DNA of 64,000 bases from Candidatus Aceula meridiana (GCA_030765185.1 JAVCDE010000024.1:42975-106974); one strand, 5' to 3'. Positions 1-64,000 are shown, numbered from the stretch's first letter. Numbers and translations: made by a program. The notes: generated from the sequence alone by a model not told the origin.

Positions 1-91
1 CTAAGGCATAGATGTTAAACTGCATCTGCGTATAAATCAGAGCCATAATCGTCATCGCAAAAATCACAAAAAAGAATTTTCTTAAACGCAT
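1..91 (-). CDS. 5' end (first ~30 codons) of a small membrane protein, FtsL-like; gene continues beyond window start
   Basis: Minus-strand ATG at 89-91 preceded by AAGGAA Shine-Dalgarno; translation MRLRKFFFVIFAMTIMALIYTQMQFNIYAL has a hydrophobic TM segment; sits immediately downstream of rsmH, as ftsL does in dcw clusters. Confidence 0.4.
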   Translation of the reverse strand, partial: MRLRKFFFVIFAMTIMALIYTQMQFNIYAL

Positions 92-118
92 AGCAGTTCC
101 TTCGCTTTTTTTATTCTA

Positions 119-1033
119 TTACGCAATACGCTTAGCCACGCGTAAACGCGCACTACGGGCACGTATATTCTCATGAGTCTCTTGATCCGTTGGTCTTAAT
201 GGTTTTTTAGTGACAATTTCTACAATGTTTTCTTTTGCAAAATAACGAAATTTTTCTTTGATAATACGGTCTTCTAAAGAATGAAAAGCAATAGAACAGA
301 TATATCCATCTTTTTTCAAATATCTAACAGCCTTATTTAAAGCAATATCTAAAGCTTCGAGTTCTCGGTTAACAGCAATGCGAAAAGCCTGAAACGTCCG
401 CGTTGCCGGATGAATTTTATATTGCTGATGTCGCCCCGGGATCGCTTTTAAAATAATGCTTTTCAGCTCTTCAGTCGATTCGATTGGATGCTTAATACGC
501 TGGCGAACGAGTTGATCAGCAATACGCTCGTGAAAACGCTCTTCGCCAAAATTCTTTAAAATGGAAGAAATTTCATTGAACGATAAGGAATTGATTAAAT
601 CGTATGCTGAGATATAGCTTTTGCGGTCCATGCGCATATCCAGAGGCCCATCTGCTTTAATGCTAAAACCTCTCTCCGCTGTTTCTAGCTGATAACTTGA
701 AACACCTAAATCAAGTACAACACCGTCAACTTGTTTAATGCCTAAATCATCTAGGACATCATCTAAATGACGAAAATCTTTCTGGATAAAAGCGCATCGC
801 CCTGAAAATTCTTCAAGATTTTCCTTAGCAAGCATCAAGGAGTCTTCATCGCGATCGATTCCAATCAAAAGCCCATGGGATCCAATCTTCTTTGCAATCT
901 GCCTTGCATGGCCACCAAGGCCAAGCGTACAGTCTAAGACACAGTCTCCTTTTTTAAGATGAAGATTTTCTAAAACTTCATTCATCATGACCGATGTATG
1001 GCTGTTTCGTGTCGTAAATCCCATGCCTGACAT
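119..1033 (-). CDS. rsmH: 16S rRNA (cytosine1402-N4)-methyltransferase RsmH/MraW
   Basis: 304-aa ORF with SAM-MTase motif (VLDCTLGLGGH) and RsmH-like sequence throughout; directly downstream of mraZ. Confidence 0.93.
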   Translation of the reverse strand: MSGMGFTTRNSHTSVMMNEVLENLHLKKGDCVLDCTLGLGGHARQIAKKIGSHGLLIGIDRDEDSLMLAKENLEEFSGRCAFIQKDFRHLDDVLDDLGIKQVDGVVLDLGVSSYQLETAERGFSIKADGPLDMRMDRKSYISAYDLINSLSFNEISSILKNFGEERFHERIADQLVRQRIKHPIESTEELKSIILKAIPGRHQQYKIHPATRTFQAFRIAVNRELEALDIALNKAVRYLKKDGYICSIAFHSLEDRIIKEKFRYFAKENIVEIVTKKPLRPTDQETHENIRARSARLRVAKRIA

Positions 1034-1038
1034 CCTTT

Positions 1039-1476
1039 TTAAATATCTAATAAATTTTCTGCGATTTGCTCAAATGAATTTTGTGAATCTTGGTAAAATT
1101 CTTGCCAGATACTTTTATCCCAAATTTCGATACGGCTTGCTATGCCAATAACCATGACATCTTTTTTAACTTGGGCAAAATCTTTAAGATATTGAGGAAT
1201 GATAAAACGTCCTTGTTTATCCGGAGCAATCTCAATCGCGCCGGAAAAGAACATGCGGTTAAAACTTCTGCTTTCCCGCTTGGTAAAGGACATGCTCTTA
1301 AATTTTTGTTCTTGAGTAGACCACTCGTAGTCGCTAAACATAAAAATACATTTGTCTAAACCACGAGTTAAAAAGAACCGCTCAATGCCGTTTTCTTTGG
1401 CAGTCTCACGAAACTTCGCAGGAAGGATAATTCGCCCTTTTCGGTCTATGCTATGAGTATATTCACCGTAAAACAT
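1039..1476 (-). CDS. mraZ: Division/cell-wall cluster transcriptional regulator MraZ
   Basis: ORF track starts at a GTG (1491). The in-frame ATG at 1476 gives MFYGEYTHSIDRKGRIILP, the canonical MraZ N-terminus (DxxGR motif), with a GGAGGAG Shine-Dalgarno 7 nt upstream. A second DxxGR-type half-domain is present. Confidence 0.9.
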   Translation of the reverse strand: MFYGEYTHSIDRKGRIILPAKFRETAKENGIERFFLTRGLDKCIFMFSDYEWSTQEQKFKSMSFTKRESRSFNRMFFSGAIEIAPDKQGRFIIPQYLKDFAQVKKDVMVIGIASRIEIWDKSIWQEFYQDSQNSFEQIAENLLDI

Positions 1477-1485
1477 TTCTTTCTC

Positions 1486-1511
1486 CTCCACTTTGTTCCA
1501 CTCTACTCCAC
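1486..1511 (-). promoter_or_regulatory. Putative MraZ operator: three GTGG(A/G) direct repeats with exact 10-bp phasing
   Basis: Minus strand reads GTGGAGtagaGTGGAAcaaaGTGGAGgag; repeats start at 1511, 1501 and 1491, between the predicted -10 and the mraZ start. MraZ proteins are known to bind GTGG-type direct repeats spaced one helical turn apart. Confidence 0.5.
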
Positions 1512-1518
1512 AATTATG

Positions 1519-1547
1519 AGTATATTAAATATATAGGGGATTGTCAA
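1519..1547 (-). promoter_or_regulatory. Sigma70-type promoter for the mraZ-rsmH operon
   Basis: Minus strand TTGACA (1547-1542), 17-nt spacer, TATACT (1524-1519). Confidence 0.5.
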
Positions 1548-1685
1548 TACATAATTTACCTATTTTATTGGAATACAACGAGTTGTGGAAGTTTATCTAG
1601 CGGCTACAAGATATTGTGCTTGATTGGACAAAAAAATAAGAATATCTCAAAATTGTCTAAAATAAAAGTCTTAGGAATAAAAGAA

Positions 1686-2636
1686 TTAATTGGAGTATTT
1701 TGAATGCGGAACTTTTTTAAAAAAACTTAGCGCTTTTTGCCGATCACTTTCTATGGCGCGAACAAGAGCATCTTCAGTGCTAAACTTTTTTTCTGACCGT
1801 AAACGTTTTAAGAATTTAACCTCGATTTTCTTACCATAAATATTTTTTCTAAAATTAAGAATATGGACCTCAAGGTTTGGCGTGTTCCCTTCTTTAAATG
1901 AGGGTCTTTTGCCAACATTCGAAATCGATTTATAAATCTTTTTTCCTAGAACAGCTTCTGTTAAATAAACACCATAAGGCGGCAAAATTTCTTTTCCCGG
2001 ATTAATGTTCGCCGTCTGAAATCCTAAACGTTTTCCGCGATTATCCCCATGCTGGACTTTTCCAAGAATCGATACGCGACGGCCTAAAAATTCTTCGGCT
2101 TTTCTAAAATTTCCTTTTGAAATAATTTTTCTAAGAGCTGAAGAGCTAATAATAGTTTTTTGATATCGAACCGGCTTAATAACTTGAATTTTAAAATTAT
2201 TCTTTTTAGCCATACAGCTTAAAAAATCTCCATGGCCCTCTCTTGCCTTTCCAAAGTGAAAATCACTTCCAACAAAAATTTCTTTAACTCCAAAACACCC
2301 AACAAGATATTTCTCAATGAAATGTACTGCCGAAAGCGATGCAAACTTTTTTGTAAAACGCATAACAACACACGTCGAAATGCCTAAACTTTTAATCAAC
2401 TCAAGCCGATGCGGCAAAGAAACCAAAAGTGACATCTCAATATTCTTCTTCAAAACATGTACCGGATGCGGAAAGAATGTCATCACGATAGCTGTTCCCT
2501 TAATCGCTTTCGCACGCTTGATTGCCTTTTTAATGAGCATCTGATGACCACGATGTACGCCATCAAAAACCCCAATGGCAACCACAGGGTTCTTCAGTTT
2601 TGTTTTTATCTGAGTGATGTTTTTAAAAACTTTCAT
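1686..2636 (-). CDS. ribF: Bifunctional riboflavin kinase / FMN adenylyltransferase
   Basis: 316 aa; N-terminal nucleotidyltransferase (GVFDGVHRGH) and C-terminal riboflavin kinase domain; precedes truB as is commonly seen. Confidence 0.9.
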   Translation of the reverse strand: MKVFKNITQIKTKLKNPVVAIGVFDGVHRGHQMLIKKAIKRAKAIKGTAIVMTFFPHPVHVLKKNIEMSLLVSLPHRLELIKSLGISTCVVMRFTKKFASLSAVHFIEKYLVGCFGVKEIFVGSDFHFGKAREGHGDFLSCMAKKNNFKIQVIKPVRYQKTIISSSALRKIISKGNFRKAEEFLGRRVSILGKVQHGDNRGKRLGFQTANINPGKEILPPYGVYLTEAVLGKKIYKSISNVGKRPSFKEGNTPNLEVHILNFRKNIYGKKIEVKFLKRLRSEKKFSTEDALVRAIESDRQKALSFFKKVPHSKYSN

Positions 2637-2647
2637 CGATTTCCTAA

Positions 2648-3343
2648 TTAAAGCATATTGCGGTATTCATCTGGCCGCATCAGATGTGTTTCGTTAACTT
2701 CATCAAGCGAGATAGCTTTTTCAATACAAAACGGCCCAACTTTTGTCCGGTGAATCTGAGAGATGCATGCGCCACATCCTAAAACATCGCCAATATCTTC
2801 AGCAATCTTGCGGACATACGTTCCCTTAGAGCATTCTAAATAAAATTTCACATTCGGTCGTTTAAAATCAAGAAGATTAAGATGAAAAATATTAATTTTT
2901 CTTGGCTCGCGCTTTACCTCAATACCTTTTCGTGCTAGCTGATAGAGCCGCTTTCCTTTATACCTAACAGCTGAAACCATTGGCGGAATCTGTTCTATCT
3001 CTCCAACAAACTTTTTCATCACCTCTTCCACTTGCGTTTGAGCAATATCTTCACACGGTCGCTCATAAATCGTTTTCCCCTTGATATCAGCTGTGCTTGT
3101 GACAAGCCCAAGAGTCATTGTCGCCTCATAGGCTTTATCAAACGAAGAAAACTGATCAAACAGTTTCGTCGCTTTCCCTATCAAAACAACTAAAACCCCC
3201 GTGGCCAATGGATCCAATGTTCCTGCATGGCCAACCCTCTTCATCCGAAACTTTTTTCGAACAGCATCTACAACGTCATGAGACGTCATCCCTGATGGCT
3301 TATTAACAATAAGAATACCTTTAAGTTCTATTTTTGCTTGCAT
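2648..3343 (-). CDS. truB: tRNA pseudouridine(55) synthase TruB
   Basis: 231 aa; GILIVNKPSGMTSHDVV...GHAGTLDPLATGVL catalytic-Asp motif typical of TruB. Confidence 0.9.
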   Translation of the reverse strand: MQAKIELKGILIVNKPSGMTSHDVVDAVRKKFRMKRVGHAGTLDPLATGVLVVLIGKATKLFDQFSSFDKAYEATMTLGLVTSTADIKGKTIYERPCEDIAQTQVEEVMKKFVGEIEQIPPMVSAVRYKGKRLYQLARKGIEVKREPRKINIFHLNLLDFKRPNVKFYLECSKGTYVRKIAEDIGDVLGCGACISQIHRTKVGPFCIEKAISLDEVNETHLMRPDEYRNML

Positions 3344-3348
3344 GGCGA

Positions 3349-4308
3349 TTAAAGATGTTTGTTAAGAATTTTTAACACTTTTTGCTTAACGTCTTTAGCG
3401 TTTCCTCTTACCTGACAACCGCTTGCCGCTTTGTGCCCTCCCCCACCAAAAAAGCCTGCAACTTCTGCCACGTTGACTCGCCCATTTGATCGAAAATTTA
3501 CTTTAGTAAGGCGGGATCCTATCTGTGTAAAAATAACAATCACCTCAACTCCTCGCATTGTTCGAAACGTCGTAAACAAATGGTCACGAATATCAAAACG
3601 ATCGCCAGCATAATCCGTTGTCTTTTTTGATAGGGAGAAACAAACAACCTTTTTTTGAAAAAGTAGTTCAAAGTTTGACGCAACTTTTAAAGAAAATCCT
3701 AAGTCTTCCGGCGAAAACCTTGTATATACCTTTTGATAAAGCTTGTTAGCCGACAAGCCAAAATCTACTAACTGCGCAGCAATACGATGCGTATGCGATG
3801 TTGTATTTTCATAACGAAAAGACCCTGTATCCGTTAAAATACCAAGGTACAAAAGCTCAGCAATTGTCTTGTTCAGAGGAATTTTTAAAGCATAAAAGAA
3901 ATCAAATAAAACCTCGGCCGTCGAAGATGCCTTAGGCTTAACCAAATTATATTGCCCAAAGAATGTATTCGTGACATGATGATCAAAATTAACAATAGGT
4001 TTCTTAAGATCAAGCACTTGTTGAGCTTTTCCAATGCGCCTAAGCTCCCCACAATCAAAAACTAAAGCAACATCATAAGGCACTGCTCGCTTGCCTGGCG
4101 TCTTTATACAAGAAGAACCCTTAACAAATTGATACATCTCAGGAACTTTCTCGCTGTTGATGATATGCACACGTTTGCCCAATGAACGCAGATACTGCGC
4201 CATGGCCAATTCGGAACACAATGCATCTAAATCAGGACTGACGTGCGCACTGATCAACACAGAACGACTTTTTTTAATAAGCTGGTGGACCACCTTATAA
4301 TTCATCAT
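3349..4308 (-). CDS. nrnA: DHH/DHHA1 family phosphoesterase (NrnA-like oligoribonuclease / pAp phosphatase)
   Basis: DHH motif (FDHH), C-terminal GGGH (DHHA1) motif; ORF track start at 4350 overlaps rbfA, so the internal Met at about 4308 is the more likely start; nrnA follows rbfA in many genomes. Confidence 0.72.
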   Translation of the reverse strand: MMNYKVVHQLIKKSRSVLISAHVSPDLDALCSELAMAQYLRSLGKRVHIINSEKVPEMYQFVKGSSCIKTPGKRAVPYDVALVFDCGELRRIGKAQQVLDLKKPIVNFDHHVTNTFFGQYNLVKPKASSTAEVLFDFFYALKIPLNKTIAELLYLGILTDTGSFRYENTTSHTHRIAAQLVDFGLSANKLYQKVYTRFSPEDLGFSLKVASNFELLFQKKVVCFSLSKKTTDYAGDRFDIRDHLFTTFRTMRGVEVIVIFTQIGSRLTKVNFRSNGRVNVAEVAGFFGGGGHKAASGCQVRGNAKDVKQKVLKILNKHL

Positions 4309-4636
4309 GTAACCTTTCGATTTGATTTTCAATATCAATCCGGTAATCAAGAGTCTTGTCGTAAAAAAAACTGAATTGAGGAATAAATTTTAAATGAACA
4401 CGGCTAGCCACCTTCTTTCGAATAAAATTACCTGCGCTACCTAAGCCCTCTAGGGTCTGCTCAATTTTTTTGTCACCCCCCAAAACCGTAAAAAAAACTT
4501 TAGCCTGACGCAGATCTCGGCTTGTTTCTACTCGGCTAATGCTCGTCAGCTCTAGGCGCGGATCTTCAAGTTCTTTTTGTAAGATATTTGAAATTTCTCT
4601 CCGAATCATTTCATTAACGCGATCCATTCTCCCCAT
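4295..4636 (-). CDS. rbfA: Ribosome-binding factor A
   Basis: 113 aa; RbfA-like KH fold sequence (RVNEMIRREISNIL...FTVLG). Confidence 0.85.
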   Translation of the reverse strand: MGRMDRVNEMIRREISNILQKELEDPRLELTSISRVETSRDLRQAKVFFTVLGGDKKIEQTLEGLGSAGNFIRKKVASRVHLKFIPQFSFFYDKTLDYRIDIENQIERLHDEL

Positions 4637-4646
4637 TAGCTCTCTC

Positions 4647-5918
4647 CTATTTTAACTCCATTTGTTGCAAATAATTATCTTCATCACCTTTAGTCTGAAG
4701 TTCTCCATCAATCTTTTTATAAAGCAAATTTTGTAGAATTTCTTTAATCTGTTTTCCATCGGTAACGCCTAAACCGATTAAATCTTTTCCATCAGTTAAG
4801 ATTTTAATATGCCGATAATCTGTTAAAAACTTTTCTATACTCCTTTTAACAGATTCATCTTTAGTCTTTGCGAGAAAAAAAACAAGCTCCTCTAAGCTTA
4901 AACGATTTAAAATTTTATAAGCCTGACTTGGTTTAATTGCCTCCACAAGCAAACCCCCGATAACCTCACACTCGGTTTTTGAAGAAAAAACTTTTTCCTG
5001 ATCCTTTCTTGATAAAGAAGATTTTTCCAAAGAATTCCTGACCTCATCAAGTCCTAAGCTATCCAAAATCCCCATAAAATAAACAATCCATCGACTTAAG
5101 CTAAGGCTCAAATCACAATTTTCTTGAAACCACTCCAAGCTGCGCCCAATAGATTTCAACAATTCTACGTTCAAAGTCTCTGCGCTCATCCTCAAGTGAA
5201 TAAAACCTAGTCCTCCAAGTTCACCTAAACGCTTAAGGTGTTTTTCGCACTCTGCCTCTTTAAGAATTTTCTTAAATTCTTCTAAATATCGTCCTGGAGT
5301 TACCGTTGCTGCCGCATCGCTTTCAATAGCGTCAATTAAAAACTCTCTTGTTTGCTTCTCAATCTGAAACCCTAGCCGTTGCTCAAACCGAATTGCACGC
5401 AAAATACGCGTCGGATCATCAATAAAGCTTTTTTCATGAAAAACTCGTATTTTCTTTTCCATTAAATCTTCAAATCCATGAAACTCATCAACCAAGACTC
5501 CAAAACTTTTCTTATTGATTGATATTGCCATCGCATTAATTGTAAAATCCCGCCTCATCAAATCGTCACGAATAACTCCAGCGCTAACAATCGGCAGCGC
5601 TCCAGGTCGAGAATAACGCTCTTTACGCGCTGAAGCCAAATCAATCTTTGCTCCACTTTCCCAAGATAAAGTTGCTGTTCCAAAATGTGGATAAGACGTT
5701 ATCGTAGTCTTATGTTTCTGCGAAATTTCTTTAGCAAGTTCAATAGCATCAAACTCAACAACGATATCAATATCAAGATTCTTTTTTTCAATCAACACAT
5801 CGCGAACAAACCCTCCAACTAAATACGCATCAATGTTTTGTATATCAGCTTCTTTAGAAACAATTTCAATCAGCCTTAGGAACTCAGAAGGTATCTTTTT
5901 TAAATCAATCTTTTTCAT
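4647..5918 (-). CDS. cca: tRNA nucleotidyltransferase (CCA-adding) / poly(A) polymerase family protein
   Basis: 423 aa; Pol-beta NTase head (GGFVRDVLI...DIDIV), followed by tRNA-NT body domain. Confidence 0.8.
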   Translation of the reverse strand: MKKIDLKKIPSEFLRLIEIVSKEADIQNIDAYLVGGFVRDVLIEKKNLDIDIVVEFDAIELAKEISQKHKTTITSYPHFGTATLSWESGAKIDLASARKERYSRPGALPIVSAGVIRDDLMRRDFTINAMAISINKKSFGVLVDEFHGFEDLMEKKIRVFHEKSFIDDPTRILRAIRFEQRLGFQIEKQTREFLIDAIESDAAATVTPGRYLEEFKKILKEAECEKHLKRLGELGGLGFIHLRMSAETLNVELLKSIGRSLEWFQENCDLSLSLSRWIVYFMGILDSLGLDEVRNSLEKSSLSRKDQEKVFSSKTECEVIGGLLVEAIKPSQAYKILNRLSLEELVFFLAKTKDESVKRSIEKFLTDYRHIKILTDGKDLIGLGVTDGKQIKEILQNLLYKKIDGELQTKGDEDNYLQQMELK

Positions 5919-5919
5919 T

Positions 5920-6806
5920 TTATGGCCGAGGATGAAATTGTTTGTGAATTGATTTTAAACGCTCCCTATCAACATGTGTATAAATTTGAGTTGTCGAAAT
6001 ATCGGCGTGTCCCAACATCTCCTGCACCGAGCGAAGGTCTGCCCCGTGCTCTAAAAGATGCGTCGCAAATGAATGTCGAAGCGTATGCGTTTTAATTTCT
6101 TTCTTTATTTTTGCCTTTTTCGCGCATGCTTTGATAATTTTCCAAATACTTTGACGACTAATCTTTTTTCCTAAACGACTAACAAAAAGAATAGGATTCC
6201 CCTCTTGTTTGATCATCTCCCCTCTTGCTCGTTCTAAATATTTTATAACAGCTGCCGAGGCCTTACGCCCAATCGGAATGATGCGCTCTTTTTGACCTTT
6301 TCCAATACAGCGAACATATCCAATTTCTGTGTTAACATTTTCTACCTTTAGCTCAACAAGCTCGGAAACCCGCATTCCACTGGCATAAAGTAATTCTAAG
6401 ATTGCATTATCGCGAATCTGCTTCCCCTTGCGTCCTTGCGAGACTTTAATCATAGTTTCAATCTCTGCAGATGTTAAAACATCTGGAATCCTTTTCCACG
6501 TCTTTGGCGTTTCCACCAGATGCGTCGGGTCTTCTTTAGCTAATCTCTCTCTTACTAAAAAACGATGAAACATCCGAATCGCAGCTAAACTACGACAAAT
6601 AGAACTTGCAGATAAACCCTTAGACTTTTGCTTCTGCATATAATCCGTAACATCTTGCCTTTTAACAGCATCAGAATCGCTAATGCCTTTGCGAGAAAAA
6701 TATTTAATATATTGCGAAAGATCCTTCTGATAAGCCAAAAGCGTATTTTTGGCTAATCCACGCTCAACAAATAAGTGGTTTAGAAACTCTTCTAAATATT
6801 GCTTCA

Positions 6807-6807
<1 letters not shown>
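5920..6807 (-). CDS. xerD: Tyrosine site-specific recombinase XerD/XerC
   Basis: 295 aa; C-terminal catalytic R..HxxR..Y motifs (HTLRHSFATHLL ... IYTHV). Confidence 0.85.
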
Positions 6808-9336
<2,529 letters not shown>

Positions 9337-10062
9337 TTAATTTCCCTCGACCAAGCGCTCAGCAAGTTTTTTTGGGAATCCTGCTTTTAAAATCTTATCC
9401 TGCGCTGATTTGATATCATAAGCTACACGCTTAATTTCAATTATTTTTTTTTGTGTATCAAAAATTACATAAGCAGCTTTTGGATCTCCGTCTCTCGGCT
9501 GCCCAACACTTCCGGCATTCACAATGTAACGGCAACCTGCATTTAATTGAACACCCCTCTCTTTAAAAGGGTCGCCACTATATGCTTTTTCCACAAAAAT
9601 AGCAGGAGCATGCGAATGTCCCACAAAACATACAAGCGTTTCTATCAATTCAAATATTTGTGTCGCTTGAAAAAAATTGCGTAAATAATCAAATCTCTCA
9701 GGATCTGACAGCGTACCGTGAACCATCACAAAATCATTATCCTGAAAAACAAGATCAAGTGAATCTAAGAAATCCTTATCACCTTGTGAAATATTCTCCT
9801 TAGTCCAAAGCATTGCCTCTTTTGCATAAATGTTAAGTTTCTCAATATCCCTTTTTTCAATGGCTACCCGATCATGATTTCCAGCGATACATACAGCGTT
9901 TAAGCTTTTAATTCTTTCAATACATTCGCTTGGGTTTGCGCCGTAGCCAACAACATCTCCACAAAAGAAATATTTATCGATGCTCTCTTTTTTATAAGCA
10001 GCAATAACTGCTTCAAGCGCCTCTAAGTTCCCATGGACATCTGCAAAAATTCCATATCGCAT
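9337..10062 (-). CDS. Metallophosphoesterase (YfcE-like calcineurin-fold phosphodiesterase)
   Basis: GIFADVHGN, GDVVGYG, GNHD, GHSH metal-ligand motifs. Confidence 0.75.
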   Translation of the reverse strand: MRYGIFADVHGNLEALEAVIAAYKKESIDKYFFCGDVVGYGANPSECIERIKSLNAVCIAGNHDRVAIEKRDIEKLNIYAKEAMLWTKENISQGDKDFLDSLDLVFQDNDFVMVHGTLSDPERFDYLRNFFQATQIFELIETLVCFVGHSHAPAIFVEKAYSGDPFKERGVQLNAGCRYIVNAGSVGQPRDGDPKAAYVIFDTQKKIIEIKRVAYDIKSAQDKILKAGFPKKLAERLVEGN

Positions 10063-10070
10063 AAAAATTC

Positions 10071-10352
10071 CTAATACGTCCCTCTGATCTCAAAATCCAG
10101 TGACCCGCGTGTAATTTCGGTATAGTTGATATCACTCTTTTTGACATATTGATGAAAATGTTCGTCAAGATGGGAAAGAAAATCCTGGATTGTCTCTTTA
10201 GAGCCTTCAACCACAGTTTCGACACGGCCATCAGAAAGATTACGAATCCAACCTGTAAGGTCTAGCTGCTTGGCAAATCGGTGTGCGGTATAGCGAAACC
10301 CAACACCTTGTACCATTCCGAAATAATAAATATGGGCTTGAACCATATGCAT
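10071..10352 (-). CDS. acyP: Acylphosphatase
   Basis: 93 aa; VQGVGFRY and GWIRN signature motifs. Confidence 0.8.
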   Translation of the reverse strand: MHMVQAHIYYFGMVQGVGFRYTAHRFAKQLDLTGWIRNLSDGRVETVVEGSKETIQDFLSHLDEHFHQYVKKSDINYTEITRGSLDFEIRGTY

Positions 10353-10369
10353 AAATTTAAAATTAAAGT

Positions 10370-10444
10370 CGGGAAGGTGGGACTCGAACCCACGACCTCA
10401 ACGTCCCGAACGTTGCGCGCTAGCCAGGCTGCGCTACTTCCCGT
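10370..10444 (-). tRNA. tRNA-Pro (anticodon CGG)
   Basis: 75-nt cloverleaf read on the minus strand: acceptor CGGGAAG/CTTCCCG, D-arm GCGC-AGCCTGGCTA-GCGC, anticodon stem CAACG/CGTTG with loop TTCGGGA (CGG, G37), T-arm GTGGG-TTCGAGT-CCCAC, discriminator A; CCA not encoded. Confidence 0.85.
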
Positions 10445-10565
10445 GATATCTATATATAAAAGTATTAATATTAAATAACGAAGTTAACAATAATCAGTTT
10501 AACACTAAGGAGAAAATTCGTCAATATTCAGATTTGAAGGATTGAACATGTTTTGCAGGAAGAAA

Positions 10566-11000
10566 CTATCGCTCTTTTGTGGAGAAAACTATTTCCGCTT
10601 CTGTAACCATCTTATCGCCAACAAAGGCCTTGGTTTCCACAATGCCGGTATTTTTGATAAATTTTCTAGTTCTTATCTCAAGTCGCAGCTGATCACCCGG
10701 AACAACCGGAGCCATAAACTTTGCCGTGACTTTTCCAAGATAATAATAAAGGTCTTTGCCTTGAAGGTCGCGGCTATAGTAAAAATAGATGCATCCAGCC
10801 TGAGCCATTGCCTCTATAATTAAAACACCGGGCATTACTTTTTCATCAGGAAAATGGCCTTCAAAAAAGTGCTCATTAGCAGAAACATTCTTGATGGCAA
10901 CGAGCTTTTCGTTCGGAACAAGATCAATAATCTTGTCGATTAATAAAAATGGAAAACGATGCGGGATAATCTTTTTAATTTCTTGTATGTTAAGCTGCAT
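10566..11000 (-). CDS. fabZ: 3-hydroxyacyl-ACP dehydratase FabZ
   Basis: 144 aa hot-dog fold; HFPDEKVMPGVLIIEAMAQ motif. Confidence 0.9.
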   Translation of the reverse strand: MQLNIQEIKKIIPHRFPFLLIDKIIDLVPNEKLVAIKNVSANEHFFEGHFPDEKVMPGVLIIEAMAQAGCIYFYYSRDLQGKDLYYYLGKVTAKFMAPVVPGDQLRLEIRTRKFIKNTGIVETKAFVGDKMVTEAEIVFSTKER

Positions 11001-11015
11001 TTTAAAACCTTTCTT

Positions 11016-11765
11016 TTATTGAATAGCGAGTCCACCGTCCATCTGGATAATCTGACCTGTTAAATATTGCGCTTTTTCACTCAGAAGAAATTTCACACAA
11101 GCCGCCACCTCCTCAGGCTTTCCCATGCGTCCTAAAGGAATAATCTTAGCCAGCTTTTCTTTGTCTTCGTCAGAAAAATTCTCTAAAATATCAGTCTCAA
11201 TGTACCCTGGGGCCACGGCATTAACGCGAACATTATAAAGGGCAACTTCTTTAGCTAAGGATTTGGTAAAGGTATCCATCCCTCCCTTGCTTGCAGAATA
11301 ATTAGTTTGCCTAGGCAGGCCAATCTTTCCGCTTACCGATGAGATATTAACGATGTTTCCGCTTTTTTGCTTCAAAAATGTCACAATACAAAGACGGGCC
11401 ATATTAAACGTTCCGGTTAAATTTGTATCAATGACCTCTTGCCACTCTTTCGGGTCCATCAGCATTAACGCCTTATCTCTTACGATGCCGGCATTGTTAA
11501 CAAGGATGTCCAGGCCGTCAAAGTCTTTTTTAACACTCTCAATCCACTTCTTGACACCATCAAAATCTTTAACATCAACACATGCGCCCTTACCTTTAAC
11601 ACCTAAGGCTTTAATTTCTTTCTCAAGCGCTTTGGCTTTTTCTTCGCTTTTTTGATAATTAAACGCAACGTGACATCCCTCGCTTGCGAGCATCAATACA
11701 ATCGCACGCCCTATGCCGCGCGAGCCACCTGTTACAATTGCCACTTTATCTTTTAAAGAGTCCAT
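11016..11765 (-). CDS. fabG: 3-oxoacyl-ACP reductase FabG
   Basis: 249 aa SDR; TGGSRGIGRAI cofactor motif, YSASK catalytic motif. Confidence 0.9.
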   Translation of the reverse strand: MDSLKDKVAIVTGGSRGIGRAIVLMLASEGCHVAFNYQKSEEKAKALEKEIKALGVKGKGACVDVKDFDGVKKWIESVKKDFDGLDILVNNAGIVRDKALMLMDPKEWQEVIDTNLTGTFNMARLCIVTFLKQKSGNIVNISSVSGKIGLPRQTNYSASKGGMDTFTKSLAKEVALYNVRVNAVAPGYIETDILENFSDEDKEKLAKIIPLGRMGKPEEVAACVKFLLSEKAQYLTGQIIQMDGGLAIQ

Positions 11766-13000
11766 TAGTCAAACCTCCTTAAAACCATGCAGGTATTGCC
11801 TCCGCTTGGCGCCGTAATAATAACCAAAACATTTTTAATCTTGGCCTCACGTGCTTTGTTCGGAACACAATCTAAATCACAATCAGAATCTTTTTCTCTG
11901 TAATTAATCGTCGGCGGAATAAATCCTTCCTTTAAAGCAGCTAAAGCTGCCGAGGCTGCAAACGCACCGGAAACAGAAAAGCATTCGCCTGTCATAGACT
12001 TAGGAGCACTGACAGGAATTTTGTTCGCGTGATCTTTAAAAATTTCTTTAATGGCAAAAGTTTCAACTTTATCTGCCTGAGGCGTAGAGTTGGCATTCGC
12101 ACAAATATAATCAATGTCTTCAGGATTAATTCCGGCATCATCTAGCGCAAATTGGATAGCTCTCTTAAGCCCCTTTGCTTTTGGATTATATTTATTAATG
12201 CGATATGGGTCAAAGCTCGTACCAAATCCTAAAACTTCACCCAAAATATTTGCATTTCGATTCTTCGCATGCTCGTAATTTTCCATTGCCAAAAGACAAG
12301 AACCTTCGCCAAACATAATGCCGTTTCGCCTTTTATCAAATGGGCAATTAATGAAGGAATCTCCCTCTTTGGAGCCTGACAAAAACTTTAAAACATGAAA
12401 GCCTAAAAATGTCTGTGGACACATCTCTTCTACTCCGCCGGCATAAACAAGTTTCACGCGGTCGAACTGAATAAAATCATAGGCATACTTCATGGCGTCA
12501 ATGCTTGCCGTAAATCCCGTTGAAATTGTTGTATTAAATCCTTTAATATTATGCCAAATAGAAACCTGACTTGCAGGAGAATTGATAACTGTATTTGGAA
12601 AGAGTGCAGGATTTGTATATCGTGGTCCATCCTCAAGAGTAACCTGATGAAACTCTGCAATGCTACGAACACTGCCAAGCGTGGTTCCAACAGAAACGCC
12701 AATATCGTCGGTATTTTCCTCTGTAATAGTAACTCCGCTATCTTCGATTGCCAACTTTGCTGCGGATACTAAAAGCTTGGTGCTGCGGTCTAAGGACCTT
12801 AAACCCTTTTGCCCCATATACTGTTTGGCATCAAAATCTGTAATCTCGCCGGCCTTCTTAACATTAAATTCATCCGCATCAAAAAGCGTAACATCTTTAG
12901 CTCCGCTTTTGCCGTCTTTTAAGGCCTGCCAATGTTCTTGGCGACCAAGGCCGATGCTTGATAAAATTCCTAATCCTGTAATAACAACGCGTTTTTTCAT
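11765..13000 (-). CDS. fabF: 3-oxoacyl-ACP synthase II
   Basis: 411 aa thiolase-fold KAS; active-site Cys region (ISTGFTAS) and C-terminal His/His motifs. Confidence 0.88.
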   Translation of the reverse strand: MKKRVVITGLGILSSIGLGRQEHWQALKDGKSGAKDVTLFDADEFNVKKAGEITDFDAKQYMGQKGLRSLDRSTKLLVSAAKLAIEDSGVTITEENTDDIGVSVGTTLGSVRSIAEFHQVTLEDGPRYTNPALFPNTVINSPASQVSIWHNIKGFNTTISTGFTASIDAMKYAYDFIQFDRVKLVYAGGVEEMCPQTFLGFHVLKFLSGSKEGDSFINCPFDKRRNGIMFGEGSCLLAMENYEHAKNRNANILGEVLGFGTSFDPYRINKYNPKAKGLKRAIQFALDDAGINPEDIDYICANANSTPQADKVETFAIKEIFKDHANKIPVSAPKSMTGECFSVSGAFAASAALAALKEGFIPPTINYREKDSDCDLDCVPNKAREAKIKNVLVIITAPSGGNTCMVLRRFD

Positions 13001-13581
13001 TTTCGATTAAAAAGTATGTACTTGGCTAAAATATCGGTTTCAATATTAATTTTATCCCCTTTTTTCTTTACGCCTAAAGTTGTAACTTTAAGCGTGTGAG
13101 GAATAATATAGACAGAGAAAACATTTCCTTGAACTTCGCCCAAAGTCAAACTAATGCCGTCAATACAAACAGAACACTTTGGAGCAAGATAACGTGTAAA
13201 TTCCTTAGGAATGGCAACAACATATTTTTCATAATTCTCAAGAGAAACACGCTTTTGAAGAATACCTACACAATCAATGTGACCAGAAACAAAATGGCCA
13301 CCCAAGCGGTCATTAACACGCAAAGCACCCTCAAGGTTAACTGCGTCAGAAACTTTTCGCATTCCAAGCGTTGTCTTATCCATGGTTTCTTTCATGACAT
13401 CAAAAGTAACCACACGCCCTTTTTTCTTAACCATGGTTAAACAAACCCCATCTACAGAAATACTGTCACCAATGCCAATACCTTTTAAAACTTTCTTGGC
13501 CTCAATAGAAATGACAATAAGATTCTTTTTATTTACAATCTTTTTAATAATTCCTTTTTCTTCAACAATTCCCGAAAACAT
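12997..13581 (-). CDS. ribE: Riboflavin synthase alpha subunit
   Basis: 194 aa; MFSGIVEE start and duplicated lumazine-binding repeats. Confidence 0.88.
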   Translation of the reverse strand: MFSGIVEEKGIIKKIVNKKNLIVISIEAKKVLKGIGIGDSISVDGVCLTMVKKKGRVVTFDVMKETMDKTTLGMRKVSDAVNLEGALRVNDRLGGHFVSGHIDCVGILQKRVSLENYEKYVVAIPKEFTRYLAPKCSVCIDGISLTLGEVQGNVFSVYIIPHTLKVTTLGVKKKGDKINIETDILAKYILFNRK

Positions 13582-13599
13582 CTCTTTCCTTTTCTTTTC

Positions 13600-14706
13600 T
13601 TAAGCGATGTATCCCTCGATAAGAAAATCTTTTGCCAAAGGATAAATCTGTATTCTTTCTAATGAAATCGCCTTATTAACATTTTGAGTGCCAAGGCCAT
13701 CAATGGCGCTTAAAGCGCTCTGATCTCCTATAATTTTAGGAGCCACAAAAATCCATATCTTATCAGCAAGCTTTTGCGCTAAAACACTTCCAATAACTTT
13801 TGCTCCGCCTTCAACTAAAAGACTTAAAATTTCTTTCTGTGCTAATTTCTTAAAAAGTACTTTTAAGTCTACTTGTCCATTTTTTGATGGGCAGACTAAA
13901 ACACAAGCACCTTTTTTAACCAGTTTATTTAACTTCTGACTACTGGCCTTCTTTGTTGTCGCAACAATAATATCTGAAGCCTTAGTATTTTTATATAAAT
14001 TGCCCCTTAAAGGAATCTTAAGGGTCGAATCAACAATAATCTTTTTAAGACGCTTAGCTTGACTTTTTGCATTTAGATACGGATTATCTTTTAAAACCGT
14101 ATTGATTCCAACTAAAATCGCATCAAAATCATCACGAAGTTTATGAGAAATATCCCTAGTTCCACTGGAAGTAATCCACCTCGAGTGTCCCTGGGCGGTT
14201 GCAATCTTTCCATCCAGCGTCTGAGCACATTTTACCACAACAAAAGGCATTTTTTTAGCAATATGCTTAAAAAATGGCTCATTAATTTTTTCAAGATCTT
14301 CTTTAAGGCATCCAACTTTAACTTTAATTCCAGCACGCCTTAATTTCAAAATTGATTTACCATTATTAACCGGATTAGGATCTTTCGTACCAACAATAAC
14401 CTCACGAATACTATTTGCAATAATACTATCTACACAAGGCGGTGTACGCCCAAAATGCCCACACGGCTCAAGAGTTACATAAAGCGTCGCACCGCGAGCT
14501 TCCATCCCTGCTTGTTTTAAAGCAACGCTTTCAGCGTGAGCCACGCCACAACGACGATGATATCCTTGTCCAACAATTTTATTATTCTTAACGACAACTG
14601 CTCCGACCAAAGGATTCGGCGATGTTTTACCCTTAGCTTTTAAAGCTAGCTCTAAAGCTAGATACATAAATTGAGAATCTTGCGTTGATATCTTTGTCTT
14701 ATCCAT
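13600..14706 (-). CDS. ribD: Bifunctional diaminohydroxyphosphoribosylaminopyrimidine deaminase / 5-amino-6-(5-phosphoribosylamino)uracil reductase
   Basis: 368 aa; CMP/dCMP deaminase zinc motif (HAE...PCxxC: HAESVAL, EPCGHFGRTPPC) plus RibD reductase C-terminal domain. Confidence 0.9.
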   Translation of the reverse strand: MDKTKISTQDSQFMYLALELALKAKGKTSPNPLVGAVVVKNNKIVGQGYHRRCGVAHAESVALKQAGMEARGATLYVTLEPCGHFGRTPPCVDSIIANSIREVIVGTKDPNPVNNGKSILKLRRAGIKVKVGCLKEDLEKINEPFFKHIAKKMPFVVVKCAQTLDGKIATAQGHSRWITSSGTRDISHKLRDDFDAILVGINTVLKDNPYLNAKSQAKRLKKIIVDSTLKIPLRGNLYKNTKASDIIVATTKKASSQKLNKLVKKGACVLVCPSKNGQVDLKVLFKKLAQKEILSLLVEGGAKVIGSVLAQKLADKIWIFVAPKIIGDQSALSAIDGLGTQNVNKAISLERIQIYPLAKDFLIEGYIA

Positions 14707-15520
14707 GAGAAGCTTGTCTTAATTGCTCAACAGCACTATAAGGCGCTTTCGCCTTGCCAATAAAAGTATTTGGTTTTCCCTCTCCATGAGCATCAGAACC
14801 ACCTGTGGCGATAAGATCATGCTTTTTAACTAATCCCTCATAATATTTCTCAACCGATTTCGGACAATTCGGATAATAAACCTCAAGTCCTTTGAGGCCA
14901 GCTTTTACCAAGCTAGGAATAAGTTCATCACGCTTTGTGACCATCGGATGTGCTAAAACAGCAACGCCACCAGCTTTTTGAATAAGCTCAATCGCTTCAT
15001 AAGGAGTTTGCTTGTATTTCTTAACATAGGCAGGTGCGCCTTCGGCTAAATACTTATTAAAAGCCTGCTGAAGCGAACTAACCCATCCCTTTTCCTCTAA
15101 AATCATAGCAAGGTGTGGACGACCCACAGAATCGGATTTGTTAAGCGCACAAACCTCTTCAATCGTAATATTATCAATGCCAAATTCTTTTAATTTTTCA
15201 ATCATTTCTTCTATGCGCTTGATGCGAACGTCTTGTATTTCCCTAAGCTTTACTTTAAAAATTTCGTTCTTACAATCCATAAAATAACCTAAGACATGAA
15301 TATCCTGATTGTTTAATTCCGAAGACAATTCAATCGCGGGAATAACTTCAAGGTCATGGAAAGCGGCAACCTTTTGAACAGGGACAACTCCGTCGACAGT
15401 ATCGTGATCCGCAATTGCGATACAGCTTAAACCCTGATCAACAGCTTTTAAAACAATTTGCTCAGGGGATAACGTACTGTCAGAATAATTTGTATGAATA
15501 TGAAGGTCAGCGAATTTCAT
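14699..15520 (-). CDS. PHP-domain phosphoesterase (TrpH/YciV-like)
   Basis: ADLHIHTNYSD ... IADHD PHP metal-binding motifs. Confidence 0.75.
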   Translation of the reverse strand: MKFADLHIHTNYSDSTLSPEQIVLKAVDQGLSCIAIADHDTVDGVVPVQKVAAFHDLEVIPAIELSSELNNQDIHVLGYFMDCKNEIFKVKLREIQDVRIKRIEEMIEKLKEFGIDNITIEEVCALNKSDSVGRPHLAMILEEKGWVSSLQQAFNKYLAEGAPAYVKKYKQTPYEAIELIQKAGGVAVLAHPMVTKRDELIPSLVKAGLKGLEVYYPNCPKSVEKYYEGLVKKHDLIATGGSDAHGEGKPNTFIGKAKAPYSAVEQLRQASHG

Positions 15521-15952
15521 TTACGAAGGTTTCTCATGCGAAGGCTCTTTAGACTTAAGAGCCTTGTCAAGAATGCCATTTACAAACTTCCCAGATTCTA
15601 CATCGCCAAAACGCTTTGCAAGTTCAATAGCCTCGTTGATTGTTACCTTTGAAGGAATGTCCTCCATATAAAGCAACTCAAGGATACCAAGTCTTAAGAC
15701 GTTACGGTCGATGACTGCCATTCTATCTAAATGCCAATTAGAAGCGTATTGTGTAATTTTTTGATCTATTTCGGTTAAATTTTTTTCAACGCCAGAAAGA
15801 AGAATTCTTACGAATTCGAAGATTTCTTGAGAATCCTCAATATCAACAGAAGCCAAAAACTCTTCAGACAAAGAATGAATAGACTCTTTGCGGATATCCG
15901 CCTGATAGAGTATTTTTAAAACTAATTCTCGTGCAATGGTTCGTTTGCGCAT
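15521..15952 (-). CDS. nusB: Transcription antitermination factor NusB
   Basis: 143 aa; NusB-like helical protein embedded in the rib operon, as is common. Confidence 0.85.
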   Translation of the reverse strand: MRKRTIARELVLKILYQADIRKESIHSLSEEFLASVDIEDSQEIFEFVRILLSGVEKNLTEIDQKITQYASNWHLDRMAVIDRNVLRLGILELLYMEDIPSKVTINEAIELAKRFGDVESGKFVNGILDKALKSKEPSHEKPS

Positions 15953-15987
15953 ATTACCAAATTTTTGCTAAATCAAAGAACTTGATT

Positions 15988-16452
15988 TTAAATCTTGTTA
16001 AGAGCCTCTACCATGTCTAAGGCTGCTTCAGCAGCCTCTTGACCCTTATTATTTCCCTTTAATTTTGAACGCGCCTCGGCTTGCCGGACAGTCTCTGTTG
16101 TTAAGACGCCAAGAACAACCGGTTTTCCTGTTGAAAGAGCGACTTGCTGAATGCCATCACAAGCCCCACGTGCAACAAAATCAAAATGAGCTGTCTCACC
16201 TCTAATAACACATCCCAAACAAGCGACGGCAGCAATATTCTTCTTTTTGGCTAACTTAAGGGCCACCAACGGAATCTCCCAAGCACCAGGAACCCAAACA
16301 ACAATTACGTCTGAATCTTTCACGCCTTGACGGGAAAATTCTTTAAGGCAGCCGGTCAAAAGATTTTTTGTAATAAAATCATTAAAGCGAGAAACAACAA
16401 CCGCGAACTTTTTTCCTTTAGCCCTTGAAGTTTTCTTAATTATTTTTTTCAT
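15988..16452 (-). CDS. ribH: 6,7-dimethyl-8-ribityllumazine synthase
   Basis: 154 aa; KFAVVVSRFN ... GAWEIP lumazine synthase motifs. Confidence 0.9.
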   Translation of the reverse strand: MKKIIKKTSRAKGKKFAVVVSRFNDFITKNLLTGCLKEFSRQGVKDSDVIVVWVPGAWEIPLVALKLAKKKNIAAVACLGCVIRGETAHFDFVARGACDGIQQVALSTGKPVVLGVLTTETVRQAEARSKLKGNNKGQEAAEAALDMVEALNKI

Positions 16453-16453
16453 A

Positions 16454-17668
16454 TTAAAACTTTAAAGATTCTAGAAAGTGTCCTAGTTTTTCTTTTTTCG
16501 TTTTTAGATAACTTTTATTTTTTTCATTATGCTGAATAACAATCGGCACACGCTCAACAACCTTAAGACCGTACCCTTCTAATCCAACAATCTTTTTAGG
16601 ATTATTCGTTAAAAGTCTAATTTCCTTAACGCCAAGATCAACTAAAATCTGAGCACCAATACCATAGTCACGTAAATCAGCGCCAAAACCAAGCGCCTCA
16701 TTAGCTTCAACAGTATCCATGCCATTATCTTGAAGATGATAAGCCTTAATTTTATTCATAAGCCCTATGCCGCGTCCTTCTTGGCGCATATAAAGAATGA
16801 TGCCAGATTTATTTTTCTTAATCTCATCCATAGCCGCATTAAGCTGTTCCTGACAATCACAACGCCTAGAACCAAAAACATCCCCTGTTAAACATTCAGA
16901 CTGTACGCGGACTAAAACAGGTTCTTCCCCATCAACCTCTCCCATAACAAGCGCCAAATGCGTTACCTTATCCACTAAAGACTCATAACCAACCATATTA
17001 AAATCCCCATGGACAGTGGGAAGGCTTGCTTCACCAGATTTTACAATAAGCTTCTCAGTCTTACGCCGATATTCAATAAGGCTATCAATAGTGCAAATTT
17101 TTAAATCATGCTCTTTAGCAAACCCGACTAAATCCTCAGTACGAGCCATAGTGCCGTCATCTTTCATAATCTCACAAATGACGCCTGCAGGATAAAGTCC
17201 ACAAAGATTCATTAAATCAATTGTCGCCTCAGTGTGTCCAGCTCTTACAAGAGTGCCACCTTCTCGTGCTCGCAAAGGAAAAAGATGTCCTGGGCGAATA
17301 AGATCTTTCGGCTTTGTTCCTGAATCAATCAACAACCTAACAGTTTCAGCGCGATCTCCTGCAGAAATACCGGTAGTCGAATTCTTCGCCGCATCCACAG
17401 AAATAGCCCATCCAGTGTTGCCCTCATCATGCCATTCGCTAGAAGAGTCTACCATAGGTTGAAGCTTAAGCTCATCAAGCCTTTCCCCTTCCATAGGCAT
17501 ACAAATAAGCCCGCTAGCTTCCTTAGCCATAAATTTAATATGCTCCGGCGTAGTAAACTCAGCAGCAACAAGTAAATCGCCCTCATTTTCACGACTTTCA
17601 TCATCAATAACAATAACGATTTTACCCGCCTTCAAATCTCCAAGGATTTCTTCAATTGTATTAACCAT
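16454..17668 (-). CDS. ribBA: Bifunctional 3,4-dihydroxy-2-butanone-4-phosphate synthase / GTP cyclohydrolase II
   Basis: 404 aa; DHBP synthase N-half ([11 protein letters not shown]) and GTP cyclohydrolase II C-half with CxC..C zinc motif ([14 protein letters not shown]). Confidence 0.9.
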
Positions 17669-17752
17669 TTTTCCGTCCTTTAATATTAATATAAATATTT
17701 TTTATTATATACAAGACACCGAATTATACGACTTTTACACATAAAATTCAAG

Positions 17753-18262
17753 ATGTTTCATGTTGTCATTTGCCAATCGTTTTCATATAATAGAAATATG
17801 AAAATAGAGCAAGTTGTTGCTAAAAAACTTATTCTTGGCCAAAAGACATTGACCTTGGCGGAGTCGTGCACCGGTGGCCTTATTGGTCATCGCCTAACAA
17901 GTATTTCTGGAAGTTCTCAATTTCTAAAAATTGGAATTGTTACGTATTCAAACGAAGCAAAAATTAAATTTCTAAAAGTCCCTCCTGCGACAATAAAAAA
18001 ATACGGGGCCGTAAGCGCGCAAACAGCCAAGGCTATGGCACGCGGAGCTCTTAACTTACTGAAAACTAATTATGCGCTTAGCGTTACCGGCATTGCCGGC
18101 CCGACAGGGGCAACAAAAGCAAAGCCTCTTGGTTTAACCTATATGGCTACCGCGTGCAAAGAAAAGACAATAGTAAGAAAATTTATTCTTAAAGGAACTC
18201 GTCGGCAAATAAAAGTACAAGCCTCAGAAAAAGCTCTTTCGCTGCTTAAAAAACTAATCTAA
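17753..18262 (+). CDS. CinA C-terminal-domain protein (nicotinamide-nucleotide amidohydrolase PncC-like)
   Basis: LAESCTGGLIGHRLT...SVTGIAGP motifs; likely true start MKIEQ at about 17798; one of only three plus-strand genes. Confidence 0.8.
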   Translation: MFHVVICQSFSYNRNMKIEQVVAKKLILGQKTLTLAESCTGGLIGHRLTSISGSSQFLKIGIVTYSNEAKIKFLKVPPATIKKYGAVSAQTAKAMARGALNLLKTNYALSVTGIAGPTGATKAKPLGLTYMATACKEKTIVRKFILKGTRRQIKVQASEKALSLLKKLI

Positions 18263-18840
18263 TGAGCGAAAAATCTATCCGCGCATTTATCGCGATTTCT
18301 CTCTCCAAAAAAAAATTCAAACGTTTATCAAAAATATTCAGACAAATTTAAGAAATGCGAACACCGATATTAAGTGGGCGCACCGCACAACGCCCACCCA
18401 ACACTAAAATTCCTAGGTCATGTGCCAATTAAAAAAATTGGACTATTGGAAATACTTTAAGAATTGTTGCTAAAGAATTTACTATATTTTCTTTAGAAAC
18501 TGATGCGATCGGAAGCTTTCCATTTAAAAACAACCCCCGCGTTATTTGGCTAGGACTTAAAAAAGGCAAGGATGCTGTTAAACCCCTTGCATCACCAATC
18601 GAAACCGAACTTAAACCTTTGGGTTTTAAAAAAGAGAAAGAAACATTCTTTGCCCATATCACATTAGGACGAGTAAGGTCTAACCGCAACATTGCAGAGC
18701 TTTCGAATGCGATTACGAATCATGGAGCAACAAGCTACCCCAGCCAAAAGGTTTCAAAAATTGTGCTCTATCAAAGTCAGCTTGCTTCCTCCGGCCCTAT
18801 TCGCACTAAAGTTAATGCTTTTTCGCTATATGAAAGATAA
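18262..18840 (+). pseudogene. thpR: 2H phosphoesterase (ThpR/LigT RNA 2',3'-cyclic phosphodiesterase) pseudogene, multiply frameshifted
   Basis: Start ATG overlaps the cinA stop (TAATG). LigT-like segments are spread over three reading frames: MSEKSIRAFIAISL (stop after an A9 tract at 18307-18315), IKWAHRTT, HPTLKFLGHV (first HxTL motif), EFTIFSLETDAIGSFPFKNNPRVIWLGLKKGKDAVKPLASPI, and ETELKPLGFKKEKETFFAHITLGRV (second HxTL motif) through to the stop at 18840. Confidence 0.6.
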
Positions 18841-19055
18841 TGACTTATAAGTGAATATATGATACTATATGTAACAATATGTATGTTTATGTCTTATAGT
18901 GATACTATAGGTGTCATAAGTAAGTATCGGTAAGTTTAAGTATATCTATATGTGTAATATTTTGAAGAATTTATCTGAAAAGTAACTATAGGTAAGTATG
19001 AGTAAGTATTATAAAAAAGTAAATTTAAACAACTACAGTAAGTCTCAATGAAGAA
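18841..19055. repeat. AT-rich intergenic region with clustered GTAAGT(A/T)T short repeats and a duplicated GATACTATA(T/G)GT motif
   Basis: At least six copies of (G)GTAAGT between 18925 and 19045; tgatactatatgt at about 18860 and tgatactataggtgt at about 18900; lies between convergent gene ends. Confidence 0.4.
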
Positions 19056-19835
19056 CTATCGTCGTGAACGTATCTTTGCTAAAAATCTTAAGATTTCAAA
19101 ATAAAGCCAAATCAATGTCACCATCAAACCAAAGGCAGCATACCATTCCATATATCTTGGAAGTCCACGTTCTGACCCTTTTTCAATAAAGTCAAAATCT
19201 AAAATAAGGTTCAAAGCCGCAATTGCAATAACAACAAGACTAAATCCTATGCCAAGAGGTGTTGCTTCGTGAATTAAGGGAATACGTGCGCCAAAAAAAC
19301 TCATAACAAAACTTAAAAAATAAATTAAGGCAATCCCTCCTGTTGCGGCAACAACCCCTAAACGAAACTTATTTGTGACTTTAATAATACCAGTTTTATA
19401 AATCATCAAAAGCGCAAAAAGTGTCCCGAATGTTAAAGAAATAGCTTGAACAACAATGCCAGGATACTGTAGCTCAAAAATTGCGGATATAATTCCTAAA
19501 ACAAAGCCTTCACATAGTGCATAAAGCGGTGCTGTAAACATTGACCATTCTTTTTTAAAAATTGTAATTAAAGCCAAAATAAATGCACCAATGCCAAATC
19601 CTATAGCCATTGGATAAAAATTACTCGGTAAAGACGTCTGCCCTGTTTGGTTGAAGCTGTAAGCGATCGATTGCATAACCTGATTCCAGGCCCAATAAGC
19701 TGGCATCATAACAAGAAATAATAAAGTTAACGTTCTATTGACGCTCCCTTGAATGGTCATGGCTTCCGATTCTGCAACACGACCTATCTTTGAAAGAGCA
19801 GCCGAATTCATGGCAGGGTTTGACGATCTCATCAT
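19056..19835 (-). CDS. Bax-inhibitor-1 / YccA family membrane protein
   Basis: 259 aa, 7 predicted TM segments, C-terminal MEWYAAFGLMVTLIWLYFEILR typical of the BI-1/YccA family. Confidence 0.8.
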   Translation of the reverse strand: MMRSSNPAMNSAALSKIGRVAESEAMTIQGSVNRTLTLLFLVMMPAYWAWNQVMQSIAYSFNQTGQTSLPSNFYPMAIGFGIGAFILALITIFKKEWSMFTAPLYALCEGFVLGIISAIFELQYPGIVVQAISLTFGTLFALLMIYKTGIIKVTNKFRLGVVAATGGIALIYFLSFVMSFFGARIPLIHEATPLGIGFSLVVIAIAALNLILDFDFIEKGSERGLPRYMEWYAAFGLMVTLIWLYFEILRFLAKIRSRR

Positions 19836-19856
19836 TTTTCGATCCTCCTTTTTATT

Positions 19857-20309
19857 TTATACAAAATTAATAACTCTTATAGCAATATGCATGATGATAT
19901 TCGCATAAATTCCAGCGGCAACATCGTCAAGCATGATGCCAGCGCTTCCCTTCTTCTTTTCGAAAAAATTAGCAGGATAAATCTTAAACATATCAAATGC
20001 ACGAAAAAGAAAAAATGCCGTAATCCATACAGAAAACTTTTCCGGCAACATAAAAAATGCAATCATAATACCTGAGACTTCATCGATAACAACGCATCCA
20101 GGGTCTTTGCATCCAAGAATCTTTTCCATTTTACCCGAAGTTAAAAATCCGAAAAATGTCACGGCTGCCCAGGCTAAAATATAAAATCCGATGCTATCAG
20201 ACAAGCTAATCGCAATCAACGCTCCGGCAATACTGGCCATACTTCCTGGCATCACCGGGATATAACCGATAAAAAAGAAAGTTGTTATAATTTTAACAAA
20301 ATAATTCAT
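19857..20309 (-). CDS. pgpA: Phosphatidylglycerophosphatase A
   Basis: 150 aa membrane protein with PgpA-like sequence (GTFFGFL...DEVSG...DMFKIYPA). Confidence 0.82.
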   Translation of the reverse strand: MNYFVKIITTFFFIGYIPVMPGSMASIAGALIAISLSDSIGFYILAWAAVTFFGFLTSGKMEKILGCKDPGCVVIDEVSGIMIAFFMLPEKFSVWITAFFLFRAFDMFKIYPANFFEKKKGSAGIMLDDVAAGIYANIIMHIAIRVINFV

Positions 20310-20312
20310 CTT

Positions 20313-20891
20313 TTATTGTGTTTTAATAAGTTTTCGGTTGCTAATAATAAACGATGCCCCAGAAATAAGCGCTAATAAAACTGCCATCATCATAGCGGCA
20401 TCAATGCCTATTTTCCACCAAATTTCAACTTCTTTTGACCACCCGGACAACGCAATGGCCGAATGCTTGAAAATAATAAACCCAAGGATAACAAAAATCG
20501 CAACAATCTGAGAAACCGTTTTGTGCTTTCCGGCCTTTGCCGCAGCTAAAACAACTTTCTTCCTTAAAGCAAAAAGCCTCAAGCCCGTCACAAGAATTTC
20601 TCTTCCCAATATAAGAATAACCATCCAATCTTCGACGATATTCATGCGCAAGAACGCTAAAAAAGCAGCTAGGATAAGAAATTTATCTGCGATAGGATCT
20701 AAAAGCTTTCCGAAATCTGTTACTAGATGATATTCTCGGGCAAGGTATCCATCATAATAATCTGTTATGGCCGCCAAAGCAAAAACAACGGTGGCAGAAA
20801 TTACGGCCCAAAGTGCTGGCTGACGTATCAAGACAAGAAAAATAAGAGTCAAAATGATTCGAGAAATTGTTAATTTGTTAGGTAAATTCAA
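20313..20891 (-). CDS. pgsA: CDP-diacylglycerol--glycerol-3-phosphate 3-phosphatidyltransferase
   Basis: 192 aa CDP-alcohol phosphatidyltransferase; D(x)2DG(x)2AR...G(x)3D(x)3D motif (DYYDGYLAR ... GKLLDPIADK). Confidence 0.85.
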   Translation of the reverse strand: MNLPNKLTISRIILTLIFLVLIRQPALWAVISATVVFALAAITDYYDGYLAREYHLVTDFGKLLDPIADKFLILAAFLAFLRMNIVEDWMVILILGREILVTGLRLFALRKKVVLAAAKAGKHKTVSQIVAIFVILGFIIFKHSAIALSGWSKEVEIWWKIGIDAAMMMAVLLALISGASFIISNRKLIKTQ

Positions 20892-20912
20892 TTTTTATCC
20901 TTTAAAAAAGAA

Positions 20913-22199
20913 TTAACACCGCGCAACCAAGTCATATTCGTAGCTATCGACAATGGTGGCATTGACAAAATCACCGGGTTTTAGAATACGCCGTGAGCGA
21001 ACAAAAACAACACCATCGACATCAGGAGCGTCAAACTCACTTCGCCCAAGATAAAAGGTCTTTTCTCCCCTTTCCTTTTCATCGATCAAAATCTTTAACT
21101 TTTTCCCAATAAATCTTTTTAATTTCTTTCGAGAAATTCCCTGCTGAATCTCCATTAAGGCAGCATAACGCTCTTGCTTAATATCGTCAGGAACTTGATT
21201 CGGAAGTCGTGCCGCCCTCGTCCCCTCTTCCTTAGAATATGTAAAAACACCGACATGGTCAAATCCAAAATCTTTCACAAAAGAACAAAGCTGCTTAAAT
21301 TCCTTGTCTGTCTCACCTGGATAGCCAACAATAAAACTACTGCGAAGACTAATTCCAAAAATAATCTTACGAATTCTTTTTATCAAGTCAATCGTCTTTT
21401 TTTGAAAAAGCCCACGATTCATGCTCTTTAAAATTCTGTCGCTAATATGCTGCAAAGGCAAATCTAAATAACGGCAAATCTTTTCTTCACGTTTAATCGT
21501 ATTTAGAAGTTCGTCAGTAATATGCGCAGGATACGAATACAAAAGACGAATCCATTGCACGTTCTTTGCCTGCGCTGCGATACGCTCAAGCAAAGTGCTT
21601 AGATATTTTTCTTTATAAATATCTAAGCCATAGGCTGTGATATCTTGACCGATGATATTAATTTCTTTTATTTTCTTTTGGTCGAGAGTCTTCGCTTCAT
21701 TTAAAATTGATTCTACGTGGCGCGACGAAAACTTTCCCTTAATCTGCGGAATAACGCAAAAGCTACAATAATTATAACAACTCTCACAAATTTTCAAATA
21801 GGCAAAAGACTTTGGCGTCAGCTGCACAGACGGCGATATTTTCTTTCTTTCAAAAGGCAAAACCCCGTTAATAAAATCCACCTCTTTAAATTCAGCGGCG
21901 AGCTCCTTCGGATAACGCTCGGCAAAACATCCTAAAACAGCAATCTTTTGGATCTTCCCTCTTTTCTTTAGATCGACCAAGTCTAAAATCGTATCAATGG
22001 TCTCGTCTTTAGCATCACCGATAAAAGCACACGTATTCACGATGGCAACATCAGCTTTTTTGATATCGACAATCTGATGACCCTTCCTTTGAAGCTGCCC
22101 TAAAATAAGTTGAGAGTCGACAAGATTTCTTGCGCAGCCTAAATTGATTAGACCTATACGGGAAGGTTTTAATTTTTTAAAAAAGATAGGACTTCTCAC
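20913..22199 (-). CDS. rimO: Ribosomal protein S12 methylthiotransferase RimO (radical SAM MTTase)
   Basis: 428 aa; N-terminal MTTase Cys triad (LGCARN...NTCAF...GC), radical SAM CxxxCxxC (CESCYNYCSFC), C-terminal TRAM with RimO-like ending PGDFVNATIVDSYEYDLVA. Confidence 0.85.
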   Translation of the reverse strand: MRSPIFFKKLKPSRIGLINLGCARNLVDSQLILGQLQRKGHQIVDIKKADVAIVNTCAFIGDAKDETIDTILDLVDLKKRGKIQKIAVLGCFAERYPKELAAEFKEVDFINGVLPFERKKISPSVQLTPKSFAYLKICESCYNYCSFCVIPQIKGKFSSRHVESILNEAKTLDQKKIKEINIIGQDITAYGLDIYKEKYLSTLLERIAAQAKNVQWIRLLYSYPAHITDELLNTIKREEKICRYLDLPLQHISDRILKSMNRGLFQKKTIDLIKRIRKIIFGISLRSSFIVGYPGETDKEFKQLCSFVKDFGFDHVGVFTYSKEEGTRAARLPNQVPDDIKQERYAALMEIQQGISRKKLKRFIGKKLKILIDEKERGEKTFYLGRSEFDAPDVDGVVFVRSRRILKPGDFVNATIVDSYEYDLVARC

Positions 22200-22217
22200 G
22201 GGATGTGATGTTTAAAA

Positions 22218-23060
22218 TTAATCTTTTATATAAAATCCACTTTTGGTAACAACAATGCTTTTAATATTCCGCGTCGTGTTGCCCAATGATGTTAAAATAC
22301 GGCCGTTGAGCTCAAGTTCTAGCTCTTTAATATTTTTGCCCGAAAGCTCAATCTTATCGTTGGCCTGCCAGCTCTCGGTGGTTCCGCGAGTAAACGTCCC
22401 TCGAAACACAACCTCTCCATCAACCTTAACGAGAAGCCAGCTTGCTTTTTGTGCACGAACAACTAAATTTACTCTTTTTGTAACTTTTACCGCTGGCGTG
22501 ACAGCAGACGCCTTTTTGATAGTCTCGGGTTTAGCCTTTTCTTCAACAGGCGCGGAAGGAATAACAATTTCTTTCTTTTTTATTACTTTCTTCTTTGATG
22601 CAATCGGCTGACTTATTTTTTTTGATGCTTCTACTCCTGAAGAAGCTTTCTTAACCACACACCCAACGATACGAATAAGAAGAAGAACTGCGATAGCAAC
22701 AAGTGTCCATTTAACAATCTGGCGCATTTGTTTTCGAGATAAATGAAAAAGGCTATCGTCATCCCAGAGTGTGCGTCCTCTATGAAATTTTGTTGGCTCA
22801 GGAATTTTTTCTGGTTTATAATCGTCGATAACTACAGAAAGATCTAGTTCAAGATAATTGGCATAAAGCTTCACAAATGCACGATAATAAAAATCCGTAA
22901 GCGTTCGAACTTTGTATCCCTCTTCAATAGCCTTGAGAGCATCTAAGGGAATTTTAGTAGCCTCGTGAATTGTATCAAGCGAAATCCCCTTAGCTTCACG
23001 AGTCTGCTTTAAAAGCTGTCCTTTTTCTAAGCGATCACTCATCATCTTGCTGCTCCTCAT
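22218..23060 (-). CDS. rodZ: RodZ-like protein (XRE-type HTH, single TM, C-terminal DUF4115-like domain)
   Basis: N-terminal HTH (LKQTREAKGISLDTIHEATKIP), central TM, Lys-rich linker, C-terminal beta domain; located upstream of rimO and pgsA, where rodZ is often found. Confidence 0.55.
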   Translation of the reverse strand: MRSSKMMSDRLEKGQLLKQTREAKGISLDTIHEATKIPLDALKAIEEGYKVRTLTDFYYRAFVKLYANYLELDLSVVIDDYKPEKIPEPTKFHRGRTLWDDDSLFHLSRKQMRQIVKWTLVAIAVLLLIRIVGCVVKKASSGVEASKKISQPIASKKKVIKKKEIVIPSAPVEEKAKPETIKKASAVTPAVKVTKRVNLVVRAQKASWLLVKVDGEVVFRGTFTRGTTESWQANDKIELSGKNIKELELELNGRILTSLGNTTRNIKSIVVTKSGFYIKD

Positions 23061-25245
23061 CCGGATTCATATTTTCCATAAGCCACTCTTCGCGATTAAC
23101 TAAAAGCTCACGAGCCTTACTTCCGCGATATGGTCCCACAATGCCCTCTTGTTCCATCATATCGACAAGACGCGCGGCACGCGTATAGCCTAACCGCATA
23201 CGGCGTTGCAAAATAGAAACAGAAGCCTGCCCTGTCTCAACAATAACTCGAACCGACTCATCATAAAGTTCATCTTTTTGTTGAGAAACACCTGCAGCAG
23301 AACTTGTCTGCTTTTTAATAATGCCTTCATCATATATTGGCTCTTGCTGAACTTTGATAAAATCAATCACTTTAGAAATCTCGTCATCAGAAACATAGCA
23401 ACATTGCCCACGGATAGGCTTAGCCTCGCCTGGTTTTAAAAAAAGCATGTCCCCTTTTCCTATTAAATTTTCTGCGCCGTTTGCATCCAAGACTGTACGA
23501 GAGTCAACTTTAGAAGCTACCTTAAAAGAAACACGCGCCGGGAAATTAGCCTTAATAACACCGGTAATAACATCGACCGATGGCCTCTGTGTGGCTAGCA
23601 CTAAATGAATACCAACAGCGCGGGAAAGTTGCGCTAGCCTCGTAATCGCGCTCTCAACCTCTTTAGGACAAATCTGCATCAAGTCAGCTAACTCATCAAT
23701 GACAACAACAATATACGGCATATTGTTATCTTTTTTATGGTAGTCAGCAATGTTTCGTGAACCTGTCTTTGCTAAACGATTGTAACGACTCTCCATTTCA
23801 CCAACAACCCAATGAAGCGCAGCAGTAACTTTTTTAGGATTTGTAACCGCAGGGCACAAACAATGAGGAATAGGATTATACTGACTAAGCTCAACCATCT
23901 TAGGATCAACCATCAAAAATTTAACTTCCTCAGGCGAATATTTAAAAAGCATCGAAAGAATAATACTGTTTAAGCAAACTGTCTTTCCTGCCCCTGTTGT
24001 TCCAGCAATTAAAAGATGTGGCATGTCAGCTAAATCAGCCACCATAGGTTTTCCTGCAGTATCTTTTCCTAAAGCTAATGTTAAGCGTGATTTATTAGAG
24101 CGAAAATTACTCTGCGAAAGAACATCCTTAAGAAAAACCATGCTTGACGAAAGATTAGGAACTTCAATGCCCACACGGTTTTTACCCGGAATAGGTGCCA
24201 AAATGCGAACGCTCTGCGCCTTCATTGCAAGAGCAATATCATCAGAAAGTGTTGTAATACGCTGAACTTTGACGCCGGGTGCTGGTTCAAGCTCGTAGCG
24301 GGTAATAACAGGTCCCCGCTCGATATCAACAACGCTAACGGTAACACCAAACTGCGCCAAAGTTTCCTCAAGCGTTTTAGCTCCAGACATCAAATCGCCC
24401 TCAAGTTTTTGTGAAGAAACTGGCGGCGGATCTAAAAGTAATTCTAAAGATGGCAGATGATACTCGCCTATAGGTTTGGGAGTATCTTTAACAACTGCCT
24501 CCTCCCTCGTTGGTGATTGTGCTACACGTATTTTTGGCTTCCCTAGGCCAAAGAGTGGCGACGGCTTAGACTCTTCTTTCTCAGTTTCAGACTTTGTGGA
24601 TTTTGTCTTTAATAATTTCTGAACTGCCTTCTCTTGGTTGGCCTTAGTCTTGACCTTAAGACGGGACGAAAGACTTTCTTCCCTCTCCTCTTTCTTATTC
24701 TGCAAATATTGAATAAATTTCTTTATGGAGTCAATAGCCTTTAGAATAAAGGGATAGACAAGAAATTCACCAATCACGATAGATGTCAAAACGGCTAACG
24801 TGCTTAGAATGATATACGTTCCTGTGCGCCCAAAATACTTAATAAGAAAGTCTGCAATCGTAATGCCAAGAATTCCGGCGCGGTCAAAACGCGTTTCATG
24901 AATTTGCGAACCTAACATACTAAACAAGGCGCTTACCACTGTAAAAATAACACCGAAGCTTGCAACCTTTGAGGCCGAAACTTCGATGTCTCGATTCGCA
25001 AATTTATTCCAACTCCAAAAGAATAAAAAGACAACGATAAAATAGGAACTGTATCCAATAACAAACAAAAGTGCCCCAGCTAAATATGCACCAAAAATAC
25101 GGATTAGATTTTCAGCAGGGACATTTGGGTGAGAAGTATACCACCAAAGATCCGACGGAGTAAATGAAACGAGACTGGCTAAAAGAATAAGTGCTGTCGC
25201 CAGTATCAGAATCGCTTTTATCTCATTTATGTACTGCGATTTCAT
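23035..25245 (-). CDS. ftsK: DNA translocase FtsK/SpoIIIE
   Basis: 736 aa; N-terminal TM segments, Walker A (GTTGAGKT), C-terminal winged-helix gamma domain. Confidence 0.92.
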   Translation of the reverse strand: MKSQYINEIKAILILATALILLASLVSFTPSDLWWYTSHPNVPAENLIRIFGAYLAGALLFVIGYSSYFIVVFLFFWSWNKFANRDIEVSASKVASFGVIFTVVSALFSMLGSQIHETRFDRAGILGITIADFLIKYFGRTGTYIILSTLAVLTSIVIGEFLVYPFILKAIDSIKKFIQYLQNKKEEREESLSSRLKVKTKANQEKAVQKLLKTKSTKSETEKEESKPSPLFGLGKPKIRVAQSPTREEAVVKDTPKPIGEYHLPSLELLLDPPPVSSQKLEGDLMSGAKTLEETLAQFGVTVSVVDIERGPVITRYELEPAPGVKVQRITTLSDDIALAMKAQSVRILAPIPGKNRVGIEVPNLSSSMVFLKDVLSQSNFRSNKSRLTLALGKDTAGKPMVADLADMPHLLIAGTTGAGKTVCLNSIILSMLFKYSPEEVKFLMVDPKMVELSQYNPIPHCLCPAVTNPKKVTAALHWVVGEMESRYNRLAKTGSRNIADYHKKDNNMPYIVVVIDELADLMQICPKEVESAITRLAQLSRAVGIHLVLATQRPSVDVITGVIKANFPARVSFKVASKVDSRTVLDANGAENLIGKGDMLFLKPGEAKPIRGQCCYVSDDEISKVIDFIKVQQEPIYDEGIIKKQTSSAAGVSQQKDELYDESVRVIVETGQASVSILQRRMRLGYTRAARLVDMMEQEGIVGPYRGSKARELLVNREEWLMENMNPDEEQQDDE

Positions 25246-27350
25246 TCGGCTTGTTTTTTACTTAAGTTCACTCTTTTCTGATCATCAATCTTAAGAAGCT
25301 TAACCTTGAAGCGGTCTCCAACCTTAACAGCAGACTCAACGTCCTTAAGATATTCGTTTGAAAGTTCGGAAACGTGAACTAACCCTTCTTTACCTGGAAG
25401 AAACTCACAGAAGGCACCAAAATTCATGACCTTCTTAACAACAGCGTCATAAATTTTCCCAATTTCTGGATCCTGGGTAATGCCTTTTACAATTGCAACA
25501 GCTTTTTCGCAAGATGCCGCATCCGGCGATGAAATAAAAACTTTTCCATCATCAGAGATATCGATTGCAGCCTCTGTATCGGCAATAATTTTTTTAATCA
25601 CGCGCCCCCCTGGTCCAATAACCTCCCCGATTTTAGAAGGATCAATCTGAAGCTCAACAATCTTTGGAGCATATTCAGAAACCTTTTCACGAGAAGAAGG
25701 CAAAGCTGCATGCATTTTATCAAGAATTTCAAAACGCGCTTTCTTTGACTGCGCGAATGCTTTCTCTAAAATTTCCATGCTGATTCCATTAATCTTTAAA
25801 TCAAGCTGAATAGCAGTAACGCCTTTACGTGTTCCAGCGACTTTAAAATCCATATCGCCAAAATGATCTTCAACGCCTAAAATATCCGTTAAAAGAACTG
25901 CTCTATCTTTATCTGTAACAAGTCCAATCGAAATGCCCGCAACCGGATCTTTGATCGGTACACCAGCATCCATCAAGCAGAGCGTTCCAGCACAGACAGT
26001 TGCCATGCTTGAAGAACCGTTAGACTCTAAAATTTCAGAAACAATGCGCACCGTATAAGGAAAATCTTCCCTTTCCGGAATAATCGCGCACAAAGCTTTT
26101 TCCGCTAAAGCACCATGGCCAATTTCTCGACGGCCGGGTCCTCGCATTGGACGAGTTTCTCCAACGCTAAACGACGGAAAATTATAATGTAGCATAAAAG
26201 ATTTATAAGTTTTTCCAATTAACGCATCAATCATCTGCTCATCGCTTCGCGTCCCTAAGGTTGCGATCGATAAACTCTGTGTCTGCCCACGAGTAAAAAG
26301 AGCTGACCCATGTGTTCGAGGCATAATGCCAACTTCACAACTAATAGGACGAACATCCTCAACACCACGTCCATCGATGCGTCGATTTTCTTCTAAAACA
26401 ACCTTACGGAGCTCTTCAGCTTCAATCTCTTCTAAAGCCGCTTTAATGGCAGATGCAGGAACTTCATCCGCATCACCTTTGAATTCTTCAAAAACTGAAA
26501 CATCACTCAAAAGCTCTTTAGCAAGATCACTAGCCGCAGTTTGACGTTCGTCTTTATCTGCAATTTTATAAATCTCTTTAAACTTCGCTGAAGCAAGACT
26601 GCGAACTTTATCAACTAAAGCTGGATTAACTTCACTTAATTCAACATCAGCTTTTGCCTTTCCGATGTTTTTTGCAAGTTCCTCTTGCATCGTGATAAGC
26701 GCTTGTAGCTTCTCGGAAGCAAATGTAACAGCCTTCAAGACTGTTTCTTCCGCAACTTCCTGAGAATCGCCTTCGATCATTACAATTCCTTCTTTAGATC
26801 CAACAACCGCTAAATCAAGAGGGCTTCCCTCTCTCTGAGTAAACGTTGGATTAAGAACAAGCTCGTCATCAACCATTCCAACGCGTACCGCACCAACTGG
26901 GCCAGCAAAAGGAATATTTGAAATCATTAAAGCGGTTGATGCGCCGATCAACCCTAAAAGATCAGAAGCATTTTCACTATCGCTGCTTAAGACAAGAGAA
27001 ACAATTTGAACGCTGTTAAAAAATCCTTTTGGAAAAAGCGGTCGAATTGGCCTGTCGATAAAACGTGCAGCTAAAATCTCATCCTGAGAAGGTCTTCCTT
27101 CTCGTTTAAAAAATCCACCAGGAATTTTCCCGGCAGCATAAGTCTTTTCTTGATATTCAACCGTTAAAGGAAAAAATCCTAAATCCTTCTTAGATTCTTT
27201 TGACATACACGCAGTCACAAGAACAACGGTTCCACCGCATGTAACGGTGACGGCTCCACCAGCTTGCCTAGCAAGCTTTCCTGTTTCAATAATAATATTC
27301 TGATCCCCGAAAGGAACTTCTATTCGTTCGGTCTTCATTGACAACCTCAC
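25242..27350 (-). CDS. pnp: Polyribonucleotide nucleotidyltransferase (PNPase)
   Basis: 702 aa; two RNase PH domains, KH and S1 domains; follows rpsO as in the conserved rpsO-pnp operon. Confidence 0.95.
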   Translation of the reverse strand: MRLSMKTERIEVPFGDQNIIIETGKLARQAGGAVTVTCGGTVVLVTACMSKESKKDLGFFPLTVEYQEKTYAAGKIPGGFFKREGRPSQDEILAARFIDRPIRPLFPKGFFNSVQIVSLVLSSDSENASDLLGLIGASTALMISNIPFAGPVGAVRVGMVDDELVLNPTFTQREGSPLDLAVVGSKEGIVMIEGDSQEVAEETVLKAVTFASEKLQALITMQEELAKNIGKAKADVELSEVNPALVDKVRSLASAKFKEIYKIADKDERQTAASDLAKELLSDVSVFEEFKGDADEVPASAIKAALEEIEAEELRKVVLEENRRIDGRGVEDVRPISCEVGIMPRTHGSALFTRGQTQSLSIATLGTRSDEQMIDALIGKTYKSFMLHYNFPSFSVGETRPMRGPGRREIGHGALAEKALCAIIPEREDFPYTVRIVSEILESNGSSSMATVCAGTLCLMDAGVPIKDPVAGISIGLVTDKDRAVLLTDILGVEDHFGDMDFKVAGTRKGVTAIQLDLKINGISMEILEKAFAQSKKARFEILDKMHAALPSSREKVSEYAPKIVELQIDPSKIGEVIGPGGRVIKKIIADTEAAIDISDDGKVFISSPDAASCEKAVAIVKGITQDPEIGKIYDAVVKKVMNFGAFCEFLPGKEGLVHVSELSNEYLKDVESAVKVGDRFKVKLLKIDDQKRVNLSKKQAE

Positions 27351-27616
27351 TTACGTAATTTTAATTTTTTGATAGTTTCTTCGTATTTTTGGGGATTTTT
27401 TTGCTTTAAAAAGGCAATATGACGCCTTCTGGCGCCAATCATCATCAAAAGACCACGGCGAGAATGAAAATCCTTTTTATGAACTTTCAAATGTTCGGCT
27501 AATTCATTAATCCGCTGAGTCAAAAGCGCAATCTGAACAACTGAAGATCCGGTGTCTTTTGCGTGAACCTTAAAGCTATCAATTAGTTCTGTTTTCTTTT
27601 CTTTTAGTAACGACAA
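27347..27616 (-). CDS. rpsO: 30S ribosomal protein S15
   Basis: 89 aa; S15 signature (DTGSSVVQIALLT...HSRRGLL); TTG start 7 nt downstream of GGAGGAAG Shine-Dalgarno. Confidence 0.9.
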   Translation of the reverse strand: MSLLKEKKTELIDSFKVHAKDTGSSVVQIALLTQRINELAEHLKVHKKDFHSRRGLLMMIGARRRHIAFLKQKNPQKYEETIKKLKLRK

Positions 27617-27682
27617 TTTTAACTTCCTCCTTCTCCTGGTTTATATCCTACGCTATTATGTACTTTTCTTTAAAGTTTGGGC

Positions 27683-27711
27683 ATTATACTAGTTATATTA
27701 ATATTAGTCAA
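27683..27711 (-). promoter_or_regulatory. Sigma70-type promoter for rpsO-pnp
   Basis: Minus strand TTGACT (27711-27706), 17-nt spacer, TATAAT (27688-27683). Confidence 0.5.
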
Positions 27712-27735
27712 GTAAAGAGATGGAAGGCAACAAAA

Positions 27736-28743
27736 CTATTCCTGCAGAGCCCTCACACAATTGCGGCCATCAGCCTTGGCTTGATACAGGGCTTTATCAG
27801 CCAAATGAATAAAATCTTTAGTTGTTTTAGCCTTATTGATAGGATAGGATGTCACCCCGATACTTAAGGTATTGCTAATAATAACTTTCGGGGTGAGTTT
27901 AAATTTCTTGCCAAAAACACTCTCTCGAATACGCTCAGCAGCAACATGAGCGCCCTCCTTTTCAGTGCCGCCTAAGATGACCAAAAATTCATCTCCTCCA
28001 TAACGGCCAATTAAATCTGTCGTACGTAACAATTTTTTTAGAAAAATTGCCACTTGTTTAAGCATTTTATCGCCAATTTGATGACCAAAATTATCATTAA
28101 TCGGCTTAAAATAATCAATATCAATCATCAAGCAAGCCATTGGCTCATTATAACGCCGGCAGCGACTAAATTCTTCATCAAACCGATTTGTAATAGATTT
28201 ATGATTTAAAAGACCTGTCAAGCTATCTTCTCGAGCAACACGCTTGAGATAATTCTCTTTTTTCTTACGTCTGGTAATATCTTCAATAGTCACAATAATA
28301 CGAGAAAGAGCTTCTTCATCTTCATCTAACACAGCAACGCGAAGCCAAAGCTCATATCTCTTGCGATCTGCCCCTTGAGTTTTAAATTCTTTTTCAAAAA
28401 TTTTATCACCACTTGTAAGGGCAACAAACTCATCAATCAATACAAGGATGTCATTTTTAGTAAGTGTCTTACCAAAACGCTGTAAAAGCTCTTTCTTAGT
28501 TTTTGCTCCATAAAGATTAAGAGCAGCTTTATTTACATCAAGAACTTTTATCCCCTTGAAGGCACATTCAACAAGCTGCGAATTTTTAAGAAGATACTTG
28601 CGATAATTAATAACTTCCTGCTTCTTCAATTGTTCCAAAAGCTTCGCAAAACACGAAACATCCTCTTCCCATATCCCGATGGGTGAATTCTCAAAAATAA
28701 GCCTAAGCCTCTCGTACTCTTTATTATTATTCTTTATAGCCAT
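27736..28743 (-). CDS. Diguanylate cyclase (PAS-like N-terminus + GGDEF domain)
   Basis: 335 aa; RYGGDEF active-site motif, I-site RxxD present upstream (RTTD). Confidence 0.85.
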   Translation of the reverse strand: MAIKNNNKEYERLRLIFENSPIGIWEEDVSCFAKLLEQLKKQEVINYRKYLLKNSQLVECAFKGIKVLDVNKAALNLYGAKTKKELLQRFGKTLTKNDILVLIDEFVALTSGDKIFEKEFKTQGADRKRYELWLRVAVLDEDEEALSRIIVTIEDITRRKKKENYLKRVAREDSLTGLLNHKSITNRFDEEFSRCRRYNEPMACLMIDIDYFKPINDNFGHQIGDKMLKQVAIFLKKLLRTTDLIGRYGGDEFLVILGGTEKEGAHVAAERIRESVFGKKFKLTPKVIISNTLSIGVTSYPINKAKTTKDFIHLADKALYQAKADGRNCVRALQE

Positions 28744-28757
28744 AATATCTCTTAATT

Positions 28758-30416
28758 CTAAATCTTCTCTATCCTTAGTATATATTTTCCACCGATTTCT
28801 TTAAAGAAAATTATTCTAAATTTTCCTTTTGTAATCCATTCTAAATCTTCTTTTTGGTTCTTCTTCACGATGCAATATGTATAAGGGCGCTCATTTAAGA
28901 AATCAATCACAGCCCCCGGTGAGCTCAAAAAAGGAATTGAATAGTGAGGACTAAAATACCCTTTTCCATTAATATCGATAACAGCAACAGGACGATCAGT
29001 GTAATAGCGAACACCTCTTGCATAAAATTTACTTGATAAAATAGGATTAGAACTATTATCAATTGTCTTAAAAACATCACAAATTTTCTTACACGATACC
29101 CAGGGCTCAGCGTAGTTGTAGCCAAAAATAAGAGCAACGAGCAGACAAACCGGGATAAGCGCTGTGACAACAAAAATCTTAACAATTTTCCGATGAATCA
29201 TTGCCCATAGAAACACCAGTCCACAAATAAAAATTAACACCGCAAAAACATCAGCCGAGGTAGTACTCTTTAAAATATCCTGATAGCGCCTTGCAAAAAA
29301 CATAGCAGCAAGCCCACCGATGATAAGAACAGCCGAAAAAGGATACCCAAAAAAACTTGTCAGTTTACCAAAAGTTTTTGGCTCTTTTAGTAATTGTGCA
29401 AAGTAAAATCCTAAACAAATAGCAATCGCTGGAAAGACAGGAAAAATATAACTTGCTAACTTAGACTGAGCAACTTGCATCAAAAACCAAACAAGCGCAA
29501 TCCAGATACCGAGAAAAACAAAAATACCTCTCTCGGAAACTTTAGATCGTAAATTTCTAGAAATTGCACTTCCTGCTGGAATCACAAAAAATGTCCACGG
29601 GAAAATACCAGCTGCCATCGTCATAAAATAAAAATACCAGGTGTTACTTTTTTGATGCTCAGCAACAAAAATACGGCGTACATGAACGTTATACCAGTAT
29701 TCTTCAATAAACACTTTTCCATAAAGCTTAATCATGACAACATGCCAAGGAACAGAGATGACAAGAAATGCTAAAAACCCAAAAAATGTTGCGCGACAAA
29801 ACAAAAATTTTATATCTCGTTTATACAACAAGAAAAAAACTATCGTTCCAAAAGGAAAAATAAAACCAAGGATACCTTTTGTCAAAACAGCAATCGCGCA
29901 AGACGAAAGACAAAGAATAAGCCCGACGCTCTTTCGAGATGGTACGCTATAGGCCCAATAAAAAAGTGCTAACGCCAAAACAATCCAGACAGAAAAAACC
30001 ATATCTGTCAAAACAGCACGCGAAAGGGCAAGCCATATAAAGCTAGTTGATAAGACAACTCCTGAAAAAAAAGCAGTTTTCTTATCTCGAAACAAAAGCC
30101 ACGCCATCCAATAAGTAATCAAAACACCAAGTATTCCAAAGAGGGCCGGAATAAAACGCGCCCCGAAAGCTGTCATGCCAAATAATTTCATGGCAAGAAT
30201 TAAAAGCCAATAAGTAAAAATTGGCTTCTCAAACTGCGGAGCATCGAAGATATAGGGTGTCGCCCAACTATTCGTAAGCATCATCTCTTTTGCTGTTTGA
30301 ACATAAAAAACCTCATCCGGATGCGTCAGGCTAATAGCCCCATTTCCTAACATCAAAGTAAAGAATGAAATTCCGAGCAAGATAAGAATTAATTTTCGAT
30401 GGCTCATCTGATTCAC
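28758..30416 (-). CDS. Integral-membrane glycosyltransferase, GT39/GT83 family (ArnT / PMT-like, lipid-carrier dependent)
   Basis: 552 aa, 12 or more TM segments, N-terminal DE-containing loop (HPDEVFY) characteristic of the ArnT/PMT family. Confidence 0.75.
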   Translation of the reverse strand: MNQMSHRKLILILLGISFFTLMLGNGAISLTHPDEVFYVQTAKEMMLTNSWATPYIFDAPQFEKPIFTYWLLILAMKLFGMTAFGARFIPALFGILGVLITYWMAWLLFRDKKTAFFSGVVLSTSFIWLALSRAVLTDMVFSVWIVLALALFYWAYSVPSRKSVGLILCLSSCAIAVLTKGILGFIFPFGTIVFFLLYKRDIKFLFCRATFFGFLAFLVISVPWHVVMIKLYGKVFIEEYWYNVHVRRIFVAEHQKSNTWYFYFMTMAAGIFPWTFFVIPAGSAISRNLRSKVSERGIFVFLGIWIALVWFLMQVAQSKLASYIFPVFPAIAICLGFYFAQLLKEPKTFGKLTSFFGYPFSAVLIIGGLAAMFFARRYQDILKSTTSADVFAVLIFICGLVFLWAMIHRKIVKIFVVTALIPVCLLVALIFGYNYAEPWVSCKKICDVFKTIDNSSNPILSSKFYARGVRYYTDRPVAVIDINGKGYFSPHYSIPFLSSPGAVIDFLNERPYTYCIVKKNQKEDLEWITKGKFRIIFFKEIGGKYILRIEKI

Positions 30417-31145
30417 TTATTGCCCCTCCCCTTTAATTAATTGATCAACGGTAACAAATTCAAATCCCCTTTTATCAAGCTCCCTCGCAAGAAGCGGAAT
30501 CGTCGCAACTGTTTGAGACCGATCGCCTCCTTCAGCCTTTAAAACCCCTCCGCTATCGTGAAAAAGAAGAATGTCGCCACTCTTAACACGCTTAGAGATA
30601 ACATTCACAATGCGCCTTGCGTCAAAGGTAACCCAATCTTTTGAATTTAAAGACCACAGGACAACTTCATAGCCCATGCCTTTAATTTTTTTCTTAATAG
30701 ATCCGCGTAACCAAGCCTTCGGAGGACGAAAATATTTCGTTGTGCGCCCAGTCACTTGCTCAATAATATGCTCAGTATATTTAATCTCTTCTTCAATTTC
30801 TTCTGGACGATAATAAAATAAAACATTATGGGCATAACCATGATTTTCAATCTCATGACCTTCTTCAGCAACCTTACGCGCCACTTCCGGATACAATTTA
30901 ACATGACGCCCACCCATAAAAAATGTTGCCTTGATGCCTTCTTTTTTTAATTCATACAAAATCTGAGAAGTCCAAATTGGTGATGGTCCATCATCAAATG
31001 TTAAAGCAACTTTCTTTTTCTCTGTTTTAACGCGGTAAAGTGTTCCTCGGCGAGTCAAAATAGCTTGATCAAAGAAAACACAGAAATAAAATATCCCTGC
31101 GCCAATAAAAAGAAAAACAAATAAAGTAAGAATAATCCAGGACAT
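30417..31145 (-). CDS. Polysaccharide deacetylase (NodB homology domain, CE4)
   Basis: 242 aa; TFDDGP and HGYAH metal/catalytic motifs; start overlaps the stop of the upstream glycosyltransferase. Confidence 0.8.
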   Translation of the reverse strand: MSWIILTLFVFLFIGAGIFYFCVFFDQAILTRRGTLYRVKTEKKKVALTFDDGPSPIWTSQILYELKKEGIKATFFMGGRHVKLYPEVARKVAEEGHEIENHGYAHNVLFYYRPEEIEEEIKYTEHIIEQVTGRTTKYFRPPKAWLRGSIKKKIKGMGYEVVLWSLNSKDWVTFDARRIVNVISKRVKSGDILLFHDSGGVLKAEGGDRSQTVATIPLLARELDKRGFEFVTVDQLIKGEGQ

Positions 31146-31151
31146 ATGTTT

Positions 31152-32786
31152 TTATGAAAAGGTAATCAGAGACGGGTCATAGCCCTCTGGCTTTTCAAAT
31201 CCTAATAAATTTAAAAGTGTTGCCGCGACATTCGAGAGGCCCTTTTTCTCAAGGTTAGCCATTTGGTATTCACCCTTATAGCTACTATCGATAATCACAA
31301 AAGGCACAGGATTTAGCGTGTGCGCTGTACGCACAATCTTTTTCCCATTCTTCTCTGTAAACATCTCATCAGCATTACCGTGATCTGCGGTTACAACAGT
31401 AATGCCACCTAACTCATTAACGACTTCGATTAATCGGCAAATGCACTCATCCTCAGACTCTAAAGAAATTTTAATAGCCTCTTCAATGCCAGTGTGTCCG
31501 ACCATATCTCCATTAGGAAAATTAATCCTCCCGAATTGATACTCTCCGCTTTTTAAAAGCTCAATAGCTTTTTCAGTGATTTCATAGGCCTTCATTTTTG
31601 GAGCTTGGTCAAACTTAATTTTATCCGACAAAATCTCAACATACTTTTCTTTTTGCTCATCAATATATCCAGATTTATTTCCATTCCAAAAATATGTTAC
31701 ATGGCCATACTTTTGAGTCTCAGAAAGCGCAAAAGATTTAATACCGCTGTCACAAAGATACTCCCCTATTGTCTTGTCAATTTGAGGCGGATTAACTAAA
31801 TAATTCTTAGGAACTTTTAAATCCCCATCATACTCCATAATTCCGGCAAATATAACATCAGGATAACGTTCACGGTCAAATTCATTAAAATCTTTTTCAT
31901 CAAATGCGTGGGATATCTCAATAGCACGGTCTCCTCTAAAATTAAAAAAAACAACCGAATCCCCATCCTCGATAGTCCCAATAGGTTTATCGTCTTCGAC
32001 AATAACAAAAGAATCTAAATACTGATCCGTAATCTTTTCATCCTCAGCATAATACGTTTCAACAGCTTCACCTGCCGAAGAAAAGGCCCTCGCTTTTCCT
32101 AAAACATGAGCATCCCAGCCTCGTTTGACCACAGACCAATCCGCATTATAACGATCCATTGTTGTTATCATGCGTCCGCCGCCAGAAGCAATCTTATAAT
32201 CGCAGCCAAATTCTTTATTCAAAAGATTCAAAAGCTCTTCCGTCTTACCAATATATGTTGGAGCTGTTTTTTCACCAACATCACGTCCATCTAGCAAAAT
32301 ATGAAGCCTGACTTTTTGAACGCCGTCTTTGGCGCACTGTTTAACAAGGGCAAACAATTGATCAATGTGTGAATGAACATTACCATCAGAAAGCAGACCA
32401 ATCAGATGAAATGTCTTTTCTTTTGAAATTGGATTTTCAATTAATTTCTTCCAGGTGGGTGTTGTAAAAATTACGCCAGAGTCAATGGAACGGTCAACTA
32501 ACTTTGCACCTTGCGCAAAAACACGTCCAGCGCCTAAGGCATTATGCCCTACTTCGCTGTTTCCCATATCATCATCAGTAGGAAGCCCTACTGCTGTCCC
32601 ATGAGCTTGAAGGGCTGTAGAAAGCGGAGCCTCAAAAAGTTTGTCCAGGCATGGGGTGTCGGCTACAAAAACACCGTTTGTAGCATCTTTTTTTCCAAGC
32701 CCCACCCCATCCATAATGATGAGTAAAAGCGGGCCTGTGCGTTTCTGAAAACTTTTAAGAAAATTTAATTGAAGAGGCATAGTCAT
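31152..32786 (-). CDS. gpmI: 2,3-bisphosphoglycerate-independent phosphoglycerate mutase
   Basis: 544 aa; N-terminal LLIIMDGVG and C-terminal ADHGN metal-binding motifs of iPGM. Confidence 0.9.
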   Translation of the reverse strand: MTMPLQLNFLKSFQKRTGPLLLIIMDGVGLGKKDATNGVFVADTPCLDKLFEAPLSTALQAHGTAVGLPTDDDMGNSEVGHNALGAGRVFAQGAKLVDRSIDSGVIFTTPTWKKLIENPISKEKTFHLIGLLSDGNVHSHIDQLFALVKQCAKDGVQKVRLHILLDGRDVGEKTAPTYIGKTEELLNLLNKEFGCDYKIASGGGRMITTMDRYNADWSVVKRGWDAHVLGKARAFSSAGEAVETYYAEDEKITDQYLDSFVIVEDDKPIGTIEDGDSVVFFNFRGDRAIEISHAFDEKDFNEFDRERYPDVIFAGIMEYDGDLKVPKNYLVNPPQIDKTIGEYLCDSGIKSFALSETQKYGHVTYFWNGNKSGYIDEQKEKYVEILSDKIKFDQAPKMKAYEITEKAIELLKSGEYQFGRINFPNGDMVGHTGIEEAIKISLESEDECICRLIEVVNELGGITVVTADHGNADEMFTEKNGKKIVRTAHTLNPVPFVIIDSSYKGEYQMANLEKKGLSNVAATLLNLLGFEKPEGYDPSLITFS

Positions 32787-32881
32787 TAATACGTATATAA
32801 ATACTTAACTTATTTTACATAAAAATGGAAATTTTAAAACTAGTTTTTCAATTATTTTGATTGGAGCAAAAGGAAGGGATT

Positions 32882-33067
32882 TTAAATATGAATTTTTAAA
32901 TCATTGTACTTAAGCCATTCTGAAGCAAAACGCTTGTACCAATCATCTGCAGCGGGTTGAAACCCAACATCCTGGCCTTTTTTTTCGCCCTCGAACCATT
33001 GATGACGCTGAATTTCATCAACAACGCGTCTATCTCTAAGCAGGTCATCTAGTTTATATTTGCACAT
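32882..33067 (-). CDS. Small hypothetical protein (61 aa)
   Basis: ORF preceded by AAAGGAG Shine-Dalgarno; charged, Trp-rich sequence (RRVVDEIQRHQWFEGEKKGQDVGF); no confident family assignment. Confidence 0.45.
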   Translation of the reverse strand: MCKYKLDDLLRDRRVVDEIQRHQWFEGEKKGQDVGFQPAADDWYKRFASEWLKYNDLKIHI

Positions 33068-33142
33068 GGTTCTCCTTTATCTGTTTATATTCTACCCCGA
33101 AAGAGCTCATTCTGTCAAGAAAATTAAATTTCAAGTAGAGAT

Positions 33143-33895
33143 TTAAGTTACTCTGATACAAGTATTTACATCAAAAGGATTTGCCCTCATAGCTAGCGAG
33201 AACAAATACGGGTAGGAACCCTTGAGATGGCGCATATAATTTAGCCATTGGATAACTAAGTGGCCATAAACTCGATTTAAGTCACCTGCCAAGTGGCGTA
33301 CATCTGCACCTTGAGACAAACTCAAATCATCGCGCCTAGATAATTCATCCATAAGATGAAACACGGACCATAACAAATTCGTAAACGACTCATGCTCTAA
33401 AAGATTGGGGTTAGCTAAAAAATTAACAAGACAAAGTCGTTTTGATAAAAGCAAAGTTTTAACCGCTTTCAAATCTCCTTTACTGATATCAATATCCACC
33501 TTACGGGTTTCAATATACTTCTGTGCATGTACGAAATCTTTTTTGGTCCACTTCGTTGTGATGACCAACTCCTGCCCTGCATACTCTTTTGTGTTATCAA
33601 ACTTAACGAAAAGATCTAAAAGGTCAGTCCCAACCTCAGCAAAAAAAGTTCCAATAAGCATATTCATTTTGTTCAAAAGCGACCGTTTCTCTTTTAAAGT
33701 GAGCAAACGGTTCAGAACAATCGTGACTAAAAGAACTTCTAAGAATACAAAAGCAATATCCCCGATTAAATAAATAAAAATATGATGTGCGTCATGGAAA
33801 ATAAGATAGTGAATAAAATAAACCAATGCCGAAAGCGCCACCAAGCTTATTCCCAGCCACACTTGCCAGTTAAAAATTTTCTTAAGCTTTTTCAT
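33143..33895 (-). CDS. Hypothetical membrane protein (two N-terminal TM helices plus a soluble domain)
   Basis: 250-aa ORF with good coding characteristics; no recognisable motifs. Confidence 0.5.
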   Translation of the reverse strand: MKKLKKIFNWQVWLGISLVALSALVYFIHYLIFHDAHHIFIYLIGDIAFVFLEVLLVTIVLNRLLTLKEKRSLLNKMNMLIGTFFAEVGTDLLDLFVKFDNTKEYAGQELVITTKWTKKDFVHAQKYIETRKVDIDISKGDLKAVKTLLLSKRLCLVNFLANPNLLEHESFTNLLWSVFHLMDELSRRDDLSLSQGADVRHLAGDLNRVYGHLVIQWLNYMRHLKGSYPYLFSLAMRANPFDVNTCIRVT

Positions 33896-33903
33896 AGATT
33901 TTC

Positions 33904-34776
33904 CTATTTATAAATATTTCCTTTTGACGGAATATACTCCCTCATAAGATCCCCCTCTGGAGTATAATATTTTGCCCATATCAGCATACTATCTTTATAC
34001 AAGCTTCTCTCTCGAACATTTCCATATTCGTCATAAACAATTGCTTCGCCTTGCGCTGACCCCTCCACATAATTTGCATCACGGCTTACCTTCCCATTTG
34101 AATGAAAATTCTGTACGTGCCCATGCGTCTTGCCATTTTTAGAGGGAATGGAAGCCATCAAGTTCCCAAGCCCATCATAATTATGACGTTTATATTTTTC
34201 TCCATTCAAGGAATACGTTTCACTGCTTAACTTTCCACTCTTCCTAAAATATTTCTCTGTGCAATGCTCACCTTTTTCATCGTCGTGGTACAAAAAAACT
34301 CTTTCAATCGTCCCATCTTTACGATATCGATGGTCCAGTCTAATTCCTGCCTCAACCTTTTGAGAAAAAAGAACCTTCCCTTGCCCAGCATAACTCCGCA
34401 CCTCTTTTAAAACATTCTCCCGATAGATCTCTTCTCTGACAAGAACTCCTTCTTGAGAATAAGTTTTAAAAGAACCTTCAAGTCCAAGGTCATTGACCGT
34501 CCACTCAAGATTAAGCTTTCCGTTTGGATAGTATTCTTTTTGAAGCCCGAAGCTGCGGCCTTTTTCATAAGTTCTTTCTGAAACAAGCCATCCTTCCAGA
34601 CTATAGTTTTTAAAGATTCCATCTTCTAGGCCATTTTTAAAATAACCTTCGAACTTTAAACTACCATCAGAATAATACTCTTCGTAGGGACCGTTTTCTG
34701 GGTAATTAAGACCAAAAGATGCACTACAAAAGAACGCACCGATAAAAATTGTCAGGATAACTATTTTTTCAAACAT
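33904..34776 (-). CDS. Secreted MORN-variant repeat protein (YwqK-like)
   Basis: Signal peptide, then at least six repeats of the pattern (Y)xxNGxLxxEGxYKNGxxDGxxKxYxxxG. Confidence 0.65.
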   Translation of the reverse strand: MFEKIVILTIFIGAFFCSASFGLNYPENGPYEEYYSDGSLKFEGYFKNGLEDGIFKNYSLEGWLVSERTYEKGRSFGLQKEYYPNGKLNLEWTVNDLGLEGSFKTYSQEGVLVREEIYRENVLKEVRSYAGQGKVLFSQKVEAGIRLDHRYRKDGTIERVFLYHDDEKGEHCTEKYFRKSGKLSSETYSLNGEKYKRHNYDGLGNLMASIPSKNGKTHGHVQNFHSNGKVSRDANYVEGSAQGEAIVYDEYGNVRERSLYKDSMLIWAKYYTPEGDLMREYIPSKGNIYK

Positions 34777-36197
34777 TAAATCCCTACGCGAATTCGATAC
34801 TTAACAGTGACTTCGCCGTCTTTAGGAACATTGACGTCAAAACGCGCGGTAAATGCTCCAATTTTCTCATATCGGTGACTATTAGAAATCATAGTCCAGT
34901 TACCATAAAGCGGTTCAATGAGGCCAACAGTTACAGCTTCTTTCTTATGATTACGCACAGTTATTTCCCATTCTGTTTCATACATGCGCGTAGAAATCTG
35001 ACGAAAATCTGTTTGTTTGCGCTCTGCCACGATATCAAAAGCCTCGCCGACTTTGATTTTTACCTCTTCATCTTTAGGTGTGTGGTCAATGCGATCTTCA
35101 CCGATAAACTGCAACGAACCTTTATCATCTTGCTTGTAAAGACGTATGATCCCAGCAGGCAAAGGCATCCCAAGCTTATTTCTTTCTTCGTTTTTGAATT
35201 TTACAAAAACTTTAATTTTTTGTTTTGGAATTTCTTCGCGGTATTGACGCGTATAATACCCTTGTTCACCATAGACTAAAAATTCTTTTTCAATATTAAA
35301 CCCATTGGCTTCCAACAAGCTGATTTGTTTTGTCTGATTATTCTTAATATCTGTCTGACGCTGCAAATCATAGATATGATATTCAAAAAATGCTTGTTCG
35401 TGAAACTGGGGTGCTGCCATGGATTTCATAGCCAAATCTTCCATGGCATACCGCAATCCACCGCCCCGATTTTGCTGAACACGATTAACATCACCGGCAA
35501 CAAGTTTTAATTTAGCATGATTATAGGTCGCGCCACTTTTGTTGTCGATGGTAACCCAACCCGAGAGGTCTGCGCCGGTATCTTTTTTATCTAACACCAA
35601 AACATAATCTGCTTTCCAGTTGATGCCGTTAGTCAGATACGAAACTTGAAGATCATGCGCCTTGGCGCTACTTGCATACATCCATGTTAAAGTTGGCTTA
35701 GCAATTAAATTTTCCGGAATCTTTGGCAAAACTTGATAACCCGGATAGCCTAAATAGATTTCCTCTCCGACTTTATAAATTTGTCCATTGTTATTGCTTA
35801 GCAACGTTGCCTCAATAACACTTTTACAATCCTGATACTGATTGTTTTCCATCAGCTTAATTTTCTTGCCGACATACTTATCTAGAAGCTTGTCTCGATC
35901 CATTAAGTCATATTCATAATTTTGTTCTAACACTGCGAATTTGTCTGGCGAGCTTAAAGATTTGGCATGAACTGTCACGGGCATAATCTGGGCAGCCACA
36001 TCCATAAATTGAAGCTCGTTTTCTTGCCCTGTTGGCAAATTGATTTTACGCGTATCTTTAACAAGTCCAAGATTCGAATTATAAACCGTAACCTCAACAC
36101 CTGTTTGATCATCGATAGTAGATTTGGTTACAGTCTGTGCCTGTGCAAGTGAAAATGAAAACAAAACAACAGTAACAACTAATAAAATCTTCCTCAT
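34776..36197 (-). CDS. Secreted protein, DUF4139/DUF4140-like (mucoidy-inhibitor MuiA-like family); assignment tentative
   Basis: 473 aa with signal peptide (LAQAQT); recalled resemblance to the conserved ~500-aa DUF4139 family; stop overlaps the start of the MORN gene. Confidence 0.45.
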   Translation of the reverse strand: MRKILLVVTVVLFSFSLAQAQTVTKSTIDDQTGVEVTVYNSNLGLVKDTRKINLPTGQENELQFMDVAAQIMPVTVHAKSLSSPDKFAVLEQNYEYDLMDRDKLLDKYVGKKIKLMENNQYQDCKSVIEATLLSNNNGQIYKVGEEIYLGYPGYQVLPKIPENLIAKPTLTWMYASSAKAHDLQVSYLTNGINWKADYVLVLDKKDTGADLSGWVTIDNKSGATYNHAKLKLVAGDVNRVQQNRGGGLRYAMEDLAMKSMAAPQFHEQAFFEYHIYDLQRQTDIKNNQTKQISLLEANGFNIEKEFLVYGEQGYYTRQYREEIPKQKIKVFVKFKNEERNKLGMPLPAGIIRLYKQDDKGSLQFIGEDRIDHTPKDEEVKIKVGEAFDIVAERKQTDFRQISTRMYETEWEITVRNHKKEAVTVGLIEPLYGNWTMISNSHRYEKIGAFTARFDVNVPKDGEVTVKYRIRVGI

Positions 36198-36220
36198 GAT
36201 TCCACCCCCTATTTTAAATT

Positions 36221-37294
36221 TTACACACTAAACCGAAAAAAAGTTACATCTCCGTCTTTCATTTCATATTCTTTGCCCTCAAGAGACACTAAATTCTTTT
36301 GCTTAAGAGCTCCATAGCTACCTTCACGCTTTAAATCATCATATTTAAAAATTTCTGCACGAATAAAACCGCGTTCCATATCCGTATGAATTTTACCAGC
36401 AGCCTGCGGCGCTTTGGTGCCTTTAGAAATAAGCCAAGCACGAGATTCTGTTGGTCCAGCGGTAAAAAAACAAATTAAGCCTAAAAGCTCTTGGCCTGCC
36501 TTTGCAAGTTTTGCTAATCCAGGCGAGGTAATACCCGCATCCTCATAATAACTATTTCGATCTTCAAGAGGTAACTCTAAAATTTCTGCCTCAAGTTTTG
36601 TTGATAAAACAATAACCTGCGTCTTTTCTTTTTCTGCTAATTCTCTTAAAGGATTAAGCATGTCGTCACATGGATCTCCCTCAGATGTATTGGCAACATA
36701 AAGAATCGGTTTCATGGTTAAAAATTGGAACTCTCCAACGATATCTTCTGACAGATTAAGCGAACGTGCAGACTTTCCATCATTAAAACCCTTAATAGCA
36801 ATATCCAAAGCCTCTATTTTATTCTTTGCGCTTTGGTCTCCGGATTTTGCAACTTTCATCAAACGATCATAAACTTTTTCTGCTTGCTGCAAATCCGCAA
36901 GCAACAATTCAGTTTCGATAGTCTCAGCAGCATGAATTGGATTTAGGTCTCCTGTGGCGTTAACAATGTTCTCATCATGAAAACAGCGGACCACATGACA
37001 GATCGCATCGACGTTACGAATATTTGCTAAAAATTTATTTCCCAAACCTTCGCCCTGACTTGCCCCTTTAACAATGCCAGCAATATCCACAAACCGAATT
37101 CCACTTGGCGTAATTTTTGCACTTTCAAACTCTTTGGCCAAATACGTCAGTCTTTCATCCGCTAGTGGCACAATACCGATATTGGGCTCTATGGTTGTAA
37201 ACGGAAAATTTTCCGCTGCAACGCCAGCGCCTGTTAGTGCATTAAAAAGTGTGGATTTGCCTACGTTAGGAAGGCCAACAATTCCAATTTCCAT
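36221..37294 (-). CDS. ychF: Ribosome-binding ATPase YchF
   Basis: 357 aa; G1 motif GLPNVGKST, TGS C-terminal domain. Confidence 0.9.
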   Translation of the reverse strand: MEIGIVGLPNVGKSTLFNALTGAGVAAENFPFTTIEPNIGIVPLADERLTYLAKEFESAKITPSGIRFVDIAGIVKGASQGEGLGNKFLANIRNVDAICHVVRCFHDENIVNATGDLNPIHAAETIETELLLADLQQAEKVYDRLMKVAKSGDQSAKNKIEALDIAIKGFNDGKSARSLNLSEDIVGEFQFLTMKPILYVANTSEGDPCDDMLNPLRELAEKEKTQVIVLSTKLEAEILELPLEDRNSYYEDAGITSPGLAKLAKAGQELLGLICFFTAGPTESRAWLISKGTKAPQAAGKIHTDMERGFIRAEIFKYDDLKREGSYGALKQKNLVSLEGKEYEMKDGDVTFFRFSV

Positions 37295-37309
37295 AAATTA
37301 TATCACTCT

Positions 37310-38776
37310 CTATAAAATCGATATGAGTACATCAACAATGCTTTGATCAATTGTGTCCCCCATATCGCGAAGGGCTTTTTTAGCTTGATCTTCGGTTAAT
37401 GCTTTTCGATAAGGACGGTCTGTCATAATTGCATCCACAATATCTGCAACCGCTAAAATACGCACCAAAGGATGAATCTCCTCACCCTTCAACCCATCTG
37501 GATATCCGCTACCATCAAGTTTTTCATGATGGTGGCGAATGATATCACATAAATTTGATAAAGATGTTACAGGTTTAACAATGCCCTCACCAATAGCTGG
37601 ATGATTTTTCATAACCACCCACTCTTGATCATTCAAAGGGCCTGGCTTACACAAAATGTCATCTGTCACACCGATTTTCCCGAGATCATGAAGACGAGCT
37701 GCATCTCGCAAAATCCTCTTGTCTTCTTCGTTTAGATTCATTTTTTCAGCAATCTTAACTGAATAATCAGAAACTCTGTCTAAGTGCCCGCGCGAATATG
37801 GATCCTTGGCCTCAACCGCAAAAGCCAAAGCTGAAATAATATCAAAATATGTTTTTTCGGCATCCACGTTGAGCTTGTCATTTTCAACGGCAACAGCCGT
37901 CTGCAGGGCGACACTACTCACCAATGAAATCTCTTCATCGCCAAAATTTATATCAACTGTACGTCCACAAATCGCAATAACACCCAAAACCTTATCATGA
38001 ATGAGCAACGGAGCAGCAACCATAGGAAATTCGAAAAGGTCTTGTTTGGCAACAGCCTTCAGAGCCACCTCATCCATCTTAGGAACAACGAGATTCTGCT
38101 TGGAAAGTATGACGGAGCTAAAAATACTATTATCGATTGAAAATTTTGTTTTCCTAGTAACTTTCTTATTATCTCCGTAAATCGTGTTAACATACAGCTC
38201 AGTTCTTTCTTCATCTGTTAAAAACAAAATTCCTGATTTACCGCCAATGGCCTGGGCGATGGTCTCAACGATAAGCTCCAAAAAAGTATCAATATTCTGA
38301 ATCGAGGAAATGCCTTCGCCAACGCGCGTTAAAACAGTTTGAAGCGTCTCTTTAGCGAGCTCAAGTTTTTGAACATTCTCTTCAAGCTTTGTAGTAACCT
38401 CGTTAAACGTGCGCGTTAAAACAGCAACCTCATTATCTCCCTCTTGCATCTTTTTTAATTTTTCTTGACCAAAAATATTCTCCAGAGCGGTCTTGCTGGC
38501 TTTAGTCACGTTCATAATTTTACGTAAAATAAGACTCATTACAAAATAACCAACGCCGATGCCCAAAACAACAAACATTAGGGTCATGCTTAAGTTGTCA
38601 GCCGTCAGCTCAAGCTCTCCACCACTTTTAAGTTGCACATAAAGATAGTAAATAATTCCAAGGGGAATAATAGAAATCAGGATAAACAGAATGTTAAATT
38701 GGGAAACAAGAGAGGCCTTGGCAAAAGGTGTCATCTTGGGTTTCGTTGTCACGTGTTCTCTCCTTATAATAACCAT
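37310..38776 (-). CDS. HD-GYP domain c-di-GMP phosphodiesterase with N-terminal TM/coiled-coil and GAF domain
   Basis: HD..HHE..GYP motif set (RLHDLGKIGV ... HHEKLDGSGYPDGL); two N-terminal TM helices; central GAF-like region. Confidence 0.85.
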   Translation of the reverse strand: MVIIRREHVTTKPKMTPFAKASLVSQFNILFILISIIPLGIIYYLYVQLKSGGELELTADNLSMTLMFVVLGIGVGYFVMSLILRKIMNVTKASKTALENIFGQEKLKKMQEGDNEVAVLTRTFNEVTTKLEENVQKLELAKETLQTVLTRVGEGISSIQNIDTFLELIVETIAQAIGGKSGILFLTDEERTELYVNTIYGDNKKVTRKTKFSIDNSIFSSVILSKQNLVVPKMDEVALKAVAKQDLFEFPMVAAPLLIHDKVLGVIAICGRTVDINFGDEEISLVSSVALQTAVAVENDKLNVDAEKTYFDIISALAFAVEAKDPYSRGHLDRVSDYSVKIAEKMNLNEEDKRILRDAARLHDLGKIGVTDDILCKPGPLNDQEWVVMKNHPAIGEGIVKPVTSLSNLCDIIRHHHEKLDGSGYPDGLKGEEIHPLVRILAVADIVDAIMTDRPYRKALTEDQAKKALRDMGDTIDQSIVDVLISIL

Positions 38777-38857
38777 AATAATATTAGTAAATAAAAAAAG
38801 ACAAGTGATTATAGCATACTCACCTGCCTTAAGACAACAATGCTTTACGATAGCTCT

Positions 38858-41800
38858 CTACTGCTTCCTTACCGTCGCCTCACCTAGTCGAGTTAGGCTC
38901 AAAGCCTCGTCTTCTGCTCCCTCTCCCTCATTTAAACCCATTAACATGTTAAAATTTGTAATCGGAATAATGTTAATAATAACAGGAACAAAACCCTCAG
39001 CTTGACTTAGCGTCGCTGCATCAATTTCAGGAATATTAAATGCTACGCCCTCGCCTTTGGTCTCGACCTCAAACCCATCTGCATCGAAATCAATGCCTCC
39101 GGGTTTTTGAATTGACGGGGAACCTGCGCGCCCATCGATACTGCTTTTAGGTTTCGTGGGGCTATTTCCCCCAGAGATTGAGGTGTGTTTTTCTATCGCG
39201 ATGGAAAAACCTTCGCTTGGGAAATCTATTGTCTCCATGCCTCGCATACCCAACCCTATGGCGTCACGAATAGCACGAAAACTTTCTGGCGAAATTAAAA
39301 CTATATCTGTCCCAATCTTATCCCTCCTTATCGAAGATAAAAGCTCTACATCTCGATTACCTCGACTTTCTTTTTTTAATCGCGTTAAAATATCTCCGCG
39401 CCCTTCGAGCATTTCTCTAACCTCGGAAAGATTAAAAGACCTTACCAGCTCTAAAATAAAATCTTCTAAGTCTTTCGCAAGACTTTCTAAAGAATCTTTT
39501 GATGACCTCTCCGTTTCTTTCTCTTTATTTAATACTTCAGCATAACGTGTCCAAGCATAATCATAGGCAGTTGCAGACCCAGTATCTCTTCCACCATAAA
39601 TAATCTTGGGAGAGTGCGTTTCACCCTCCGTAGAATTGACAATATTAGGATTGCCAAGACTATAGCGAAGATATAGGTCTCTTATCTTAGGATAATTCTC
39701 AAATTTAAGTTGGTCAGACCCTAAATCAATGATAAAAGCAGGAACAGCATCCCTCCCTCTCTTGGCTTCCATATATACTTTATGCCTTCCGCGCAAAATA
39801 TACGCCTCGTTGTCTTTTCCTAATTTCAATAAAAGAACCGGTGGGGCAGGAAGCCCTAATTTTTCTCGAATAAATGCCTTAATGCGAACAATATTTATTT
39901 GATAAAAATTTAAATTAAAATCCTGCTCGAAATAAATATTTTTAAGCGGAAATTCTAAGTCAACACTCTCTTTTACAAGCTTAGGATACTCGTCTTTTAG
40001 GTCATTTTTTAAAAGACTGCCTACGGCATTCCGCAAATTTTTCCACGTAAAATCAGTATTAATATTGTTTAAAACTTGATAATAATCTTTTTCCTCTAAA
40101 GGAATATCAACAATGTAATCATATCTTTTTCCGCGAGAATCTTCTTTCTCTCTGAAATCCCACTGTTTTAAAATTTCGACAACTTTCTTATTATCCGTAA
40201 TAACATCAATCTTTCCACCTTTCGACAAGCTCCAACGGCAACGATTAATGTAATCTAAAATATTTCTTTCATCATAGTCAGACGTTTCGGATAACGATAA
40301 AAAAGTAATATGATCAAACAGTACCTCTTCGGGTTGATCATAATTACCGCCTGCATAAAATGATGTTTCGCCAAGGTTCTGCTTAATAAATGTAATTCCT
40401 GAATTCTTCTTAAGCCCTTCCCGAATAAGATCTCCTTGAATATCATTTGCAATAATATATGCACCCTTTTCTCCGTATTCGTAATCATAAAATGAGCTTG
40501 TTTTTTCGCCCTCCCCCGCTCCAAAATCAAGGACAACTTTAACATTAGGATTGTTTTTTCGAAAAATATCAAGAAAATCCTCAAACAACATTGCCACCAA
40601 TGCGTACGGCTCCCTTTCAAAATTATTAATAGCCGTTTCTCGATCGCCATCTTTCTCTTCCAAAGAAATTCTAATAGCACAGCCAAAACGAAATGGGATA
40701 TAAACTTCATCCTCAAGCGTTACGACAACATGTTCTAAATCAACATACATTTCATTTAAAAAGAACTTTTGTTCCTCGCTCAAATATTCTTTAAGATTAG
40801 CAGCAAGAACATCCTTAGATAATAATTTTTTCCCAATTTCATAAAAATAAGAAAATAGTTTCGTCTTTTTACCATCCTCGATTAGATCAAATGTTCGTCT
40901 AATTGCAAAAATATCATTGGCGTTAGGAATACTAAAAGGAAAGTTCTTTCTAAGGAGTTCTGCCTCTTCCTTCAAAATACGCTCTGACATCCTGATAAAA
41001 TCCTGCATTCTGATAACAAGGCTTACCGGCATTGAATCGTGGCCAGGCGCCATTCCAATAGCAATAGCACGTCTTGCGAGACTAATAGACTTTTCATACT
41101 TTTTCATGTCAAAATATTTCTCAGCAATCTCAAAAGTAATTCTCGAACGAACGCCGTGGGGAGAAGCCTTGTCGAGTTTATTACGCAATGCCTTTATGTC
41201 CTCTAATATTCTTTTATTTTTCCTAGAAACCTTAAAATCTATGCTGTCCTCCTCGTCGTCTTCTTTCCCTTTTCTGCCTTTTAGGTTAAAAATTTCTTTC
41301 CCTTCCTCCAGAGAACTTATACCCCGAACAATATTCGTAAATATTTGGTTCGGGACAGAGCCAAAAACTTTATCCTGAAGACCTTGATAAAAAGTAACAG
41401 AGAATTTTTTCCGCTCATCGCTTCCGGCACCCCGTAGATAACGGTGGATTGAAATACCTTTTTCTTTTAATATCTTTGCAAATTTCTTACCTTCTTTTGT
41501 TCTTAAAAAGCCTTCACCCGATTCATGGAAAAATCCAATGCTAGAAAGAATGTTTTGGTCAAGATAAACTCGATTCTTTTCAATATTATGCAAACCTTTA
41601 ATGTTGTAAGAATTTTCTTTAAGAAGATAAATGTCCTGCCTTTCCGAATACCTAGCAATAGCTGTAGCGATTTCTAAATCCATTCCCGTAAGCTTTCTTA
41701 TTTTGATATTATCCTTAATATCCCGAACATAAATCTTTTTAGCAATATCTGAAACCTTGTCTCCAAATTCAATAAAATTAATCCCTATCCCCTCCTTATC

Positions 41801-43261
41801 GTAAATCTTGACTCCATTTTTTAAAGTTATCCCAATTTTATTATTACCGTATTCTTCGATTAAAATATCGCCCTCAAGAAGAGGAAATCCTTTTTGTGTG
41901 TAAAACGTTGAGTAAACTTTCCCAATAAGCCCTGACGGAATCTCTCCTGCTAATCCATCTTTTTCTATAAAAAAGTCATTACCAGAGATCTTATCTTTGT
42001 CAGTCATCACCTCAATATTCAGATTTGAATTCACAGCTTGACCTCTAGAAAGAAATTGTGTAATTTCAGATTTAATAAACGAAAATCGGTTTTTAGCAGC
42101 TGATGAAATAGCATCACCTTGCTGTTCATGGCTTAGCGCATCAACCTCTGTATAGTCAGAATTTTCAGATATGTCCATGTTAAAACCACCAGAGAAATAT
42201 TTTCTTGGAGTGTTTCTTTGCGTGTACCCATCATGCTCAACCCTAATTATGTCACAGACGCCCTTTTTAAAGGCCTCGAGATATCGGTTATAAATTTTCT
42301 TTGAAATTTCTCTATCCTCAACGTCCACCCCTTTAACTTTACTTTTATCCGCATAAACTTGGTTTAAAATTGTTTCCTTGAGATTTTTCTTAAACCAATA
42401 TGCCAAAATCAAGGAAGAATAAATTTGGCGCAAAGGGGCAAAATTCTTTCCCTCGTTAATTTCACGCTCAAGCTCAGGAATAATAATTTCACGCATAACG
42501 GAAGTAGCGGTATCTGAAGGATTGGAAACGTCTTCTGTAAATCTTGAAGTATTCAAATTTTTCCCTATGATACGGTTCGCTGCTCGTTGTTCATTGCTTG
42601 CTAGATAATCCTGCTCTAACATAACGCGCAATGATGACTCTACGACAAACGCACGGTCGCCATTCTCATAAACAACAGCTTTTTGCGGCACGATCCAAAC
42701 CTTATGAAAAGTATCAACGGGTATATCTGTAATACCATATTGTTCGTAGACTTTTTTATAAATCGTATCCCAAAATTTCTTACCTAATTCATCTTCAGGG
42801 GATATTAAAGAAGCTGTGACCTGCTTTAAGAGGTAGTCTTGCGCAAGCATATCCCGACCCATTTCTGTAGATCCAAAATTATTAGGAATAATAAGGTCTT
42901 TTTCATAGGGTGAAAGATTGACCCATAAATTATTTTCGGGAATAGTTAAAGAGGCCAAAAAATATTTGATAAGTTTTTCGCTTTCGGGCTTTAGCTCCTT
43001 ACCCGTAAGCCCCGTATCTCCAGAATCTAAAATAAAATCAAATTTAAGAGGGTTGTTGGGGTAGATTTTGATACCGCGTAATATGGCGGGTGCAAAACCT
43101 GGGCTTAAGGGGACCATTACACCCGGGCTTGGCAATCCCAACAACCCCGTATTCGCAAAGGCAGACGGCGGGACTACAGTTGTCCCCATGAAAACCATAA
43201 GGACAAAGAATACCCCTACTTTAAAAAATGTACTCTTTTTTATAATTTTATAAGTAAGCAT
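38858..43261 (-). CDS. Giant secreted/membrane-anchored protein (1467 aa) of unknown function with internal class-I SAM-MTase-like Rossmann domain
   Basis: Sec-type signal peptide (K-rich N-region, hydrophobic core, AFA-N). Residues ~960-1090 carry methyltransferase motif I VLDFGAGEG, an acidic beta2 end (ANDIQ), and motifs II/III (FDHITF, SLSKGGKID). The remainder is unrecognisable, with a Ser/Pro/Gly-rich linker and a short hydrophobic C-terminal segment (FVPVIINIIPITNF). Own terminator upstream and strong coding signal throughout. Confidence 0.7.
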   Translation of the reverse strand: MLTYKIIKKSTFFKVGVFFVLMVFMGTTVVPPSAFANTGLLGLPSPGVMVPLSPGFAPAILRGIKIYPNNPLKFDFILDSGDTGLTGKELKPESEKLIKYFLASLTIPENNLWVNLSPYEKDLIIPNNFGSTEMGRDMLAQDYLLKQVTASLISPEDELGKKFWDTIYKKVYEQYGITDIPVDTFHKVWIVPQKAVVYENGDRAFVVESSLRVMLEQDYLASNEQRAANRIIGKNLNTSRFTEDVSNPSDTATSVMREIIIPELEREINEGKNFAPLRQIYSSLILAYWFKKNLKETILNQVYADKSKVKGVDVEDREISKKIYNRYLEAFKKGVCDIIRVEHDGYTQRNTPRKYFSGGFNMDISENSDYTEVDALSHEQQGDAISSAAKNRFSFIKSEITQFLSRGQAVNSNLNIEVMTDKDKISGNDFFIEKDGLAGEIPSGLIGKVYSTFYTQKGFPLLEGDILIEEYGNNKIGITLKNGVKIYDKEGIGINFIEFGDKVSDIAKKIYVRDIKDNIKIRKLTGMDLEIATAIARYSERQDIYLLKENSYNIKGLHNIEKNRVYLDQNILSSIGFFHESGEGFLRTKEGKKFAKILKEKGISIHRYLRGAGSDERKKFSVTFYQGLQDKVFGSVPNQIFTNIVRGISSLEEGKEIFNLKGRKGKEDDEEDSIDFKVSRKNKRILEDIKALRNKLDKASPHGVRSRITFEIAEKYFDMKKYEKSISLARRAIAIGMAPGHDSMPVSLVIRMQDFIRMSERILKEEAELLRKNFPFSIPNANDIFAIRRTFDLIEDGKKTKLFSYFYEIGKKLLSKDVLAANLKEYLSEEQKFFLNEMYVDLEHVVVTLEDEVYIPFRFGCAIRISLEEKDGDRETAINNFEREPYALVAMLFEDFLDIFRKNNPNVKVVLDFGAGEGEKTSSFYDYEYGEKGAYIIANDIQGDLIREGLKKNSGITFIKQNLGETSFYAGGNYDQPEEVLFDHITFLSLSETSDYDERNILDYINRCRWSLSKGGKIDVITDNKKVVEILKQWDFREKEDSRGKRYDYIVDIPLEEKDYYQVLNNINTDFTWKNLRNAVGSLLKNDLKDEYPKLVKESVDLEFPLKNIYFEQDFNLNFYQINIVRIKAFIREKLGLPAPPVLLLKLGKDNEAYILRGRHKVYMEAKRGRDAVPAFIIDLGSDQLKFENYPKIRDLYLRYSLGNPNIVNSTEGETHSPKIIYGGRDTGSATAYDYAWTRYAEVLNKEKETERSSKDSLESLAKDLEDFILELVRSFNLSEVREMLEGRGDILTRLKKESRGNRDVELLSSIRRDKIGTDIVLISPESFRAIRDAIGLGMRGMETIDFPSEGFSIAIEKHTSISGGNSPTKPKSSIDGRAGSPSIQKPGGIDFDADGFEVETKGEGVAFNIPEIDAATLSQAEGFVPVIINIIPITNFNMLMGLNEGEGAEDEALSLTRLGEATVRKQ

Positions 43262-43392
43262 ACTTGCACCCTTTATACTAATATTTCTATTATTATTTCG
43301 CGTATCAAAATCTATTATAAATATATACTATTTTAGAGGGAAATCAAGGTCAGGAGGGATTTTGAGAAAAAAATACTTGCATCAGAATTATC

Positions 43393-43435
43393 TGTAAAAT
43401 TAAGGGCAGCTTGCACTTACGCAAGCTGCCCTTAA
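43393..43435 (-). terminator. Rho-independent terminator after the small membrane protein gene
   Basis: Perfect 15-bp stem TTAAGGGCAGCTTGC/GCAAGCTGCCCTTAA with 6-nt loop, followed on the minus strand by TTTTAC. Confidence 0.55.
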
Positions 43436-43458
43436 TACCTAAAAAAAATCTTACTTAA

Positions 43459-43710
43459 TTATGCCTTAGCTAGTTTATTGTACAGCCACGCTAGCGCAAC
43501 ACCCCCGATTCCTGCATCGGCAAAGCCCCAAGCGGCCCCAATCAAGCTTCCTAAAATAGTTGGTTTATATCCTATATACAAACTTGCCATCATTTTACTA
43601 AGCTCCGAACCCCATCCACAGAAAATATTAATAATTCCTAAAATAAGCATTACCGCTGCCCACAAAATACCGCAAGCTAACCCAAAAGCTTTAACATCTA
43701 ACTTTGCCAT
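43459..43710 (-). CDS. Small hydrophobic protein (83 aa) with two TM helices and GxxxG motifs
   Basis: ORF with hydrophobic helices (GLACGILWAAVMLILGII; GSLIGAAWGFADAGIGGVALAWL); insulated from the giant gene by a terminator. Confidence 0.45.
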   Translation of the reverse strand: MAKLDVKAFGLACGILWAAVMLILGIINIFCGWGSELSKMMASLYIGYKPTILGSLIGAAWGFADAGIGGVALAWLYNKLAKA

Positions 43711-43808
43711 AATCCCCTCCTTTAATGAAGACGTAACTTACACAACCGCAAAAGAGCGCTAAGTTACGTGTCTGAATTAATCCGTACCTTTCAGTATCAG
43801 GATATCCC

Positions 43809-44411
43809 TTAGTTTTTCCCTTTATTCTCAAAATGAACAAAATCAATTAAGAAAACGCTACCCAAAACAAGAGCTTTTTGTTTTATGTCGAACATCGATG
43901 GAAATTCAACGGTAAAATTATCCGCATCCGTCATCGCCTCTTTTAAAATACCACTCCATCGCTTGACAATCTTTCCAACTCTCTCAGAATTCTTTTCGAT
44001 ATAAAATGTCCAAGGATGAATCCAAGGACCAATAATCTGAAAAGTCTCATCTCCGTTAGAATCGCATACAACATAAACACGCTTTAACAAACAAAACTTA
44101 CGCTGAATTCTACCAACCATATAGTGATTAGAATCCATGATAAGCATGCTTGAAAAAAAGAAACGAAAAGGTCTCTTTAGGAAAAGAACATTCTGCTGCG
44201 CGTCATTGGCAATAATCATGTCAAAAGGACGCATTGCCCGTAAAAAAATCCGCAAAAGAAAATTGCCGCCTACTTCGGCGGCATAAAAAAGAGTCCTTCC
44301 CATATCATCTTCGACTTCATAGCGGTTCTTTGTTTCAATCCCACTTAAAATCTCGCCCCACTCTTTTCTCTGACGAACAACCAAAGACTCGATACCTTGA
44401 AGTTGCTCCAT
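43809..44411 (-). CDS. Phospholipid scramblase family protein (PLSCR / tubby-like fold, bacterial homologue)
   Basis: 200 aa; C-terminal KRWSGILKEAMTDADNFTVEFPSMFDIKQKALVLGSVFLIDFVHFE aligns closely with the eukaryotic PLSCR1 C-terminus ([22 protein letters not shown]...KAVMIGACFLIDFMFFE). Confidence 0.7.
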   Translation of the reverse strand: MEQLQGIESLVVRQRKEWGEILSGIETKNRYEVEDDMGRTLFYAAEVGGNFLLRIFLRAMRPFDMIIANDAQQNVLFLKRPFRFFFSSMLIMDSNHYMVGRIQRKFCLLKRVYVVCDSNGDETFQIIGPWIHPWTFYIEKNSERVGKIVKRWSGILKEAMTDADNFTVEFPSMFDIKQKALVLGSVFLIDFVHFENKGKN

Positions 44412-44425
44412 AAAGCCCCCTTCTT

Positions 44426-45025
44426 TTAGTTAAAATGTTTCTGAATGTATCCGGCTAAAAGTTTTTCTGCTTCGTCCTTACATTCACCACAAACTGTGCC
44501 GAGCTTAGTGCGCTCCTGAAGCTCTAAATACGTCCGCGCCCCTTCTAAAACCGCATCCTCGATTTCGTGATCTGTAACATTCATACACTGACATATAATT
44601 TTGGCTTCTTCCTTTTTAATTTTGTCTGTCATGCCGCTCTTTTCATAATAATCATTAATCGCTGCCCGCAAGGCCTTATCTCCTAGAACAGAACAATGAA
44701 TCTTATGTTCCGGAAGGCTTCCAAGCTCTTTCATAATTTCTTTTGGTGTCACCGCAAAAGCTTGAGTCAAGGTCATACCTTTAATCATCTCAGATAACAC
44801 AGATGTGCTGGCTATTGCCGAAGCGCAGCCATAGGTCTTCCACCTGCAATCAGCGATAATATTCTTATCTTTGTCAACTTGAATAAGCATCATCATCTGG
44901 TCGCCACACTTAATATTTCCGACCATGCCTTCACCATCTGAGACAAACCCTTCATCCTCTTTGAAAATATTCTTCGGATGAACAAAATGCTCTTTAACTT
45001 TTTCTGTGTAAACCCAATCGTTCAT
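44426..45025 (-). CDS. nifU: NifU-like Fe-S scaffold (IscU-type N-domain + BFD-like 2Fe-2S domain)
   Basis: Conserved Cys of the scaffold domain (NIKCGD, YGCASA, HCS) and C-terminal CxxC...CGxC. Confidence 0.85.
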   Translation of the reverse strand: MNDWVYTEKVKEHFVHPKNIFKEDEGFVSDGEGMVGNIKCGDQMMMLIQVDKDKNIIADCRWKTYGCASAIASTSVLSEMIKGMTLTQAFAVTPKEIMKELGSLPEHKIHCSVLGDKALRAAINDYYEKSGMTDKIKKEEAKIICQCMNVTDHEIEDAVLEGARTYLELQERTKLGTVCGECKDEAEKLLAGYIQKHFN

Positions 45026-46203
45026 TATTTTTTATACGCAGTGGACATGCTGCGCACCTTATCAATAACTCGCGGTAAAACTTCTAAAACATAAGCGATA
45101 TCTTCTTTGGTCGTATCCCTACCTAAACTCATGCGCACCGAACCATGCGCAAGCTCCGCGCCAACTCCTGTTGCCAATAAAACATGTGACGGATCTAAAG
45201 ACCCCGACGCACAAGCAGACCCAGTTGATATAGCAATGCCTTCCATATCTAAATAAAGCAAGACTGCCTCTCCTTCAGCGCCCTTAAAAGAAACATTTAG
45301 CGTTCCAGCTAAACAATCATCAGGGTGACCATTCACTTGAATATCAAGAATTTTCTCTTCAATACCCTTTTTCAAAATTGCTTTAAGATCTTTCAGCCTC
45401 TTATCCTCTGTAACCATTTCTTTACGACGCATTTCAATAGCTTTGCTTAGCCCCATGATGCCTAGCGTATTTTCTGTTCCAGCGCGACGACCTTTTTCCT
45501 GATGCCCTCCTCGGATAAATGGGCAAAACGGAATACTTTTTTTTGTGTAAAGCGCGCCAATCCCTTTAGGACCATAAACTTTATGGGCTGAAAGCGTTAA
45601 AAAATCAACATCTAAAACTCTCACATCAATAGGAATTTTTCCAACAGCCTGAACCGCATCTGTATGAAAAAGTGCTCCAGCCTTATGTGCCATACCACAA
45701 ATTGTTTTAATGTCTTGAATAGTACCAATTTCATTATTCGCCATCATAACCGAAACTAAAGATGCGCCTTCGGCCAAAATATCTTGAAGTTGTTTCGTAT
45801 CAATTTTTCCATACTTATCAACATCAATAAAAACAACATCAATCCCGCGGTCACGCAAACACTTCGCGGTCTCAAAAACACACGGATGCTCAATCTTTGT
45901 CGTCACAATTCTTGTCGGCCCCTTTTTAAATGCGCAGCAATGCTTTGATGGACATGCCACCATATTTAATACAGTGTTATTTGCCTCAGAGCCGCTTCCC
46001 ACAAAAACAATTTCTTCCCCTGTTGCACCAATAAAAGAAGCAATATCTTCTCGCGCCTGCGTCACAAATTTCAAAGCCTTACGGCCAAACTCATGCAGAC
46101 TAGAAGGATTTCCAAAGCATTCCATAGCCTCAATTAAAACATTTTTAACTTCAGGATGAAGAGGCGTGGTAGCATTATGATCTAAATAAACTTTTTGACT
46201 CAT
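45025..46203 (-). CDS. nifS: Cysteine desulfurase (NifS/IscS class)
   Basis: 392 aa; PLP-Lys motif (SAHKVYGPKGIG) and catalytic Cys loop (STGSACASG). Confidence 0.9.
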   Translation of the reverse strand: MSQKVYLDHNATTPLHPEVKNVLIEAMECFGNPSSLHEFGRKALKFVTQAREDIASFIGATGEEIVFVGSGSEANNTVLNMVACPSKHCCAFKKGPTRIVTTKIEHPCVFETAKCLRDRGIDVVFIDVDKYGKIDTKQLQDILAEGASLVSVMMANNEIGTIQDIKTICGMAHKAGALFHTDAVQAVGKIPIDVRVLDVDFLTLSAHKVYGPKGIGALYTKKSIPFCPFIRGGHQEKGRRAGTENTLGIMGLSKAIEMRRKEMVTEDKRLKDLKAILKKGIEEKILDIQVNGHPDDCLAGTLNVSFKGAEGEAVLLYLDMEGIAISTGSACASGSLDPSHVLLATGVGAELAHGSVRMSLGRDTTKEDIAYVLEVLPRVIDKVRSMSTAYKK

Positions 46204-46205
46204 GA

Positions 46206-47156
46206 TTATTTCTTTGTTAACTGTGCTTCTCGACGAAACTTAAGCATATTATCAATAGGCGTTTTTGCCCGCGTTAAGATATCATCAGAAAGCTTAATTT
46301 CAAAAACCATATTTTCTAGGCTATTGAGCACCTTGCCTAAGGTCGTCTTTTTCATGTTCGGACAAACCGCTAAAGAACTGACCGGATAAAATTTCTTATC
46401 GGGAATTTCTGCCTTAAGAGCATGCTCCATGTCAATTTCTGTACCGACGATAAACTCGTTTGCTTTAGATTCTTTTGCATATTTAATCATTCCGGAAGTT
46501 GATAAGACTTCATCGGATAGATTGATAACAGGTGAACTGCATTCCGGATGCACCATAACCTTAGCATCAGGATACTTTTCTTTCATCGCAACAACATGTT
46601 CCGGCAAAATACGAGCATGCGTCGGGCAGTATCCCTGCCAGATGACAACATTACGATTTGTCTTAGATGCCGCATAAGATGCTAAATATTTATCCGGTAC
46701 AAAAATAATCTCATCTTTTTCTGTAAAAGCTTCTTCAAGCATCTGAATCGCATTAGCAGATGTACAACAATAATCGCACTCAGCCTTAACATCCGCAGAA
46801 GTATTCACATATGCCATAACCTTGGCATTAGGATGCTTGGCCTTAAGAGTCCGCAATTCATCCGCGGTAATCATGTCCGCCATTGGGCAACCAGCTGTTT
46901 CATCAGGAATAAGCACAGTCTTCTGCGGTGATAAAATCTTAGCAGTCTCAGCCATAAAATGAACACCACAAAAAACAATAACATCCGCCTCTGTCTTGGA
47001 GGCTTCAATACTTAAGCCTAAAGAATCTCCGGTAAAGTCTGCAATATCCTGCACCTCGCCTAGCTGATAATTGTGCACCAAAATAACAGCATTACGCTTT
47101 TTCTTTAACTCCTGAATTTGTTCTTGAATTGTCATCTTAGATAATCTTTCCTCCAA
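46206..47156 (-). CDS. nadA: Quinolinate synthase
   Basis: 316 aa; NadA-type three-Cys pattern and motifs (VILVHNYQ, FCGVHFMAET, CPxMxM). Confidence 0.9.
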   Translation of the reverse strand: MEERLSKMTIQEQIQELKKKRNAVILVHNYQLGEVQDIADFTGDSLGLSIEASKTEADVIVFCGVHFMAETAKILSPQKTVLIPDETAGCPMADMITADELRTLKAKHPNAKVMAYVNTSADVKAECDYCCTSANAIQMLEEAFTEKDEIIFVPDKYLASYAASKTNRNVVIWQGYCPTHARILPEHVVAMKEKYPDAKVMVHPECSSPVINLSDEVLSTSGMIKYAKESKANEFIVGTEIDMEHALKAEIPDKKFYPVSSLAVCPNMKKTTLGKVLNSLENMVFEIKLSDDILTRAKTPIDNMLKFRREAQLTKK

Positions 47157-47964
47157 TTGAAATATTGTATTCTTTTATAATAGTATTTTTTTCTGATTTG
47201 GCAAGAGCTTCTTCAACAAACCTAAGCGTTCCCGAGCAACACGGCACTTCCATATGAACAACGGTAACGGACTTGATAGTATTATGCTTAAAAATCTCTG
47301 CCATCTTCTCTATATAAGCTTCATTAGAATTATCCAACTTCGGACAAAAAATGATTAACTTCTTTCCTTTCAAGAATCTTGCATGAAAATTAGAAAAAGC
47401 AAATGGAACACAGTCCGCAGCAACCACAAGCTCAGCATCTTTAAAATAAGGCGCATAAGGATTAAGTAAGTGCAGCTGAACTGGCCACTGGCCAAGCTCA
47501 GATTCCACAGAAACCTCTGCACTTGCTCCCGATGATTTTCCCTGACTTAAATCCCGTGCCATCGACCCTGGACATCCTCCACCGCCATGATAATGAGGAA
47601 CCTTAGGCCTATCAGGAGAAACCTCAACTCCCTTTTCTTTTAATATTGCCAAAGCCTGAGTTAAATACTCTGTCTGATTGTGATCTTTAAGATGCGAAAG
47701 ATGCGCTTTAATGACATTCTCACCTTGGGGAATGATATTATCTAAAACCTTGGACTCATCATAGGGTTGTGCCTCTCTCTCCTCGATAGAAATAGCATCA
47801 ACCGGACACTCGCCGATACAGGCGCCAAGACCATCACAATAAAGCTCACCAACAAGCTTTGCCTTTCCATCAATCATTTTGATAGCTCCCTCGGGACATC
47901 CTTGAGCACAGAGCCCACACCCATTACATTTTTCATCATCAATTTTAATAATTTTTCTCTTCAT
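47137..47964 (-). CDS. 4Fe-4S dicluster-domain protein with Cys-rich C-terminal domain
   Basis: Two CxxCxxCxxxCP ferredoxin motifs at the N-terminus (CNGCGLCAQGCP; CDGLGACIGECP); further Cys pairs downstream (GGGGCPG; VPCCSG). Confidence 0.6.
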   Translation of the reverse strand: MKRKIIKIDDEKCNGCGLCAQGCPEGAIKMIDGKAKLVGELYCDGLGACIGECPVDAISIEEREAQPYDESKVLDNIIPQGENVIKAHLSHLKDHNQTEYLTQALAILKEKGVEVSPDRPKVPHYHGGGGCPGSMARDLSQGKSSGASAEVSVESELGQWPVQLHLLNPYAPYFKDAELVVAADCVPFAFSNFHARFLKGKKLIIFCPKLDNSNEAYIEKMAEIFKHNTIKSVTVVHMEVPCCSGTLRFVEEALAKSEKNTIIKEYNISIGGKII

Positions 47965-47965
47965 T

Positions 47966-48370
47966 CTAATTCTCCCTCATAAGTTTCTGAATCGTTAATG
48001 TTTTAAGTTCGCGAACAACTTTTTGCTCAATTTTATATACGTGTTTTCTAATTGAACAAGTTTTAACATTAGCGCAAAGTTTATCACGAACAAAACAATT
48101 TAAAAAAGAAAAATTTCCCTGAAAAATCTTCATCAAATCCATTAGAAAAATATCTTTTGGCTCTTTGACAAGAGTAAATCCTCCCCTATTTCCTTTTTGA
48201 GAAATAAGAATCCCCTCTCTTTGAAGCCGCTGCAAAACTTTTCTTAAAATCGGCCGAGGAACTCCTAACTCTTTATCAAGTTCAGATGAAGATACAACAC
48301 GTCCTTTTTGTTTAGCCAAAAATAATAAGGCCCTTGCTGCATAATCTGTTTCCTTGGTAATCAAACTCAT
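47966..48370 (-). CDS. Rrf2-family transcriptional regulator (IscR/NsrR-like, three-Cys type)
   Basis: 134 aa; wHTH (SSSELDKELGVPRPILRKVLQRLQREGIL) and C-terminal Cys cluster (C..C.....C). Confidence 0.85.
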   Translation of the reverse strand: MSLITKETDYAARALLFLAKQKGRVVSSSELDKELGVPRPILRKVLQRLQREGILISQKGNRGGFTLVKEPKDIFLMDLMKIFQGNFSFLNCFVRDKLCANVKTCSIRKHVYKIEQKVVRELKTLTIQKLMREN

Positions 48371-48376
48371 AAATGA

Positions 48377-48397
48377 ATGATACTATATTAGTATCAT
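48377..48397. promoter_or_regulatory. Perfect 21-bp palindrome, putative Rrf2 autoregulatory operator overlapping a promoter
   Basis: ATGATACTA-TAT-TAGTATCAT 7 nt upstream of the rrf2 start; a minus-strand TTGACA at 48404-48399 places the palindrome across the spacer and -10 (TATCAT). Confidence 0.5.
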
Positions 48398-48492
48398 TTG
48401 TCAACCCTTTTTCCTCATGAAAAACTAATCTCTTGGTATGCTTATGTCGGGTAGATTAACAGAACTTTAATGCAGGGTGTGTCGGGGTAGCA

Positions 48493-48535
48493 CCAAAAAC
48501 AAGGCGCTTGCATTATAAAGAATGCAAGAGCCTTG
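48493..48535 (-). terminator. Rho-independent terminator downstream of lipoprotein gene
   Basis: Stem CAAGGCGCTTGCATT / AATGCAAGAGCCTTG (one mismatch), 6-nt loop, then TTTTTGG on the minus strand. Confidence 0.55.
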
Positions 48536-48569
48536 TGTGAATGTATCAACTAAAAAAGAACCCTCTTTT

Positions 48570-49184
48570 TTAACGCCTCATTGTATATAAGAATGCCCCC
48601 AAAGGCGCTGCCCAGGCATCAGTCACCTTCGAAAAAGCCTTGATGTCCTTCGGAGTTGAGAAAGGTTGGTCAGTGACAAAAAGAATTTCTTTTTTATCAC
48701 GGAAAGTTAAAATAGCCTGCTTTGTTTTTGAATCAAGAAGGCTCCCCTCTATCACCACCATAGTCATTGGGCTCTCTTGGTCATCTTTACTCTCAATAAC
48801 TCCTGAAACTTTTATATTAAGAATTAAGGCATTACGATTTTTAAAATCTGCTGGAGCAATATCGTCTTGGCTTAACGGAATAACCCCTTCAAGTTCATTA
48901 CTATAACTTTCAAAGACAGTCATTGCCACGCTCTGCATTACCGTCTGATCAAAATTCTCTTCTCTTGCGCCCCCTTCTTCTCCATCAGAATAAAAGACAC
49001 TCATCTTAAAACCTCGAAGATCGATATTAAAAATATATAGCTCGTCAAAAGACTTAAAATCAGAATCAGGCGCCACCCAAGACTCTTCTATACCAACAAG
49101 CGGCAAATCCTTGGCAAAGCCTTCACTTGAACACAAGCAAAAACAAATAAGAAAAGAAATAAAAGAAAAAATAATTTTCTTCAT
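48570..49184 (-). CDS. Hypothetical lipoprotein / secreted protein
   Basis: Signal peptide with Cys-containing lipobox-like region (FCLCSS); acidic mature domain; no known motif. Confidence 0.5.
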   Translation of the reverse strand: MKKIIFSFISFLICFCLCSSEGFAKDLPLVGIEESWVAPDSDFKSFDELYIFNIDLRGFKMSVFYSDGEEGGAREENFDQTVMQSVAMTVFESYSNELEGVIPLSQDDIAPADFKNRNALILNIKVSGVIESKDDQESPMTMVVIEGSLLDSKTKQAILTFRDKKEILFVTDQPFSTPKDIKAFSKVTDAWAAPLGAFLYTMRR

Positions 49185-49192
49185 AATTTTTA

Positions 49193-49906
49193 TTATGGAT
49201 TAATAACTTGAAAAGTGCTCATATTAACTTCGTTGTTTGGACGGATACGCTGATAATACCATTTGTCGTCTGATGCAGAATAAATCAATTTCTTGTTTCC
49301 AGAAACTGTAATCGTCGATCCAGAGGCTCTATCGACAGTAAGGCTATATCCAGAATCCGGTTTAATTAAAAGCGTCCCACTCTTGGGGCGATAGATAATA
49401 CCATTAATGCCATCTGCCCACTCATCAACATCAAGACCTAAATCCCGCAAAGCATTTTTCCAACCATTACGAGGATAATTCCCGTTCGTAGCATAATAAG
49501 CATTAATAAAATCAATGAATCCTTGAGAAATTTCAGTAAACGTAGATCCTAAGCTCGTTAAAGCCTCAGCTCCCGTATGGATAGAACACCCTAAAATACT
49601 TTGATAGCTTGGGCTGTTCGCTGGATAAGGAATCCAGGCATAAACCCCCTTATTCGGACACTCTGGAAGACTAAGCAAATAACCACTGTCAACCAGATCA
49701 GAAAGCCCGATTGAATGAACTCCCTTATCTCCAAAATAAAAAAGCTCAGCTTCTTGAATCTGGCGTCTAGCCTGTGTACATGCAGCGTCTTCAGCTGTCT
49801 GACGGTTACGAACCACTGCCTGGATGGCCACATTCGCTGCTAAAAGCGATATGACCATCAAGACAACCATCAACTCAACTAATGTAAAACCTTTTTTTAA
49901 ATTCAT
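49193..49906 (-). CDS. Prepilin-type N-terminal cleavage/methylation domain protein (type IV pilin / pseudopilin-like)
   Basis: Class-III signal MNLKKGFTLVELMVVLMVISLLAA (G-F-T-L-x-E motif); the ORF track extends upstream to 49999 but the pilin start at about 49906 is the plausible one. Confidence 0.7.
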   Translation of the reverse strand: MNLKKGFTLVELMVVLMVISLLAANVAIQAVVRNRQTAEDAACTQARRQIQEAELFYFGDKGVHSIGLSDLVDSGYLLSLPECPNKGVYAWIPYPANSPSYQSILGCSIHTGAEALTSLGSTFTEISQGFIDFINAYYATNGNYPRNGWKNALRDLGLDVDEWADGINGIIYRPKSGTLLIKPDSGYSLTVDRASGSTITVSGNKKLIYSASDDKWYYQRIRPNNEVNMSTFQVINP

Positions 49907-49913
49907 ATTCTCT

Positions 49914-50462
49914 TTAACCAACAACACCCATACTTGCTGCAGGAGCAATAACAAGCATCGAAATAATAGTAATAACAACTGCTTGGATAACCCACCCAAT
50001 TAAACAAACACCTACGGCACGAATCGTGCTCGTGTAATCAAGGGCTTGACGCACAGCTATAACCATAGCACCCAGCATCCAAAGTCCAGCAATTGTAAAA
50101 ATTATCGGTGCAAAACCAGGGATAATTCCAAAAATACGTAAAACCCCAGGAGCGCTTGCAAAACCAAGAGTGCGTAAAAGTTGTCCTACGTCAGCTTTTG
50201 TCTCTGGCTCCGGCAATATTTTTGTCCCAATAAAAAATACTAAATAAGCCCAAACAAACCATCCAACCAAAGCAGCAACAAGGCCAATAATAACTCCGCC
50301 TATGCCTGCAATAGCAATATTTCCAATGCCAGCTGCCAAACTCGCAAGAAGAACAACGAGCATTGACTCTTGCAGTAGGCTTTTATCCGCTTCGACCTCT
50401 TCGTAAAGAGTCTTGTCAAACTTAGCTGCACGCAGCATTCTTTCAAGAAACTTCGGTAACAT
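49914..50462 (-). CDS. Yip1-domain family membrane protein
   Basis: 182 aa, about 5 TM helices, Gly-rich helices typical of the Yip1/DUF1282 family. Confidence 0.55.
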   Translation of the reverse strand: MLPKFLERMLRAAKFDKTLYEEVEADKSLLQESMLVVLLASLAAGIGNIAIAGIGGVIIGLVAALVGWFVWAYLVFFIGTKILPEPETKADVGQLLRTLGFASAPGVLRIFGIIPGFAPIIFTIAGLWMLGAMVIAVRQALDYTSTIRAVGVCLIGWVIQAVVITIISMLVIAPAASMGVVG

Positions 50463-50547
50463 CCTTATCCTCCTTGTTAAGGTTGGTAATCAACTTTTTA
50501 TATTATAACAAATTTCTTAGAAATAGATAATGTCTCTGAAGAAAGTT

Positions 50548-52419
50548 TTATGCCTTCTTAGGAAGTTCGAAAATAAACTTTGTTCCAACTCCCTCTTCAC
50601 TTTCTAGCCAAATCTTTCCACCATGCAGCTCAACTAAACCTTTTGAAATAGAAAGGCCTAAGCCCGTCCCTTTGGTGCCTACATCAATTTTATGCCCAAA
50701 CTGCTGGAACTTACTAAAAACCTTAACCATGTCTTCTTTAGAAATGCCTGGGCCAGAATCTTCCACCATACATCTAAGATGATCGCCTTGGTCCTCGGCA
50801 GAAACTTCAATAAATCCCTTGGAGACAAATTTTAATGAATTCCCAATCAAATTAATAAAAACTTGAATCATCTTATCTCTATCTGCCTCAACAATAAGCT
50901 CTTCACTTGAAAAACGAGTCTTCATCTCTAAGTCATGGGCTTTAGCCTGCTCCTCAAAACCCTGACAAACTTCTCTAATCACAACAGTAATATCCATAGG
51001 AGCTTTACGCAATTCAACTTTACCGGCTTCAATCTTTGATAAATCTAAAAGGTCATTAACCATCGTTGTTAACCGATTCACATTACTCAAAGAGAGGTGC
51101 AAAAGCTTTTCAGTAATCTCTTTAGTGTTGCGGGTTTTTTCATCTAGAAGCTGAGAAAGGCTCCCCTTGATAATTGACATCGGAGTCCTCAGCTCGTGTG
51201 AAACCATGGAAACAAATTCGCTCTTAAGTTGATCTAATTTCTTCAGCTCTTCCTTCTGCTTTTCTAAAATTTTATTCTTTTCTTTAAGCTGCGAGGTAAT
51301 CATAGCTAAAACTTTAGTCATCTGATTAAAAGCACGCGACAAATCTCCAATCTCATCCTGATTCTTAACTGTTGCAGTTGCTTGGTAATCACCACGAGCG
51401 ACTTGAAGCGAAGCGTCACGAATTCTTAAGATCGGAACCACAAATTCCTGACTCGCAAGATGAACAAGAAATAAAACTAAAGGGATCAAGACGGCAAACA
51501 CCATAATAATTCGATTTCGAAAAACAATAACAGGAGCTAAAGCTTCGTTCGCTTCAACCTCCGTTAAAACACACCACTGTTGATCTGGAAGATAATCTTG
51601 AACACCCAAAACCTTACGACCTCGATAGTTGCGGTATGTCGAGGGCGCTTTTTCTCCTTCAAAACAGGCTTGACTTCCTTTTGTATTTACCGTTAAATTT
51701 AAAACAGCATTAGGCTCAAAACGTGACTCTGTAATCATGCGTTGCTTGCTATCAATAATATAAGTTTCTCCAGTCTTACCTAATCCTTCTTGAGCTTCAG
51801 TAATATCATTTAAAATCTTAGCCGTAGTTTTCAAAAAAACAACTCCGGAGTAATCCCCAGTATCCCAATTACGAACCCCTTCCAAAATTGTTAAAAACTT
51901 CTCCCCGGTAAGCTCATCTCGCTCAAATCCTTTAAAATAAGCCCCCTTCTCATAAAGAATTGTTAGAAATTTAAAAGGCATGCGCTTGCCGATGAGTCTG
52001 CGATTTGTGTTGGCAACGATCTGCCCGTGAATATCCCAAACACTAATATTCTCGATTGCTGACCCTTTATCAATATAGCGATAGTCGCTGCGCGGAGTTT
52101 TTTTAATTTCTTGAAAAACAGATTCAACACTTTTTTGAACCAAATCAATAATACGTGGAGAATTGGACCCTTGTGGATTAAGCTGACGAATAGCATAAGT
52201 CCCTGCGAGTTCTTTCGCCTGCTCCTGACGCAATTGAACAAAATGATTGATGTGCGCGACGCGTGAATCATTAATAGCATGCAAATTGCCAAGCGTGCTT
52301 TGTTTTAACTGGTCTTTAATGTGGAAATAATTAAAGAAAGTAATAATTGAGAGAGGGATAACAGAAATTAAAACAAGTGTGATAAAAAACTTTGAACCTA
52401 ATTTTAGATTTTGAAACAT
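50548..52419 (-). CDS. Sensor histidine kinase with periplasmic Cache-type domain, HAMP, HisKA and HATPase_c
   Basis: Two TM segments flanking a ~270-aa periplasmic domain; H-box SHELRTPMSII; N, G1 and G2 boxes (GTGLGLSI). Confidence 0.85.
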   Translation of the reverse strand: MFQNLKLGSKFFITLVLISVIPLSIITFFNYFHIKDQLKQSTLGNLHAINDSRVAHINHFVQLRQEQAKELAGTYAIRQLNPQGSNSPRIIDLVQKSVESVFQEIKKTPRSDYRYIDKGSAIENISVWDIHGQIVANTNRRLIGKRMPFKFLTILYEKGAYFKGFERDELTGEKFLTILEGVRNWDTGDYSGVVFLKTTAKILNDITEAQEGLGKTGETYIIDSKQRMITESRFEPNAVLNLTVNTKGSQACFEGEKAPSTYRNYRGRKVLGVQDYLPDQQWCVLTEVEANEALAPVIVFRNRIIMVFAVLIPLVLFLVHLASQEFVVPILRIRDASLQVARGDYQATATVKNQDEIGDLSRAFNQMTKVLAMITSQLKEKNKILEKQKEELKKLDQLKSEFVSMVSHELRTPMSIIKGSLSQLLDEKTRNTKEITEKLLHLSLSNVNRLTTMVNDLLDLSKIEAGKVELRKAPMDITVVIREVCQGFEEQAKAHDLEMKTRFSSEELIVEADRDKMIQVFINLIGNSLKFVSKGFIEVSAEDQGDHLRCMVEDSGPGISKEDMVKVFSKFQQFGHKIDVGTKGTGLGLSISKGLVELHGGKIWLESEEGVGTKFIFELPKKA

Positions 52420-52463
52420 ATTTTTATAGTTGGCCCTTTAAAGGTGACGACGCTCTCTAAAAA

Positions 52464-52844
52464 CTACTCCTTCTCATCCTTAATATGGAGAGCAGTTTTG
52501 ATTCTTTGATAAAGATCTTCTAAGTCATAAGGTTTTTTAATGTAATCTTGAACCCCGGCATGCAACACTTGATGAATTAGGGCCTCATCCTCCGATCCGG
52601 ATAAAACAATAACCGGAACCATTTTTGTATTTACAGACATCTTAATATTTTTAAGAATTGTCAATCCCCCTCCGGCAGGCAAATTGATATCGAGAATAAT
52701 CAAATCTGGTTTTATGCTATGTGTCAACGCTGTTCCCTGGATTGCATCATGCGCCACGGAAACTTCAAACCCCTTAGATTCCAAATTCATCTGTAAAACT
52801 GTTGAAAGATCAATATCATCTTCAATAATAAGAATTTTATGCAT
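52464..52844 (-). CDS. Single-domain response regulator (receiver only)
   Basis: ILIIEDD ... DLIILDINLP phospho-acceptor Asp, conserved Lys (KKP); likely start MHKIL, not the upstream Met of the ORF track. Confidence 0.8.
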   Translation of the reverse strand: MHKILIIEDDIDLSTVLQMNLESKGFEVSVAHDAIQGTALTHSIKPDLIILDINLPAGGGLTILKNIKMSVNTKMVPVIVLSGSEDEALIHQVLHAGVQDYIKKPYDLEDLYQRIKTALHIKDEKE

Positions 52845-52860
52845 GAACAACACCTCTTTT

Positions 52861-53241
52861 TTAATTCTGCCCAATAAGATATTTATTAACTTTTGTAATT
52901 AACTCATCGACATCAAAAGGCTTTGCAATAAAATCAGTGGCACCATAAAAATCGTAAGCCTTATTAATAAAATCTTTTTCCATCGGCTGCGCCGTAAAAA
53001 CAATAACAGGAAGATGCTTAATTTCATCATCCAAGCGAATTTCATCACAAACTTGGTAACCATCTTTGTGGGGCATCGCGATATCTAGCATGATTAAATC
53101 CGGCATCTCTTTCTTAATATCTTCTATCGCATTCTTCGAGGAAGAAAATGTGACAACCTCATAGCCATTCTCTTTAAGCCGTGCTTCTGTAACTTTTAAA
53201 ATATCAGGCTCATCATCAAAAATTGCAATTTTTTTTGCCAT
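52861..53241 (-). CDS. Single-domain response regulator (receiver only)
   Basis: IAIFDDEPD ... DLIMLDIAMP, conserved T and K (FTA, AKP). Confidence 0.8.
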   Translation of the reverse strand: MAKKIAIFDDEPDILKVTEARLKENGYEVVTFSSSKNAIEDIKKEMPDLIMLDIAMPHKDGYQVCDEIRLDDEIKHLPVIVFTAQPMEKDFINKAYDFYGATDFIAKPFDVDELITKVNKYLIGQN

Positions 53242-53273
53242 TGTAAGTCCTCCGTCTATTTTTATATTTTAAG

Positions 53274-54224
53274 TTATTCAACATCTGTATCAACAAGACT
53301 TTCATAAAATTCACGATAATTCTCCTTCTTGTCGCTGCCTCGAAGCGCCATAGCAGCCCGTGGATGTTCGTTGAGCATGCCCGCGATAGCGTAAGGAATA
53401 ACATATCCCCACTCAATCTTATCGCGCAAAGGAATAAATTCCTTAGAAATAACATCTAAAATAGGACGAATATCAAACTTAGGGTTCTTTAAAAAGCCAA
53501 TTAAAAGCTCTAAAGGACAATTGCCAGCGGCGCGCCCTATCCCATAAATCGTCGCGTCTAAAAAATTCGTGCCATGAATAATCGCTTCAATGGTGTTGCT
53601 AAACGCCAACTGTTGATTGTTGTGTCCATGATACCCTATCTCTTTAGTTTTGATAATATCTTTAGCCTGCTTAATAAGCTCTTCAACAGACTCTTGGTAA
53701 AAATAACCAAAACTATCCACAATATAAATGGCCTTGGCTGGACACTCTTTTTCAGTTTGATGAAATGCTTCAACAAGGGCAGGGCCCTGATCACGGGAAA
53801 CCGCCATGATATTAATGGTGGTCTCGTATCCCTTTTTATCAAATTCTTGAGTCATGACAATCGCTTTATCAATATCTTTAACATAAGAAGCTACACGAAT
53901 CATATCGACAGGGCTATCTTTCGCAGGCTTAACATCTTCCATATCTACGCGTCCGATATCAACCATAACAGAAATCTTAGCTTTTGATTCAACGCCATCG
54001 ATGACCTTATGAATCACATCATCTTCACAAAATTTCCATAGACCGTATTCCTTTGAAGAAAAAAGCTTCTTAGAATTCTTATAGCCTAACTCAATATAAT
54101 CAACTCCGGATTCCGAAAGCGCTTTGTAAACTTCTCTTACGAAGCGAAGATCAAAATCATGATTATTAATTAATCCACCATCTCGAATCGTACAATCTAA
54201 AACTTTAATTTCTTCTCGGTACAT
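53274..54224 (-). CDS. DRE-TIM metallolyase (HMGL-like; 4-hydroxy-2-oxovalerate aldolase / homocitrate synthase-like catalytic domain)
   Basis: LDCTIRDGG motif; GYHGHNNQQLAFSNT ... GIGRAAGNCPLE matches the DmpG-type His-x-His metal site region. Confidence 0.75.
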   Translation of the reverse strand: MYREEIKVLDCTIRDGGLINNHDFDLRFVREVYKALSESGVDYIELGYKNSKKLFSSKEYGLWKFCEDDVIHKVIDGVESKAKISVMVDIGRVDMEDVKPAKDSPVDMIRVASYVKDIDKAIVMTQEFDKKGYETTINIMAVSRDQGPALVEAFHQTEKECPAKAIYIVDSFGYFYQESVEELIKQAKDIIKTKEIGYHGHNNQQLAFSNTIEAIIHGTNFLDATIYGIGRAAGNCPLELLIGFLKNPKFDIRPILDVISKEFIPLRDKIEWGYVIPYAIAGMLNEHPRAAMALRGSDKKENYREFYESLVDTDVE

Positions 54225-54359
54225 GTTTTTCTCCTCAATGAGGGCGTAGTTTGTGAAACGAAGCGCTCAAAAACTGCATGCCCTAATTGATCCCATTTTT
54301 TCGCAAAACGAAAAATCGGGACAACTAGTATAAATATTAATATATAAATATTAAGATCT

Positions 54360-54388
54360 ATTGTAGGGGCAGAAAAGAATTCTGTCAA
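54360..54388 (-). promoter_or_regulatory. Candidate sigma70 promoter for the DRE-TIM gene
   Basis: Minus strand TTGACA (54388-54383), 17 nt, TACAAT (54365-54360); GAGGAG Shine-Dalgarno before the ATG at 54224. Confidence 0.4.
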
Positions 54389-54690
54389 TTCCCAACTGCG
54401 CTTGATTTAAAATAAAGTTTTTTGTAAGCACAACGATCGTCACCTGGCCAATTCTTGTTCAAGATCTCCCGCAAAGGAACACAGCGAAACACCCTGCCTG
54501 CTTTTGTTTTGTGAAGTCCGAAACGATTGTCGTAGATGTTACAGATATAAATCCCTTTTTCTTTTTCGCTTAAATGCTCGCAGGGGTCTTCATCTTTGAT
54601 ACCACAACACATCCCGCAAAACTGGCAATAAGCTTCCCAATCACGTTCCTTCTCTGCTTGCAACTTTTGATAACGCTCTTGATCGTCCAT
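54385..54690 (-). CDS. YkgJ-family (UPF0153) cysteine-cluster protein
   Basis: 101 aa; CQFCGMCCG CxxCGxCC-type motif plus additional Cys (CEH, CN, C..C). Confidence 0.6.
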   Translation of the reverse strand: MDDQERYQKLQAEKERDWEAYCQFCGMCCGIKDEDPCEHLSEKEKGIYICNIYDNRFGLHKTKAGRVFRCVPLREILNKNWPGDDRCAYKKLYFKSSAVGN

Positions 54691-54710
54691 AATGTTATCG
54701 AAAAAATGAT

Positions 54711-57614
54711 TTAAATTTGTGTCTTAGGGCAAATTTGACTATAAGCACAATATTGGCAGGCATTGAAGTTTGGCCGTGCGTCAAAGATACCCTCCCGAAT
54801 TCCTTGAGATGCCTCCTGCACAGCTTTAAGAACTTTTTCGATATCTTTTGGTGAGGCCTCAGCACGCCCAACTAAGCCAGTTTCTAAAAAATGCAGCTCC
54901 TTATAACTAGGAAGCGCTCCTGTCATCTTTTCATAAGCTAAGCTATAAAGGCTTAATTGTAAATTAGCCTTTGTCTTTTCGTCAGCCTGCTTCTGAGTCT
55001 TAACTTCCGATGATTTAAAATCAATAACGGTCGCGCCTTTTTCAGTCACATCAACACGATCCCAGCGGCCAACAACGCGATTATTTTCAATCATGAAAGA
55101 AAATTCTTTTTCAACATACGAAGGAACGATTCTCAACTTTTCCTGCTGTTGATAAAAGTAACGCAAGGCCTTATCTGCGGCCTTAACACGCATATCAATA
55201 TGTTCTTTAGATAAAAAACCTTCACGCGCAAAAGAATTTCTAAAGGCGTCAACAACTTCGTCCGCAGTAACCGCCTGCCCATCCATCTTTCTCTGATGAT
55301 ATAACTGAACGGCATCATGAAGCGCCTTGCCGTAAGCCACAGTATGATGCTGCATAATGGGAACGTTTAAAATATGCACGTATTTATATTTCAAAGGACA
55401 AGTTTGATAATCATCGATTTGATAATAGCTAAGTTTTAAAATCTCCTCTTTATTAATTTTCTTAACAACCCCTAAGATAGGTGTTGCCGCAGGAGCGTGA
55501 CGTTCGATAGCTTCAATGGCGCTAGATTTAATAATTTCGATTTCGCGTTCTTCTTCAACCGCCTCCTTGACAAAACGGCTGACCTTGCGCATTTGCTTAG
55601 TTCCATAATCAAGTGCTGACGTTAAAAAGAGATTGTCTTTCGCGCGTGTCATCCCCACATAAAACAAACGCCTCTCCTCTTGAATATGAAAATCTCCTAA
55701 AGGAAGGATATCTTTGATAAGCTCTTTAGGAAGTTCAATTGGCTCGCTGCGCCTAGGCCACGGAAACTTTTTTTCCACCAAGCTCACGAGGAAAACAACA
55801 GGAAACTCTAAGCCCTTCGCCTTATGCAGCGTCAAAATATTAATCGCTGGCGTGTCCATCTCAGCCTCGGCAACAGCTGGGTCATCTCCCACGTTAATCA
55901 ACATATCAAGATAACCTACAAAATATAAAACCCGATCTTCCGTTGTGACATATTCGAAATTTTTAACAATGTCAAAAAACCGAGCAATGTTGCGCATGGT
56001 TTCGTCATTTTTAGCGGTTTCTTCTTGAAGCAAATGATTTAGATATCCAGTGTCTGATAAAAAGTTATATAACAGGCGGCCGGTTGGTTCTTGACGAGCA
56101 ATATCCATAAAAGACTCAAGACTCTCGAGCATCTTATCTTTTCTCCCTAGAAAATCTTGCGACAGGTCTGCCAAATCTTTTATCCTCACGACGTTCTTTA
56201 ATGTATAAAATAAATCCCATTGTTTACGCTTAGCAAAATGCATCGCACGCGTTAGATCAACAGCTTCAAGTTGATAGACCCAAGAGGTGGCAAGATAAAA
56301 CAAGCTTAAAGAGTCTGCAGGATTTGCTAAAACTCTTAAGAACGCAATGCATAGCCTTACCTCCGGCCGAGAATAAAGCCCCTGATTACCGCTAAACTGC
56401 CACGGAAGCCCACGCATATTAAGCGAGCGAATAAAAGGATCTGCTGTATTGTTTGATCTAACGAGAATAGCAAAATCATTGTAATCATGTTTCTTTTCTT
56501 TAACCGCCTTATCAATATATTCGGCAACCCAATCAGCCTCTGATGACAATGTATCAAAATGCACGTGCCTTGGCGCGTCACCTTTTTTGTTTTGAGCCTT
56601 TAATCTTTTATTAATTTTTGCCTGAACTTCAAACCGGTCCGGATTATTATTTTGAATCAGTTGATACGCAGAATCCAAGATTAGCTGGCTCGAGCGGTAA
56701 TTCTCAACAAGCGCAATCTTTTCGGCCTTGGGATACTTCTTCATAAAATTAAAAATATTGCTAACCGCTGCCCCACGCCATTTATAAATCGATTGGTCAT
56801 CATCGGCGACCACCGTTAAATTCTTATTTTTTCCGGATAGCAGCTGAACCAATTCAAACTGCGCATAATTTGTATCTTGAAATTCATCCACTAAAACATA
56901 GCGAAATTGTTCTTGATAGTGTTTTAAAACACGCGGATGCTCTCGCAAAAGTTTAAGAGCCAAAAAAAATTGATTGGCAAAATCAAGCTTGCCTTCTTTT
57001 AAAAGAAGCGTCTGGTATTGATCATAACAACGGGCGAGTTCCATCTGGCGGTCAGCCTCTTCGGCTAACGCAGCGTCCTTTTTATCCTTCACAGATTCCT
57101 GTTTTAATTCTTGCGCAAAGCAAAAATATTCCTGTGGTGAGACATCTTCATCGCGCGCACGTGAAAAGAGCGAAATCATCGCGTCAACAAATTTTGTTGG
57201 ATTTCCTAGAGGACGAAAATGCTCGAGTTGAAAATTAAAAAGATGTTCCTGAAAGAATACAGCAGCTTGCGGACGCGTCAATACCTTAAAGTCCGGGTCG
57301 AGGCCCAGCTCCAAAGCGTTTTCGCGTAAAATCCTATCACCAAACGAATGAAAAGTAGAAATCCAGGTATCTGTAAATCCGTACGGCACAAGAATGTCTA
57401 CCTTCTCTTGCATTTGATAGGCAGCTTTATCGGTAAATGTTAAGGCAAGAATTTGAGAAGGGTTTACCTTCTTGTTGATAATAAGATTGGCAATGCGCTG
57501 GGTGATAACTGTAGTTTTTCCGGTACCAGCCCCCGCGATAATAAGCAACGGGCCTTTGTCATGCAGAACAGACTTCTTCTGTTCCGTATTTAGCTTGAAG
57601 GCATCAATATCCAC
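54711..57614 (-). CDS. UvrD/PcrA-type SF1 helicase fused to C-terminal RecB-family (Cas4/AddB-like, Fe-S) PD-(D/E)XK nuclease
   Basis: 967 aa; Walker A AGAGTGKTT, helicase motifs through VDEFQDTN and TLHKAKGLEFPVV; C-terminal nuclease motifs GRWDRVD, VIDFKS, QLSLY and Cys cluster CQYCAYSQIC. Confidence 0.85.
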   Translation of the reverse strand: MDIDAFKLNTEQKKSVLHDKGPLLIIAGAGTGKTTVITQRIANLIINKKVNPSQILALTFTDKAAYQMQEKVDILVPYGFTDTWISTFHSFGDRILRENALELGLDPDFKVLTRPQAAVFFQEHLFNFQLEHFRPLGNPTKFVDAMISLFSRARDEDVSPQEYFCFAQELKQESVKDKKDAALAEEADRQMELARCYDQYQTLLLKEGKLDFANQFFLALKLLREHPRVLKHYQEQFRYVLVDEFQDTNYAQFELVQLLSGKNKNLTVVADDDQSIYKWRGAAVSNIFNFMKKYPKAEKIALVENYRSSQLILDSAYQLIQNNNPDRFEVQAKINKRLKAQNKKGDAPRHVHFDTLSSEADWVAEYIDKAVKEKKHDYNDFAILVRSNNTADPFIRSLNMRGLPWQFSGNQGLYSRPEVRLCIAFLRVLANPADSLSLFYLATSWVYQLEAVDLTRAMHFAKRKQWDLFYTLKNVVRIKDLADLSQDFLGRKDKMLESLESFMDIARQEPTGRLLYNFLSDTGYLNHLLQEETAKNDETMRNIARFFDIVKNFEYVTTEDRVLYFVGYLDMLINVGDDPAVAEAEMDTPAINILTLHKAKGLEFPVVFLVSLVEKKFPWPRRSEPIELPKELIKDILPLGDFHIQEERRLFYVGMTRAKDNLFLTSALDYGTKQMRKVSRFVKEAVEEEREIEIIKSSAIEAIERHAPAATPILGVVKKINKEEILKLSYYQIDDYQTCPLKYKYVHILNVPIMQHHTVAYGKALHDAVQLYHQRKMDGQAVTADEVVDAFRNSFAREGFLSKEHIDMRVKAADKALRYFYQQQEKLRIVPSYVEKEFSFMIENNRVVGRWDRVDVTEKGATVIDFKSSEVKTQKQADEKTKANLQLSLYSLAYEKMTGALPSYKELHFLETGLVGRAEASPKDIEKVLKAVQEASQGIREGIFDARPNFNACQYCAYSQICPKTQI

Positions 57615-57617
57615 AGA

Positions 57618-57806
57618 CTACGGCTTTTTTGTTGGCTTTTTGAATTTATTGAAAAAAGAACACTCGTATTTGCAGGCGATTTCTGGATAAGCACCTTTAA
57701 AATTTTCTGTACACGTATCCATACAAGAAAGGTATAAAATACTAACCGCTCGTATCGTAATCCAGATAATAATAACAATTAAAGCCCATAAAATTTTCCT
57801 TTTCAT
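57618..57806 (-). CDS. Small Cys-rich membrane protein (about 62 aa), hypothetical
   Basis: MKRKILWALIVIIIWITIRAV TM helix then CMDTC ... CKYEC; stop 3 nt before the helicase start (possible operon). Confidence 0.4.
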   Translation of the reverse strand: MKRKILWALIVIIIWITIRAVSILYLSCMDTCTENFKGAYPEIACKYECSFFNKFKKPTKKP

Positions 57807-57983
57807 TTTAACTCCTAAATAAGAACATGATTTACGGATTCGCAAATGACTTAAATCATTCGTGCGAATTTATCCCGTTTTTCACAAGCGAAAGACCGGG
57901 ACTTCCCTGAATAAAATTCATTATAGCAAACTCTCGCATTGAAAAAAACCTGTTTTTAAAGCTGTTTCTCCATAAATTCTCGC

Positions 57984-58011
57984 TTGACAAACCGCCATTT
58001 TCCAGTATACT
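57984..58011 (+). promoter_or_regulatory. Sigma70-type promoter for rpmB
   Basis: TTGACA (57984-57989), 16-nt spacer, TATACT (58006-58011); AAGGA Shine-Dalgarno before the ATG at 58041. Confidence 0.5.
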
Positions 58012-58040
58012 TCTAATTCAAGTAAAAAGGAAAAATCATT

Positions 58041-58271
58041 ATGGCAAAAATCTGTGAAATATGTGGAAAGACCGCGACCGCTGGGCGTCGATACAAACGC
58101 CGTGGTATGGCTGTGCGAAAAGGCGGTGCAGGTCAAAAAATTGTCGGAAAATCCATCCGGACTTTCACTCCCAATCTTCAAAGCATTAGAATCGTCCTCA
58201 ACGGCGGCGTAAAAAAAACTTCTGTCTGCGCCAAGTGTATCAAGGGCGGCAAAATTACAAAAGCAGCCTAA
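58041..58271 (+). CDS. rpmB: 50S ribosomal protein L28
   Basis: 76 aa; CEICGK zinc-ribbon start and L28 family sequence; 3' end overlaps the convergent recJ 3' end by 4 nt. Confidence 0.9.
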   Translation: MAKICEICGKTATAGRRYKRRGMAVRKGGAGQKIVGKSIRTFTPNLQSIRIVLNGGVKKTSVCAKCIKGGKITKAA

Positions 58272-59956
58272 GCTTCTTTAGCTTCCTTAATATCTTTCAA
58301 TTCTAGTTGGACTACAGGTTCTTTCTTCCAATCATCTATAGAAACTTTGTAAGCAATATCTATTTGTTTGCCCTGATCGACTAGCGGGCGGTAGGCTTCC
58401 ATACCAAATCCAACGGCTGAAAAAATATTCTTTCCATCTGTAACCCAAAATTTTAAAGTACCACGCCCTAAAATCGCAGGCGGACTTTTAACTGTAAGCC
58501 GGCGAGAACAAAAAATAGGCTCTGGATTCGCTTCACCATAAGGCTCAAGTTTCTGCACAATATCTACCAACTTCATATTTACACTAGAAAGCTGAATCTC
58601 ACAATCTACAGAAAGACTTGGTGTTAAATCTTCCTGCGAAATCTTTTCGTGAGCAATTTCATTCATCCGCTCCTTAAAGGCTTCTAATTTTTCTTCGCGA
58701 ATGGTCACGCCTGCCGCATATTTATGTCCTCCGTAATTTTCAAGCAAATCCGCACACTCCGAAAGTGCATCAAATAAATGAAACCCTGCGATCGAGCGGG
58801 CAGACCCTGTTGCAATCCCCTCTTCCATCGCAAGCACAATACTCGGACGATAATAAGTGTCAACAACACGCGAGGCCACAATGCCAACTACCCCTTTATG
58901 CCACCCCTCTTTGCTCAAAATAATAATTCGGTCTTTTTGAAAATTAATTTGATCCTCAACCATCGAAAGCGCCTCCTCAATGATTGCGCCTTGTTTTTTT
59001 TGACGTTCCCGATTATGGTCTTCTAAAATCTGAGCAATATCTTGCGCCTCTTTTTCACTCTGGCTTAAAAGAAGACCTAAAGATTTCTCAGCCGAAGCAA
59101 TACGCCCCATCGCGTTGATACGTGGCCCTAGAATAAAACCAACATGTCTTGGGGTTATTTTTTTACCTATAATACGCGCGTTCTTCATTAAAGCCAACAG
59201 TCCAAAATTCTTTGTCCTTTGAATTTCCGGCAGCCCAATCTTCACAAAAATACGATTTTCACCCCGAAGTGGTACAATATCAGCAATTGTCCCTAGAGCG
59301 ACCAAATCCAAATCCTTCATGTAATCTTTCCCCAAGAGAGCTTGAGCGAGCTTAAATGTCACAGCCACGGCTGCTAAGCCCCCAAAAGGATAAGGACAGT
59401 CTTTACGCTTAGGGTCTACAACTGCCACAGCTCTAGGAAGACTCTCTGCGGCTTCATGGTGGTCAACAATAATAACATCAATCCCCTCTCTGCGCAGTGT
59501 TTCAACTTGATCAATCGCGCTAATTCCACAATCTACGGTAATTAAAAGCGTAACGCCCTGCTCTTTAGCTTTTTTAGCAATAGTGTGATTAAGCCCGTAT
59601 CCATCTTTCACCCGGTGCGGAATGTGCGTTAAAACATCAATACCCATTTTCTTTAAAGCATTAGTTAAAATGGTTGATGATGTTACACCGTCTACATCGT
59701 AGTCACCAAAAATCAAAACGCGCTCTTTGTTTTGCTTGGCCTGATTGATTCGCGCAACAGCCTTATCCATATCTTTTAAAAGAAAAGGATCGTGCAGGCC
59801 GCTGACATCACCCGAAAGAAAATCTTTTGCCTCTTGAGGGCTCTCAATCCCCCGATTAATAAGAAGCTGGGCAACAACAGGATGGACCCCAAGAGTGTCG
59901 CTTAAAGAAACTTGAAGTTTAGGGTTTGGGATTTTGACGAGCCATCTTTTTAACAT
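58268..59956 (-). CDS. recJ: Single-stranded-DNA-specific exonuclease RecJ
   Basis: 562 aa; DHH motifs (GDYDVDGVTS, DHH in VDHHE), DHHA1 and C-terminal OB domain. Confidence 0.9.
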   Translation of the reverse strand: MLKRWLVKIPNPKLQVSLSDTLGVHPVVAQLLINRGIESPQEAKDFLSGDVSGLHDPFLLKDMDKAVARINQAKQNKERVLIFGDYDVDGVTSSTILTNALKKMGIDVLTHIPHRVKDGYGLNHTIAKKAKEQGVTLLITVDCGISAIDQVETLRREGIDVIIVDHHEAAESLPRAVAVVDPKRKDCPYPFGGLAAVAVTFKLAQALLGKDYMKDLDLVALGTIADIVPLRGENRIFVKIGLPEIQRTKNFGLLALMKNARIIGKKITPRHVGFILGPRINAMGRIASAEKSLGLLLSQSEKEAQDIAQILEDHNRERQKKQGAIIEEALSMVEDQINFQKDRIIILSKEGWHKGVVGIVASRVVDTYYRPSIVLAMEEGIATGSARSIAGFHLFDALSECADLLENYGGHKYAAGVTIREEKLEAFKERMNEIAHEKISQEDLTPSLSVDCEIQLSSVNMKLVDIVQKLEPYGEANPEPIFCSRRLTVKSPPAILGRGTLKFWVTDGKNIFSAVGFGMEAYRPLVDQGKQIDIAYKVSIDDWKKEPVVQLELKDIKEAKEA

Positions 59957-59958
59957 GG

Positions 59959-61632
59959 CTACATCTTTTTGGGCGCGCTTACACCTAGCAGTGTAAGGCC
60001 ATTATGAAAAACAATACGTGCCGCTTCAATTAGCGCAAGGCGCTGACAAGACAAGGCTTGGTCCTCGCCGATGACTTTGTGTTTGTCATAAAACCTATGA
60101 AAACACGCTGCCAGTTCTATCAAATAAGTCACCATCCCAAATGGGTCAAGCTGTCCTAGACAAATTGAAAGTGCGTCTTCAAAAGATGCCATTTTCTGAA
60201 TAAGATCAATTTCTTCCGACTCTTGTAAAAGCGTAAAATCTTTTTCAGCAATTTTAAGATTTGCTTCTTTGGCTTTGGTAAAGATACTGTTGATGCGCGC
60301 GTGGGCGTACTGAATATAATAAACCGGATTTTCCGGGCTTTGCTCTTTAGCAAGTTCCAAATCAAAATCTAAGTGAACCTTAATATGACGCATCAAAAAG
60401 AAAAACCGCGCCGCGTCAAAACCGACATCTTGCATGACTTGACGAAGGCTAATAAACTCACCCTTACGCGTTGACATCGAGAGTGGTTGACCCTTGCGAT
60501 AAAGTGACGCTAGCTGAACGATTAAGACCTCTACATCATCTCTACTATGACCTAGAGCCTCTACAGCAGCCTTTAAACGAGCTATATATCCGTGATGATC
60601 CGGTCCCAAGATATTAATAACTCTATTAAAGCCACGATCAAACTTATCCTTGTGATACGCAATGTCAGGCGCCAGATAGGTATAGTTGCCGTCCGACTTT
60701 TTAACCACACGGTCTTTGTCGTCTCCTAAGTCTGTAGACTTAAACCAAGTAGCCCCATCTTTTTCATAAAGATATCCTTTTTCCTCAATAACTTTAAGCG
60801 CGTCCTCAATACTTTTTGGCGTTGCGATTTTAGTCTGCGAAGACCAAACATCAAAATGAACGTTAAAATCTTCCAGATCTTGCTTAATCTCATCTAAAAG
60901 AACTTTCACCCCAAATTTCTCGAAGTCCTTGGTAGGGACAGCTTCCAATGCTTGAACATCACAAATATTTCTTTCTTTCATAAAATCTTTAGCCAATCGC
61001 TTAATATAGGCCCCTTGATAGTAATCCTCAGGGAAATCAACAGTCTCCCCTAGTATCTCTGCTGCGCGTGCATTAATCGATCCGCCTAAAATTTTTATCT
61101 GATTACCTTCATCATTAATATAGTATTCTTTTTTAATGTCATAACCTAAAAACCCTAAAATATTTCCAAGCGCATCGCCTACGGCAGCCTGTCGGGCATG
61201 TGCGACAGTTAAAGGTCCGGTTGGATTTGCCGAAACAAATTCAATCTGAATCTTATTCCCCTTGCCTTGCGTTGAGCGGCCATACTGATCACCCTGATTT
61301 AAAACATCACTAAGCACATCACAAAAAGCAATATTAGCCAAGAAGAAATTAATAAAACCGGGATTTTTTACTTCAATAGATTTAATTTTTTCCTTAAGGG
61401 AAGATTTTTCTAAATTCTGCTCTAAAACCTCTGCCACTTCTTGCGCAATAATCTTAGGACTCTTCTTTAAAACCTTTACCAGACGCAAGGCCGCGCTGCA
61501 GGAAAACTCTCCGTGAATCTTTTCTTTTGGTTTTTCTAACACCAAGAGGGCTGGGTCAATAGAGGTTTTGCAGACTTCCTCAAGAGAAATTTTCAGAAGT
61601 TTTTCGATTTCTTTTTTTAGGTTGGATAGCAT
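59959..61632 (-). CDS. argS: Arginine--tRNA ligase
   Basis: 557 aa; class I HIGH-type motif (PTGPLTVAHAR) and C-terminal DALR anticodon-binding domain. Confidence 0.93.
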   Translation of the reverse strand: MLSNLKKEIEKLLKISLEEVCKTSIDPALLVLEKPKEKIHGEFSCSAALRLVKVLKKSPKIIAQEVAEVLEQNLEKSSLKEKIKSIEVKNPGFINFFLANIAFCDVLSDVLNQGDQYGRSTQGKGNKIQIEFVSANPTGPLTVAHARQAAVGDALGNILGFLGYDIKKEYYINDEGNQIKILGGSINARAAEILGETVDFPEDYYQGAYIKRLAKDFMKERNICDVQALEAVPTKDFEKFGVKVLLDEIKQDLEDFNVHFDVWSSQTKIATPKSIEDALKVIEEKGYLYEKDGATWFKSTDLGDDKDRVVKKSDGNYTYLAPDIAYHKDKFDRGFNRVINILGPDHHGYIARLKAAVEALGHSRDDVEVLIVQLASLYRKGQPLSMSTRKGEFISLRQVMQDVGFDAARFFFLMRHIKVHLDFDLELAKEQSPENPVYYIQYAHARINSIFTKAKEANLKIAEKDFTLLQESEEIDLIQKMASFEDALSICLGQLDPFGMVTYLIELAACFHRFYDKHKVIGEDQALSCQRLALIEAARIVFHNGLTLLGVSAPKKM

Positions 61633-61717
61633 GAAGGATGTAAATTATAAAAGCCACAAGTCACAAGTTATAAGCCTTAAGCTTAAAACTGACAACTCGT
61701 GGCTTATAGCTTAATTA

Positions 61718-62098
61718 TTATTCCCAATTAATCTTCTTACCGGCCTGCCAGAGGTGCTCTAATCCGTAAAATTCCCGCGTTTCTTTCTCAAAAACATGTG
61801 TCACGATGTCGCCACCATCAACAATAACCCATTTGGAGTCTTTTAGCCCTTGAGGGCGAGGAATATACCTACCCTCTTGCTGAAGGCCCTCACGGATATT
61901 GTCAGCAATTGCCTTAACCTGACGGTCAGAATTACCTGAGCAGATAACAAAATAATCGCAGAAGTTTGCCAATTTTCGGACATCCAGCACGACAAGGTGC
62001 TCAGCTTTCTTGTCCAAAGCAAGTTCTGCGATTAAAGAGATAGTCTTCTTGGCAATGGCCAGCGACGATTTTCGCGGTGTTGAATTCTGTTTAGCCAA
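61718..62098 (-). CDS. rsfS: Ribosomal silencing factor RsfS (Iojap)
   Basis: 126 aa; DYFVICSGNSDRQVKAIADNI motif. Confidence 0.85.
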   Translation of the reverse strand: MAKQNSTPRKSSLAIAKKTISLIAELALDKKAEHLVVLDVRKLANFCDYFVICSGNSDRQVKAIADNIREGLQQEGRYIPRPQGLKDSKWVIVDGGDIVTHVFEKETREFYGLEHLWQAGKKINWE

Positions 62099-62175
62099 TA
62101 ATTTTACTCGCGGTCAAAATAATCTTTGCTCTTATTTATTATTGAAATGAGAAATAAGTCCGGATTAAAGATACA

Positions 62176-62346
62176 TTACTTCTTCATCTTTGCTGCTTGA
62201 TCCTTAGAAAGGACTCTCCAGCATTCATGTGAACCACTCTGTGATTTTGTCACAGCAAAAAAGCGTCCACTCTTTTCTCTGACTTCGTATTCAGAGGAGG
62301 TAAATTTAGCTTTTGACTTAACATCGTAGAAAGATAATTCTTCCAT
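62176..62346 (-). CDS. Unannotated small protein (56 aa), basic, possible nucleic-acid-binding
   Basis: Below the 60-aa ORF-track cutoff. Minus-strand ATG at 62346 preceded by GAAAGGAG (6-nt spacing); translation MEELSFYDVKSKAKFTSSEYEVREKSGRFFAVTKSQSGSHECWRVLSKDQAAKMKK; candidate promoter TTGACA(62443-62438)-17-TACACT(62420-62415). Confidence 0.5.
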   Translation of the reverse strand: MEELSFYDVKSKAKFTSSEYEVREKSGRFFAVTKSQSGSHECWRVLSKDQAAKMKK

Positions 62347-62476
62347 TGAAACTCCTTTCGTTTAACAACTGTTGATCTCGCCCTAATTTGCATTATCAAA
62401 TCAGGGTTGAATAAAGTGTACCGAATATTTATCGCTTTGTCAAATCAAAATAAGCTAAATTGTCCCGTGCTTCAAC

Positions 62477-63745
62477 CTAGACCCCAACAAGCCTACGAAT
62501 CTCTTTTTCCTGGGCATCTTTGATAGGCCCAACAAGGGAAAGGTTAATCGCGTTTGAAGCAAAAAGGCTTTGAGCAACGCGGCGGACGTCTTGCGGCGTG
62601 ACTTTCTTGACTTTTTTAATAACATTTTGTGGGGTCTCTGTTTTATTGGTTGAAACAACAGACTCTCCCATCCAAAACATATGTTCTGCGGTATCTTCAA
62701 GACCCAAAAGCATCTGGCCCAAAAGATAATCTTTAGCACGCTTAAACTCGCCTGCCCCTGCTGTCGCCTGAGCAATCTTTTTTAACTCTTTCAAGATAAC
62801 ATCTACGGCATCTACAATTTTTGTATTATCAACTCCAGCGCGCACAATAAAGGCCCCTGCATCTTGAAGCATCTTAATGCCAGAGCCAATTGAATAAGCC
62901 AACCCCCTTTTCTCGCGAACTTCATTAAAAAGCCGACTGGACATATTTCCGCCCAAAATGACGTTTAGAATCCCTGCTGCATAACGGTCCTTGTGTTCAC
63001 GGTGTGGCCCATGGACTCCAAGCGCTAAGTGCATCTGTTCAATATCTTTTTTCATAATTCTTAGCTGAGGCTTCTTTTGATTCTGGACAGCTTTATCGTA
63101 ATCAATGGGACCGTCTTTTAAAAATTTACTAAATTTCTTTTTAGATAAATTTAAAATTTTAGAATGTGTAATGTCTCCGCAAGCTGTGACCACAATGTTT
63201 GATGGAATATAAAATTGATTATGAAAGCTGCGCAAATCTTTGTAAGACATCCCTTCGACCGATCCAATAGTCCCAGCAATATTTTGCCCTAAAGGATGAT
63301 TTGGCCACAAAAGCTGGTCTAATAAATCGCGTACCAAATGCTGCGGCAAGTCATGATACATCTTAATTTCTTCTAAAATAACTCCACGTTCTTTGTTAAC
63401 ATCTTTTTCAGTAATATTGGGCACTGAAACCAAATCCGATAAAATATCAAAAGTTTTCTCGGCATGACGTGATGGAACTTTAGCATAATAACATGTGCAT
63501 TCCTCAGAGGTAAATGCATTAAGCGATCCACCCACACCTTCAATTTGTTCTTTAATAGCTGCGCAACCATAATGTTTGGTGCCTTTAAAAACAATATGCT
63601 CTAGAAAATGTGCTGCGCCTTTATTCTTCACATTCTCATAACGGCCACCGACTCCGGTCCACACACCAACAGCCACAGAGCTTCGCTCTTTCATCTGATG
63701 CGAAACAATACGAAGCTTATTTGAGAGTTCTGTTCTTTTATACAT
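62477..63745 (-). CDS. M16-family zinc peptidase (insulinase/pitrilysin-like)
   Basis: 422 aa; inverted zinc motif HFLEH ... E, two M16 lobes. Confidence 0.85.
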   Translation of the reverse strand: MYKRTELSNKLRIVSHQMKERSSVAVGVWTGVGGRYENVKNKGAAHFLEHIVFKGTKHYGCAAIKEQIEGVGGSLNAFTSEECTCYYAKVPSRHAEKTFDILSDLVSVPNITEKDVNKERGVILEEIKMYHDLPQHLVRDLLDQLLWPNHPLGQNIAGTIGSVEGMSYKDLRSFHNQFYIPSNIVVTACGDITHSKILNLSKKKFSKFLKDGPIDYDKAVQNQKKPQLRIMKKDIEQMHLALGVHGPHREHKDRYAAGILNVILGGNMSSRLFNEVREKRGLAYSIGSGIKMLQDAGAFIVRAGVDNTKIVDAVDVILKELKKIAQATAGAGEFKRAKDYLLGQMLLGLEDTAEHMFWMGESVVSTNKTETPQNVIKKVKKVTPQDVRRVAQSLFASNAINLSLVGPIKDAQEKEIRRLVGV

Positions 63746-64000
63746 AGCTTACAAGTTCTGAAACAAATTCAGCCACACGCGGCACAAGGTCTTTATGCTT
63801 AGCATTTTTAACAATTTCTTTAATAATCGCACTTCCAACAATAACACCATCAGCAGCCTTAGCAACTTCTTTTACCTGTGCGCCTGTTGAAATCCCAAAA
63901 CCAACGCAAACAGGCTTAGCCACTTGCCTCTTTACGCTTTTTAAATCTGCCATAAGTTCTTTAGGTAATTTTGTGCGCTCACCCGTAACGCCGGTTAAAG
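63738..64000 (-). CDS. trpA: Tryptophan synthase alpha chain, C-terminal part (gene continues past window end)
   Basis: C-terminal TrpA sequence (PVCVGFGIS ... GVIVGSAI); reading frame remains open to position 64000. Confidence 0.8.
   Translation of the reverse strand, partial: LTGVTGERTKLPKELMADLKSVKRQVAKPVCVGFGISTGAQVKEVAKAADGVIVGSAIIKEIVKNAKHKDLVPRVAEFVSELVSYV

Follow-up and report, generated by a model that had tools for sequence, protein, structure and literature searches.

The largest open reading frame (ORF) in the window, by which we mean the whole 64,000-nucleotide stretch of Candidatus Aceula meridiana DNA analyzed here, encodes a 1467-aa protein that, judging from sequence comparisons, belongs to a very large family of modular paralogues that is apparently restricted to Omnitrophota. 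We consider it somewhat probable that this protein is an exported enzyme payload carried between modules that serve for handling throughout the family. The 4.4-kb gene, complete with its stop codon, occupies positions 38858..43261 on the minus strand, and the second-largest ORF in the window measures only 967 aa, in agreement with the first-pass annotation. Its product is 100% identical to MDP8266038.1, a hypothetical protein (P9M07_03735) of a Candidatus Aceula meridiana MAG. The earlier guess of an uncultivated lineage with very large proteins also proved right, as the source belongs to Omnitrophota, which are known for such proteins.

A family with constant ends and an exchanged middle

The protein had been described as an orphan, but over 3,400 large proteins from Omnitrophota share its first ~360 and last ~80 residues, in which the two end modules lie (residues 1-360 and ~1386-1448). 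Among 8000 candidates scored, 3484 proteins matched at E<=1e-3, and every named source was Omnitrophota. In contigs from one genome per species, at least 593 family loci were confirmed, with several per genome; the best 80 of these at least 593 loci come from 51 assemblies, with no more than 5 per assembly. Neither end module has a relative in Pfam, NCBIfam or PDB, and a search with the full-length 1467-aa protein retrieved nothing from Pfam or NCBIfam even at E<=1. We found no description of this architecture in the literature searched, the coverage of which was limited.

Members are laid out as a predicted cleavable Sec-type signal, a strongly conserved N-module of ~320 aa, a variable cargo, a low-complexity linker, a conserved C-module of ~65 aa and a short acidic tail. 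The 1467-aa protein has all three features that define the family, namely, the signal with the N-module, a terminal C-module (recognized as GGIDx…PVIINIxP…LLG in the last 100 or so residues) and a member-specific middle. The earlier statement that ~900 residues match no family is only partly true: no other part of this huge family is as well conserved as the first ~320 of them.

Among the 120 matches listed, similarity to the query covers only positions 1-360 and ~1380-1450. Residues 1-360 are 50-63% identical to all 119 other listed matches, and the C-module is aligned, as a C-terminal HSP, in 101 of them. When members were compared with each other, the N-module was common to all 7140 pairs, at 45-90% identity, whereas the middle was shared over at least 30% in only 33 of these pairs, so that the cargo is unrelated in >99%. 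In 19 of the 27 pairs with an N-module identity of at least 80%, the middles are unrelated. Therefore, the ends are constant and the middle is exchanged. Pfam domains were found in the cargo of about 43 of the 120 listed matches and represent more than 25 families, including GNAT, MTase, Pkinase+PP2C, PFK+iPGM, PGK, PPDK, M48+ABC1, HEAT, WD40 and NUDIX; response regulators are also found among the cargo domains of paralogues.

The signal peptide and the end modules

Residues 1-36 (43154..43261, minus strand) were read, by heuristics and family statistics, as a Sec-type signal peptide. Four lysines and no acidic residue precede a hydrophobic core (V15-V30), which is followed by PPSAFA|N, with cleavage predicted between A36 and N37; the sequence shows neither an RR (Tat) motif nor a lipobox cysteine. 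Across the family, a mean of +3.6/-0.4 charges lies ahead of the h-region, and 70 of 78 anchored members have an A-x-A/AQ motif after it. This shared pattern bears out the Sec signal proposed in the first-pass annotation, on the same heuristic basis, and the protein is probably Sec-exported. The N-module proper (residues 37-360; 42182..43153, minus strand) carries the motifs LxLPxPGxMVxLSPxFxP…WVNLSPYE…LAQDYLLKQ…RKYFSGG, and its structure model is of moderate confidence.

At the other end, the Ser/Pro/Gly linker noted earlier could be placed, by reading the sequence, at residues 1362-1385 (39107..39178, minus strand); it is also rich in lysine and has a pLDDT <50. It leads into the C-module (residues 1386-1448; 38918..39106, minus strand; GGIDx…G.G..F..P…GFxPVIINIxPxTNxxxLxG), beyond which lies an acidic tail (residues 1449-1467; 38861..38917, minus strand) that contains an "LS" motif. 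Family tails have a median length of 16 aa and contain 438 acidic versus 245 basic residues in total, and 69 of 97 show "LS"-type motifs. The short hydrophobic C-terminal segment that had been reported, GFVPVIINIIPITNFNMLMGL, does exist, but it belongs to the conserved family module of ~65 aa and is not a private anchor; together with the signal peptide, the C-module holds the only hydrophobic segments of the protein. The C-module is not confidently folded by AF2 in isolation, and the C-terminal 100 aa have no Pfam or NCBIfam match beyond a sub-threshold DUF7348 (E 0.015).

The cargo and its methyltransferase-like domain

The cargo of the 1467-aa protein is a rare four-module mosaic (A, H, B and C). 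A word search matched the middle only in the orthologs P0002 (64% identity) and P0003, while an exhaustive HMMER search of 1.84 billion representatives gave 23 matches, which resolve into these modules. They recur in other multi-enzyme Omnitrophota proteins and in some of 2-4.6 kaa. For instance, module A (residues ~436-650; 41312..41956, minus strand), with its nearly invariant YDK…FHExxE…HxYLRG…GLQDxxFG, is common to about 15 proteins of 576-4600 aa. It is confidently folded (pLDDT 80-98) and has conserved His/Glu/His/Asp, and it gave no Pfam match and no significant PDB sequence match, and the Foldseek table lists nothing below E 3e-3. Module H (residues ~680-770; 40952..41224, minus strand) is a TPR/MIT-like helical bundle. 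Module C (residues ~1100-1290; 39392..39964, minus strand; AF2 pLDDT <57) has no Pfam match; it is missing from P0003 and common to P0005, P0133 and P0141.

Module B (residues ~780-1060; 40082..40924, minus strand), the core of which (895-1060) is predicted to adopt a divergent Rossmann fold like that of class-I SAM methyltransferases, is also found in P0121 (Enolase_C + B + PEP-utilizers_C), in P0131 and as the stand-alone 270-aa P0135. Motif I, VLDFGAGEG, corresponds to residues 910-918 (40508..40534 in the window) and is followed by IIAND with D940, the β2 aspartate, which is invariant in the alignment of all 6 module B homologs. Thus, the Gly-rich loop and the acidic β2 end, both noted in the first-pass annotation, are intact. 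A module B profile matched the SAM-methyltransferase 1wzn in PDB (E 0.073), with an alignment that runs from motif I to β4 and in which the corresponding motifs coincide. The AF2 model shows the canonical order β1-αA-β2-αB-β3…β4-αD-β5-αE-β6-β7 (pLDDT 54-86), and the best 50 Foldseek matches in PDB are almost all SAM methyltransferases (prob <=0.99, E 3e-3 to 0.1), which appear to fall on residues ~895-1060.

Together, these results support a methyltransferase-like Rossmann domain of class I in module B, divergent but with intact SAM-binding motifs. The earlier label of a clear methyltransferase is overstated, however: the fold is supported by a predicted structure only, and the Pfam matches of the excised module are all sub-threshold (Methyltransf_23, E 0.006, 16.8 bits versus a cut-off of 27); no curated methyltransferase HMM scored above its gathering score for either the full-length protein or the excised domain. 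Module B shares the strand order, GxGxG after β1 and the acidic β2 end with class-I methyltransferases such as 1wzn, fibrillarin (1fbn), BchU (1x19) and SAMTOR (7vkq). Unlike them, it falls under every Pfam gathering score, its substrate-binding parts are unrecognizable, and it forms part of a 1467-aa mosaic that appears to be exported. The fold alone is no proof of catalysis, because some of its members are SAM sensors: SAMTOR, for example, has a class-I methyltransferase fold that senses SAM and is not an enzyme.

Export, tethering or docking

In the reading that we favor, Sec would export the protein and the signal would be cut after Ala36. The N- and C-modules would be handling parts recognized by a common partner, which might act in export past the inner membrane, in anchoring or assembly in the envelope, or in passing the protein on to a host or prey cell. 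The middle would be the payload, binding SAM and methylating a target outside the producer's cytoplasm, or merely sensing SAM/SAH there. Many cargos, including the SAM-dependent domain, need cytoplasmic cofactors (SAM, ATP), and thus a periplasmic placement makes little sense unless the proteins reach another cell. Export is read here from sequence heuristics, no secretion or assembly machinery adjoins the gene, and the end-module models (moderate confidence for the N-module, unfolded alone for the C-module) gave no structural clue to function.

It is also conceivable, if rather unlikely, that the protein is a membrane-tethered cytoplasmic scaffold and that the end modules organize metabolic and signaling enzymes into membrane-associated assemblies. 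The cargo domains, of the SAM-methyltransferase type here and PFK, PGK, PPDK, kinases and response regulators in paralogues, are typical of cytoplasmic enzymes that depend on cofactors, and one preprint argues that numerous long proteins of Omnitrophota, which share this Pfam repertoire, have their enzymatic content on the cytoplasmic face (10.64898/2026.06.07.730766). Nevertheless, a lysine-rich n-region free of acidic residues and a small-x-small site (A-x-A / AxAQ) after the core in those 70 of 78 members predict N-in/C-out insertion and cleavage, which would leave the bulk of the protein outside. Apart from the signal, only the C-module contains a hydrophobic stretch, and this Pro/Asn-rich region is not helical in the AF2 model.

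A further proposal, which we judge quite unlikely, is that members dock head to tail, with the C-module of one fitting into the N-module of the next, or that both modules bind a shared scaffold, so that the paralogues of a cell would form a multi-enzyme coat of the envelope. The two ends occur together in the 101 of 119 matches mentioned above, under a constraint much stronger than that on the cargo, although the same would be expected if both were signals for a single machinery. Similarly, a C-module that is unfolded alone is what one would expect of a segment that folds on binding, but low pLDDT has many other causes. The sharing of cargo modules with proteins of 2-4.6 kaa and of a domain repertoire with the giants, as well as two family members in tandem at locus L001, would also fit. 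If true, such a coat would be a non-covalent, "split" counterpart of the covalent giant proteins.

Gene neighborhood

The perfect 15-bp hairpin reported upstream is present (43400..43435, or 43393..43435 with its UUUU; minus strand; loop GUAAGU; dG -28.6 kcal/mol, z -6.0). It comes after an 83-aa ORF, is followed by TTTT and is the probable intrinsic terminator of that gene; a simple terminator scan did not detect it, probably owing to its short T-run. The two neighbors linked to c-di-GMP were also correctly located: a GAF+HD_5 (HD-GYP) gene follows the ORF after 81 nt on the same strand, and a GGDEF gene (27736..28743) lies about 10 kb away, with unrelated housekeeping genes in between.

From these neighbors, the first-pass annotation had envisaged a giant orphan with a surface or adhesion role, controlled by c-di-GMP and paired with the HD-GYP phosphodiesterase, a view that we now regard as very improbable. 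The HD-GYP adjacency is kept at the locus of the 64% ortholog, and PilZ genes have been observed downstream of giant Omnitrophota genes (West-Roberts et al.). In contrast, the 44% ortholog has a different neighborhood, without an HD-GYP gene and with another family member downstream, and this loss of the pairing leaves the proposal unsupported. At the 64% ortholog's locus, the conservation extends beyond the HD-GYP gene to YchF and DUF4139, and the arrangement therefore looks like plain synteny between close relatives. Moreover, the protein is no orphan, the 81-nt gap contains a promoter-like sequence that has an extended -10, and Pfam and NCBIfam revealed in the 1467-aa protein neither an adhesin-type or repeat domain nor, at E<=1, a c-di-GMP-binding domain (PilZ, degenerate GGDEF/EAL, MshEN or other known types). 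In the reading that we favor, the HD-GYP gene would be a lineage-specific neighbor outside the system.

The chance that several genes were joined by a frameshift or a chimeric assembly, which the unusual length, the mosaic composition and a slight dip in GC at 40-42 kb (0.347) might suggest, is negligible, because the frame is uninterrupted, the end modules are exactly terminal, as in about 100 other members, and P0002, present in two independent Logan assemblies, is colinear end to end, which already refutes a fusion artefact.

Comparison with known systems

Catalogues of giant Omnitrophota proteins report a matching domain repertoire with mostly membrane or extracytoplasmic topologies and do not describe the family's end modules (10.1101/2023.11.21.568195; 10.64898/2026.06.07.730766). 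Archaeovorin-type giants and other very long proteins occur in the same phylum, frequently have an N-terminal signal peptide and, like the family, are mosaics of divergent domains (methyltransferase, GNAT, HATPase_c, HAD, PPDK, NUDIX, HEAT/TPR), and module A is shared with the Omnitrophota proteins of 2-4.6 kaa. The 1467-aa protein, however, is 20-100 times shorter than these giants and lacks a TM-helix array. It was rejected as an Archaeovorin-type protein, given a gene of 4.4 kb versus >90 kb, few hydrophobic segments and no SecA-like, C39 or S8 domain detected in Pfam or NCBIfam.

Cargo proteins of the T9SS combine a Sec signal peptide and variable functional domains with a conserved C-terminal domain of ~80 aa. 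The family follows the same logic, with interchangeable domains and a small terminal C-module, but it adds a large conserved N-module and belongs to a different phylum, and the C-terminal 100 aa match no Pfam or NCBIfam sorting domain (CTD). An autotransporter (T5SS) was likewise rejected, as there is no Pfam β-barrel or YadA-type anchor and the C-module of ~65 aa is followed by an acidic, non-aromatic tail.

Polymorphic toxins and effectors (Rhs, CdiA, MafB) join a constant trafficking part to highly variable cassettes (Zhang et al. 2012, PMC3482391), and the family resembles them in that nearly identical constant regions can accompany unrelated variable ones. In the family, however, the variable part is central rather than C-terminal, and the cargo consists mainly of housekeeping-type metabolic and signaling enzymes instead of nucleases or deaminases. 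A polymorphic toxin system was therefore discarded: downstream lies a GAF/HD-GYP gene or another family member, and no immunity-like gene was found after the ORF at its own locus or at those of the 64% and 44% orthologs.

Implications

Our most far-reaching suggestion, to which we give a small chance of being right, is that the end modules might constitute an unrecognized phylum-specific handling system, either an export or delivery route or a head-to-tail docking device. If such an export route exists, dozens of different enzymes per cell, among them methyltransferases, kinases and glycolytic enzymes, would be sent to the surface or delivered into host or prey cells. This architecture may be how the tiny Omnitrophota bacteria display or deliver enzymes.

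Integrity of the large open reading frame

The ORF at 38858..43261 on the minus strand is an uninterrupted frame of 1467 amino acids and, as the first-pass annotation had noted, the longest within the 64-kb window. Its product matches MDP8266038.1, annotated as "hypothetical protein" in the Candidatus Aceula meridiana (Omnitrophota) MAG, at 100% identity. The suspicion that such a long frame might be a fusion artefact can be dismissed: an ortholog, P0002 (1448 aa, 64% identity), is colinear with it from residue 1 to the end in two independent assemblies, which excludes a frameshift or a chimeric join. The features that had been read from the sequence are likewise present. The N-terminus resembles a Sec-type signal, with an n-region rich in Lys, then a hydrophobic core and PPSAFA↓N; VLDFGAGEG lies at residues 910-918 and is followed by IIAND; and both the Ser/Pro/Gly linker and a hydrophobic stretch are found close to the C-terminus. 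Tat export was rejected for lack of a twin-arginine motif, and a lipoprotein for lack of a lipobox Cys.

A family with conserved ends and exchanged middles

The description of this protein as an orphan did not survive a search of 5.8 billion protein clusters, in which, with 8000 candidates scored, at least 3484 proteins matched at E<=1e-3, every named one from Omnitrophota. These relatives are 800-2500 aa long, and the matches span only ~23-30% of the query, at 50-63% identity. Local BLAST against the 119 other listed proteins located the similarity at the two ends: residues 1-360 were matched by all 119 and residues ~1380-1450 by 101, while the middle was unmatched save by P0002, by the more distant ortholog P0003 and by two short pieces of P0005. 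Hereafter, we refer to the conserved ends as the N-module (residues 37-360) and the C-module (residues 1386-1448), and to the variable region between them as cargo. The N-module is encoded at no fewer than 593 confirmed loci on one-genome-per-species contigs; the best 80 of these are spread over 51 assemblies, none of which contributes more than five. At least five family members belong to Ca. Aceula meridiana itself, and no second copy was found within the 64-kb window.

The ends have recognizable features of their own. An A-x-A or AxAQ motif directly precedes the start of the N-module, LxLPxPG, in 70 of 78 anchorable members, and the charges ahead of the hydrophobic core average +3.6 and -0.4 over the family. 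The C-module, of ~65 aa, has the consensus GGIDLNPxxLxxxxxGxGxxFxxP…IxGFxPVIINIxPxTNLPxLLG and is followed by a short net-acidic tail in which "LS" is frequent. Neither module matches Pfam or NCBIfam, permissive thresholds included. A PHROGs search returned two weak, uninformative matches. The pLDDT of the C-module stayed below 50 in the second AF2 model, despite the 20 homologous fragments supplied; one possible reason among others is that it may need a partner to fold. Cleavage at its invariant GG, as at double-glycine sites of C39 peptidases, is speculation, as the upstream leader consensus is absent.

The middles behave very differently from the ends. Among 120 proteins, N-module identity is 45-90% in all 7140 pairs, whereas only 33 of the 7140 have at least 30% of the middle in common. 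Even where N-module identity reaches 80% or more (27 pairs), the middles are unrelated in 19 cases. Selection thus conserves the ends, and it is the cargo that is exchanged. In P0026/P0033 and P0041/P0070, for instance, N-modules that are 87-92% identical flank unrelated middles, a pattern suggesting that either the cargo was exchanged recently or the N-module underwent gene conversion. The Pfam domains found as cargo include GNAT, several methyltransferase families, Ser/Thr kinase with PP2C, HATPase_c, response regulator, PFK with iPGM, PGK, PPDK, isocitrate dehydrogenase, acyl-CoA dehydrogenase, M48 peptidase with ABC1 kinase, NUDIX, HAD, HEAT, WD40 and others.

The cargo of the 1467-aa protein

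In a word-index search, the middle of the 1467-aa protein was found only in P0002 and in P0003, which is 44% identical overall and lacks residues ~1065-1335. When 1.84 billion representatives were searched exhaustively with HMMER, 23 proteins emerged, and these split the middle into four modules: A, the TPR-like H, B and C. Module A (residues ~436-650) recurs in ~15 proteins of 576-4600 aa and is predicted at pLDDT 80-98 by AF2. No sequence relative was found in the PDB or Pfam, and no match in the Foldseek table against the PDB is better than E 3e-3. The motifs YDK, FHExxE, HxYLRG and GLQDxxFG are nearly invariant, and their conserved His/Glu/His/Asp set may point to a metal-dependent enzyme. 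Four of the larger proteins with module A (P0122, P0124, P0138 and P0140; 2-4.6 kaa) lack the N- and C-modules and have a common C-terminus of their own, …[KR]KI…E…L[QR][AS]L, suggesting that there is another end-module family.

Module C (residues ~1100-1290), common to P0005, P0133 and P0141, has no Pfam match and only a low-confidence model. Its motif PPVLLLKLG…AYILRGRHK resembles a ParB/Srx-like pattern, but neither Pfam nor the model supports that identity, and we do not claim it. Modules B and C were modelled at moderate to low pLDDT, probably because the alignment is shallow there. The second AF2 alignment (A4) comprised only orthologs and trimmed module-A and C-module fragments; mixed-module MAFFT alignments (A3 and other fragment sets) were dropped, as they pulled module B and C fragments onto module A or the C-module.

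Module B (residues ~780-1060) also occurs in P0121, P0131 and P0135, the last a 270-aa stand-alone version and the sole match to the module-B profile in the word-index search. In P0121, a 1684-aa protein fragment, it follows Enolase_C and precedes PEP-utilizers_C, which places it inside a glycolysis-type multi-enzyme polypeptide. The first-pass annotation had described a clear class-I SAM methyltransferase fold here; the fold and the cofactor motifs stand, the clarity does not, as sequence support is consistent but weak. Against Pfam, the excised domain gave five sub-threshold family matches, of which four are to methyltransferase domain families; the best (E 0.006) scored 16.8 bits, where the cut-off is 27. 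A six-sequence profile compared with the PDB gave as its best match the SAM methyltransferase 1wzn (E 0.073), in an alignment that runs from motif I to β4. With the Pfam-positive methyltransferase region of the paralogue P0013, hhalign produced an alignment of just 23 columns (prob 78%), too short to be decisive. The AF2 model (pLDDT 54-86) has the canonical alternating β/α order with the β6-β7 hairpin at its end, and almost all of the best 50 Foldseek matches in the PDB are class-I SAM methyltransferases (probability up to 0.99, E 3e-3 to 0.1), including fibrillarin, BchU, SAMTOR, TrmN, NNMT and Bud23; since the table gives no query ranges, we infer from the strand/helix pattern that they belong to residues ~895-1060. 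The SAM-binding residues are intact: across six aligned module-B homologs, neither the loop glycine nor the aspartate of β2 (D940) varies, nor do several residues of the core. As judged from sequence and model, module B has a divergent class-I methyltransferase fold in which the cofactor-binding motifs are preserved, and it may transfer methyl groups or bind SAM/SAH only.

Genomic neighbourhood

The surroundings of the ORF are ordinary chromosomal housekeeping genes. All real genes lie on the minus strand, as do 48 of 49 non-overlapping ORFs of at least 150 aa (the exception is at 17753..18262), and GC skew is below zero in all 2-kb bins, as would fit a single replichore whose genes are extremely biased towards the leading strand. 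The perfect 15-bp hairpin recorded upstream of the ORF is real (43400..43435; dG -28.6 kcal/mol, z -6.0) and closes a small gene for an 83-aa hydrophobic protein (43459..43710, minus strand), which matches no Pfam family and whose ribosome-binding site, AGGAGGGG, is strong. Next comes a 200-aa Scramblase family protein (PF03803, E 1.9e-47; 43809..44411, minus strand), adjoining NifU, NifS and NadA genes. The only pilus- or secretion-related gene detected by Pfam in 30 neighbouring ORFs, from ~16 kb up, lies ~6 kb upstream (49193..49999, minus strand); its product carries a type IV pilin-like motif, the prokaryotic N-terminal methylation motif.

The neighbouring GAF/HD-GYP gene, 81 nt downstream, and the GGDEF gene at 27736..28743, ~10 kb away, are both present as described, and they had inspired the proposal of a c-di-GMP-controlled surface or adhesion function. 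The data do not support it. The P0002 locus keeps the GAF/HD-GYP, YchF and DUF4139 genes downstream, which is ordinary synteny between close relatives, and the pairing is lost at the P0003 locus (L001:8001-18702, GCA_028693815.1), where no HD-GYP gene is near. There, P0003 lies between a prepilin peptidase (A24) and P0104, a 2178-aa family member with PPDK cargo directly downstream, so that family members stand in tandem beside a pilin-processing gene. In addition, a promoter-like sequence inside the 81-nt gap (TTGTCT-18-TATAAT, its -10 extended by TG; 38808..38837, minus strand) may allow the GAF/HD-GYP gene to be transcribed independently; between the GGDEF gene and the ORF stand iPGM, polysaccharide deacetylase, PMT-type glycosyltransferase, MORN protein, DUF4139 and YchF genes; and Pfam and NCBIfam detect no c-di-GMP-binding or adhesin domain in the protein. 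PilZ genes have been reported downstream of giant Omnitrophota genes by West-Roberts et al. (10.1101/2023.11.21.568195).

Possible function and significance

By itself, the 1467-aa ORF is an ordinary family member; the interesting result appears to lie in the Omnitrophota end-module family, which seems undescribed so far. We found no description of the end modules in the literature searched, the coverage of which is incomplete, so that an earlier one is possible. Giant Omnitrophota proteins have a similar domain repertoire, but they are far larger, and such end modules are not among their described features. T9SS cargo follows a similar logic, pairing a signal peptide with a C-terminal domain, but homology is absent and the family has an additional N-module. 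In polymorphic toxins, too, variable cassettes are joined to a constant trafficking part; in this family, however, what varies is internal and does not resemble toxins, and there is no immunity gene.

Beyond the architecture and evolutionary behaviour seen in these comparisons, we infer that family proteins would be exported by Sec and then processed, as predicted from sequence, and that a common partner would read both conserved ends for further export, anchoring, assembly or delivery, with the middle as payload. The main difficulty for export is that the periplasm has no cofactor supply for SAM- or ATP-dependent enzymes. This would be resolved if the proteins reached another cell, which fits the predatory or parasitic lifestyle proposed for Omnitrophota. 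It is also possible that the domains have been repurposed as binding modules. We consider it rather unlikely that the topology prediction is wrong and the proteins face the cytoplasm, the side favoured for many long Omnitrophota proteins by a 2026 preprint (10.64898/2026.06.07.730766). A more adventurous reading, that C-modules dock into N-modules and chain paralogues into a coat, strikes us as more doubtful still.

Omnitrophota are widespread nanobacteria and suspected predators or parasites, and no trait of theirs is more discussed, or less understood, than their giant proteins. Thousands of 0.8-3 kaa proteins that carry the giants' enzyme repertoire between conserved, unannotated ends offer a tractable handle on it, as the end modules are of a size that suits expression, structure solution and the baiting of partner machinery. 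Profile HMMs of the N- and C-modules, two new domain families, and of module A would annotate thousands of "hypothetical proteins". The cargo list would be a ready catalogue of what Omnitrophota cells put outside the cytoplasm, and, if it is true that cytoplasm-type enzymes are exported, delivery into another cell would be indicated.

Follow-up and report, generated by a model that had tools for sequence, protein, structure and literature searches.

The locus examined here, in Candidatus Aceula meridiana (Omnitrophota), raises the question of whether a helicase fused to a nuclease serves the chromosome, in repair or recombination, or destroys invading DNA, and whether it acts alone, with a partner subunit or with two small cysteine-rich neighbours. 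The gene lies in a stretch of 64,000 nucleotides (GCA_030765185.1 JAVCDE010000024.1:42975-106974), the whole of which is hereafter called the window, at positions 54711..57614 on the minus strand, with a GTG start and a TAA stop. According to the ORF list, the translation and the Pfam domains it encodes 967 aa, and the product is 100% identical to the protein annotated for this species at NCBI. The UvrD helicase-Fe-S nuclease fusion reported in the original prediction is real: Pfam assigned UvrD-helicase to aa 8-295 (E 4e-77), UvrD_C to aa 300-666 (E 7e-55) and PDDEXK_1 (PF12705) to aa 728-963 (E 4e-35), together with a weak Cas_Cas4 match, and CQYCAYSQIC is present at aa 953-962. The proposed domain reading, namely a complete SF1A UvrD/PcrA motor ahead of a RecB-family nuclease that bears four Cas4/AddB-like cysteines, was also correct. 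The catalytic residues of both domains and the four cysteines of the nuclease are invariant in an alignment of 37 homologues, and the base composition at the locus shows no anomaly. We propose, with a probability of roughly 70%, that this protein is a chromosomal, vertically inherited enzyme of DNA repair or recombination, which combines a PcrA/UvrD-type SF1A motor with a Cas4/AdnA/AddB-type nuclease.

The motor (aa 8-666; 55617..57593, minus strand; PF00580 and PF13361) carries Walker A GAGTGKT at aa 28-34, motif II DEFQD at aa 243-247 and motif III DDDQSIYKWRGA at aa 271-282. Walker A residues G28-K33 and DEFQD are invariant, and motif III largely so, among the 37 homologues; in some homologues inteins are found inside motif III. 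The usual hosts of inteins are essential replication and repair proteins. Among the NCBIfam models, pcrA scored best (481.6 bits), followed by rep (399), uvrD (359-368), addA (209) and recB (155). Sequence matches in the PDB were likewise headed by PcrA (1pjr, E 9e-96), ahead of AdnB (5e-52) and AddA (8e-31), and the top fold match was again PcrA, at 32% identity. By sequence and by fold, the motor is nearest to PcrA/UvrD, not to AddA, AdnB or RecB. It was not accepted as a PcrA/UvrD equivalog, as its scores stay under the curated cut-offs (911.2 for the pcrA model TIGR01073, positions 4-638 of 725 of which are covered, and 965-1144 for the uvrD models). The motor domains match those of PcrA, UvrD and Rep over the whole core, whereas the C-terminal ~90 residues of PcrA are unmatched and a 240-aa Fe-S-type nuclease stands in their place.

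The nuclease (aa 728-963; 54726..55433, minus strand; PF12705) is a PD-(D/E)XK domain with a four-cysteine motif of the Fe-S type, C739...C953-x2-C956-x5-C962. Besides these cysteines, E835, D852, D865, K867, Q886 and Y890 are invariant in the 37 sequences. Profile comparison linked the domain to AdnB (E 9e-6) and AdnA (E 2e-3); its CxxCxxxxxC segment aligns to the Fe-S cluster cysteines of AdnA, and its core motifs align to AdnB, with D865 corresponding to the catalytic D1014 of the latter. An AF2 model of the domain alone reached a pLDDT of 85, and the best fold match was the AdnA nuclease (E 4e-10), followed by ACE1 (1e-8), the AddB nuclease (2e-7), Dna2 (5e-6) and Cas4. The domain thus falls in the same fold class as Cas4 and AddB, with cysteines of the Cas4 type, as had been supposed. 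We place it nearest to the AdnA/AddB/Cas4 group and predict an Fe-S site from the cysteine pattern and the alignment to the AdnA ligands. The linker between the motor and the nuclease (aa 690-727; 55434..55547, minus strand) is poorly conserved, being variable in the alignment and partly of low confidence in the models. In the full-length AF2 model, the numbering of which equals the true residue minus 1, pLDDT is under 50 for aa 688-690 and 706-714, and averages 59, 48 and 57 in the successive 10-residue blocks that cover ~aa 691-720. The pTM of the full-length model is 0.54, and its inter-domain geometry is unreliable.

Full-length fusions sharing 51-87% identity were found throughout Omnitrophota, as well as in genomes labelled Aerophobetes, Zixibacteria, KSB1 and Nitrospirota, and more than 120 full-length homologues fall at 54-87% identity. 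There were 571 relatives in species-level genomes; of the 80 whose loci were compared, every one with a contig that extends far enough upstream is a helicase-nuclease fusion, three being frameshifted. Homologues are annotated by JGI as 'DNA helicase-2/PcrA'. Upstream of the gene in the window we found rpmB (ribosomal protein L28; 58041..58271, plus strand, from translation), recJ encoding the single-strand-specific 5'-3' exonuclease (58268..59956, minus strand; TIGR00644, 584 bits against a cut-off of 397), argS (59959..61632, minus strand; TIGR00456, 460 bits) and rsfS (61718..62098, minus strand; placed by the synteny table). PF00830 (rpmB) occupies the same place in three homologous loci (L001, L002 and L004), in which PF02410 (RsfS) is present as well, and tblastn matches to rpmB were obtained in the loci compared. 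Since rpmB lies on the opposite strand between them, recJ and the helicase gene are not co-transcribed. The helicase-nuclease gene sits downstream of rsfS-argS-recJ-(rpmB) in 29 of the 51 informative species-level loci; this order is missing in the other 22 and in all loci labelled non-Omnitrophota. The gene order in Aerophobetes is mnmA-helicase-nuclease-rmuC-pyrF, that in Zixibacteria is mltG-helicase-nuclease, and at least one locus (L064) has rpsO-pnp-ftsK-rodZ downstream. Genes such as ligA, ftsK and pnp are also neighbours in the window. The context had been described as unusual for a repair gene, which is an artefact of a view restricted to the downstream side, as the upstream recJ, argS, rsfS and rpmB recur across Omnitrophota. 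Housekeeping synteny was found in homologues without the small flanking genes, a pattern that the original prediction had itself named beforehand as speaking against it. The four upstream genes were overlooked at that time, recJ, argS and rpmB lying just outside the coordinates considered. Judging from these genomes, the helicase-nuclease gene belongs to the conserved chromosomal core of Omnitrophota and of some further uncultured phyla.

If the protein genuinely acts in repair or recombination, its SF1A motor would translocate 3'-to-5' on single-stranded DNA and unwind DNA from a nick, a gap or an end, and the tethered nuclease would degrade one of the unwound strands. In AdnAB and AddAB, it is a nuclease of the Fe-S type that deals with the displaced 5' strand, so that the product would most likely be a 3' single-stranded tail for RecA; one polypeptide would then correspond to the AddAB/AdnAB resection machines with their two subunits. 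The 5' strand is most likely the one cut, on the basis of the fold class only; against this, the nuclease core profile is slightly better for AdnB, a 3'-strand nuclease, than for AdnA. UvrD-like excision with built-in strand degradation is a possibility as an alternative role.

A bolder proposal, which we consider tentative and rather improbable, is that the clade members belonging to Omnitrophota, Aerophobetes, Zixibacteria, KSB1 and Nitrospirota possess no other UvrD-family helicase and no other enzyme for double-strand-break resection, the protein replacing PcrA/UvrD and RecBCD/AddAB, possibly alongside the neighbouring RecJ. In that case, a single chain would do the work of AddAB/AdnAB in minimal form, with an active 3'-5' motor and a 5'-strand Fe-S nuclease. 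Should these bacteria, whose genomes are often small, rely on this protein alone as their UvrD-type or end-resection enzyme, no simpler bacterial helicase-nuclease for recombinational repair would be known, and the protein would be a convenient single-chain model for the coupling of an Fe-S nuclease to an SF1A motor. At present, the gene is probably an expected kind of repair gene, encoding an ordinary helicase-nuclease.

The architecture has precedents. UvrD-Cas4-like fusions constitute the largest branch of pfam12705 and have already been described (Hudaiberdiev et al. 2017, PMC5704561); like the window protein, they carry an SF1 UvrD-like helicase ahead of a PF12705 nuclease that has four Cas4-type cysteines. 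A collinear alignment over the full length was obtained between the window protein and a plasmid-borne member encoded beside dcm and a restriction-enzyme gene (25% identity, E 5e-66), and on sequence grounds we assign the window protein to this family, in which its architecture is uncharacterised but unsurprising. Distant members with the same architecture do occupy defence-like contexts (see also PMC5704561), an observation that counts against a repair role. The protein could be imagined as a stand-alone or accessory effector against phages or plasmids, unwinding and degrading invading DNA in the manner of GajB, of Nhi or of UvrD-Cas4 fusions beside Type III restriction-modification or Dcm/Vsr genes. 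UvrD-Cas4-like fusions have been tied to defence loci, where the association with Type III restriction-modification or Dcm/Vsr is common, albeit not obligatory (PMC5704561). The PADLOC models for GajB and the DRT helicase match the motor strongly (E 1e-95 to 2e-93), and plasmid copies of the same collinear architecture adjoin genes for a restriction endonuclease, dcm and toxin-antitoxin systems or, in other cases, ubiquitin-like and reverse-transcriptase genes. Nevertheless, the PADLOC matches are to generic UvrD-helicase models, none of the five neighbours tested matched any defence model, and GajA, Type III restriction-modification (Mod/Res), Dcm and Vsr genes were absent from the window and the homologous loci examined. 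The plasmid versions are only 25-29% identical to the window protein, as opposed to 51-87% inside the core-genome clade spanning several phyla, the members of which lie among core genes; the window protein is also more PcrA-like than they are (pcrA model, 482 bits vs 257-352). Viral contigs yielded stand-alone Cas4-like nucleases only, at 20-26% identity, and core-gene synteny, phylum-wide retention and inteins are all atypical of defence genes. We therefore regard an effector role as very unlikely, and the Nhi-, Hachiman- or Gabija-like alternative that had been raised is unsupported. Membership of Gabija, in which GajB is encoded beside GajA (an OLD-family ATPase-TOPRIM nuclease), was rejected separately: the GajB models match the helicase (E 2e-93), yet none of the neighbours tested matches any PADLOC model. 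One candidate defence system can thus be struck from the list, and the UvrD-Cas4-like family, so far mostly discussed in defence contexts, appears to include a slowly evolving core-genome clade in several uncultured phyla.

Another explanation, to which we give very little credence, is that the protein is an AddA/AdnB-like subunit of an AddAB/AdnAB-type resection complex, with the gene for its partner (AddB or AdnA) at another site in the genome. The helicase-then-nuclease order is that of AddA and AdnB, both of which appear among the fold matches of the motor, and the match of the nuclease profile to AdnB noted above points in the same direction. The motor is nevertheless much nearer to PcrA/UvrD than to AddA or AdnB, and the AddA and RecB models fall far below their cut-offs (209 vs 708 and 155 vs 696 bits, respectively). 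In AddAB and AdnAB, the Fe-S nuclease resides on the motor-dead subunit (AddB or AdnA), and the two genes are adjacent. Here, by contrast, it is an intact motor that bears the Fe-S-type nuclease. Within ~10 kb, the 85 loci contain no further ORF resembling a helicase or a nuclease, the large neighbours annotated there being FtsK, PNPase, GH94 and the like; the claimed absence of a nearby partner subunit therefore holds. Neither a partner subunit, nor a defence gene, nor a mobile-element signature was found near the helicase-nuclease gene.

The same features separate the protein from each known system. In the mycobacterial AdnAB, both subunits consist of a UvrD-like module with a RecB-like nuclease behind it; AdnA, the passive-motor subunit, carries the Fe-S cluster in its nuclease and cuts the 5' strand, and AdnB has the active motor and a nuclease without Fe-S (PMC13000450). 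AdnAB is a heterodimer encoded by adjacent genes, whereas the window protein is one chain from a single gene, with an intact motor and an Fe-S-type nuclease and with no adjacent paralogue, and it was not assigned to AdnAB. AddAB of the Bacillus type is similar in that AddA has a nuclease after its UvrD-like motor and the AddB nuclease belongs to the same Fe-S fold class, and different in that no addB is adjacent in the window or in the 85 loci and the Fe-S-type nuclease is on the active-motor chain; identity as AddA was rejected (TIGR02785, 208.8 vs a cut-off of 707.65; TIGR02784, 131 vs 861). Dna2 and bacterial Bad also unite an Fe-S PD-(D/E)XK nuclease and an SF1 motor in a single chain (PMC7430649), but in these the nuclease precedes an SF1B (5'-3') motor, the window protein having the reverse order and an SF1A (3'-5') motor. 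Cas4 and the Cas4-family solo nucleases (SSO0001 and ACE1) share the nuclease fold and the cysteine pattern; the domain in the window is, in contrast, fused to a helicase, with no CRISPR-cas or Argonaute genes nearby. CRISPR-associated Cas4 was likewise rejected (TIGR00372, 49.9, below the cut-off of 65; no cas genes among the annotated neighbours).

Two small cysteine-rich genes flank the helicase-nuclease gene. The upstream one (57618..57806, minus strand) encodes a membrane-anchored protein of 62 aa that has two CxxxC pairs and a hydrophobic segment at its N terminus, and its stop lies 3 nt ahead of the helicase GTG, as had been claimed. The four cysteines follow the membrane anchor and are thus probably outside the cytoplasm. 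Translation of this gene most likely begins at the ATG at 57806, which is preceded by AGGAG and matches the position at which the homologue in Ca. Aceula lacicola (L001) begins; the TTG at 57845, formerly taken as the outer boundary, is unlikely on both counts. Twenty nt past the helicase stop lies a gene for a 101-aa CxxCxxCC protein (54385..54690, minus strand). The cysteine cluster described previously is there, and the YkgJ-type assignment is weak: YcgN-family models of NCBIfam gave E 6e-7 and 29 bits against cut-offs of at least 104, and a Pfam search returned no match. Homologues of the small membrane protein were found in only 5 of 80 species-level loci (L006-L010), which all belong to the closest clade at 69-75% identity, and in L001, and those of the YcgN-like gene in two (L006 and L007), L001 and L006 representing one species. 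It is hardly credible that these genes form a three-gene module with the helicase-nuclease, for instance for redox/metal cofactor delivery to the Fe-S nuclease or for sensing: all three are on the same strand with gaps of 3 and 20 nt, a promoter-like site occurs only after the third, and the small membrane gene is directly upstream in five related species, but that gene is missing from the other 75 loci and the YcgN-like gene from 78, a 503-aa membrane protein gene separates the helicase and YcgN-like genes in Ca. Aceula lacicola, and tilS-like, rpsO or response-regulator genes take the flanking positions in other Omnitrophota. The operon proposed as a functional unit thus fails on conservation. 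From these comparisons, the two genes are lineage-specific neighbours and not part of the machine, albeit they may be co-transcribed with the helicase-nuclease gene here. The promoter-like site (TTGACA-17-TACAAT; 54360..54388, minus strand), a match to the consensus only, with 11 of 12 positions agreeing in a consensus scan, overlaps the stop codon of the YcgN-like gene ahead of an aldolase gene. The site suggests that the aldolase, two receiver-only regulators and a Cache/HAMP kinase, all of which had been recognised earlier and were confirmed by Pfam, form a separate transcription unit.

The central one of three ORFs that the ORF listing places on the minus strand between positions 54385 and 57845 is a real gene (54711-57614, minus strand), which begins with GTG and encodes 967 aa. 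Its product is identical (100%, full length) to an annotated NCBI protein (P0001) from the MAG 'Candidatus Aceula meridiana', Omnitrophota. Pfam recognised UvrD-helicase (aa 8-295, E 4e-77), UvrD_C (aa 300-666, E 7e-55) and PDDEXK_1 (aa 728-963, E 4e-35), together with a weak match to Cas_Cas4, and a poorly conserved linker (aa 690-727) joins the motor to the nuclease. The Walker A motif GAGTGKT (aa 28-34), DEFQD (aa 243-247), motif III DDDQSIYKWRGA (aa 271-282), the first cysteine (C739) and the C-terminal CQYCAYSQIC (aa 953-962) are all present, and the helicase-nuclease fusion proposed in the original prediction is confirmed by the ORF, the Pfam domains, the identity to P0001 and the motifs. 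Across an alignment of 37 homologues (numbered one below the true residue, as its first sequence lacks residue 1), no variation was seen at the four cysteines, in Walker A at G28-K33, in DEFQD, or at E835, D852, D865, K867, Q886 and Y890 of the nuclease, and motif III was largely invariant.

The motor is nearest to PcrA/UvrD/Rep and not to the resection motors. The NCBIfam models scored 482 bits for PcrA, 399 for Rep, 359-368 for UvrD, 209 for AddA and 155 for RecB (not applicable for AdnB), and sequence matches in the PDB ranked in a similar manner, with E-values of 9e-96 for PcrA, 5e-80 for UvrD of D. radiodurans, 1e-69 for Rep, 5e-52 for AdnB, 8e-31 for AddA and 1e-8 for RecB. PcrA was also the top match (32% identity) of the full-length AlphaFold model (pLDDT 77), although its placement of the nuclease relative to the motor is unreliable (pTM only 0.54). 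The match to the pcrA model ends at position 638 of 725, and the linker and the nuclease thus take the place of the C-terminal end of PcrA. The protein does not qualify as an equivalog of PcrA/UvrD, AddA, RecB or Cas4.

A PDB search with the nuclease domain as a single-sequence query yielded nothing meaningful, but profile and fold searches gave matches. The best fold match of the nuclease-domain model (pLDDT 85) was the AdnA nuclease (E 4e-10, TM 0.63-0.67); the Cas4-family protein ACE1 and the AddB nuclease (E 2e-7) were also retrieved, with Dna2, RecE and Cas4 as further matches. In the sequence profile, the catalytic core aligned to AdnB, D865 corresponding to the position mutated in nuclease-dead AdnB D1014A, and the C-terminal CxxCxxxxxC aligned with the cysteines of AdnA.

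AddAB, AdnAB and Gabija are defined by partner genes, whereas no such partner is encoded near the window protein. No second helicase or nuclease of partner size was found elsewhere in the window, and HMMs of both domains combined with ORF size detected no second helicase- or nuclease-like ORF in any of 85 loci, in agreement with the original prediction that no partner subunit lies nearby; the annotated large neighbours at these loci are FtsK, PNPase, GH94 and similar proteins. In AdnAB, the AdnA nuclease houses the Fe-S cluster and is the one to which the displaced 5' strand is delivered for cutting; the 3' strand is driven by the AdnB motor to the nuclease of AdnB, which lacks such a cluster (PMC13000450). 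The Fe-S nuclease type sits on the motor-dead subunit of two-subunit machines, whereas in the window protein it is carried by the chain of an intact, active-type SF1A motor. The motor and nuclease comparisons, read against the AdnAB layout, indicate that one chain joins an intact SF1A motor to the Fe-S nuclease type; the window protein would act like a fusion of PcrA with an AdnA/AddB-type nuclease, yet stands outside those systems.

By analogy, the enzyme would unwind DNA in the 3'-to-5' direction and degrade an unwound strand. The 5' strand is the most probable substrate, and RecA would then be provided with a 3' tail. Alternatively, the protein may act in excision as UvrD does, with strand degradation built in. 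It is attractive to speculate that these bacteria have no other UvrD-family or end-resection enzyme, the fusion being a minimal AddAB in one chain, albeit we consider this unlikely (about one chance in four).

Whichever role it plays, the window protein is a core-genome representative of the UvrD-Cas4-like fusions, and it has the architecture by which that family is defined. Hudaiberdiev et al. 2017 described these fusions as the largest pfam12705 branch, with members in many bacteria and in mesophilic archaea, and reported that the helicase domains are monophyletic and that the genes are either solitary or adjacent to Type III restriction-modification or Dcm/Vsr genes (PMC5704561). Our literature search found no biochemical study of any UvrD-Cas4 fusion and nothing relevant on DNA repair in Omnitrophota.

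More than 120 full-length homologues (54-87% identity) were obtained from the protein database; all source-named ones among those listed are labelled Omnitrophota, and JGI labels the homologues 'DNA helicase-2/PcrA'. Scanning one genome per GTDB species for the clade-specific nuclease motifs CPLKYKYV and [YFN]CA[YF][NSR][QE]ICP recovered 571 relatives. The best 80 of these share 51-75% identity with the window protein and belong mostly to Omnitrophota, with others labelled Aerophobetes, Zixibacteria, KSB1 and Nitrospirae/Nitrospirota, and each carries a continuous fusion wherever the contig extends far enough upstream. Frameshifts were seen in three of the 80 (L051, L068 and L071) and could be assembly errors or pseudogenes. 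Two MAGs each bear two copies on different contigs (L037 with L069, and L051 with L068), which could be paralogues or reflect mixed populations. Several Omnitrophota orthologues (proteins P0030, P0033, P0035, P0048, P0074 and P0092; loci L019, 6845-10804, and L061, 6235-10155) are interrupted in motif III by inteins of ~360 aa (Pfam Intein_splicing/Hint), inserted exactly between DDDQ and S/C-IYxWRGA, i.e., after residue 274 of the window protein, which itself has no intein.

The genomic setting is that of a housekeeping gene. Directly upstream lie rpmB (58041-58271, plus strand), opposite in orientation to the helicase-nuclease gene, and then, all on the minus strand, recJ (58268-59956; TIGR00644, 584 bits, above the cut-off), argS (59959-61632) and rsfS (61718-62098), a group beyond the interval covered by the original prediction and overlooked there. 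Other core genes in the window are ligA, ftsK, pnp and those for iPGM, a MiaB-like enzyme and a CCA-adding-type enzyme, and base composition is uniform throughout. Of the 51 species-level loci in which the contig extends far enough, 29 have recJ upstream of the gene, usually in the order M16 peptidase-rsfS-argS-recJ-(rpmB, opposite strand)-helicase-nuclease gene. Co-transcription with recJ is ruled out because rpmB intervenes on the opposite strand; rpmB and recJ converge with a 4-nt overlap, and an 86-aa ORF (57921-58181, minus strand) overlapping rpmB on the other strand is probably spurious. In one Aerophobetes genome the neighbours are mnmA and rmuC-pyrF, and in one Zixibacteria genome mltG is the upstream neighbour.

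On the downstream side, the gene is followed directly by rpsO-pnp-ftsK-rodZ in one homologous locus (L064, 10901-16369), and about 10 other loci have an unannotated ORF of 710-740 aa in the place of ftsK. As rpsO-pnp-ftsK of the window lie ~27 kb away (27616-23035, minus strand), the stretch at ~27.7-54.7 kb looks like a lineage-specific insertion or rearrangement. This stretch holds a YcgN-like gene, the genes for an aldolase, two receiver-only response regulators and a Cache kinase, and a 1467-aa orphan ORF (38858-43261, minus strand) with no Pfam match at E 1e-5.

The anti-phage role raised in the original prediction is not supported. PADLOC matched only generic UvrD-helicase models (GajB and a DRT helicase), and none of the five neighbours tested matched a defence model. 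We found 61 near-full-length plasmid fusions of the same collinear architecture, which share just 25-29% identity with the window protein and score 257-352 bits with the pcrA model, against 482 for the window protein and 444 for an Aerophobetes orthologue. All three plasmid loci inspected are in defence-like or accessory settings, unlike the window: the fusion is surrounded by methyltransferase, MvaI/BcnI restriction enzyme, dcm and toxin-antitoxin genes in Vibrio (L086), stands beside multiubiquitin (ubiquitin-like)/ThiF/DUF6527 genes, a reverse transcriptase and an AddAB-like pair in Mesorhizobium (L087), and lies near csa3 in Methanomethylovorans (L088). No close relative was phage-borne, viral contigs holding only stand-alone Cas4-like nucleases of 20-26% identity. 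These comparisons place the window gene in a slowly evolving chromosomal clade, apart from the mobile, defence-associated members.

The possible operon with two small Cys-rich genes fared no better as a sign of a functional link, as both genes are limited to a few close loci and the housekeeping synteny is conserved without them, a pattern that the original prediction itself had named as evidence against it. The upstream gene, whose translation combines two CxxxC pairs with a hydrophobic segment and a basic N-terminus, most likely starts at ATG 57806 (62 aa), which is preceded by AGGAG and shared by a congeneric homologue, and its stop codon lies 3 nt ahead of the helicase GTG. It is confined to the closest clade (L001 and species-level loci L006-L010; 69-75% helicase identity). 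The downstream YcgN-like gene (54385-54690, minus strand) encodes 101 aa with a CxxCxxCC motif, matches YcgN-family models weakly (29 bits) and has no Pfam match. It was found only in L001/L006 (one species) and L007, and in Ca. Aceula lacicola a 503-aa membrane protein is encoded between the helicase and the YcgN-like gene. A promoter-like TTGACA-17-TACAAT (consensus match only) overlaps the YcgN-like stop codon, and the genes for the aldolase, regulators and kinase may accordingly make up a transcription unit of their own.

Receiver-only response regulators are not general conserved partners, a regulator being directly downstream in just 9 of 78 loci. These loci (L004/L005/L035, L007-L010, L039 and L048; same strand, 55-470 nt, i.e., ~0.5 kb or less downstream) span several separate Omnitrophota lineages, a recurrent yet minority pattern; the window's own two receiver genes are farther off, 1.5 kb downstream. 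The window has nearly all of its genes on the minus strand and a GC skew that stays negative over its whole length; the monotonic fall of the cumulative skew places the window within one replichore, with its genes co-oriented.
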